DNA of 64,000 nucleotides, from NCBI RefSeq assembly GCF_009914755.1, contig NC_060934.1. One strand, written 5' to 3'. The notes under the pieces are model-generated. The model did not search any database, was not told where the DNA came from, and saw only the letters and a program-made list of their open reading frames with translations. The translations under genes were made by a program, and so were the position numbers. The stretch is from the human T2T-CHM13v2.0 reference genome, Homo sapiens. The stretch's first letter is position 1; every line of letters begins with the position of its first letter. Positions 1 to 64,000 of this stretch are shown piece by piece.

Positions 1-183
1 CTGCAGAGACCTGCTGGGCAAAGGTGGATGGGAAATAATCCAGGTCTTTTCCATTTCTGGAACTCCTGGGGGTCAGGGAGTAGAGGAGGATGTGGCTTCT
101 CAAAACTCACCTCTGTATGGAGAGAGGTCACCACCAAGCTAAGCACACAGAATTTCGACTTCTCTTTCGGTTCCATTTTCTTT

Positions 184-185
<2 letters not shown>

Positions 186-214
<29 letters not shown>

Positions 215-492
215 GACATAGAGTCTAGCTCTGTCGCCCAGGTTGGAGTGCAGTGGCATGATCTCAGCTCACCACAACCCTCCATCTCCCAGGTTCAAGT
301 GATTCTCCTGCCTCAGCCTCCCGAGTAGCTGGGATTACAGGCATGCCACCACACCTGGCTAATTTTTGTATTTTTAGTAGAGACGGGGTTTCGCCATGTT
401 GGCCAGGCTGGTCTCGAACTCCTGACCTCAGTTGATCCACCTCGCCTCAGCCTCCCAAAGTGTTGGGATTACAGGCGTGACCCACTGCGCCC
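186..492 (-). mobile_element. Alu SINE (AluS-type), full length
   Basis: poly(T) 186-214 followed by reverse-complement Alu dimer. Confidence 0.95.
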
Positions 493-952
493 TACCTCTT
501 TCTGCCCCCTTTTCCTCAGACCCTGTGGCTCATGCATTGCCTTCATAAAATTCTAGTAGTTTATGCAATCGATTTTGCTATTTGGGAAATCCTCATGTCT
601 GCCTTTAGTAGACTATTTTGACTGAGAACAGGGATTTCAGTTATATTCCTGCTGCTGCTTGAATTCCAGAGAAGCTCACTAAAGTCATCAGAGATGTGTG
701 CTATTGGGGCTTCCATTCCCAATGAGAAGATTGTTTGGTTTCATTTCCATTTGTACCTCTCTAATTTCCCATCACTTCATAAAACATCAAAGCCAAAAGT
801 GAGTTTTAAATTTTAAGACTTCAGGTGATACTAAGGCACACTTAAAACTTTAAAAAATGTGTTTTTATGCATAGAAAGCTGTTACAGATGTATTAAATGT
901 GAAATCAGAGAGAACATACATAACCATCCCTTTTTAAAAAATTTTTATATAT

Positions 953-953
953 A

Positions 954-999
<46 letters not shown>
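953..999. repeat. (CA)n microsatellite
   Basis: ~22 CA units read directly. Confidence 0.97.
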
Positions 1000-1000
<1 letters not shown>

Positions 1001-1097
1001 TCCCCCCCACCATTAAATATATGCGTTGAAGTCCTAACCCCTAAGATAATGGTATTCGGAAGTGGGACCCTAGGGAGGGGACTAGGTCATGAGGGTG
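1001..1097 (+). mobile_element. MaLR (MLT1/MST-type) LTR 5' fragment
   Basis: gttgaagtcctaacccc...ggtattcggaagtgggaccc...ggtcatgagggtg resembles the MaLR LTR 5' part. Confidence 0.6.
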
Positions 1098-1111
1098 TAT
1101 ACGTGTGTATA

Positions 1112-1683
1112 CAGTTGCCTTTGGTATCCACGAAGGATTTGTTCCAGGACTCCCTGCAGACACCAAAATCTGAGATGCTCCAGTCTGTGATATAAAATGG
1201 TGTAGTATTTGCATATAACCTACACACATCCTCCTGTATTCTTTAAATCAAGCTTGTCCAACCCATGGCCTACATGTCACATGCAGCCCAAGATGGCTTA
1301 GAATGTGGCCCAACACAAATTCATAAACTTTCTTAAAACATTATGAGAATTGTTTGCGACTTTTTTTTTTTTTTTAGTTCATCAGCTATCGTTAGCGTTA
1401 GTGTATTTCATGTGAGGCCCAAGACAATTCTTCTTCTTCCATTGTGGCCCAGGGAAGTCAAAGGATTGGACACCCCTGCTTTAAATCATCTCTAGGCAAT
1501 ATATAGGTAATAAAACGTAAAAGCCACGTAAATAGTTGTTATGCTGTATTGATTGGAGAATAATGACAAGGGAAAAAAAAGCCTGTACATGTTCAGTAGG
1601 AATGTGCTTTTTTTCTGAATATTTTTCATCTTTGGTTGGTTGAATCTACAGATTCAGAACCCACAGATACAGAGGGCCAACTC

Positions 1684-1685
<2 letters not shown>
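1112..1685. mobile_element. MER2 (Tigger-family) DNA transposon, interrupted by MER30
   Basis: TA-flanked termini cagttgcc...ggtatcca and gatacagagggccaact; internal MER2 motif gatataaaatggtgtagtatttgcatataacc. Confidence 0.85.
1249..1478. mobile_element. MER30 (hAT-Charlie MITE) with 8-bp TSD CTTTAAAT
   Basis: termini caagcttgtccaa / ttggacacccctg; CTTTAAAT at 1241-1248 and 1479-1486. Confidence 0.9.

Positions 1686-1687
<2 letters not shown>

Positions 1688-1728
<41 letters not shown>
1688..1728. repeat. (TG)n microsatellite
   Basis: ~20 TG units. Confidence 0.97.
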
Positions 1729-1731
<3 letters not shown>

Positions 1732-1876
1732 CATATGTATATGTAATAAGTTTTTATTCTACCTTTATTTATTCCTAACACTCTTCCTCTTTTACATAGA
1801 TGCAAGTACGTACCTATGTATATATACATACATACATACACACATGCACACGTCTGAAAGGATGTTTACCAAAGTG

Positions 1877-2024
1877 CCCTGTGAAGAGGTGCCTTCCACC
1901 ATGATTATAAGTTTCCTGAGGCCTCCCCAGCTGTGCAGAACTATGAGTCAATTAAATCTCTTCCCTTTATAAATTGCCCAGTCTCAGATATTTCTTCATA
2001 ACGGCATGAGAATGGACTAATACA
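1877..2024 (+). mobile_element. THE1/MST-type MaLR LTR, 3' part
   Basis: ccatgattataagtttcctgaggcctccccagc...gagtcaattaaa...aatggactaataca terminus. Confidence 0.85.
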
Positions 2025-2029
2025 CTCTC

Positions 2030-2985
2030 CTAGGTAAGACAGGAAGAGAAGTTTTTTGGGGGAAGCCTGAAATTGGGTATTTCTCTTTCCCCCACGGGGA
2101 TGACGTTTTGTCGAACCCGATCAGCTAGCATCTGGTAAAATAATTTCTTTTGAGGGCAAATCTTGGCTTTTTGAATTTATTATTATCATTATTATTACTA
2201 TTATTATTTATTATTATTATTATTATTGTTATTACTAAGGTCAGATCTGTCACCCAGGCCGGAATGCAGTAGCATGATCACGGCTCGCTGTAGCCTCAAC
2301 CTCCCAGGCTCAAGCGATTCTCCCACCTCAGCCTCCTGAGTAGCTGGGACTACAGGTGTGCACCACCATGCCCTGCTAATGTTTGTATTTTTTGTAGAGA
2401 GGGGATTTCACCATGCTGCCCAGGCTAGTCTCAAACTCCTGAGCTCAAGCAATCCTCGCACCTCAGCCTCCCAAAGTGCTGGGATTACAGATGTGAGCCA
2501 CAGCACCTGGCCACACCTTGTTAAGAAAAACAGAATGCTCTGCTTATTTCACAATGGTTCCTTTTTCCCCTCTGCCTGCCAGAAGTATGATGGGATTTTT
2601 CTCCCATCTTCATTGTGAGAGACTGGTAGGGCTCCTGGAAGTAAAACTCGCTAAGTGTGGGGCTGCTGTAAAACTAGGCCCCTCTGGAGTGTTTCTCTCT
2701 CGGGCTTGTCTTCACGGAGCCTTCATCAATTACAGTTAAGGTTTTCCTACCCCAATACCAGTTATCATGAAGGTTTCTGTTTATGGGCTTCTGCTCCAGT
2801 ATGCTGTCACTCTCTTTACCTACATTTCTGTCTCTCTAATTTTGGGGTCAGTGGTTTGCCCTGTGCCCTTAATTCTCTCATGGACCTAAGAAGATTTGCT
2901 GATTTAAAATTATTCAGCTTTCTTCTTCTGTGGACGGGAGTAGCAACTTTCAAGCTCCCTACATGCCCAATCAGAAATCGGAAGT
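2030..2985 (-). mobile_element. Old L1M (L1MC/MD-type) 5' end region, interrupted by an Alu
   Basis: recalled L1M 5'-end motifs in reverse: gtttgccctgtgcccttaattctctcatggacctaagaag...tttcaagctccctacatg...cagaaatcggaagt. Confidence 0.6.
2176..2512 (-). mobile_element. AluJ-type with (TTA)n-converted tail
   Basis: reverse Alu body with J-type diagnostics (ctcccacctcagcc, ctcctgagctcaagc). Confidence 0.9.
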
Positions 2986-3297
2986 TGTCGTGTAACACTT
3001 TTTATGGCTTATGTTCTAGTTCCCCGTGACCAGACAGCTCATATGAGATCTGGAACACTAAGAAAATCCAAGTACCTCAGCATCATTTTCACAAGTGTGA
3101 TATAAAAACAGTTGTCATTTCTAGCTAGACTTGTCACAGTTTGGGAATTTATATTTCCTATACTAATTATAAGTCTGATTTATTTCTTCTCAAAGTTTAA
3201 CATGTGTTATAAGAGCAAAATGCCTAAGTATAATAGTTGCAAAATGTGAACATGCAAAAATGAAATTTAAACATGCAATTGGATATATAGTAAAATC

Positions 3298-3588
<291 letters not shown>

Positions 3589-3735
3589 GTGAATTCTTAA
3601 TTATCCACATAAATGAAGAAATAGAGTGGATGAAAATTACTATTGTTTTAGGGGACATACTTTGTCACCTACAATATATATAAGATTTTTCTGAAGATTT
3701 TTTAAATAAAAATATTGGAAATATACATACTGTAA

Positions 3736-4535
<800 letters not shown>

Positions 4536-4896
4536 CAATTTGGAAAGGTTTTCTAAAGTGTCCATTTTTCTCATTCTGCTCCCCTGCTCAGAATCCTTCT
4601 GGGCATCACAGCATCTCATCTCTGACTGATGCAAAATAACAGCTTCAATTCAATGACTCTGTTGAAATGTTTCAGAATTTCAGACATCATCCCAGAATTG
4701 AGGTGTTTTGGATTAAAGTGGCCTTTTTGCTTCAGGGCAAGAAGGAATCGGTCTCCCCTAATAAATTATAAATTCTTCAAGTGCTAGGATATCATGGATA
4801 ATTCATCTTGCTACCCGAGCACAAAACTTGACATATTATAGGCACTCAATATGTGGTTATTAATTGACTGAAAAGACAACACAAGATCCTGGATTA

Positions 4897-5203
4897 GGCC
4901 AGGCCTAGTGGCTTACGTCTGTAATCCCAATGCTTTGAGAAGCCAAGGTGGGAGGATCACTTCAGGACAGGAGTTTGAGACCAGCCTGGGCAATATAACA
5001 AGACCCTGTGCCTACAAAAAAAAAAAATGTTTAATTATCCAGGCATGGTGGTGCATGCCTTAGTCCCAGCTACTCAGGAGACTGAAGCAGGAGAATTGCT
5101 TGAGCCTGGGAGGTAGAGGCTACATTGAGCTATGATTGAACCACTGCACTCCAGCCTGTGCGACAGAGCGAGACTCTGTCTCTAATTAAAAAACAACCAA
5201 AAA
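4897..5203 (+). mobile_element. AluJ-type
   Basis: Alu dimer, TSD atcctggat. Confidence 0.92.
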
Positions 5204-5929
5204 ACCATCCTGGATCTGGTACATCTCTGAGTAGTTAATAAGAACTTGGAAGGCAGAATCGTCCAAGGATAATTTAAAGTAGATGCTCTACTTGTTGATT
5301 ATTAGAAGTGAATTATACAATGCAATTAATCTCTTAATGCAACTTGGGTGTTATAATCTGCTTATACCAAACATTTAAAGGATCATTAAGAATAGATTTA
5401 TTAAGAATACAAGATCTAGAGATCCAAACTCTTCCTGATATTGAAATGTCCTTGTAGAACACAGAAAAATGATTATTATGCTTGTAGAATAAAACAAAAT
5501 GCTAATTTAACCAGCAAGTACATAAAGCTATGTAATAGATTTGTCCTTTTTATTAACCAACTGTATTTTATTGTTTGAGGTAAGTAATATCTGAGGGCTT
5601 CCAAATTACCTTCTTATAATTCATCTTCCTCCTCTCTCTGAGGACCAAGAATAGAACATTTCCAGAAAGGAACTAGGCATTGCTTTCTGTTCATTTGTTC
5701 CTTTAGAAGTGTTCCCCCATTTATAATTAATAATGCCTGAAGTATTTTTTATTGATGGAGGAACCTTAAACTACTTAGAATAAAGGGATACAGTTTCATA
5801 TACAATATGTTCTGTGTTGGGCTTAGGAGCATCCACAGGTGTTCTTACTCAATTTGCCAATTTCCCACCTGGGATCTCACCCCCAAGTACTCTTAAATCT
5901 GATATAGTTTTAATGAACACTCCTAGGAG

Positions 5930-6145
5930 CTTATGATATGCCAGCAGTAATCTAAGCACTCCACATGCATTGACTATGCCTCACAATAACCCTACTAGTA
6001 TTATGATAACCCCATTTTATAGATGAGGAAAATGAGGCACACAGTGTATAAGTAACTTGCCCAAGATCACATAACTAGTAAGGCAAGAATCTGGATTTTC
6101 ATCCAGACCATCTGGCTTTGGAGTTGAATTCTCACCCACCGTTCG
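5930..6145 (-). mobile_element. MIR SINE
   Basis: MIR core cccattttatagatgaggaaaatgaggc...aagtaacttgcccaagatcaca. Confidence 0.85.
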
Positions 6146-6824
6146 ATATTAGGATGAGCTGAGCCTTCTTTATAGTACATGGATACCAGGTTAGGAAGTC
6201 AGAGTCAAAATTTTTCCTATCAATGGAAGTTCTTATCTTTGGAATGTCCTATCGTATTGCCAGGACAACACCTGAGTTTGTTGTTACTTTGCTAGGCCTA
6301 TTCAGAAGGAAAGAGTGAAACCAGCATTTGCTACTGGCTTCTGTGATTCCATTATGTAATTATTTGACCACACGCCCAAAGGCTTTAACAATAGGTACAT
6401 TATAACAATATTGTTGCTTTTAGCTGAAGGCATTCTATATGGTGAGTCACTCTTATCAAAAACCAAATCTCATCAATTTCAGAATCATTTTCCCAGCCCC
6501 TCCCTTTGTAAATATGACATGCTTTCCCACAAAGCATTTGATGATCAAAAGCTTCCCCAACTTCTAAAACTAGAAATGATGCAGGAGACCTAGAGACAGT
6601 GGGAGGCATGAAAGAATGACAGTCAAATATCTGTAAAACAAAGTTTTTAGAATATCTCTTTTACAGGCTTAGCAGGAGTATTAAAGGGTTATTGATTGCT
6701 CTTCTCAAAGGGGTCCCAAGGTTTTTGTTTCTTTAATGACCTACTCAGTAGAGGGTATCTTATGGGTAATCCATCATTCCCAGGTTCTCAAAAAATCTGC
6801 TTCTTAGTAGATAAACTCTTCTAG

Positions 6825-7190
<366 letters not shown>

Positions 7191-7260
7191 AATAGACATT
7201 TTTTTTAAATGCCAGTCATTGTGATAAACATCAGGAATAAAATAAGAGGGTACAATTTCT

Positions 7261-7544
7261 GGCCAGGCGTTGTGGCTCACACCTGTAATCCCAGCAATTT
7301 GGGAGGCCAAGGCGGGTGGATCACTTGAGTTCAGGAGTTCGAGACCAGCCTGGCCAATATGGTGAAACCCCATCTCTACTAAAAATACAAAAATTAGCTG
7401 GGCATGGTGGTGCGTGCCTGTAATCCCAGCTACGAGGGGGGCTGAGGCAGGAGAATTGCTTGAACCCAGGAGGCAGAGGTCACAGTAAGCCAAGATCATG
7501 CCTTGCACTCCAGCCTGGGTGACAGGCCTCAAAAAAAAAAAAAA
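7261..7544 (+). mobile_element. AluS-type
   Basis: Alu dimer, TSD agagg..acaatttct. Confidence 0.93.
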
Positions 7545-8669
7545 GAGGACACAATTTCTGACTTCAAGATGCTCACAGTCTAAAAACAATGAAACATAAA
7601 AAAATATACAAACACCTTGAATACCAATGACGTGATGAGAGTCCCTAGAAAGACTGACTCCGAAGGCACACTTTATTCCAGAGGTGGAAAATCTCCAGGA
7701 CTGACTCGATGTTGAATGTTCAGCGATAAGAAGTTTGCTGGGCAGTCAGGAGGGAACAGAGCACTGCAGACAGAGGGAAGAGCGTGTTCAAATGCACTGA
7801 ACAAGCTCCCAATGCTCCCAGGATGTAGCAACCCAATCACAGGGATGGGGTGGAGTGGAAGGCTGACAGGGAGGAAGAATGGGAGAGAGAAGGTAGAAAT
7901 ATGGGGGAAGACGTGGGTGAGCACCTGGAGACCTGGAAGCTACAGCAGCCAAGAGATTCAAGGAAGCCAGAGATCTGAGCTCACACAGCTAGTAGCTGGA
8001 ACTGGACAGAAAGTTGATTATTGGTGGCTGCAAAGAAATTTGAGAGCCAGAGCCAAAAGCCTGAAATGGTCGGAAACCAGCAGGGGTGCAGGAGTGATGA
8101 GTTGGGGAAGCTTCAAAACCCATCCCCACTGAAATCACCATTATCTATCCCTTCATCACCCACGCTTGGATGATACAATCCAAGTTTTAAGGGCTACACT
8201 AGCTGTACAAACACTATTTCAAGCCAAGTCCTACAGAGCTCCTTCCAACCAGATTGCTTGTCCAAAGCCCTCCTCTATAGAAATTCTAGAGCAACCACTG
8301 AGCAACAGAAGGACAAAGGGAGAAAAAGGTATGAATTCCACAACCTCATTTTGAGTAATAATTGATAATAATTATAGCTGATATTGATTGAGGGCTTACT
8401 CAAGCACAGTACCATATATTTTCCTTGCATTGTGCCCTTGATTCTTTATACAGTCTTGTAAGGAAGCCCGTAATGGACTGTCACTTACAGTGTAGCCATG
8501 TTTATTTGTTGTTGTGGAGATTTCTTCAGCACAAGAATTATCTGCTGTTGAAATCCAGCATCTTTTCACATGCATATTATTTTTAAATGTTGCAAATTCA
8601 AAGATAAAATACTATCATGATATTTCTCCCATTGAAGAATGTAGCTTCCCAAAACTAAAATGTATTTTT

Positions 8670-8968
8670 AAAATTTATTTATTATTTTTTGAGACAAGGT
8701 CTTGCTCTGTTGCCCAAGCTAGAGTACAGTACCGTGATCATAGCTTACTGCAGTCTCGAACTCCTGGGCTCAAGTGATCCTCCCTCCTCAGACTCCTGAG
8801 TAGCTGAGACTATAGGCATGCACCACCATGCCTGGCTAATTTTTTTTTTAATAGAGATGGGATTTCAATATTTTACCAAGGCTGGTCTCGAACTTCTGGC
8901 CCCAAGTGATACTTCCCCCTCAGCTTCCCAAAGTACTGGGATTATAAGTGTGAGCCACTGCCCCCAGC
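8670..8968 (-). mobile_element. AluJ-type
   Basis: diverged reverse Alu dimer. Confidence 0.9.
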
Positions 8969-10586
8969 CTTAAGTGTATTTTAAAATATTTAGATTCTAC
9001 AAAGTTACAATAAATACTGTCAAGTCTAGCAACTCTTTTTTTAATAGAAAAAAAGTTATTGAAGTAAGCATTGATACCAAAAGCAAGCCACGTAACTGTT
9101 TAACAACAAATCATTAAATCATAGAGACTTTGACTATCTAACTGTTCATTTGGAACTAATTACTAATTTTTATGACCTCAAGTTCAATAACTGATCACCT
9201 TTAAAGAATTATTTTGTAATCTTTGTTATTATGAGAAATACAGTGTACTCACTTAAATGTTGTTTACTTAAGGGAAGGGCACCTTTTTCTAAGTCTCACA
9301 AAGCCACTATATGGGCCAGCAGCTGTCCTGGGAGTGGAGCCAAGAATAGAGAAAGGGAAGTCCTATACCCGTACTTTGAGGCCACACAGAGCCTCTCCCC
9401 AGATCTGTCCTGCACAATCCAATTACATCAGCCAACAAATTCCTTTCAGTTTTGCATAAGCTACTTTGGTTCAAGTTTTCAATCATTTGCTACCCCTCGC
9501 CCCGCCGCCCTGACCCCCACCCCCTGCCGCAAAAAAATACTAATACACAGAGCTATGTAGTCAGATGTAATCTGACATGACTCACTTCAGGGAAATCAGA
9601 AAGGAAGCTAATGATGTAGATCAAGGGAAAAATGGGTACTGTTTGTATAAGGCACCTGTAGTGGGGACAGATTCAAGAGGTGATCAAAGCCAGACTGGAT
9701 AGAGAGAACTTGAACACGAATGGGACACAGGAGAGAAGTGCACGGGAGTCATTGAAACGACTCCCACTTCTAAGTACATTTTAGAATTTCACAAATTATT
9801 AACTAATAAAATTAGATAATTTCCTAGCCCTGTCAACCCTCCTTTCTCCTATCTAGATGACTGTCAAATCAATCCAAGCAGTCACCCTAGAAATGTCAGT
9901 AGATACAGTCATCCTTATGAAAGGAAGATCTTCAAATTTTTGGAGAGACATCACTCAACAAGACTAAACCACAAGGAAGAAACAGCAAATGATAATAAAG
10001 GAGGAAATACACCTAGCTCAACTTGAGTGACAGACATAAAATTAACCCTACTTAGGGTGTTTTCTAAAAACATAAATCTTCAAGTTGTCAGGGTGATGTT
10101 CAGCCTAAACATCACAACATATCCAGATGTACAGTATATTCTAGTAATTAAATTGACTATCTGTCACCAGGAAGGACTTTTATTCCCACTGAATATATTC
10201 CATCCATGAACCTGCCAGACCGGCTCAAAACATGAGACAGGTGCTTTCAATGACTGGCTAAATACTGGATGTCAGCCATTTAGTTGCATAACTGTCATTC
10301 CAAGAGTTGAAAAACAAACTCATCTTCACTGTTTTTATACCATGTAACCACATACCTCCCTCCCTCTCTCTCCTTAGAGTTTAAAGTATACATGCAAGTA
10401 ATTTAAAATATACATGTGAACTAGTCAAGTTTAAAATAATCACATGTATATTTTATACTCTAGGGATAGTAAATTAGCTCTCAGTAAATTCAAAGTTACC
10501 AAAATATACTACAATCCAACAGAAATATTGGTGCTATTTGATATTAATTACAAGCACTCTGTAAATATTTTTTATTCATTTCATAA

Positions 10587-11344
<758 letters not shown>

Positions 11345-11866
11345 TTGTCACTAGCTTTATTTTGGCACTATTGATACTGGAGACAGCTCTTTATTTCTGA
11401 ATCTCTCCACTTGACTGGCTTCAAGGACACTACTCAGCTTGTATGCAGTACCAGAACTCTTCTGAACAATTCATTTGACAAAAAAATAGTTTTAACCACT
11501 CATTGGTATCACTTTGACCCAGTCTATGTCAATATCATTAAGCATTCTTTTAAAAGCTCAAGATTTTGCTCTAAACTTTTTCTGTATAATGCTATCTTTC
11601 CTCTAATACATGTCCAAGCTTTGCTGCGAAGGAAATGCATGACAGCATTTTTCATGAAGTGCGAATTTTTTTTCTCGGATGTTATTTCGTTTTCTCACAT
11701 TCCCAGTTAGCAGTTGTGATGGATCTCATAGTTACAAACTAAAAGCATGATGAAGATACATTGGCACAGATTCCTCAGACAAATCGTGGCATATTTAATT
11801 TTGCTCTTCCACTTGTGAAAAAAATGGTTACTTCTCTTCTAGTGAATTTTATCCAGTGATTTTCTC

Positions 11867-12033
11867 TAGCCATGGCACTGAGCCCTGGCTGTGCATCAGA
11901 ATCCCTATGAGGTTGTTTAAACATACAGATGCCCAGGGCCCTGCTGCCAGGAATTCTGAAGCTGTAGCTGGCATTTGTATATTTAAAAGCTCCACAGGTA
12001 ATCTTGATGGACAGCCAGGGTTGAGAACTGCTG
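11867..12033. mobile_element. MER5-type hAT MITE
   Basis: ctggctgtgcatcagaatc...tttaaaagctccacaggtaatc...cagccagggttgagaactgctg. Confidence 0.8.
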
Positions 12034-12209
12034 TTCCACAATATGTCTAGAAGTTTTTCTTCTCAGAGAATGGAGTATAAAGTTGCATTAATTCCCAAAT
12101 TTTGAAAGCAGCAATTAAACATTGATCCATGTTTGTATATTGTGACTCAAATAGAGAAGGGGGCTGGAGTGAGATAAAGAGAAAAAGGATTACAGCTTTG
12201 TCCCCCTGT

Positions 12210-12802
12210 GAAACCATCCCTAGAAGCTGTATAAAATTTAATCAGGGAAGAAGTGGGGAAGGGGAGAAACAAAAATGAAAATAAGTCAGGCTTACAGCAC
12301 ACTCAGCATTGATCACAAGGTCAGCCTTCTCTCTGGCCTCCTTCCTCATAACTCTTTGGGGACCATTCTCCTAGAAACACATAGACCCTAGATTATGGTT
12401 TCCCTTTACAGCTCCATAGATGGCAACTTGAGCATTACAGAATGTTAAGTTTTCCCTTTGAGATATTCTTCCAGGTCCTACATACCAGTGAAACTACTGA
12501 TGTCGGCTGGTCTTTGAGACCCCATGAGAAGCTAACTCACCAAAAAACGCAGTTTCCATGTCCTGATGATTTCATCTTCCTTACCCTGACCAATCAATAA
12601 TTCCATTCCTCCAGCCCCTCACCCTCCATGATTCCCTTAAGAAACCCAGCCCAACTCCTCCAGGAGATGGATTTGAGGGTCTCCTCCTATCTCTTCCCTC
12701 AGCCACCCTGCAATCATGAAACTCTGTCTCTGCTGCAAACCCTGCTGTCTCGGTGTGTTGGTAAATTACACAGCAAGAAAACAAACCTGTTGGTCATGTA
12801 AC
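12210..12802 (+). mobile_element. ERV1 solo LTR (LTR26-like)
   Basis: starts tgaaaccatccct...aaaatttaatcaggg, ends ctgctgcaaaccctgctgtctc...aacctgttggtcatgtaac; homologous copy at 22662-23249. Confidence 0.8.
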
Positions 12803-13664
12803 GTCTGTAGCATCATACCTTACAGTGATCACAGCCTTCACCAGCCTCCTCTGAATACCAGTTTCTTCCCTGTATTTCACAGCTGTCTGCTGCCTGGATA
12901 TTCCTAAATCCTTCAGCCTGCTAGGTCACCTTGTCCTCTTAGCTCATGAGAAAACTGATGTAAACCCCATTTCATTAACTGGGGGAAATTCAAAGACCTT
13001 TTCCATATCTTTAGGATGTATTAGGAAGAAGAACAGGAAGTGTGGAACTGTCATTTTTCTGGGCTCTTTGGTCTTCAGGCTGCTGCTTCCTTTAAAATCC
13101 CTCTCTGTGCCTCCTGGTTTTGCCTCTGTGCACACAGCATCCTGCTGAATAAAGTTTTGACACCCTCCTTCCCAAAGCACCACCATCACAAAAAGGAGGA
13201 TGCTAGCAAATGTGGAATGTAGGTTTAGGCAATAGAGGTGGGCTACTCAGAGCATAGAACAGCTAAAAACTCCAAGTTTAATATTAAGAATCTGTGCTGT
13301 AGAAATCCCTTGGCCATTCTTATTCCAGAAGTCCCTTTGTGTCTGTCCCTCCATAAAGAGCCTCCCCATTGCTAGGTTACTTGCCTAGTCTTCCATACAT
13401 ACCCCTCCCACTGCCAGCACCAGCCACTAGTGCCAGCTACTTTCCCCATGCAGAGTAACTTAGCTCTTCTTCTGCCCAGAGCCTGCCCTATGACAGACCT
13501 TCCCCTATTATTCTCCCAAAACTGTCTAATTATTGAATAATCAGAAAGTGACCATTTTCTCTTTCTCGGGAATTTTACCACCTGCTTTTAAGCTAAATTG
13601 TTTCTGTCCATCAAACTGGTACCCAATTACCTTACAGGGATGGGCCTAAAAGAGATTAATTTTT

Positions 13665-14031
13665 GATTTTTTATTCTATTCTACTTTTTATTTATTTTTA
13701 TTTTTATTTTATTTATTTATTTGCACCACTGCACTCCAGCCTGCACAACAGGGTCTTGCTGTGTTGTGCAGGCTGGAGTACAGCAGTGCAATCACAGCTC
13801 ACTGCAGCCTCCAACTCCTAGGCTCAAGCAATCCTCCCACCTCAGACTTCTGAGTTGCTGGGACGACGGGTGTGAGCCACCACACCTGGCCAAATTTTAA
13901 TTTTTGTGTTTTTAGAGATGGGGGGGGTCTCACTATGTTGCTAAGGCTGGTCTCAAATTCTTGGACTGAAGCCATCCTCCCACCTCAGCCTCCCAAAGTG
14001 CTGGGATTACAAGAGTGAGCCACTGCATCCC
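13665..14031 (-). mobile_element. AluJ-type carrying a 30-bp fold-back duplication at its 3' end
   Basis: reverse Alu dimer; inverted copy 13721-13750 of 13762-13791. Confidence 0.9.
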
Positions 14032-14328
14032 AATTGGAATAATTAATTTTTTAAAAAATCATTATGTTTCTTTGGACTCTTGAAAGATTTAACAGAAAGT
14101 CCTATCACAAACCTCTTGAAAAATCCCAAAGTCTTTACCAATTGCATATTAGGATCTTTGAATGTGGCATATCTGAATTCTTCCTATTCAAGTGGAAGCC
14201 CCCTTAAATGTATGTATCAGGCAACTGACTAAAACTAGATAGTACACAGTCACAGGTGGGCACATGAACACAGCTCAAGGGTGATTCAGAGAAGTGACTG
14301 CTTGGACTGATCTGAGAAGGAACTGTGC

Positions 14329-14942
14329 TGTCAGGAGGCAATGCATGGGTGGCCACCCACATAATCCTTCAGGATAAGCCACACATCTCTCCAGCTGCTG
14401 GGGACATTGGCAGCTAAGGCTCACTGGTGAGTCCCTCTCCAGAAGTCACTCTTGGCCAGAGAAATCTACCCTCCCCAAGATGAGGCTCTCACACCCAGTG
14501 TGTGCCAGGAATTTTTTGACAACTGGCTGGAGGTTATGGAAAGCCTGATTTGTAGCTTGTCAAGGTATCAAGACTCCAGTCAATGTGAATTTGAAGCTGC
14601 AATGTGGCATTATTGAACACAGAGCTGGGGAGAGACTGTACACTGTTGGCTCTAAACTGCACTGAGATAGCCCTCATCTCATGGCTGGTTAAAGCAGGCA
14701 ACCACAGATCATCTACTTGTCTCAGTCCAAACAACTCTGGGATGGGCCATCCTAGCTCCAGAACACCCCATGGGATCAGCTGAGGTCTCAGCTGCAACTT
14801 AATGGTGTTTCCATTTCTGCCCCAGCCCAACCCTGCATTCCTCGCTACCCTACAGGTGCTGCACCAAAGAGCATGCGGCCCCCACTCGCTACTCAGACTC
14901 AGGGTCTCAGAGTCTGCATCTGAGGAAACCTGACCTAAGACG
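14329..14942 (+). mobile_element. ERVL LTR16-like element
   Basis: caactctgggatgggccatcctagctccagaac...gtctcagagtctgcatctgaggaaacctgacctaagac terminus. Confidence 0.65.
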
Positions 14943-15010
14943 ACAGCTGACTACATCTATTGACTGTTTTCATCCAAATTGGTTGTGTGAAGTGACATAT
15001 TCCAAGGGAC

Positions 15011-15395
<385 letters not shown>

Positions 15396-15527
15396 TGAGC
15401 ATCCTGGAGTCAGAGCAGAGGCGAGCTGTGGTCAGCTGGCATACCTGGACCAATGTAGGCCAGCTGAATGTCATTTTGAATTTTGGTGACCTAAGGTTAC
15501 AGTGATGGAGATGATTTAAAAAGTGGA

Positions 15528-15793
15528 GGCCAGGCACAGTGGCTCACACCTGTAATTCCAGCACTTTGAGAGGATTGTGCGAGCCCAGGAGTTTGAGAGC
15601 AGCCTGGGCAACAGAGAGATATCCCGTCTAAAAAAATAAAAAATTATCTGGATGTGGTGGCACAAAACTGTAGTTCCAGCTACTCAGGAGGGAGGATTGC
15701 TTGAGCCCAGGAGATCGAGGCTGCAGTGACCTGTGATCACACCACTGCACCCAGCCTGAGTGACAGAGCCAGATTCTGTCCAAAAAAAAAAAA
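15528..15793 (+). mobile_element. AluJ-type with small internal deletions
   Basis: Alu dimer with A tail. Confidence 0.9.
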
Positions 15794-16167
15794 GATTTTT
15801 CAGCAACCATCCAATTCTCTCCTTCTGCAGAATTTTGTTTGCCATAACAAAAAGGACAATGCCAAAGCTGGGGTGCTAAGACAGAAATGGTTATTACTTC
15901 AACTATGTGCCTAATTCAGGATAAAAGAATACAACTTCCACTTCTTCATGAAAATGGGTCTCATCTCCCTGCCTGTGTCGGGCTTTCTCTAGTAAGTGTG
16001 TACTGAACAAAAAGTAGTTTCTTACATGGTGGCCAGAACAACAGAGTGTGATCTTTATGCTTTCAGGGGCAGAATTCCAAAAGCCTAACATAAAAAGAAT
16101 CTTTCCTAGGTGCATCAGAATTTATTGTGAAGCATGATTAGCACATTTATATTCAGAGGTAGGAAGC

Positions 16168-16800
16168 AGGGATGGATACAGGTTTTGTGGGTCCTGAAGC
16201 TTATACAATTTTGGAGTACTTCCTTAAGGAAAGGAATACAAAAATTATAAACACAAAACTAGCTATGAACCTGAATATGTATTTTTTAAAAAGATAAAAT
16301 TACAACATATTTCAAAAAGTGACAATTACTGCAAACATCACAAAATCTGGAAATTAAAATAGTATTCCTATTAATTAACTGACACACCTCTATAATACAA
16401 TATGCCTGCATATTCTTTGATAGCATCATTTTTGGTAATATTTTCATAGAAAATATTACAAATATTTCAGTCTTTCCTCTAGCATGGTTGATCTTTGTTT
16501 ATTTTTTTATTATGGATGGTTTGGAAAAGTTTCTTTCAGCTTCACAAATTGCTATTCGTAATGTCACGCACAATTTTTAGGAATCAAATTTGGGAAAATA
16601 AACTCTATCAGATTTCTTTTTTCATGTAGATTTGAAAGAATATTCTATGGAGGAGCTTGTGGCTCCACGCATTTCAACATTTTTCTTCCTCTCTTGGCAT
16701 CCTTTGGGTATTTTGCACTGTAGTCTGATTTCCTATCGTGATACAACATCTGTCTCTGCATCTTGATGACATGACACCAGGTAATCCACAATGCTGGCAA
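16168..16800 (+). mobile_element. Arthur1/MER69 (hAT-Tip100) DNA transposon fragment
   Basis: cagggatggatacaggttttgtgggtcctgaagcttatacaatttt matches the recalled Arthur1 terminus; right boundary uncertain. Confidence 0.7.
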
Positions 16801-17145
16801 TAAAAGAAAATCTATGCAGGTCATATTGAGAGAATATGATCTGCCCTATGCACCCCACAAAGTTAGGTGGGGTTTTTTTAATGTCTAGATTAAATGTGAA
16901 TAGATGTGAACAGCACTTTTTATAGATGATAGGTAATTTTAAAAATGAGTAGTCATTGTGTTTTTTAAGTATTATATATGCAAGCTACTTTTATCATGAT
17001 TATTATTTTTGTGAGATAAAAAAAGATCTCCTAAAAGTTCCTGTTACATTCTCTGTGCCCACTTCTTGACTCACCTGCGTTCTAGAAATACACATAACAG
17101 AACCACTGATAGAAGCTTGGACAGAATAGAGTTGATTCACCTTCT

Positions 17146-17464
17146 AATTTTTCTTTTCTTTTTCTTTTTTTTTTTTTTTTTTTTTGAAACAGAGTCTTGC
17201 TCTGTCGCCCAGGCTGGAGTGCAGTGGCGTGATCTCAGCTCACTGCAAGCTCCGCCCCGCTGTTGACGCCATTCTCCTGCCTCAGCCTCCCAAGTAGCTG
17301 GGACTACAGGCGCCTGCCACCATGCCCGGCTAATTTTTTGTATTTATAGTAGAGACGGGGTTTCACTGTGTTAGCCAGGATGGTCTCGATTTCCTGACCT
17401 CGTGATCGCCCGTCTCGGCCTCCCAAAGTGCTGGGATTACAGGCGTGAGCCACCACGCCCGGCC
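17146..17464 (-). mobile_element. AluY
   Basis: CpG-rich, gcaagctccgcc...acgccattctcc diagnostics; TSD caccttctaatttttctt. Confidence 0.93.
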
Positions 17465-18699
17465 TTCCACCTTCTAATTTTTCTTATTCTTTCTTTTCTT
17501 ACCAGCTCCAAAAATGGAGACTAATTTTGCTTTGAACTTTGTAAAATACATATTAAAAGATTGAAAATATTTTCTATACTAAGTACTAGTAGCATCAGAA
17601 TGTAAACCTGGAGCAGTTTATCCAGCTTCCTAAGAATTTCTGCTCAGACCACAGAAAATTCCTGACAGACTAGGAACGGCATGTTAGAGTTAGCAAGTTT
17701 GGCAACGCATTTATTTAAAGCATATTTGCATAGTCATTTAGGAAACTTAATGCTGCAAGATGGGGAATAAAGTCCTTGGAAATAAAGTTTCTATTCTCTT
17801 GGAGATTCCTGAATCAACTTATTACTATATAGGTACTTTTTAAAAATCAGCCTTTATTAATATGCTGCTTGTTCTCCTGCAAACAGGATTCTTGATGAGA
17901 TAGAAGAACACGACTAAGCTGTTCCCTCATTATCACCAAATCATCTCTCTCTCTCCCAAGACGTTCTCTGTACAGTCATTTCCCAAGCCCAGATGGCCAC
18001 AAGCTCCCATATCAAAATTTCAGAACTCCTGAGCTAAGTATTTTCCCTAGAGGATCCACAATTATCTGTATAAGTTAGTGTAAAAAAGACTGAGAAATTG
18101 CTTTTATAAAAAAGTTCTCCAACTTATGGACTGAAATCCCGTGGGTGTTTACCCAGGCAGTAGAATTTCTCACTTCATTTCTGTTTCAGTCTAAGAGTGG
18201 CCAGCAGATAATTTTCTATTTTGGTGGAACAGCAGCAAATGCTTTATTACTCCCTCTGTAACTGGAATAGACGAGTGGGGCCGAATGATAAAGAAGAATA
18301 AAAGGAGAAAATAACAGCAGTATTTTATATGTTAACAATGGCTTTTGCAACAGGTCTGAATGCAACCTGTTTCTGTAATGGGAAAATGGAGTAACCCAAT
18401 AAAAATACACAGATGGCCCCTCGAAAAGGACATTTATTGTTCTTTTGGACTGCACAGTATCGAAAGCTCCTTCCTGCATTTGACGACCTTCCCACCTGAT
18501 GGGTCTGAACTCGGGATGACTGTGCCAGAGACTTGCTTTTCCAGGCCCCCTTGCAGCCCGTGTGCAGGCAGGTACTATTGCCCACCCCTACCAGACCTGA
18601 CTCAGAGCACAAGAAGCAGGGTCAGTGGAGTGTGCTCTTTCCCTGACGTCAACAGCAGCTTTGTTTCAGGAATAAGTCCATTGGAATAAGCCTATCTAC

Positions 18700-18940
18700 C
18701 CAGTCAGATTCCCCAAGAGGCAGACCCGGAAATCAGGCTTTGAAGACAAGCTGTTTATCGGAGATGTGAGCTCAGGAAACATGGGTTGAAAAGTCAGGGA
18801 ACAGAAAAATGTCAGTAGGGGTCTTCAATGAACAGGTTACCCCTGTGAGCACCTGAACTTCAGTCCTACTGGGGTCCTCTGGGAGATGGCTTAGAACAAG
18901 CCTCAGAATTAGTTACCCCCACTGTGGAGGGAGAAATCCA
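18700..18940 (-). mobile_element. ERVL LTR16-like fragment
   Basis: cagattccccaagaggcagacc...caggttaccc ctgtgagcacctg resembles reverse LTR16. Confidence 0.5.
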
Positions 18941-18954
18941 AACTGCTTGTCTTC

Positions 18955-19371
18955 TGTTATGGACTGAACATATTTGTCCCCTCAAAATTCATACGTTGGA
19001 GCTCTAACCCCAGTGTGACGGTATTTGGAGTAAGGAAGTAGTTAAATTAAAATTAAATGAGGTCATCGGGGTGAGTCCCTGATCCGATAGGATTAATGTC
19101 ATTGTAAGAAGAGACAGTAGAGACCTTTCTCTCTCTCTCTTTCTTTCTCTCTCTCTCTCTCTTTCCATGCGCACATGATGACAGACCATATAAAGATACA
19201 GCAAGAAGGCAGCTGTCTGCAAGCCAGGAAAAGAGCCCTCACCAGAAACTATACGGGCCAGAACTTTGATGTTGGACTTCCCGCCTCCAGAACTGTGAGA
19301 AAATGGATTTCTATCGTTTAAGGCTTCCAGGCTGTGGGATTCTGTTAAGGAAGCCCTAGCAGAGGAATACA
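18955..19371 (+). mobile_element. MLT1A-type MaLR solo LTR
   Basis: tgttatggactgaa...caagaaggcagctgtctgcaagccagg...ttggacttcc.gcctccagaactgtgaga...aataca. Confidence 0.88.
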
Positions 19372-19969
19372 TCCTGTGATTCTCTTTTGTCCTGAGGGCA
19401 TCATCACTCCATGACACCCAGCCTGCCCTGCCTGGGGTGGGCAGAGCATTGTCAGAGGCAGCCCTCAGGAGAGAATCACAGGTACTTTCAGAATCACAGG
19501 TGACTGAGGAAGGAGTGGTGGGTGCCAAGCAACTGCAGGTGGGGCATTGACAGAGCCTGCTGCACTCCCCGTCATGAAACCATGACATTTAGCATTCTGG
19601 GGCAGCAGACGTGGTTTTTTTCTGCTGCATCATTTTCATCCCTTTTCCTGGCTGCCTAGCCTTGCACCAGGGTCCTGCCCTCCAAGGATTCAAAGAGCTA
19701 CTATTTCATAAACTACTTTCCTGCTTCAATCAGTCAGAGTCCATTTCTGTTGTTTGCAACTAAGAATGCTCACTGTGCACTCCAAGTTGCATCTAGGCAT
19801 GAAAACAAGAATTTATCAGTGTTATCTGCATCTTCCAACCCAATATTACAACAATAAAGGTGTCTAATTCATGACTGAAACAAGGCAAATTGGTACATGA
19901 CCCTGAAGGGATACTATTTACAAAGTAAGATTACAATATCTGCCCCAAATGTGTAGCAAAAGCCTTAAC

Positions 19970-20330
19970 ATTTTGTTTACCATGTAGTCCAGCAGTTCTA
20001 TTTCTAGCTAATTTGTCCTAAAATAATTGGACAAGAGCTGAATGAATGTGTATTGTGATGAACACATAATGATATTTAGGGCAATGTATATAATGTCAAA
20101 AATAAGAAATCAAATGTCCAAAATCAAGAGAATATTTAAACAAATTACAGTGTATCTTTAGTGGAATACTTTGCAGCTATTAAAAGTGACATTGCAGAAG
20201 TATATTTTTAATATGAAAAAATACTCATGATGTAAGCAAAAAAACAAATTACAGAACAATATAGATCCCATTTTTGTAAGAAGAAAACTTATTACATCTT
20301 GGACAAAATTCTGAAAGAATATATACCAAT
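19970..20330 (+). mobile_element. Ancient L1ME-type 3' fragment
   Basis: cagcagttctatttctag...aaatgtcca...tggaatactttgcagctattaaaa. Confidence 0.55.
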
Positions 20331-20335
20331 ATATT

Positions 20336-20370
20336 ATGGAAAAAAACACAATTACTTTGGCACCAACCTA
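20336..20370. mobile_element. MADE1 (Hsmar1 MITE) half element
   Basis: atggaaaaaaacacaattactttggcaccaaccta matches the MADE1 TIR atggcaaaaaccgcaattacttttgcaccaacctaa. Confidence 0.7.
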
Positions 20371-21240
20371 TTAATCAAAGCTAAATTTGGGTAGTAGAAC
20401 AAAGGTGATTTTTATTTTCACCTTATATTTAGGTATATTTATGATTGCTCTATAATAAGTATTAGATACTAACCAAATTTTTACATAATAATAATAATAC
20501 CTATTCTACCTCATTCACAGGGATAGGTAGGAAAGTGTGATTGTCACTAAAAATTTCATAAACATGCAGCTAAGGAAAGCCTCCATAGAATAAGATATAT
20601 GATAATCTCCAAAACAATTTAGCATATAATTTCACAATGCATCAGTAGGACTGCTATGATTAGTATCAGCAGGCACAAAAATATCGTTAAGATTATGCAT
20701 GAACCATTAGTCATCAGGTGCCAATTAATATGGGAATTCACTCAGTACTAAAAGTACAAACCTAAGATTGTCTTCAGCATCAGCTTCATCAGGATGTTCT
20801 GGAATAAAACCAATTACAAGAGACCAAAAAGTCCTGGCCAATAAAATGATCATTGGATTATATAAAATATTAGTAACGCAATGCATCTTGCTAATATCCT
20901 AATCGCTGTTAGCAGGAACACTTTTAAATCCTAAGGAGACAGAATTAAGTAAGGAGCTCTGGCAGAAGAATTAAAGCAAATGTATACATTGAATACTACT
21001 AAAATAAGTTATTTTGTCCTGGCAACTCTAATGCTTTGATAAATAAGTTACTCAACATCTTACAGAACTTGGAATTTAACATGTGCTAGTGAAAATTCAG
21101 AAGTCGTTCCTTTTACATGCTTGTCACATGGCCAAAGTATTTTTATCTCAAAAATAAGTTGTAGCCATGAATTTAGCCCCCAGGGGCTGAGATCTAACCA
21201 GGGGGGTAGAAACTGTGGATTGCTCCTCACCCTCCCTTAC

Positions 21241-22161
<921 letters not shown>

Positions 22162-22234
22162 TTGTCCCCTTTCCAACATCCTAACAAAACCCAGATTTGG
22201 TTTTTGTATTGACTGTGCACACACACACAGCCTG

Positions 22235-22520
22235 TTGTCCCCTCCTTTCTCCACCCTACTTTGCCCTAGAAGCCTGACCCTGCTGGACTACATCATGGGC
22301 TCTCATGACCTTGAGCTTCTGGTTGGGTTTGGCCAATGGGAGCCCCTGCAGGAGATCATGGAGCAGGGGAAGGGTAAATCCAGGGTAGTTCTTTCCCTGG
22401 CTCCCTCCTTACAGACTGGTTGCATCTCTCAGCCTAAGGTCCTAGCACTGGAAAAGCAGCCCTCTACCCACAGACTAGCTATACCTATGGAACATCTGTC
22501 TCTAGGTTCTAGAAACCATT
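22235..22520. mobile_element. LTR33-like ERVL LTR fragment
   Basis: cttctggttgggtttggccaatgggag...caggagatc motif. Confidence 0.65.
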
Positions 22521-22661
22521 CATTTAAAAAGTGGACAGAAGATACAGGGTCCAATGGGGTGAATCTCAGGATTCTTAACTTGGAACGTAGGCCCGAAGCA
22601 GTCTCTCTTATGACAGATACTGTTGAATTAGTTGATCCCAAAGAATCCAGCGTCTCAGTGG

Positions 22662-23249
22662 TGTCACAGGACCAACAGGTTCATATGTCCACTGCACAGT
22701 AACAAACCAACTACACTGAGACAGCAGAGTTTGCAGCAGAGAAAGAGTTTAATGATCACAGGGTGCCAAGTGAGGATATGAGAGGAAAACCTCAAATCCA
22801 TTTCCCTGAGGAGTTCTAGGCTGGGGTTTTTAAGAAGATTGTGGAGGATAAAGGGCTAGGAAATTGGGGTCATTGATTGGTCAAGGTAAGATGGATGAAA
22901 TCATCAGGACATAGAAATTGCATTCTTTGATGACTCAGCTCATGGGGGTCCTTCAGACCAGCTAACGTCTAGTTTCACTAGTATGCAGGACCTGAAAGAG
23001 TATCTCAAAAGGAAAAATTAATGTCTCATAATGTGCAAGTTGTTGTCTTTAGGGCAGTTAAGGGAACTATAATCTTGTAACAGGTTCTAGCAATTCTGAG
23101 GCAATAGGTACTGAACAACTACAAGGAAGAGGTCAGACAGCAGGCTGACCTCATGATTAATGCTGAATATGCTAAAACTTGGTTTATTTTTGTTTCTCTC
23201 CCTCCCTCCTTCTCTAATTAATTTTATAAAGTTTATAGGGACAGTTTCA
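22662..23249 (-). mobile_element. ERV1 solo LTR (LTR26-like)
   Basis: reverse-complement homologue of 12210-12802; ends ttttataaagtttatagggacagtttca. Confidence 0.8.
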
Positions 23250-23600
23250 GTGGCTGACACAAGGGAAGTTTATTTCTTGCTCATGTTACAGAACAGTGAG
23301 GGTCAGCATGAAATGAGAGGGATCTACTTCCAGAAGTCACCATGAACCCAGGCTGCTTTCTTCCAATGTCTCCACTATTCCCTATGGCCCCTGTTCTTGC
23401 TGCAGGTGGGGAGAGCACGAGCAAGGAGCAGGCCTGGAAGTCACATACATTCCTTCCACCCACATTCCATGGGCTGGAACTCAGCCCTACAACCCCACTT
23501 AACTGCAGGGGCCTGGGAAAACGTAGTCCAACAGCATGGCAGGGAAAAAGAAAACAGAACAGTTTGGTAAACAACCAGCCAGTCTGCACCTCACCCTTCC
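23250..23600 (-). mobile_element. Old MLT1-type LTR fragment
   Basis: cacattccatgggctggaactcag...aactgcaggggcctgggaaaacgtagtc. Confidence 0.55.
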
Positions 23601-23989
23601 AGCAAGGAGTAGCTAGATAAGTCAAGACTGCTCCTGGTAGCATGTGATAGGAACTGAACTATGGTGACTCGGCCAAATAAGGGTGCCCTTTGTTTGTTTT
23701 TATACAGCAAGGAATCTGGGAGTAGGTAACTCAGAGATGTTTAAGGAATCCAGCTTCTCCTCCCTTCTTTCTCTGCAATCCTTAAAGTATGAATTCTGTC
23801 TCCCAGTTGCAAGATGGTGCCAGGTATTCTGCCCAAATTCCAGGCAGGGGAAAGGTGAAAGGGCAAAGTGCAAATGACAAAAGGAATGTGTCTGACAAGT
23901 TTAGTCGCTTTTTAAAAAGACTTTTCTGGAAGCCCCCCTCTCATAGGATGGTCTCTTTCATGACTACACTGCCTTAAGAAAACCTAGGG

Positions 23990-24128
23990 AAGGGTTGCCA
24001 GATAAAACACAGGACGTTCGGTTAAATTTGAATTTCAGATAAACAACAAATAATTTTTAGTATAAGTATGTATGTCCCATGCTGGGTATCCTGTTTTTTG
24101 TTTGTTTTTGCTAAATCTGGAAAGTCTA
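23990..24128. mobile_element. MER53 hAT MITE (internally deleted)
   Basis: agggttgccagataaaa.acagga...ttaaatttgaatttcagataaacaac...ttgctaaatctgg. Confidence 0.8.
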
Positions 24129-24635
24129 GCCTCGGGAGATGTGTATTTTTTCATGGATACATTGCCCCTCTGAAAAAAGTCAAGATTCTGTTGAAAAGAA
24201 AGAGAGGAAAATGGACTTCAGGTAGGCAGCTGGAAGTATATGTCCCAGTGACCACAGGACCCAATACGTGCCAATAGCACATAAGCAGAAGTCTGCAGGA
24301 TGTGTCTTCCAGGAAGTTTCTCCTATCTCCTGATACAATTAGGCACCTGACCTTTTTTTTTTTTCTTTTTTTTTTTTTTCTTTTTTTTACCACAGTTGTG
24401 ACTCCTGGAGGACCAGGAGCCATCTTGAGATCACGAGGTAACAAACATGAGAACAGAGGCCTACACGTCAAAGATGGAGAAACAGAAAGATAATCAGTGC
24501 CTGGGTCCAGAAGGGATTGTTGCCCTGCTGGGGAAGGCTATCCAGGCTGACACTGTCTTTCCTTGCACTCCACGATTATCCTTGTGGAGCCAGGAACTGG
24601 TGTCACGCTTGTCAGGATGAGGGACCTTAGAATTA

Positions 24636-25126
<491 letters not shown>

Positions 25127-25900
25127 CTAAGAAAACCAAACTCTCCAGTCCAATACATATACTTCTAACAGATTTGACATTTATCTCATTATACAAATAT
25201 GCAGAAAGAAAATTAACATTAGGCAATATAACATTGCTGCCATTTTTAAGGAGGAATATGTATATTTTTACAAACAAAAATTCAAAGCAAAATCATACAA
25301 TTAAATGTTTGTGTCAAGTATGTTTTTTCCATATCATTCTATGTATCTTGTAAGGCCTGTAAATAGATTAAAATTTTTGTTGTTACTTATTCCCACTGGT
25401 TCTGGAGTCATGCACTAAAGTGCTGCATTTTTAAGTTTCAATAATTGGACTCCTGAGACTCACAGAGAGGAGGAACATACGTTAAGATATCATATTCTAT
25501 TCTCAACATGTGACTGTCATTATCTTCCAACTCAATAATGCTTATAAATGTACACGCTATGTATGAGCTACTGTAAGTCTTTAAAAAACCTGTAGCTTTA
25601 CATTTACAGCTATCCTAGCCAGTAGGAGTTAATTTTAGCTGGGTTGCACCTATTGTTTCATGCATGCCCTCTAGGTTCTTTGGAAACACTGTAAAATATT
25701 ATGACCCAAAAACAGAAAACCATGATCCATATCCTCAGTCACGTTTTCTTTGACATGGGCAACATGTCACAGATTCAGTAGGAATAAAGGCCACTCGCAG
25801 AAAGAGGAGATAGACTAAGTCTCGATTTGATCATCCTTATCAATGCTATGTAGGAAAGGAAAGGAAAATCCTGGCATGAAAACAATCAAAAATAGTCATT

Positions 25901-26294
<394 letters not shown>

Positions 26295-26711
26295 TTAAAG
26301 ATCTTGCTTCCCTGATGAGGAAAGCCAATGAGCTGCCATCTCCTCTTGAACAGAGATGCCAAACCCAGTTACGTCAACTTCAAAAACCCGTCTGAGTCCT
26401 TTTGTAAAGGTAAAATTTTGTTGTGACAAATGTTTGTTGTGTCAATGAAGTTGGCCATTGCCAAGGGAGATCCTTTTGTTGGGGAAGGATCCTCAAACCA
26501 GCAGTGATTGTGATGATGGAAACGGATCTGTCGTCATGGCTTCATTCATTCTCCAATGGTAATTGGAGAAGCACAGAATTTCTCACTCATGCTGAGGTCA
26601 GAAATCTTTCATAAATGACCTACCAAGTTACTATCAAGTGTGTTTGCTCTTATGTAATGCTAGTAAATACATTTCAGGGTTTTAAATCACTCAATTCTCT
26701 CTCTCTCTTCA

Positions 26712-27000
26712 GATATATATATCTATAAACATATGTACATATGTAAATGTTATGCATATATTATTATTACATATTATACAACTATTACACAGTATACATA
26801 TAATATATACTATGTTAGATACAGTATATATACAGTATTATCGCTACATCTGAGTGACAACACTATATATACTACATATAATACTGTGTACAATATATGT
26901 ATAATATGTCAGAAAGATAATACAAATATATGATTTATTATGTTACATATAATATACATATATAACAACTTGTAAATGTATATATATCTGTAATGTACAA
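26712..27000. repeat. Degenerate (TA)-rich low-complexity tract
   Basis: tatata/tacata-rich sequence. Confidence 0.8.
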
Positions 27001-29147
27001 CACAATCTTTTTAATCTTTCAGGAAATTCACTGAAAATTAAACTGACAAACAAAGATTTCCCAATTAGTGCAATCCTGGCCCCAACTTTCCTTGCAAAGA
27101 TTTCGAACACCCAGCGCTAACGTCTGGACAGCGCCTACCCCTCCTCAGAGTGATGGGAGGAAAGAAGGAAAGGCAAGCAACGGCTGAAAAGATGGAAGGA
27201 ATAAACCAACACTCGTCATTTCTCAAGAGTTTGTGAAACTTCCCATTTTCTGTTAAGGAAGTAAATTACAGAAGCTTCGGTGAAAGGGGTGGAATCACCC
27301 GGTTCTTCAGCTTTGCTTAGCTTGTTGGATGACCAGGGACATCTTCAGATTTTTGTTACCACACCTGGCTCCTGAGCCAGGTCCTTCAGTGAGTGCTTTC
27401 CAAAGGCCCTGTGGCCACTTGCGACTTCCACTGGCTTCTCGTGTTTCGACACTAGTTTTATTTTTGAAATACTTGCCACTTTTCATCATAGGAAATAGCT
27501 GGCTTGACTACCGTTCTCACTCCTTTAGCTGCTGTGTCAATACTTCAAAACATTCAGTCAGTTAACTCGATTCAGTCAAAAATTGTCACAATGTTTAGCA
27601 TTGTGTTGACAAAGCCTATGGCTTTGGAGAAAATACAGCTCATTAAGTTCTTAGTGATTCTTCATGGTGCAGAGCTACACGGTAGCAGCTACAAATGTAA
27701 CCAGACCACCGTGACAAAACGAAGGCAATGAATTAATATCGGAGTGCTCACCATGTGCCAGGCACCGGTTGGAATTTAGCCATGTCTCATCTCACTTTAT
27801 CTCACAATAACCCAAGCCCTTCAAGCTGATGGTTGCCCAAAGTTGGATTGAAATGATAGTTTATTATGCCATTTCTGTTTACTCACTAATACTCAAAGAA
27901 TGCAGAAAAAGATAAGCTTGACAGGCAAATTTCAGTTGATGGTTCAGTTTCCTTGAACTTGTATTTGGTCTTGTTGCAGACTGATTTGACTCCCTTTAAA
28001 AAATCAGAATGTAGAGTGTCTGGGTTCCTGTGCCCAGAGAAAGGACATTAGAGAAGATTCAAAACAGATGGAGATGTAGAGCTGGTTGAGTGCAGGCGGA
28101 GGAAAACCGGAGAGGAGCGGAGGACGGGGGAAGCTTCAGTCTAAAGAACAGTGTCTATAAAATGCACTTTCAAAACAACACTGTCTGAATGCCTCCTTGT
28201 GTGCAAGTTACAGGGCTGACCAAGAGATTTTTAAGTAACCAGGAGAAGACACTAACTTTGCTAATGAATAGCCAGGAAGTGTTAATGAGGCATTCATGAA
28301 GATGCTCTCAGGACTTAGCAATGAGAATGTCCCGAGGCAGGGAACCAGGGCAGGAGAAGGCCTGGGGCGACCTGGGCTTGAGGAGTAGAGTAAATAGAGA
28401 AAAACCTTAGAAATGGGTTCTATAGCAGCCTTTAGCTATAATGTAAGTGGAGTTTATATCTTAAATAAATTATTCTATTTTTACTGCAAATATTCCTCTC
28501 TTAAAAGGACCAACGAATATCTACACATTATATACCTGCTCATCTTCCATGTTCTGTGCCCAGAGGAAGTCCAACAAGCTCGAGACACCACACATCATTT
28601 GCGAGGGAAAGGACAAGGTCTTCCTTAAAAGCAATAAACTGTGTCTCCTGGACTTTTATGTAAGTATCGGCTGGTAAAGGGAGTTGTCACAGACAATAGA
28701 TTTTCCCCACAATTATAAAACTCAGCAGTTTTGTGTCTTGAATGATGATAATACAGACAGATAATTAAATCTTAACTTCTGTCTTAGTCTTCTTCAATTC
28801 TCAACAATGAATTGGTAATTTACTCATGAATTTCATGTATATATATGTATATAATATATATGTATAAGTATATGATATAGATGTATATATATCATATATG
28901 TATATCATGCACACACACAAAAGGCAAAGAAAAGTGCTTTCTATCTTATGTTTTTTCAAATTAAAAATTTGTATCTTGCACTTATTTTTAGTGGTATCAA
29001 ATAAAGCATTCTTTGTACTTTCTGAAGATTTATTAAGACACTAGTAAGCCTTTATGCATTTGTGCTAAGGGAAAAAGGAAGAGAGGGAGGAAGGAAAGAA
29101 ACAAGAAGAGAAGAAAGGAAAAGGATCTCCTCAGTATAACTACCCCA

Positions 29148-29357
29148 TACACACATGGCACACACATGGCACACACATGCACACACACGCGCACATTACA
29201 CACATGCACACACATGCACACATGCACATTACACACACATACACACATGCACACACATGTGCACACATTACACACACGCACACATGCACATTACACACAC
29301 ATATACACATGCACACACATGCACACATATGCACATTACACACACATGCACACATGC
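29148..29357. repeat. CA-rich compound tandem repeat (CACACATG / GCACATTA units)
   Basis: repeated cacacatg and gcacattacacacac units. Confidence 0.9.
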
Positions 29358-29864
29358 AAGATTGTTGGGTACAGTGAGGAAAGGGTTTTTCAGGTGCTTC
29401 TTTTTTAACTGCTAATTCATGGTATTTACAGAAAAGTCAGAAAATATATAGTATGTAAAAAGGGAAAAAATGGAAATCACTTTTAATTGAAGCTCCCAGA
29501 ATTAATCATTGTCAGTATTTTTGGCTACACTCCTAATATTAGTGTCTTTAAAGAGAATATCCTGTGTTCTTTTAGAAAAGAATAGGAAATAAATTAAAGG
29601 ACAGGCCCTGCTGTGTCTCTCTGCCCCCATCTCCTGGAATCTAGCTCCCTTTTCCCTGCCGGGGAGGAGCAATAAACTGTGAAGCCCTCCCTGTGCCACC
29701 TGCCTCACCCCACCCTGATCCCTCCGACCCCATGAAGAGATGTCAACTTCCACTTGGCCAGAGTTTTAAATCCACAAAACTTGAAGATTAGAGCGAAATA
29801 ACTAAAATGAACTTTTAGTTTCTGTCTTCTTACCTAACATACAATTTGGTTAGATTTGCACAAA

Positions 29865-30021
29865 TTAGTGGCATGTGGTGGCACGCACCTGCAGTCCCAG
29901 CTACTCAGGAGGTAGGGCAGGAGGATTTCTTGAGGCCAGGAGTTTGAGGCTGCAGTGAGCTATGATCACGCCACTGTACTTCAGCCTAGGTGACAGGGCA
30001 AGAGCCTATCTCTTTTAAAAA
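29865..30021 (+). mobile_element. Alu right monomer (FRAM or AluJ arm)
   Basis: single monomer ending agagcctatctc. Confidence 0.8.
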
Positions 30022-30347
30022 GAGTTTTTAAAAGATCTGCACAAATGAAGAATATGTGTTTGCAATGGGCTGTCTTATTATGGGCATTTCATGGTGCTCA
30101 TAAAACTCACATTTGGGAGGATTCTCTGTAGCATCTGTATTCAGGGAGCAAATTAAGCAAAACAATACAAACTCATGAATGCAAAATGTAGCACAAAAGT
30201 AAATATTCAGAATGAGAAAAGATTTCACAACAAATAACATATCTTTTAAAACTAACAAATACTGCAAGTGCCACAAAAGGCAAAGAAAAAAATATAATCT
30301 GTTTATTAACTGGCTGACCCACTACCATAATATTTTCCACAGACTAG

Positions 30348-30672
30348 TTTTTTTTGTTTTGTTTTGTTTTGTTTTTGTTTTTGAGACAGGGTCTTACTCT
30401 GTCATCCAGTCTGGAACGCAGTAGCACAATCACAGCTCACTGCAGCCTCAACCTCCCAGGCTCAGTTGATCCTTCCACCTCAGCCTCTTGAGTAAATGGG
30501 ACCATAGGCATGTGCCACCATGCTTGACCAGTTTTTGTTTTTGATTTGGTTATTTATAGAGACAGGGTCTTGCCATGTTGCTCAGGCTGGTCTTAAACTC
30601 CTGGGCTCAAGTGATCTTCCTGTCTCAGCCTCCCAAAGTGCTGGAATTATAGGCGTGAGCCACCGCACCTGC
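30348..30672 (-). mobile_element. AluJ-type
   Basis: reverse dimer, TSD actagttt. Confidence 0.9.
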
Positions 30673-31077
30673 CCTCCCAAACTAGTTTCCAGCTCTACTT
30701 GTTCCTCCTTCACTTCCTACTTCCCAGCAGGGTCAGTATCCTAAGACAGGTTCACATCACAGTTCCGCCCCTGATTCTAGGCCGTCATTCATAATTCCAG
30801 TCAAGTTGCCACGGTATGCAGTAGGGTACTGCTGAAACCCATCCTACGTGGGAAAGCCAGCCACGAGTTGTCTACAGAGTGACTCTGAACCACCAGAACA
30901 CATCCCACTAAACTCTCACTAAATATACACCCCCAACCTGACTTCCCCTTAGCCACATATCCAAGTGCCTGTGGCTACTTCAATGCCACCCAACTCAAGG
31001 AGAATTAAGACAAGGAGAAGTCAAAAGGGGAAGACACAGTGGTCCTAACCAGCTGCAATTAAAAGATCACACTTTTT

Positions 31078-31717
<640 letters not shown>

Positions 31718-32254
31718 CTAATTTTACTAAACTACTACCATAGGAACACAATACCCCTGGGAAGGGGCTCTGCACTGAGGGGACCTGATGTGAGTGTCGT
31801 TAGCTTCAAGGTAAGTCCACCTCTGCACGCACAGTTGTTGGGGAAGACTTCTTCAGCAGCACCCAGAGAAGCTGGCATCCCCCCAAAATCTAAAACAGAT
31901 GAGAGGGTAGTTATCAGGTTAAGTATACAGAATTTACTTAAGAGGTCATGGAGAGGAATCCAGAAGTTTCCTCCAAATTGAGCCACAGCCAGAGACAGAG
32001 AAAGCAAAACAATCATGAGCCCAAGTCACAAGGGACAGTGCTCCAAATTACAGGCATAGACTTGCCAAGGAGCTGCTTCTCACAGGGGAAACTCTATCTG
32101 GTTTGTTTCGGAGTGGGGAGCAGCAGCTATTTATTTATTTAAAGGTGGTGAACAGCTCTCCCAAATATTGCCAGGTGGCCAGCAAGTTCTAAATACGACT
32201 GGCTTCCAATAATTTGAAAACTTTAACATTGATAGCATCTGCTGTTGAGAAAAA

Positions 32255-32477
32255 AAAGTGTAGGCTTTGGGTGCCACACAACTGTGGATTCAAATCCAGG
32301 CTCTGCTAGTTACTAGCTATATGACCCTAGATAAGATACTTCGCTGCTTGGAATCTTGGTCTTCTCACCTGCAAATGGGTTTAACAATATTTACTCTATA
32401 GTATTACTTGAAGATTCATGGTATTTGTGACAATTCTGCCACAAATGAAATTTTCATCAAATAGTAGTCATTATTAT
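32255..32477 (+). mobile_element. MIR SINE
   Basis: ggattcaaatccaggctctgc...tgaccct...tctcacctgcaaatggg. Confidence 0.75.
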
Positions 32478-32543
32478 AAAGCTGTATTTTCCATTTATTT
32501 TGGCTTGGCACAAAGATGATTCAAACCTCATCTGCAATTTGTG

Positions 32544-33269
32544 CATTTCCATCTGGCAGCAACCAACAAGTCAGCTAAGATGGCGACTTACTCTAAGGGT
32601 GCAACCTACAGCAAGCCTGTCCATCACAGTACTAGCCAGCTAAAGTTTGTTACAAGCTTTCAGTCTGCTGCGGAGGGACAAGCTGGACATCATTTGGGGC
32701 TCTGAGAGTCTTGAGTTCTGACCTGGTCGGTGAGCTAGTGTACGAATATTCCACATACAAATTCTTTGGCCTCATGGATACTTTTCATAAAGCTACCGGA
32801 AGAAATCCTGACACCCAGGCAATCACCAAGCCAGGCCACAAGTACAGGGACAGATATGGGCTGCTATCTGTAGGCGCAAGAGCCTTGGCCCTGGAAAGGG
32901 CCACTCATCCCAACATCCTGTGGCGATCGTCACCAGGCAGGTGGGAAAAGACACAACACTCCCCAGCCCCACCGTTACCATCGATAAAAGTAATGTTTGC
33001 AAAATGCATACCTAACAATTTAGGACAGTTCAGGTCTGCTTGATAGTGTTCTTTAATTTGCCTGTTTAAACCATTCTACAGATAGTTTCATGACTGTCAG
33101 ATTACAAAAGTTACAATGCAATGATATTTGAAGACTCTATGTGATGGTGTGTCTTCTTTCTCATAAGATAAAATTTTTTTATCTTTGCTTTATCTTATAA
33201 AGGAGTTATATATCAGACATGCTGTGTGGTATAATAGATGTAAAATAAATTATTTAAAAGAGGAAAAAA
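32544..33269 (+). pseudogene. Processed pseudogene of ribosomal protein L15 (RPL15), internally deleted and frameshifted
   Basis: 5'UTR-like tttccatctggcagc...ctaagATG (32580); translation [80 protein letters not shown] matches RPL15 ([33 protein letters not shown]...STYKFF...RNPDTQWITKPVHKHR...LHRYR); intronless; 3'UTR homology to AATAAA at 33244-33249. Confidence 0.92.
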
Positions 33270-33277
33270 TGCAGGAG

Positions 33278-33811
33278 TGTTGAGGAGGAAAAACTTTTCC
33301 TCTGCCCATGGAACACAAAAGTTCCATGACTTGGGTCCTTCACATTTAACTGATAAAAGACAGATTAAACAGGAGAAATGGAATACACAATTTATCGATA
33401 TCTACATGCACTGGGAGGTCACAGAAAAGAAGGAGAACCCAAGGAAGTGATCAGACTTGGGGACACATGCCATTGTAACAAAGGAAAAAGGGTTTGGGCT
33501 TCAAGGGAAAATAAATTGCAGCAAAGTGAGTAGGAACTATATGGAGAAAGCTAACGGGAGATAAGGGTTATTTTCGTAAAATCTGTTTATGCACATTCAT
33601 TTTGCTGACCCTCCAACTTCCTGGTACATTTGCTCTCCTCTTCCTGGTACAGGACAGGGGAAACCTTCACAGACGGAACCTTATGCCCTGCTTTTAGGCA
33701 GAAAAGAGGAGAGAAGAGAATGCTTCCTATTTGATTCTCATTGCCTTCAGCTCAAAATAATCCTCATGCCACAGTGGCATATTTTGGGATGGCATACCCC
33801 AATCCCCTGCA
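33278..33811 (-). mobile_element. MER34-type ERV1 solo LTR with 4-bp TSD GGAG
   Basis: tgccttcagctcaaaataatcc...gtggcatattttggg.tggcata; TG...CA ends; GGAG at 33274-33277 and 33812-33815. Confidence 0.85.
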
Positions 33812-34178
33812 GGAGCATGTGGTCAGGCCAAGACATCAGCCTTTGATTTGTTATAAATGAAAACTTTCTAAAAATGTGAGTTGGGTGTGTGTTTGATGTG
33901 TATTTGGTTTAGGAATAAAGTGAGAAAAGGTATTAATTATAAGTAATAAATGAAATTAAAAATGTATTTTTTATAAGTGAGGGCTATATAAATTACAAAG
34001 TAGTCAGGACTGACTTAAAGCCTAGAATTTCTGCTACTAAAATGTATATTTCGGAGGCTAAAACCAACCTATTGACATTCAAGAGTATTGAAGCAAATGT
34101 AAATGTGTCTGTACTCCTAGACTCTATTACCATTTTTTTCCTCAAATAAGCTCATTTTGGCATTTAAAAAACAACTGA

Positions 34179-36043
<1,865 letters not shown>

Positions 36044-36201
36044 TAACTGACACAAATGTGCGAGGCTACTCTGATGAGAGCTAAGCCCCTGCAGTCACAG
36101 CATGCTAAACTATCATTCAATGAGACACACGTAAGTCAGCCTTCATCTTCTCAGTGCATTCTTTCAAGTCCTACCTATTCTACAAGAAAAACAGATGTCT
36201 G

Positions 36202-36521
<320 letters not shown>

Positions 36522-36866
36522 TAGCAAGTTACATCAGGGAAATTAAGAAAGTCCTGGCTTCTGTCCTCTCTCATTCATCTTTGTATTGTTCCTTTTTACA
36601 TAAACACTGAGACCTAGGTGCCCATCCTGACTGCATGGCGTTGAGTGATGAAAGATGAGACCCCCTAGAAGGAGGTAGTGAGGCTCTGAGCAAGCCCGTT
36701 CTCTTTGGTGCCCCCGAGAACCAAATGGGAGCCTGTCATTGGGCTGCAGTGAACTCTGCCATGTTCATTTCAACAGGTTTTATACCACTATCTCATTTTG
36801 AAGTTTATATTTTGAAATTATGGTATACCCAAAATGAAGAGGTGCTTTCAAAAAGTTTAGTGATTT

Positions 36867-37002
36867 GGACTGGGCACGGTGGCTCACACCTGTAATCCCA
36901 CCACTTTGGGAGGCCGAGGTGGGAGAATCGCTTAAGCCCAGGAGTTGAGAGGCCAGCCTGGGCAACACAGTGAGACCCTGTCTCTACCAAAAAAAAAAAA
37001 AA
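36867..37002 (+). mobile_element. Alu left monomer (FLAM-like)
   Basis: single monomer plus A tail, TSD ta.tgattt. Confidence 0.85.
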
Positions 37003-37280
37003 GGGTAATGATTTGAAACTAGGTTTCAGTTTAATTCTCACCATTTTTATATCCTAGAGAATAATTCCTTTAAATTACGTATTTTGCTTTGCTTTTTTCA
37101 TTTTTTTACTCTTCAAATCTCATTTTCTCCTGTGAAATCCACAGTTTACTTGTTCTGTGTTTTTGGTGTTATTGTTGCTGATGGTGTTTTTGGTTAATAT
37201 GATTAAAGAAAAACTTTTTTACTAATACCTTATTGCTGCCAATTCTAAAATTTCTAACCCTGCCAAGTCACTACTATTTT

Positions 37281-41658
<4,378 letters not shown>

Positions 41659-42357
41659 CACTACTATTTTTTTTTAATATTACATTTCCCCACTTCAGAA
41701 TATCACTCTGGAGTTGGAATAAGGTAAGATTTCACCAATTCAATTCTTAATATATTTTCTTATAAAATAGCTGAAATCTCAAATCAGTAACAATGTTGTT
41801 ATTGTTCAGTGATGGCTAGATTTAAGCTTTTTTCCCCCCATTAATTGGAAATTTTCTGATCTGTGAACTTAAAAACCCACTTATGGGACAGTTTGTTGAT
41901 CTCGTTGCATCTTCCTTTGCCCAGGATAGAGGGTTCCTTTTCAGGACATCCTCCTTGCCTCCATTCAGTTAATTCCATATTTTAGGGCTCTTGTTTGTCT
42001 ACTGCAAGAGCTCCCAAAGTTTTGGGAATTTTAGCATTAGTGTATACCATTTATATACCTACTTGCCAGATATATAAATAAGTAATGTTAAATTCTACTT
42101 TAAAAATGCCATATGGCACATTTCTAATTTAAAGGAGGTGAACAATAATTTTGTGTTGAAAATGTTGATTCTCCCTGTGATCACCAGAAATGGTTTCCCG
42201 ATAAAAGGAAACACTTTTTCTTGAAGGTGTTTGACTTTCCACCCTCTCTGGCTGTAAGCCAGTTCCCCCAGGTCAGAGAAAAGCTACATACTTTTTCAAG
42301 GTGCATTTTACTTTGCCAGGAAATATTGCACTAAGGGAATTCAAAAGCACTTGAAGT

Positions 42358-42580
42358 TTCTTCTTCTTCTTCTTCTTCTTCTTCTTCTTCTTCTTCTTCT
42401 TCTTCTTCTTCTTCTTCTTCTTCTTTCTTCTTCTTCTTCTTCTTCTTCTTCTTCTTCTTCTTCTTCTTCTTCTTCTTCTTCTTTCTGCTTCTTCTTTCTC
42501 TTCTTTCTTCTTCTTCTTCTTCTTCTTGTTCTTCTTCTTCTTTCTTCTTCTTCTTTCTTCTTCTTTCTTCTTCTTCTTTT
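42358..42580. repeat. (TTC/GAA)n trinucleotide repeat: (TTC)22 T (TTC)19 plus degenerate tail
   Basis: read directly. Confidence 0.97.
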
Positions 42581-42859
42581 TATCTCAGGATACCTTGAGA
42601 AAGAGCACTCATAAAAATGTAAATGGTAACGTTCAGAATCTTGTGGCAAGCACTGATTTTTAAAATAGATATTTACATTTACATTCTTAAAAGGCAGTTC
42701 CAAAATGGTCTGATTTTGAGAACCAGAATTAGAATAACAGAGAATGATAGTGTTCCCATATGAAGGAGTATTTTCTTCAACTTGGCTTACTTGAAGTTCA
42801 AAAAAGTTAATCCAAAGTTTTTTGGGTTTTTTTTTTCGAGTTGTTGTTGTTGCTATTTC

Positions 42860-43166
42860 TTTGTTTGTTTGCTTATTTGTTTTTTAAACAGGATCTCACT
42901 GTGTCACCCAGGCTGGAGTGCAGTGGGGCAATCACGACTCACTACACCCTCAAACTCCTGAAGTCACGCAATGCTCCCGCCTCAGCTTCCAGAGTAGCTG
43001 GGACTACAGGTAAAAACCACCACACCCAGGTCATTTTTAAACTTTTTTATAGAAATGGGGTCTCACTTTTTGCCCAGGCTGGTCTCAGACTTGTGGCCTT
43101 AAACAATCCTCTCGCCTCAGCCTTCCAAAGTGCTACGATTACAGGCATGAGCAACTGTGCCTGGCC
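42860..43166 (-). mobile_element. AluJ-type, diverged
   Basis: reverse dimer, TSD aatccaaagttttt. Confidence 0.88.
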
Positions 43167-43851
43167 AATCCAAAGTTTTTAATGGGTGATTTTTTTGAAT
43201 TGGCCAGGGACAATTAGACCATCTTGCTCCCTGGCAGATCTATCATCCACATGGGTTGCTCTCTAAAGACAGGTAAAGAACAGGTACATTTTTACAGATT
43301 AGAATCTAAGGAAAAGCAAAATAATTTTATTAAATCACTTTTAAATGGTTAATAAAAACAGTCATTTTTAAAAATTAAAAACAGTCATCATACATTTAAC
43401 TTGAATTTTATCCTAAATTACTTTCCATAAATAAAATTTCTAAAATATAACCATAATGGAGATATTAGATTCAAGAAATGTAATTGTACCTTATGAAACC
43501 TTTGCCCCAACTGCAGGCCTGTTACAGTCATTCATTTTACTCATGGACTATTTCTAAATCCCTGCACTTCTTACTGCCCTTGTGCTTGGATGGGACCCAA
43601 GAGTTAGTAGTAGCCCATGGGTTGAGGTGGAAGTGAACTGTTGGACTCTCCAGAGCTCTCTATTTCCTCTGTCATAGCCTGCATCCCAGTAAGGATAAAT
43701 TAGGACATGAAGCAGAGCTCCCACCAACCCATAGTGGACATAGAGTGTAAGTGGGAAAAAAAAAAATCTGTTACAATTTGGGACTATTTGTTACCTCCCT
43801 ATACTCTAATCTGTACTGAGTAGTATAAATTCCATATAATAAGATAATTAA

Positions 43852-44267
<416 letters not shown>

Positions 44268-44919
44268 CTACCATGAATTTCACCCTCTACTGAAACTCCC
44301 TCAGCTCTCATCTGACTGGAGAGTAAGTGGTGTTATTTTCAACAGTTTTTATTCCCACTTGTTTCATTTCTATTCTGTATCTCTCAAGAAGGTAGGAGGG
44401 GATATATCCAACTGAATAAAGATGTCGACAGGAGCAGATGGGCCTAGCTTTCAGTCACGTCTCTGTAACACACCAGCTGGTAACCTTGACCACGTCACAT
44501 ACCTTTGTATGTAAAATGGGGATAACATGTGCCAGCACAGAGTCTGGCGTGTAGTGAACTGACCTGGTAAACCTCATGTGGGAGCCTGACATTATCAGAA
44601 ATCATTCAGAGCAGAAGCTTTTCCTTTTATATGTAACCCACGTTGCCTAGCTCGGTGCCCTGCATGGGGTGGCCACTCCGCTAATGTAGTTGGCAGGCAC
44701 TATTTTTCAAAATGAATCAACTCTTCTTTCTCCAGTTCATGGTTCATCAGATAATTCCATCTCTTGGGTTAGAGATTCCTGCTGTGGTGTTTTCAGATGC
44801 AAACATTCCATTTCATTTTTAAATTGGAATTTTGACAGCCCATAAAAATAATTCAAATATACCTGTGAGATTCTCACCCTAGTTTTCCACATGTGAGGGG
44901 GTCTAAAGAAATATAAAGA

Positions 44920-45110
44920 ATATGGGCTTGGGAGTGAGTCAAGCTGGATTTGAATCTCCCTTCTGATCTTCACTATGACCTATGGCAACCATGTACATTT
45001 TCTCATTCTCAACTTCCTTATCTCTAAAGGGCTAACAACACCTGTCCTAGGATGAGCTGAGCATGCATGTTAAAGCACATTACATGGGAGAAAGTAACTG
45101 CTCACTTAAA
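44920..45110 (+). mobile_element. MIR fragment
   Basis: gggcttgggagt...ctggatttgaatc...cttccttatctctaaaggg. Confidence 0.6.
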
Positions 45111-45282
45111 AAAAGAAAGAAAAATGTTAGTTTCCTTCCCATGTCATGCTTCTGAGAATTCAACATGATTTATTAAAATGTAAATTACTATGGTTTCAAG
45201 ATGAATGTGTCAACAATCTCACTTTCTCAGAGCTTTTTCTATTCCCTTTTGTTTTGAGAGAAAATGGAGGAACTCTACTTGA

Positions 45283-45618
<336 letters not shown>

Positions 45619-45971
45619 ACCAAGAGTCTTAAGAAACGAAAAGGAACCCCCATGCCAGTCCATTTCTTATTAATCATTTAATTAAACTGAAAGCTATTAA
45701 AATTCTGCTTTACTGTATGTCTTCCGTCCAAATGAAGCACGATCCATGGACCAAAAGAAAGTCAATTGATTCACAATCATGCTTTGCTAAGAGGCATAAG
45801 GACACAAGTTGATGTATTCATTCATTCGTTCTTGCTGTGTCCTCGCGATGTGCGAGCACTTCTTGGCTTGGTGGATGCAGTGATGAACAAGAAAGCCAAA
45901 AGAGCCACCTTTATGGAACTTACATTCCAGTGGAGGAGACAAGCAAACATGTGCTGTGAAGAAAAATAAAA

Positions 45972-46291
45972 GGCTGGGCGCAGTGGCTCACATCTGTAAT
46001 CCCAGCACTTTGGGAGGCTGAGGTGGGCAGATCACCTGAGGTCAGGAGTTCAAGACCAGCCTGGCCAACATGGTGAAACCCTATCTCTACTAAAAATGCA
46101 AAAATTAGCCAGGCTTGGTGGCACACGCCTGTAATCCCAGCTACTCGGAAGGCTGAGGCAGGGGAATCGCTTGAACTCGGGGGAGGAGGTTGCAATGAGC
46201 CGAGATGGCGCCACTGCACTCCAGCCTGGGCAACAGAGCGAGACTCTGTCTCAAAAAAAAACAAGAAAAGAAAAGAAAAGAAAAAGAAAAG
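45972..46291 (+). mobile_element. AluSx-type
   Basis: Alu dimer with (GAAAA)n tail. Confidence 0.93.
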
Positions 46292-46511
46292 AGGATAATG
46301 AGACAGAACAATGTGGGGCAAGGGAACAGTATTACAGTCAGGAGAGAACATCAGAGGAAGGTACAGTGAACAGGGGCATGAAGATCTGGGGAGAGAACGT
46401 TCCTGAAAGCCAAATAAGGCAGTCAAAGCCCCGAGGCAAAACGAATTTGCCAAGTTCAAAGAATAGAAAGGCATCAGCAGGAGGAGGTAGGGAGAAGGGT
46501 AGGAAACAAGA

Positions 46512-46879
46512 TGAAAACTAAAAATAAAATTCTACGCCCTCCAACCATGGAACAGACCCCCTCTTGGCCAAGGACACTTCAGAAAAAAAACTTGAAAACT
46601 TAATTCCCAGGCATGGCAGGATGGGAGGCCAGACACACCTCGCTATGCCCCCTCCCTTTTGCGGTTTATACACAACTGATCAGCATTAGTGTTAAAATAG
46701 GGATCATAAAACCAAAAAATGCTCTTCATGACAATATGATATCAAATTATAAATAGGACCCAAAGCCATGCCAGACAAGGGTTAAGTCACACTTCCCTAC
46801 GCTTCGAGAATAAACTATGTTCCAACTGCCACAGGGTTGTTGTTTTTTTTTCTCTCTCTCTCTCTTCTTTTTCTCTTGC
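46512..46879 (+). mobile_element. MER4D-type ERV1 LTR, 3'-truncated
   Basis: tgaaaactaaaaataaaattcta.gccc...gacccctcttggccaagg...aagggttaagtcac...gaataaactatgttc. Confidence 0.8.
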
Positions 46880-47010
46880 CAGCAGGAGGAGGCAAGAAGA
46901 AGCATAGGAAACAAGGTTAGAGAGCAAAGTAGCCATAGACCATGCAATTCTCTGCAACCCATAATACAGAACTTGGATTTGACTTTAGATAGTCCAGAAA
47001 AGCTTTAGAG

Positions 47011-47468
47011 CAGCAGTCCCCAACCTTTTTGGCACCAGGGACCTGTTAAGTGGAACACAAATTTGCCACAGACCAAGGGTCGGTCGGGGGGTGGTTTCAG
47101 GATGATTCAAACCCATTACATTTATTGTGCACTTTATTTCTGTTATTATTACATTGTAATATATGAGGAAATAATTGTACAACTCACCATAATGTACAAT
47201 CAGTGGGAGCCCTGAGGTTGTTTTCCTGCAACTAGACAGTCCTATCTGGGGATGCAGGGAGACAGTAACAGGTCATCAGGCATTAGATTTTCATAAGGAG
47301 CATGCAACCTAGATCCTTCACATGAGCAGTTCACAATAGGGTTTGCGCTTCTATGAGAATCTAGCACTGCTGCAGATCTGATGAGGCGGAGCTCACGTGG
47401 TAATTCAAGTGATGGGGAGACAGACAGGTACCAGTCAGTGGCCTGGGTTTGGGGGTTGGAGACCCCTG
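47011..47468. mobile_element. MER1A (hAT-Charlie)
   Basis: termini cagcagtccccaacc / ggttggagacccctg; degenerate 8-bp TSD ctttagag/cttcacag. Confidence 0.9.
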
Positions 47469-47781
47469 CTTCACAGGGTTTTGAGCAAAAGAGTGACATG
47501 GTCTGACTTACATTTTCAAACAATCACTTAAGTTTCTACAGAAAACTAGACCACAAAAAGCCAAAAGCAAAAGCAGCAGCTCTATCAGAAGTTGCAGTAG
47601 TTCAGGAGAGATGATTCCAACTCAAACTAGAACAGTAGCATTAGAAAAAGTGAAAAGTAGTCAATCTCAGGGTATAGTTTGAAGACAGAACCAAAAATAC
47701 TTGCTGAGCAATTGAAGATGAGCCATGAAGGAAAAACAGGAATCAAGGACAATGCCTTTTCCTATCTTAGGTTCAACCACA

Positions 47782-48061
47782 TTTCTTTTTTATTGAGACA
47801 GAGTCTCACTCTGTTACCAAGGCTGGAGTACAATGGCACAATGTTGGTTCACTGCAACCTCCACCTCCCAAGCTCCAGCAATTCCCACCTCAGCCTTCTG
47901 TGTAGCTGGGACTACAGGCACTCGCTAAATTTTGTATTTATTGTAGAGATGAGGTTTCATCATGTTGCCCAGGTTGGTCTCGAACTCCTGGGCTCAAGCA
48001 ATCTGCCCGCCTTGGCCTCCCAAAGTGCAGGGATTACAGGCATGAGCCACTGCACCCAGCC
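47782..48061 (-). mobile_element. AluJ-type
   Basis: reverse dimer, TSD tcaaccac. Confidence 0.9.
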
Positions 48062-48142
48062 TCAACCACTTCTCTTGACTTGCTCCAAACTCTGGCACAC
48101 TATTCAGAATTGTAAGAGCATATTTGGTCATCTGACATTTAG

Positions 48143-48702
48143 TACTTATAATTTGGGAAGGACTCTTCCATACTAACACACATCCAGCAGAGATATAGAT
48201 AAATGTATGCATACATAACTATATCTATATCATATATATCTCTATAGATATATATGCATATATACATACATATATAGATATGGATATATATACACATGTA
48301 CATATTTATGTATCTATATATACATATATAGATATATATCTATATAGAGAGACTTATCTATATATACATATATAGATATATATCTATATATGTATATCTA
48401 GATATAGAGACATATTTATATATGCATATATATGGATATATATTACATATATAGATATATATTACATATAGATATATATTACATATAAATGCATATATAT
48501 GCATATATATTACATATATAGATATATATTACATATATATGCATATATATGGATATATATTACATATATAGATATATATTACATATATATGCATATATAG
48601 ATATATATTACATATATATGCATATATATGGATATATATTACATATATATATATATGCTGGATGTGCGTTAGTATAGATGCATCCTTCCTAAATTATAAG
48701 TA
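48143..48702. repeat. AT-rich tandem repeat (TA-based, ATATATATTACATATATAG-like units) flanked by 47-bp inverted arms
   Basis: arms 48143-48189 and 48656-48702 are reverse complements with 6 mismatches. Confidence 0.9.
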
Positions 48703-48722
48703 GTATAATTTAGGAGATTGTG

Positions 48723-48723
<1 letters not shown>

Positions 48724-48767
<44 letters not shown>
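48724..48767. repeat. (GATA)n tetranucleotide STR
   Basis: ~11 GATA units. Confidence 0.95.
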
Positions 48768-48808
48768 TCTCCAAGAAAGCTAAACACTCCAGGAAAGTAT
48801 TATTTTTA

Positions 48809-48835
48809 GGACTGGACTGGACTGGACTGGACTGG
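48809..48835. repeat. (GGACT)5 pentanucleotide repeat
   Basis: read directly. Confidence 0.9.
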
Positions 48836-48926
48836 AAATATTATAAAAGAGCTACTTGTTGAAAAGGGGGTGAGTGGATTTGACTTTCCTATGCCAAAGT
48901 GGATTTGGATTCAGAGACGCTGGACC

Positions 48927-49319
48927 TGATGTAGTTTCCTCCAAATCACATGTTGAAATGTAATCCCCGGTGTTGGAGGTGGGGTCTGGTGGGAGGAATT
49001 TGGATCATGTGGGCCGATCCCTTATGAACAGCTTGGTGCTATCCTATCAGTAATGAGTTCACCAGAGAGCGGGTTGTTTAAAGAGCCTGGCGCCACCACC
49101 TTCTCTCTCATGCACCCTCTCTCTTCATGTAATTCACCTGCCTCTCCCACTTCACCTGCTATGGGTAAAAGCTCCCTGTGGTCTCACCAGAAGCAGAGCA
49201 GATGCCAACACCATGCTTCCTGTACAGGCTACAGAACTGTGAGTCAATTAAACCTCTTTTCATTATAAATTACCCAGTCTCAGGTGTTCCTTTAGAGCAG
49301 TGTAAAACTGACTAACACA
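48927..49319 (+). mobile_element. MSTB-type MaLR solo LTR
   Basis: catgttgaaatgtaatcccc...cagaagcagagcagatgc...gagtcaattaaacctc...gactaacaca. Confidence 0.88.
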
Positions 49320-49729
49320 GACCCTGCTTTCCATTGAGCAGTGACGTGCTGTTAATCCCCCTCTCTCTGCTCCAGCCCACACTGCTATCCATCTCCCAGA
49401 GAACCTCAGCCGACTGGGATCAGAAATCTGGCTTCCTAAACAGAGACCAAATCAGCTTTAATGTCTGCAGAGAAGCCAGCTGAACCCACAGTGGCCACCT
49501 CCAGTTCACCGTCACTCAGCAGCACTCTGCCCTGAAGTTTCAGAACACTTAAGGTCATTGATTTGTCTGGAGGGAAGTTATATGGAACAGCTGGTTTCCT
49601 CCGGTACAGGCCAAAACAAGGCTCAACGGTGAGATATAACCAACACCCAAGGCCTCTTTAACAGAGAGAAAGGAGAGGACCTAAGAAGATTATAGAACAA
49701 GAGCCAGGAAGCAATCACAAAACAAAAAG

Positions 49730-50024
49730 TAGCCAGGCGTGGTGGCACTCGCCTGTGGTCCCAGCATTTTGGGAGGCCAAGACAGGAGGAGCACTTGAGC
49801 CTGGTAGTTCCAGACCAGCCTGGGCAACATAGTGAGATGCCATTTCTACAAAAACGTACAAAAATTAGCTGGGCATGGTGGTGTGCGCCTGTAGTCCCAG
49901 CTGCTCGGGAAGCTGAAGCGGGAGGATCACTTGAGTCCAGGAGGTTGCGGCTGCAGTGAGCTACGACTGTGCCACTGCAGTCCAGCCTGGATGACAGAGT
50001 GAGACCCTATCTCTTAAAAAAAAA
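49730..50024 (+). mobile_element. AluJ-type
   Basis: Alu dimer. Confidence 0.9.
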
Positions 50025-50056
50025 TCCAAATGTTAAAAAATCCAAAAACATAAGTG

Positions 50057-50332
50057 TTTTTATTTATTTATTTAAAGACAGAATCTTGCTCTGTCACCCA
50101 GGCTGGACTGCAGTGGCGCGATCTCGGGTTCAAGCGATTCTCCTGCCTCAGCCTCCCTAGTAGCTGGGACTACAGGTGCCTGAGACCACGCCCAGCTAAT
50201 TTTTGTATTGTTGGTAGAGACAGGGTTTCGCCATTATGGACAGGCTGGTCTCGAACTCCTGGCCTCCAGCGATGCAGCCACCTCAGCCTCCCAAAGTGCT
50301 GGGATAACAGGCGTAAGCCACTGCGCCAGGCC
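50057..50332 (-). mobile_element. AluS-type with internal deletion in the right arm
   Basis: gatctcgggttcaagcg junction; TSD cataag. Confidence 0.9.
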
Positions 50333-50945
50333 CATAAGCATTTTTAGAATTCAACAGTTGTTCTCCCAAAAGTGAATATGAGATGGCATAAGTCATTGGG
50401 GGCAGCAGATTAACTAGCACCTATGAACTGGGAATAGCAAATAAAAACTTGATAACATTCTTATAGATTTCTGCCTGTTTTAAAAAATATATTTGATTTT
50501 CAACTATAATTAGGGATCAGGGATGTGTCAAGACAGAAAAAGTGTTTTACTACATTGTGCATCGATTTATGACACACCCATCTCATCTGAGATGTGGCGA
50601 TCATTCATGCTTCCTGAAACATAGGTCATCAGTCAAATCTCTGAGAACATATTACAAAATGGAAAAGAAACGACTTTTTAAAAAATGATATGTTGCACAG
50701 TCTTATGGCCCCTTGTGGTTGAGAAGGGTTCAAGGCCACCAGCTTTGACATTCATAACCCCCGTAGTCTTTATTTATATGACAAAACAGAAGTCGTTCCC
50801 CTCTGGAATGATTTTCTTTTCACTGTACAAGATTAGCATTCAGTAATTCTTTCTACAGGTGTTTCATATCAAATCAATTCACAATAGCTCACAGTCTCAA
50901 TCATGGGAGGGAAATCTTAGCATGGTTAGCAGTTTGGAGTTATAG

Positions 50946-51366
<421 letters not shown>

Positions 51367-51534
51367 ACTCACCTACTTTGAAAAAATAAAATCTTTGAAG
51401 ATTTCCCCATGGCCTATCAAATTAAATATAAATTTAAATCTGACGTAATTTAGGCCCCAAAATGAACCCCAAACTCTTTCTAGACTCATAAACACTGCAC
51501 CACCTACTAAACTCCACTAACAACTACAACAATC

Positions 51535-51780
51535 ACTAACATTTCTAAAGCCTTTACTGTAAGTCAGGAACAGTTCCAAGAGTTTCACATCTTAAATAAA
51601 TTAGTTCTCATAACTACCTAGTAAGATAGGTACTATTATTATTCCCCCTTTATAGAGAGAGGACCAAGGCATCGGTTAGTAACTGACCCAAAGTCACAGA
51701 CTCGAATTCAGTAGAGTTGGGATTTAAACCCAGGCAGCCTGACACCTAAGCCCAAATGCTTGATCTTGATCACTTACACT
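51535..51780 (-). mobile_element. MIR SINE
   Basis: taggtactattattattcccc...gttagtaactgacccaaagtcaca...ggatttaaacccaggcag. Confidence 0.8.
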
Positions 51781-51890
51781 CCTTGAACTTTCGTGTTTTG
51801 TAGATCCCTCTCTACTCTGCATCTTAAATAACCTCCTCCATAAAAAATCCATTGTCAAAATCCTGTCAAAGCCTGTTTCAAATATGACAT

Positions 51891-52268
<378 letters not shown>

Positions 52269-52334
52269 TGACATCTGGTCTTCCTTGGAGACCATACAGC
52301 ATCTCCCTCATATCTTTCTATCTCCCTGATGTTC

Positions 52335-52676
<342 letters not shown>

Positions 52677-53134
52677 TAGACCCCTCAGTGATCTATAAAC
52701 CTTTGAGCAAACAGACTAAGTGTCTTCATCCCTACAGCCCATGCAGCAGCTACCAGAATTCCTGGAACACGGAGAGCTCTTAATAAATATGTTCACCTAA
52801 TGAATGCTTTCTTCCTTGTTCTGGTCTGATTTTACCTGGGGTGCAAAGCAAAAATAGAGTCTCAACTTTCAGGTGTGGTATCAGGTGTCCTGGCCTTGTG
52901 TTATGTCACCCTCAACAACAGTTGGGAGAAAGTCAAGGAAGTATACACACATTTTCCGTAAAGTGAGTCATTTCAGGGGAAAGGGTAATTTTATAGATTG
53001 ACAATTATCATGTAACAATGTCCAGGTGAATGTCTAAAATAGTTTGTACTTTTTCCTAAGAGCTCAGAGGCATAATCTAGCTTTGCATTTCATAAAAGTG
53101 AGTATGATGTTTTTCCTTTAAAGTTAAGAAAGTT

Positions 53135-53459
<325 letters not shown>

Positions 53460-53599
53460 AGAAGGTTGAGGGGAGAGGAGGAGGAAAAGAAGAAATGGTT
53501 CTTTCTTTTCTTTTAAGATCCCCCCCAAAAGCCTGTATAACTCAGTGGCAGGTGTCTGACTAGTTACTTTTCAAGGTGTGTCTGATGTTGATTTGGAAG

Positions 53600-54000
53600 G
53601 TTCAAGTTACCAAGAAAACAGACGCTTTGGTTACCTTGACAACATAGGAAACTCAGGGCTACAGCGTGTTTGACTCAAAATTCCCTTTCAAACCCTTTGT
53701 AGACTGAGTACCATTTTATAAGAATGCCAGGCCTGAAACTCTTGTTTCTGTGATAAATTAAAACTGCACTAGAAATGGTTTTCAAGATAAATACATCTTT
53801 TGTTTCATAGATGATAAAGCTACACAGCTTTAATAATTCTGATAAGCCAAGTCTTCTATCTTGAATTGCCTGGGTTGGTTATCTCTACTGCCCAAAGCCC
53901 CTGAATAATAGTCCCAAGTCTGTTCCAACTCGTCCTGGTGAGGTGGCAAACATAGTGCATTTTACTTTTTTTTTTAAACAAACACGTGAAAATGAGCTTT
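53600..54000. promoter_or_regulatory. Candidate enhancer: two RFX X-boxes, AP-1, six WGATAR sites, FOX-like and E-box motifs
   Basis: GTTACCAAGAAAAC 53606-53619, GTTACCTTGACAAC 53630-53643, TGACTCA 53671-53677, WGATAR at 53751, 53785, 53812, 53840, 53856(-), 53879(-); motif evidence only. Confidence 0.45.
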
Positions 54001-54451
54001 GGCCTGATGTTCAGATGCTGAATAGTTTACTCTTCATTAAACATAAAAATGCCAAGAAATAGTCGTTTGAAGAGATCCAATTATTTTTTCAGGGATCTAG
54101 TCAGCTGCTGCTGACTAGATACCAAGGGAAACAGATACCCTGAAATGCTGTCCCACTCTGCACCCCCACATCCCATTTTCTCACTCCTGCCTTAGTCTTT
54201 TCCAGTCCTGTCAGGCTCACTGAAAGGACTTATCTGCAAGACCCCCAAACCCAGAATTTTTAGAGTGCTGCTCCCCTAAAAGCTCTGGGAGGTCTCTTCT
54301 TTGTACTCTATTCCAGCCTCTGAATCCCTCTCCCAAGTGCCAGAACATTCGGGGCCTTGACCCTTCTCCCTTGGGACTGCCAGTGCAAATGTGATCTTAG
54401 CCAGCCTCGTCCAAACTCAGAACAGATTTTATTGTTAAAAAATGCAGTAAG

Positions 54452-54761
<310 letters not shown>

Positions 54762-55077
54762 TCAATATCTGTATTCCTGTTGGTACAATAAAATAGAAGC
54801 AAAACAGAATTTTGTAAACTAGCCTAACAACCTGTACATAGCTGGTATCTCTCTTTCTAGCAGGAACGTTTTCTTAGTTCAAACCAGCTAAGTTACCGAC
54901 AAAACTCTTGGAACCTAATATATTCACAAATTGGATTCTCCCTGTATTTCTAGCTTTTCAGTGCATTTTACACACTGAAAATCCCTTTGTTAGTTTAGGA
55001 TCGTAGAGATTCGTTGCATGTAAGTATAGTCTAAGGAAAATCAATCGCTTGGTTCATTTTTTTAAAAAGCCATGATG

Positions 55078-55347
55078 TGACCGGGAGCAGTGGCTCACGC
55101 CTGTAATCCCAGCACTTTGGGTACCAAGGCAGGAGGATCACCTGAGGTCAAGAGTTCGAGACCAGCCTGGCCAACATGGTGAAACCCCATCTCTACTAAA
55201 AACACAAAAATTAGCTGGGTGTGGTGGCACTCGCCTGTAATCCCAGCTACTTGGGAGGCTGGGGCAGGAGAATTGCTTAAACCCAAAATCGCGCTACTGC
55301 ACTCCAGCCTGGGCGACAGAGCTACACATTGTCACACACAAAAAAAA
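55078..55347 (+). mobile_element. AluS-type with right-arm deletion
   Basis: TSD aaaaagccatgat. Confidence 0.9.
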
Positions 55348-55611
55348 GCCATGATATTAGATGTGTGAAATATAAAAGCAATATTTAATATCGTTACAAG
55401 TTATTCTGGGATTTGGTTTTTAATGTTTTTACATTTCTAACAAATGATGTTACAAGTTCAGAATATAAAATAATATACCATCTTTTAGTTTTTTTCTGGG
55501 TTAGGATAAGTAAGTAAAATTGTAAGTTTAGAAGAAAATAGTTACAATAGAATTTTATCTCCTGGGAAGAAAAGGAGGAGGAACACTCATTTTCAGAACA
55601 GAACAGGGCAA

Positions 55612-55617
55612 AACACG

Positions 55618-55666
<49 letters not shown>
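55612..55666. repeat. (CA)n microsatellite
   Basis: ~21 pure CA units plus degenerate start. Confidence 0.97.
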
Positions 55667-55670
<4 letters not shown>

Positions 55671-55966
55671 CCAGTATCAAACTGTCTACAACTTTTGGCA
55701 TGTTGAGAATTTTCTACTGAGCCCCATTTTTGGGGCTTTCACGATCATATTTCCTGTTTCTTCTGTGGCTTTATTTTTATCAGCTTCACAGATTTGTGAA
55801 AAGAGGAGTTCTTCCCAGATTGAAATATGTTTCACTACCCTTTCACGTGTTTATTTCTTGGCTTACATTCAGGCTTATGTCCTGATTTCAGGTTTGTGTT
55901 ATATCTCTCGAACATGGAATGAGCTCCTTCACAGAGTCCAGAAGCTAGAAAACCCCGATGCCAGCA

Positions 55967-55969
55967 AAA

Positions 55970-56012
<43 letters not shown>

Positions 56013-56020
56013 AAATAAAA
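55967..56020. repeat. (TAAA)n STR
   Basis: ~11 units. Confidence 0.95.
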
Positions 56021-56054
56021 ATCAATCAAAAGGACCAAGAGCCAGCCTGAGCCA

Positions 56055-56071
56055 GGCCACCAGGGGGCCGC
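56055..56071 (+). promoter_or_regulatory. Candidate CTCF site
   Basis: GGCCACCAGGGGGCCGC vs consensus GCCACCAGGGGGCGC, in a small CpG-retaining pocket. Confidence 0.55.
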
Positions 56072-56644
56072 CTGCGGGATGAGCTTGTTCGGCCCCCTGG
56101 GTTGCATTCCCGTTCCAGGCGGCGCATCTGTGGCTGTTCTGCTTCCTGTAGCTTTTGGAAACATCTCTCCTACTTCAAGCATTCCCCTAGAGGGATGGTA
56201 TGTTTTGCAATGAAGTCAACTCAGCAGTAACACAACCATGGCTGACATTTCTGCCTTCGTGCCAGAAAAATGTTCTTAGTGTATACTCTTCCAGAACATT
56301 CTGTTTGTGCTTCATTGTCATGTTCTCAATAAGTCATTTGCTACAGGCTGAAAAAGGGAGAAAGACATGCAAGATTTTTCTCCACATCTGGAGAGCCAGA
56401 TGTGGAGCCTAGGTAAGGAGGTTCCTATGCCTATACGGAAACCAGGCCACCACCCGGGCATTTGAGTTCAGCGTGGTCAGCAGGGTGGTGACAATGCTAT
56501 CAGCATTAAAGAGGAATTAAAAGACATTAACCTGGTGACACTTTGTAAAGTCATCAAGTTCTTTATAGACCTGGGATTCCATTTCTGTCTTAGTACATCT
56601 TGGTCATTGAATGGACCCACAGCTCATCTAAGAAACGTTCTGTA

Positions 56645-56961
56645 GGCCAGGAGCAGAGGCTCACGCCTGTAATCCTAGCACTTTGGGAGGCTGAGGTGTG
56701 TGGATCTCTTGAGCCCAGGAGTTCAAGGCCAGCCTGGGCAACATAGTGAAACCCCATGTGTACACAAAATATAAAAATTAGCTGGGTGTGGTGGCACACA
56801 CCTGTGGTCCCAGCTACTTGGGAAGCTAAGATGGGAGAATCACTTGAGCCTGGGAGGCAGAAGTTGGAGTGAGCCAAGATCACGCCACCACTGTGCTCCA
56901 GCCTGGGTGACAGAGCAAGACCCTGTCTCAAAAGGAAAAAAAAGAAAAGAAAAGAAAAGAA
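56645..56961 (+). mobile_element. AluJ/S-type
   Basis: TSD agaaa(c/t)gttctgta. Confidence 0.92.
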
Positions 56962-56971
56962 ATGTTCTGTA

Positions 56972-57351
56972 AAGAAAATGTGGTACATACACACCATGGA
57001 ATACTATGCAGCCATAAAAAGAATGAGATCACGTGCTTTGCAGCAACATGGATGGAGCTGGAGGCCTTTATCCTAAGTGAACTAATGCAGGAACAGAAAA
57101 CCAAATACTGCATGTTCTCACGTATAACGGGAGCTAAACGTTGAAAATACACGGACACAAAGAAGGGAATAACAGACACCGGGGCCTGATGAGGGTGGTG
57201 GGTGAGGACTGAAAAACTACCTATCAGGTACTATGCTTATTACCTGGATGACAAAATAATCCGTACACCAAACCCCCATGACACACAATTACCTGTAAAA
57301 CAAACCTGCACATGTACCCTGAGCCTAAAATAAAAGTTTTTTTAAAAAAAA
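56972..57351 (+). mobile_element. 5'-truncated L1PA15/16-like 3' end
   Basis: gaaaatgtggtacatacacaccatggaatactatgcagcc...aaacctgcacatgtaccctga.cctaaaataaaagt plus A tail. Confidence 0.88.
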
Positions 57352-58017
57352 GAAACATCCTGCTGTACTGGCCGAGAGGTGCACAACTCACTTGGGTAAA
57401 TTGAGGAAGGAGCCACTACACTAATAATCCTATAGGTAGTTTGTATTTACAAAGTACTGGAAGCATTTCAATATACCCAGTGGCTAAAAGAATTGACTGT
57501 TTTTCAAGCTAGGACTGGAAAAAGAGCTAGCTTGTCCAAACACCTTTATCTAAGGAAGCTGTAAACCAAGTCTCAGGCAGAGTGAGCTATGAAATGTCAA
57601 CAAGCAATGTTTGGGGGTGAGAAGAACAGAAAGAAAAAAGCCACAATGAGCCCCAAGCACACCCCTGCCTTGGGAAATCAGGCAGTCTCCTTTGGGTGGC
57701 AGGGTTTTGGGTAAATAGTGTTTCTGATCTTATGAGGGTCTCAGAAGCCTTTGACCTTTGCTTTTGCAGCCATGCCCACCTGAAGGAATGCATGATCAGG
57801 GAAGCTGATAAGAAAGCTGATTGCTACACTCTGATGAGTCTCCACTTAGAACCTGTTGCCACTGCTCCTGTTCCGGGAGTGGGAAGTGTCTACTGAGTGA
57901 GATTAAAATCATGGTAGACATCCATTCAAGATATCTAGACCTTTGCGGACATCTTGTCAACCCGCAGGACCAAGCATGACCTAGCCCCTCTGTAGGCAAA
58001 TTCCCCTGGGTGATTGA

Positions 58018-58311
<294 letters not shown>

Positions 58312-58599
58312 TAATTATGTGTATTGGCTCGTTATGACACACCAGGAATCATGCCAGTCATTTCACAAGCATTATTTCTTTAAAAATTTCAGTAACTGTA
58401 AGAGGGAGGTGCCAAGGCTTTATCCCCATGTGGTAGGGGGATTGAACATTTGCAAATTTCAACCTGCGCTTCCTTTCCGCATTCTCCCCACACACAGCGG
58501 CAATGGGGACATTCTGCACACATTCCCCTAGGCGTACAGATAGCACAGTAGAAACAGCGAAAGAAAAGTTTATTCCCAGGTCCAAATACACTTTTGAGC

Positions 58600-58746
58600 A
58601 AAAAAAGAAAGAGAGAGAGAGAGGAAGGAAGGAAGGAAGGCGAAAGGGAAAGGGAAAGGGAAAGGGAAGGGGAAGGGGAAGAGGACGGAAGGGAGGGAAG
58701 GGAGGGAAGGAAGGAAAGGGAAGAAAGGGAAGAAAGGAAAGAAAGG
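58600..58746. repeat. Polypurine GA-rich repeat ((GA)n/(GGAA)n/(GGGAAA)n)
   Basis: read directly. Confidence 0.92.
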
Positions 58747-58896
58747 CATGTTTTTTATCAAGATGTGATTTATTTTTAAATAAGTTTTTTTAAACTAAAA
58801 AATAATAATGAAAATCAGCAATTCTTCATCTCACCCCTTTCAATCTTTCCCCAGGCCAAATCTTGAATGTCACAACTTTCCACTCCCTAAGCTTAT

Positions 58897-59394
<498 letters not shown>

Positions 59395-59452
59395 CTAAAA
59401 ATTTTTTTAAAAAATTAAAAATTAAAACTTAAAATAAAAAATAAATAAATTA

Positions 59453-59578
59453 GGCCAGGCATGGTGGCACACAACTGTAGTCCCAGCTACCGAGCAGGCT
59501 GAGGGCAGGAGGATCACTTGAGTTTAGAAGTTCAAGTTCAGCCTGAGCAACACAGTGAGACCCTCACCTCTAAAAAAT
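59453..59578 (+). mobile_element. Alu monomer (FLAM-like)
   Basis: single monomer. Confidence 0.8.
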
Positions 59579-59599
59579 AAAAGTAAAAATTAAAAGTCA

Positions 59600-59905
59600 G
59601 GCCAAGTGCAATAGCACATGCCTGTAATCCCAGCACTTCAGGAGGCCAAGATGGGAGAATTGCTTGAGCCCATGAATTCGAGACCAGCCTGGTTAACACA
59701 GCAAGATGCTGTCTCTAAAAAAAAAAAAAAAAATTTAATTAGCCAGGCATGGTGGCACAAGCCTGTAGACCCAGCTATTCAGAGGAGATGAGGTGGGAGG
59801 ATCACTTGAGCCTGGGTGGTTGAGGCTGCTGTGAGCTATGATCATGTTACTGCACTCCAGCCTGGGCAACGGAGCAAGACTCTTTCTCAAAAAATAAAAA
59901 TAAAA
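59600..59905 (+). mobile_element. AluJ-type
   Basis: Alu dimer, TSD aaaagtcag. Confidence 0.9.
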
Positions 59906-60239
59906 AGTCAGCATTTATAAAGGTCCACATCCTGAAAGAAAACATCTGGGAAGAAGGAGAGAATACTCAACCTAAGAGAGCAGAAATCTTAAACACCTGT
60001 AGAAACAGTGAGTTTGACCAATGCTTCTGAGAAGCATCAGAGAATTTCTCAGTTCAGACAAGGTGCATGTTAAACTATGGTATGTTTTATTCTGTTTTGA
60101 ATATCATACTGAATACATTACATAAGCTTAATGATAAATGTTATCTATCAAATTAACTATTTAACTATAAGAAGTCTGCCCCGGTAGGGAAGTAGGGATT
60201 TATCCTTGCATTTATTCATATTTTCTGATCTTGAATTAG

Positions 60240-60719
<480 letters not shown>

Positions 60720-61225
60720 ATATATTACTTTTTTATATACTTTTTTCCTTCTGTGTCCCCACACAGAGCTACATTCACTTCATCAGAACAACTTGGTAGT
60801 GAACAGGAGGAGTGCGCTGTGTGACCTTGATGCAGTTACTCTACAGACTTTTGATAAACTTGACCACAAACTCCTCTAGAGCAGGGACTGTGTCTTCTCT
60901 GCCTTTCCTCAACACCTTGCACCATGCCAAGTGTTTAAAAAATATTTGTTCTACCAAGTGATGGTGAGAATGTGACGCAACTAAAACTTCACTAGTAGAA
61001 ATGTGAAATGGTATAGCCCCTCTGGGCAGTTCTTACAATATTTAACATACACTCGCCATATAACCCAGTAATCCCACTGCTGGGTATTAACCTTAGAAAA
61101 GGAAAATGTTACGTCATACAAAAACTGGGACGTGAAGGTTTATAGCAATTCTATTCATATTTGCCAAAAACTGAAAACCACTCAAATATCCTTCAAGGGA
61201 TAAGTGAGTCCTTTTTTTTTAATTG

Positions 61226-61977
<752 letters not shown>

Positions 61978-62450
61978 CGTACAACGGAATACTATTCAGC
62001 AATAAAATGGAACAGACTATTGATACAACAACTTGGATGAATCTCAGGCATTATGCTAAGTGAAAGAAGCAGTCTCAAAAGATTATTTACTGTATGATTA
62101 TTTTCACTTGACATTCGCTAGAAGACAAAACTATAATGATGAAAACCAGATCGGTAGCTGTCTGGGGTTGGAGTTGGGGGAGCAAAGAAAATTTAGATCA
62201 CAGGAGTAGGGCAGCTCCAGGATTGATGTAGGGACTCCCTAACATAGCCAGAGACATGGGGTCTTTCTAATTTTTCACCTCATCATCCTCAGCAAGTGGC
62301 TGGTCTGCTTCATCCTCTACTGAAAATCTGTTCCCATTAAGCAATAATTCCCCTATTTGCTGCTTCCCCAAGTCCCTGGTAACCACTGTTGTGCTTCCTG
62401 TCTGTATGAATTTACCTATTCTAGGTACCTCATACATGTGAAATCATGCA

Positions 62451-63126
62451 GAGTGTGGTGCTGTGACACAGAGGAGATGGCTTCACTTCATAACCTAACA
62501 CTTTCTGAAAAAGTGCTGACAAATCATCCCAGCTGGACAAAGTTTAATTTCCTAGATATGTCTCTAGATGACATTATAATCTATAAAAAGTTAGAAGAGA
62601 TAAACGCTGAAAAAGAATAAAAGAACCATAGTAAAAAGGATTCACCTTCAAGACAGCAATCAAATGCTCATGGACATCACCAGCAGAGAGGATACCCAAG
62701 ATTCAGAAGCAACTCTGAGGAAGGAAATTATGATTAAAAAAAAAAAAAAAACCATCCCAAGAAACTTCTGGATTCAAGTCTGGACGGCACCCTTTAAATG
62801 GGCAGCCTTTAACTGATCAGGGTCTCATTCTGTTGCCCAGGCTGGAATGCAGTGGTGCAATCATGGCTCGCTGCCCCCTCGACCTCCCGGGCTCAAGTAA
62901 TCCTCCCACCTCAGCCTCCTAAGTAGCTGGGACTACAGGCATATGCCACCATGCCCTGCTAATTTTTTTTTTCTTTTCTGTAGAGATGAGGTCTCACTAT
63001 GTTGCCCAGGCTGGGAAAGCATCCTTCTATTGCTCATACTTTTGAAACTTTTGAGACTATCACTACAGCCAAACTCACTAGAAAAAAAAAAAATTACCTT
63101 GCAGTGAAGAAATGTATTTAAAAAAA
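62451..63126 (+). pseudogene. LUZP4P1: Processed pseudogene of LUZP4 (CT28/HOM-TES-85), probably the annotated LUZP4P1
   Basis: ATG 62477: [108 protein letters not shown] matches the recalled LUZP4 N-terminus (LTLSEKVPPNHPSRKKVNFLDMSLDDIIIYKELEG...KPSGFKSGQHPLNGQPLIEQ); intronless, in-frame stops at 62618 and 62735, short A tail, TSD gtg(a/g)aatcatgca at 62438-62450 and 63130-63142. Confidence 0.88.
62821..63013 (-). mobile_element. Tail-less antisense AluJ segment inside the LUZP4 retrocopy (putative exonized Alu)
   Basis: begins ggtctc exactly after the position of the gagacAG acceptor, ends caggctg before the GT of ctg|gtc; no poly(T), no TSD. Confidence 0.85.
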
Positions 63127-63734
63127 TAAGTGGAATCATGCAAAATTTGTCCCTTTGTGTCTGGCTTATTTCACTCAGCATAATGTCCTCAAGATTCATC
63201 CATGTTGTATCATGTGTCAGAATTCTATTCCTTATTAGGACTGAAGAACATTCGATACATGTAGATCACATTTTGCTTACCCATTGATCTATCAATGGAT
63301 GCTCATGTTGTTTCCATCTTTTGGTTATTGTGAATAATGCTGCTATGAACATGAGGTTATAAATATCTGTTTGAGTCCCTGCCTTCAATATTTTTGCGTA
63401 TATGCCCAGGAGTAGAGTTGTTGAATCCTATGGTGATTCTATATTTAATTTTTTGACAAACCACCATACCATTTTCCATGGCGGCTGCACCATTTTGCCT
63501 TTGCACCAGCAATGCACAAGGGTTCCAATTTCTCCACCTTGCCAATCTTTGTTGTTTTCTGTTTTGTTTTTTTTTTTGACAATAGACATCCCAATGGGTA
63601 TGAAGTGATGTCTCATTGTGGTTTTGATTTGCATTTCCCTAATGATTAATGACATTGAGCATCATTTCATTGTGCTTATTAACCATTTGTAGATCTTCTT
63701 TAGAGAAATATCTATTTAAGTCCTTTGCTCATTT

Positions 63735-63917
63735 TTGGGTGTTTTTGTTTTTGTTTTTGTTTTTGCTTTGAGAGACAGGGTCTCACTCTATCACCCAGGC
63801 TGGAGTGCAGTGGCATGATCATAGTTCACTCCAGCCTCAAACTCCTGATCTGAAGTGATCCTGCCACCTCAGCCTCCCAAAGCACTTGAGTTACAGGCAT
63901 GAGCACCATACCCAGCC
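63735..63917 (-). mobile_element. Alu monomer-length chimera or fragment (AluJ/FLAM-like) in L1MB
   Basis: (TTTTTG)n tail then a shortened reverse Alu. Confidence 0.8.
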
Positions 63918-64000
63918 CCATTTTTTAATTGGGTTGTTTGGTACTTTTTGTCGTTGAATCTTAGGAGTTATTTATATATTCTGGATATTAATCCTTTATG

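What the first reader, a model, noticed from the sequence alone, without database searches (positions are those of the whole stretch)
62451..63142. LUZP4 retrocopy appears to be a fossil of an Alu-exonized, alternatively terminated LUZP4 mRNA
Seen: within one TSD pair, LUZP4-like coding sequence ends at ...GQPLTDQ (CAG, 62820). It joins directly to an antisense AluJ starting at GGTCTC with no poly(T) tail and no TSD. The Alu ends at CAGGCTG (63013) and is followed by ~105 nt of non-Alu sequence and the A tail. Established: antisense Alus are exonized through the AG of (T)n-GAGACAG|, and CAGGCTG|GTC is a cryptic donor-like site in the Alu; LUZP4 is a testis/cancer mRNA-export adaptor whose repetitive C-terminal region is absent here. 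Inference: the retrotransposed RNA was an isoform with the N-terminal exons, a 193-nt Alu cassette exon and an alternative last exon, expressed in the primate germline.
Basis: partly seen in the sequence, partly recalled or inferred. Interest (0 to 1): 0.8.

Follow-up and report, generated by a model that had tools for sequence, protein, structure and literature searches.

The report
Retrocopy of an Alu-terminated LUZP4 transcript
This dead chr10 copy of the X-linked gene LUZP4 was made from an old messenger RNA that ended early in an exon created by an Alu repeat, a tidy but ordinary example of a pseudogene preserving an alternative transcript.

Summary

- **What it is.** Window 62450-63129 is a processed retrocopy (LUZP4P1) flanked by a 13-nt target-site duplication inside an old L1.
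- **Parent exons.** Its first 370 nt are exons 1, 2 and 3 of X-linked LUZP4, joined exactly at the parent's GT/AG borders. Position 62820 is the last base of exon 3.
- **Alu and tail.** The antisense Alu and the about 105-nt tail match one contiguous stretch of LUZP4 intron 3, at 87.8% identity. This stretch lies 1,118 nt downstream of exon 3 and starts right after the AG that follows the Alu's T tract. It ends 11-15 nt past an AATAAA.
- **The correction.** The source RNA was exons 1-3 plus a single Alu-initiated alternative last exon. It was not a 193-nt Alu cassette exon plus a separate last exon. The Alu stops where it does because the parental Alu is 5'-truncated and has its own target-site duplication. 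No cryptic donor is involved.
- **Copy number.** This is the only LUZP4 retrocopy found in the assembly.
- **Standing.** The age, roughly 20-60 My, and present-day use of the exon are inferred, not shown. It is a new instance of known phenomena, of moderate to low interest.

The parts
62438..62450 (+). Upstream copy of the retrocopy's target-site duplication (GTGAAATCATGCA), in host L1 sequence. The last A is ambiguous with the first base of the retrocopy.
   Evidence: The overlap of left and right flanks on 4 of 5 paralogous L1 copies is 13 nt.
62451..62567 (+). LUZP4 exon 1-derived segment: about 26 nt of 5' UTR, with the ATG at 62477-62479.
   Evidence: It matches G000:C23:113698325-113698442. 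The parent exon ends CTCTAG|gtatgt. K2P distance is 0.21.
62568..62690 (+). LUZP4 exon 2-derived segment. It carries a TAA stop and two gaps of 5 and 4 nt relative to the parent.
   Evidence: The parent reads aatacag|ACGAC ... GGAGAG|gtaaag, at C23:113710584-113710715.
62691..62820 (+). LUZP4 exon 3-derived segment. It contains an A run that is 11 nt longer than in the parent (62735-62752).
   Evidence: The parent reads tcaaag|GCTAC ... GAGCAG|gtagat, at C23:113711892-113712010.
62821..63014 (+). Antisense, 5'-truncated Alu forming the first part of the alternative terminal exon. It starts at the base after the parental AG 3' splice site.
   Evidence: The parent is L002 1504-1698, preceded by ttttttgagacag|. 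An Rfam 7SL/SRP match lies on the minus strand.
63015..63026 (+). Copy of the downstream target-site duplication of the parental Alu (GAAAGCATCCTT), carried along in the transcript.
   Evidence: parent L002 1462-1473 and 1699-1710, identical at 11 of 12 positions..
63015..63119 (+). Unique, non-Alu part of the same terminal exon, colinear with the Alu in the parent intron.
   Evidence: only 2 places genome-wide, itself and C23:113713323-113713425..
63103..63108 (+). AGTGAA, aligned to the parent's AATAAA polyadenylation hexamer. It has either decayed here or was a variant hexamer in the ancestor.
   Evidence: Alignment. The parent hexamer is at L002 1781-1786. Homology ends 11-15 nt downstream of it.
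63120..63129 (+). Remnant of the poly(A) tail (A7, then TAA). The last 4 nt may instead belong to a 17-nt TSD.
63130..63142 (+). Downstream copy of the retrocopy's target-site duplication (GTGGAATCATGCA). Host L1 sequence resumes here.

Best explanation
LUZP4P1 is an L1-mediated processed pseudogene. It was reverse-transcribed from a LUZP4 mRNA made of exons 1, 2 and 3 spliced to a single alternative last exon inside intron 3.

That exon exists because a 5'-truncated Alu inserted antisense into intron 3:
- The Alu's T tract serves as the polypyrimidine tract.
- The AG directly after the T tract serves as the 3' splice site.
- The exon runs through the Alu into unique intron sequence and ends at a poly(A) site about 11-15 nt after an AATAAA.

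The mRNA was made in the germline or early embryo of a primate ancestor, roughly 20-60 My ago. It was inserted into an L1 within what is now a NEBL intron and has decayed since.

Shown here: the anatomy, the parental source and the exact junctions. Inferred: splicing as the process that joined the parts, the date, and any present-day use of the exon.
For: 1. Three intron losses sit at exact parental GT/AG borders.

2. The fourth junction, 62820|62821, joins the annotated-type donor of exon 3 (GAGCAG|gtagat) to the base after ttttttgagacag|, 1,118 nt downstream on the same strand.

3. The Alu plus tail is colinear with the parent over 303 alignment columns, 266 of them identical (87.8%). By BLAST it is 88% identical, against 82-86% for the 39 other full-length Alu hits listed.

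4. Among 10 aligned Alus, only the retrocopy and the parent stop at the same truncation point. They also share 7 derived columns.

5. The parental Alu has its own 12-nt TSD. The retrocopy carries only the downstream copy and lacks the T tract, as expected if the upstream part was spliced out as intron.

6. Homology with the parent ends 11-15 nt after the parent's AATAAA and is followed by an A run.

7. A 13-nt TSD is verified on 4 of 5 paralogous L1 copies.

8. Alu-derived terminal exons that are polyadenylated within or downstream of the Alu are an established mechanism (PMC4666398, passages read).
Against: - No RNA evidence was available, so the isoform is inferred from DNA only.
- The junction has a 3-nt microhomology: CAG ends exon 3 and CAG also precedes the Alu exon. 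A reverse-transcriptase jump within an unspliced, intronically polyadenylated RNA cannot be formally excluded.
- The hexamer in the retrocopy reads AGTGAA, so the ancestral signal is uncertain.
- The A tail is very short (7-10 nt).
- Divergence is uneven: K2P is 0.21 for exon 1 against 0.09-0.11 for the other segments.
- Within the Alu the parent has 14 private differences against 3 for the retrocopy. That asymmetry is probably an artefact, because the 8 comparison Alus were chosen for likeness to the retrocopy.
Confidence: 0.92

Rival explanations
1. The source mRNA had a 193-nt internal Alu cassette exon, with an AG acceptor and a cryptic donor at the Alu's internal GCTG|GT site, spliced to a separate alternative last exon.
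For: The acceptor half is correct. Complete Alu copies do continue with GT-like sequence at that point: 7 of the 8 other Alus read GGTCT and one reads GGCCT.
Against: In the parent the Alu and the tail are directly adjacent, with no intron between them. The parental Alu is truncated exactly there, so the GT does not exist in the parent. The next 12 nt are that Alu's own TSD.
Confidence: 0.02
2. The RNA was an unspliced-intron-3, intronically polyadenylated LUZP4 transcript. The 1,118 nt between exon 3 and the Alu were lost by template jumping of the L1 reverse transcriptase at the CAG microhomology, or by a later genomic deletion, and not by splicing.
For: A 3-nt CAG microhomology sits at the junction. 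Retrocopies with internal deletions are known (recalled, not checked here).
Against: Both break points coincide to the base with a functional-type donor, the one used by the canonical mRNA, and with an AG preceded by a long T tract. A random jump or deletion would have to hit both. The other three junctions in the same copy are clean splices.
Confidence: 0.04
3. It is a chimeric retrocopy made by template switching between unrelated RNAs, or an independent Alu insertion into a LUZP4 retrocopy followed by rearrangement.
For: The Alu in the window lacks its own T tract and TSD, which on its own could suggest a rearrangement.
Against: The Alu and the tail both come from LUZP4 intron 3, on the same strand and in the same order. 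The truncation point and 7 derived columns are shared with the parental Alu.
Confidence: 0.01

Closest known systems
Processed pseudogenes as 'fossils' of alternative transcripts (Shemesh et al. 2006 PNAS, seen only as a reference in PMC5470649; the paper itself is not held)
   Same: A retrocopy preserves the exon structure of a non-canonical splice or termination isoform of its parent gene.
   Different: I found nothing specific to LUZP4 in print. Here the alternative part is an Alu-initiated terminal exon. The parental exon's AG, T tract and AATAAA are still intact in the human gene.
Alu exonisation creating new terminal exons and poly(A) sites (Tajnik et al. 2015, PMC4666398, passages read)
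   Same: An antisense Alu supplies the U tract and 3' splice site. The transcript is then polyadenylated within or downstream of the Alu, in competition with the genuine last exon.
   Different: That paper focuses on intergenic Alus downstream of genes, repressed by hnRNP C. Here the Alu is intronic and truncates the coding region. Repression by hnRNP C was not tested.
TAF8s, a short isoform from an intronic poly(A) site at the edge of an Alu-family element (PMC12871804, abstract read)
   Same: An Alu insertion in an intron leads to an alternatively terminated mRNA. The mRNA encodes a truncated protein that keeps one partner-binding region and loses the nuclear-localisation signal.
   Different: TAF8s is shown to be expressed and translated and is human-specific. 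The LUZP4 short isoform is inferred only from a much older retrocopy, and it uses an Alu 3' splice site rather than an Alu-edge poly(A) signal.
3'UTR-embedded Alus as facilitators of processed-pseudogene formation (PMC5199112, passages read)
   Same: The retrocopied mRNA carried an antisense Alu in its 3' part. That paper reports a higher share of genes with processed pseudogenes when 3'UTR Alus are antisense or mixed.
   Different: That is a statistical association only. Nothing here shows that the Alu helped retrotransposition of this RNA.

Membership tests
L1-mediated processed pseudogene (retrocopy) | Introns removed exactly at the parent's exon borders | tested here: met
   Three canonical junctions plus the exon 3-Alu exon junction all fall at GT/AG in the parent.
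L1-mediated processed pseudogene (retrocopy) | Target-site duplication flanking the insert | tested here: met
   A 13-nt TSD, identical at 12 of 13 positions. The flanks overlap by 13 nt on 4 of 5 uninterrupted L1 paralogues.
L1-mediated processed pseudogene (retrocopy) | 3' poly(A) tail at the transcript's poly(A) site | tested here: met
   An A7(TAA) run follows the point where homology to the parent ends, 11-15 nt after the parent's AATAAA. The tail is short.
Alu exonisation | An antisense Alu lies in an intron of the source gene, with the exon starting after the AG that follows the T tract | tested here: met
   Parent L002 1478-1503 reads T-rich tract + gagacag|, followed by the exon.
Alu exonisation | The exon is present in mature RNA | not testable with these tools
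   Inferred only from the retrocopy. No RNA-seq, EST or chrX annotation could be reached.
Internal (cassette) Alu exon with an Alu-borne 5' splice site | A donor at the 3' end of the Alu part and an intron between the Alu and the next exon | tested here: not met
   The Alu and the tail are contiguous in the parent, and the parental Alu is truncated at that point.
Alternative last exon / intronic polyadenylation isoform | A poly(A) signal and cleavage site upstream of the canonical last exon, plus a stop codon in the new exon | tested here: met
   AATAAA lies at L002 1781-1786, with canonical exon 4 at L002 3172. The present-day human sequence gives 114 + 81 = 195 codons, with the stop inside the exon.
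Chimeric retrogene by template switching between different RNAs | The parts derive from different loci or RNAs | tested here: not met
   All parts map to one 15-kb stretch of C23, on the same strand and in the same order.

The most novel reading that the evidence does not exclude
The Alu-terminated short LUZP4 isoform is not just a past accident. Its AG, T tract and AATAAA are still intact in the human gene. It may still be made in testis and LUZP4-positive tumours as a 195-residue protein. That protein would keep the Uap56-binding motif (aa 22-40, within the Uap56-binding region aa 1-119). It would lack the RS-H region that holds the nuclear-localisation signal and the C-terminal Nxf1-binding and leucine-zipper part (PMC4344508). 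It could then act as a modulator or decoy of TREX assembly, much as proposed for TAF8s. In addition, its antisense Alu may explain why this isoform gave the only LUZP4 retrocopy in the genome while the canonical mRNA gave none.
Probability: 0.2. Interest if true: 0.5.

Novelty: new member of a known kind. Interest (0 to 1): 0.3.

Why it matters
The retrocopy gives DNA-level proof that LUZP4 produced an Alu-initiated, prematurely terminated mRNA in heritable cells of a primate ancestor. It also points to a precise exon that is still intact, at G000:C23:113713129 to about 113713425, which can be looked for in testis and tumour long-read data.

LUZP4 is a cancer-testis mRNA-export adaptor. A short form that keeps only the Uap56-binding end would be of some functional interest. 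As a phenomenon, however, it combines two well-described processes, Alu-derived terminal exons and retrocopies of alternative isoforms. It would not surprise a specialist.

Tried and rejected
- **Papers.** Shemesh et al. 2006 could not be read. Four searches found nothing on a LUZP4 Alu exon, short isoform or the pseudogene's origin. LUZP4 + Alu gave 4 unrelated papers. LUZP4P1 gave 1 GWAS paper. HOM-TES-85 gave 18 papers, 12 listed, none about isoforms by title or abstract. LUZP4 + isoform + intronic polyadenylation returned no listed paper that holds LUZP4. Supplements were not searched, so Alu-exon or intronic poly(A) catalogues may still list the exon.
- **Branch lengths.** I tried to use the 8 other Alus as an outgroup to compare the two branches. 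I rejected the result, parent 14 against retrocopy 3 private changes, because the comparison copies had been picked by similarity to the retrocopy.
- **First translations.** started one base off the ATG, and started at an upstream out-of-frame ATG in the parent. Both were redone.
- **Rfam.** The microRNA and lncRNA matches (mir-3135, mir-1268, RFPL3-AS1_2) are all below gathering score and lie in Alu sequence. I treat them as Alu-derived look-alikes.
- **Other primates.** No other primate genome is held, so presence or absence across species could not be tested.

Full report
**What is in the window.** The stretch 62438-63142 reads, in order:
- a 13-nt direct repeat;
- about 26 nt of 5' UTR and an ATG at 62477;
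- LUZP4-like coding sequence up to 62820;
- an antisense Alu fragment at 62821-63014;
- about 105 nt of non-Alu sequence at 63015-63119;
- A7 followed by TAA;
- the second copy of the 13-nt repeat.

The repeat (GTGAAATCATGCA / GTGGAATCATGCA, 12 of 13 identical) was found. Both flanks belong to an old L1. I searched the genome with the left flank and fetched 5 uninterrupted L1 paralogues. In 4 of them (L018, L020, L021, L022) the last 13 nt of the left flank and the first 13 nt of the right flank align to the same 13 nt. The fifth (L019) aligned raggedly. That is a real target-site duplication. It may extend to 17 nt (14 of 17), in which case the A tail is only 7 nt long. An Rfam 7SL/SRP match on the minus strand confirms that the Alu is antisense to LUZP4.

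**The parent.** The window's own assembly is searchable. The coding part (62451-62820) has only four places in the genome: itself and three blocks on contig C23, which is chrX. Pairwise alignment with the flanking parental sequence shows each block is an exon with canonical borders:
- exon 1 ends CTCTAG|gtatgt;
- exon 2 runs from aatacag|ACGAC to GGAGAG|gtaaag;
- exon 3 runs from tcaaag|GCTAC to GAGCAG|gtagat.

Canonical exon 4 begins 2,786 nt further on, at ttttcag|GAGAAG (L002 3172), and carries the rest of the 313-codon frame.

**Where the Alu and the tail come from.** A search with the whole element gave one hit that stood out. C23:113713126-113713425 covers the Alu and the tail together at 88% identity (E = 1.8e-102). 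The other 39 full-length Alu hits listed were 82-86% identical and covered the Alu only. The tail alone has exactly two places in the genome, itself and this one.

The place lies in LUZP4 intron 3, on the same strand, 1,118 nt downstream of exon 3. The parental sequence reads: T-rich tract, gagacag|GGTCTC..., Alu body...GGGTGG|GAAAGTATCCTT..., unique sequence, AATAAA, gaaatgtatt. The retrocopy is colinear with it from the base after the AG to 11-15 nt past the AATAAA. Of 303 alignment columns, 266 are identical. After that point the retrocopy has its A run.

**Why the Alu ends where it does.** The parental Alu is a 5'-truncated insertion with its own target-site duplication. GAAAGCATCCTT lies upstream of the T tract and GAAAGTATCCTT lies directly after the truncated end. 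I aligned the two copies with the 8 best other Alu hits. Only the retrocopy and the parent stop at this point, and all 8 others continue into the left monomer. The two also share 7 derived columns.

The retrocopy carries the downstream duplicate (63015-63026). It lacks the T tract and the upstream duplicate, as expected if those were removed as intron. There is thus no donor site and no further intron.

**Mechanism.**
- Shown: four exact junctions, the parental origin of every part, the poly(A) site position and the target-site duplication.
- Inferred: the fourth junction was made by the spliceosome, using the Alu's T tract and AG.

The inference is by far the simplest reading, because both break points coincide to the base with splice signals. 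A 3-nt CAG microhomology leaves a small chance of a reverse-transcriptase jump or a later deletion. The mechanism is established for other genes. Antisense Alus provide U tracts bound by U2AF65 (and repressed by hnRNP C) together with a 3' splice site. They can form terminal exons that are polyadenylated within or downstream of the Alu (PMC4666398, passages read).

**What the isoform would encode.** Spliced from the present-day human sequence, the frame runs 114 codons through exons 1-3. It continues for 81 codons in the Alu and tail and stops inside the terminal exon, giving 195 codons. According to Viphakone et al. 2015 (PMC4344508, passages read):
- the Uap56-binding motif is aa 22-40, and aa 1-119 bind Uap56 strongly;
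- the RS-H region, aa 156-236, holds the nuclear-localisation signal;
- Nxf1 binds mainly the C-terminal part.

The short form would therefore keep Uap56 binding and lose the rest. Whether it is made today was not testable. The retrocopy itself is dead, with stops, two small gaps and an 11-nt A-run expansion.

**Age.** The K2P distance between retrocopy and parent is 0.122 over 649 aligned sites. It falls to 0.091 without CpG-context transitions. By segment it is 0.21 for exon 1 and 0.09-0.11 for the other four. With recalled neutral rates of 1.0-2.2e-9 per site per year this gives roughly 20-60 My. This is an inference. No other primate genome was available.

**Copy number.** Neither exons 1-3, nor the tail, nor 1,003 nt starting at canonical exon 4 has any further copy. 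In this assembly, the only LUZP4 retrocopy these three queries detect comes from the Alu-terminated isoform. One paper reports that genes with antisense or mixed 3'UTR Alus more often have processed pseudogenes (PMC5199112, passages read). That is compatible with this finding but proves nothing here.

**Comparison and verdict.** The finding combines two described phenomena. One is retrocopies as fossils of alternative isoforms (Shemesh et al. 2006, seen only as a citation). The other is Alu-derived alternative transcript ends. A recent analogue with functional follow-up is TAF8s (abstract read). I found no paper describing this LUZP4 exon or the origin of LUZP4P1 (supplements not searched). 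It is a new member of a known kind, of modest interest.

Noticed in passing
window 62646-62714, minus strand: The hub table lists this 69-nt exon of a non-selected NEBL transcript. It lies entirely inside the retrocopy, antisense to it, and has canonical signals: ...cctcag| at 62715-62716 and |gtgaat at 62644-62645. Its polypyrimidine tract is the reverse complement of the A run at 62735-62752, which is 11 nt longer in the retrocopy than in LUZP4. In the frame read here the exon contains a stop. The pseudogene seems to have donated an antisense exon to its host gene.
   Followed up: partly
window 62451-62567 against G000:C23:113698325-113698442: The exon 1-derived segment is about twice as diverged from the parent (K2P 0.21) as the other four segments (0.09-0.11). 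Only 6 of its 21 differences are CpG-context transitions. The cause may be fast evolution of the parental 5' end or decay of a former CpG-rich region in the copy. This is unresolved.
   Followed up: no
L002 1478-1503 and 1648-1664 (LUZP4 intron 3, chrX): The T tract in front of the parental Alu exon is interrupted by A's (TTTTATTTATTTATTTTTT). The internal linker tract has 11 uninterrupted T's. According to the hnRNP C/U2AF65 competition model (PMC4666398), interruptions of the first tract could relieve repression of the exon. This was not tested.
   Followed up: no
window 62834-62961: Rfam matches to mir-3135 and mir-1268 fall below their gathering scores and lie inside the Alu. These microRNA families look Alu-derived, and the matches are not evidence of microRNA genes here.
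   Followed up: no
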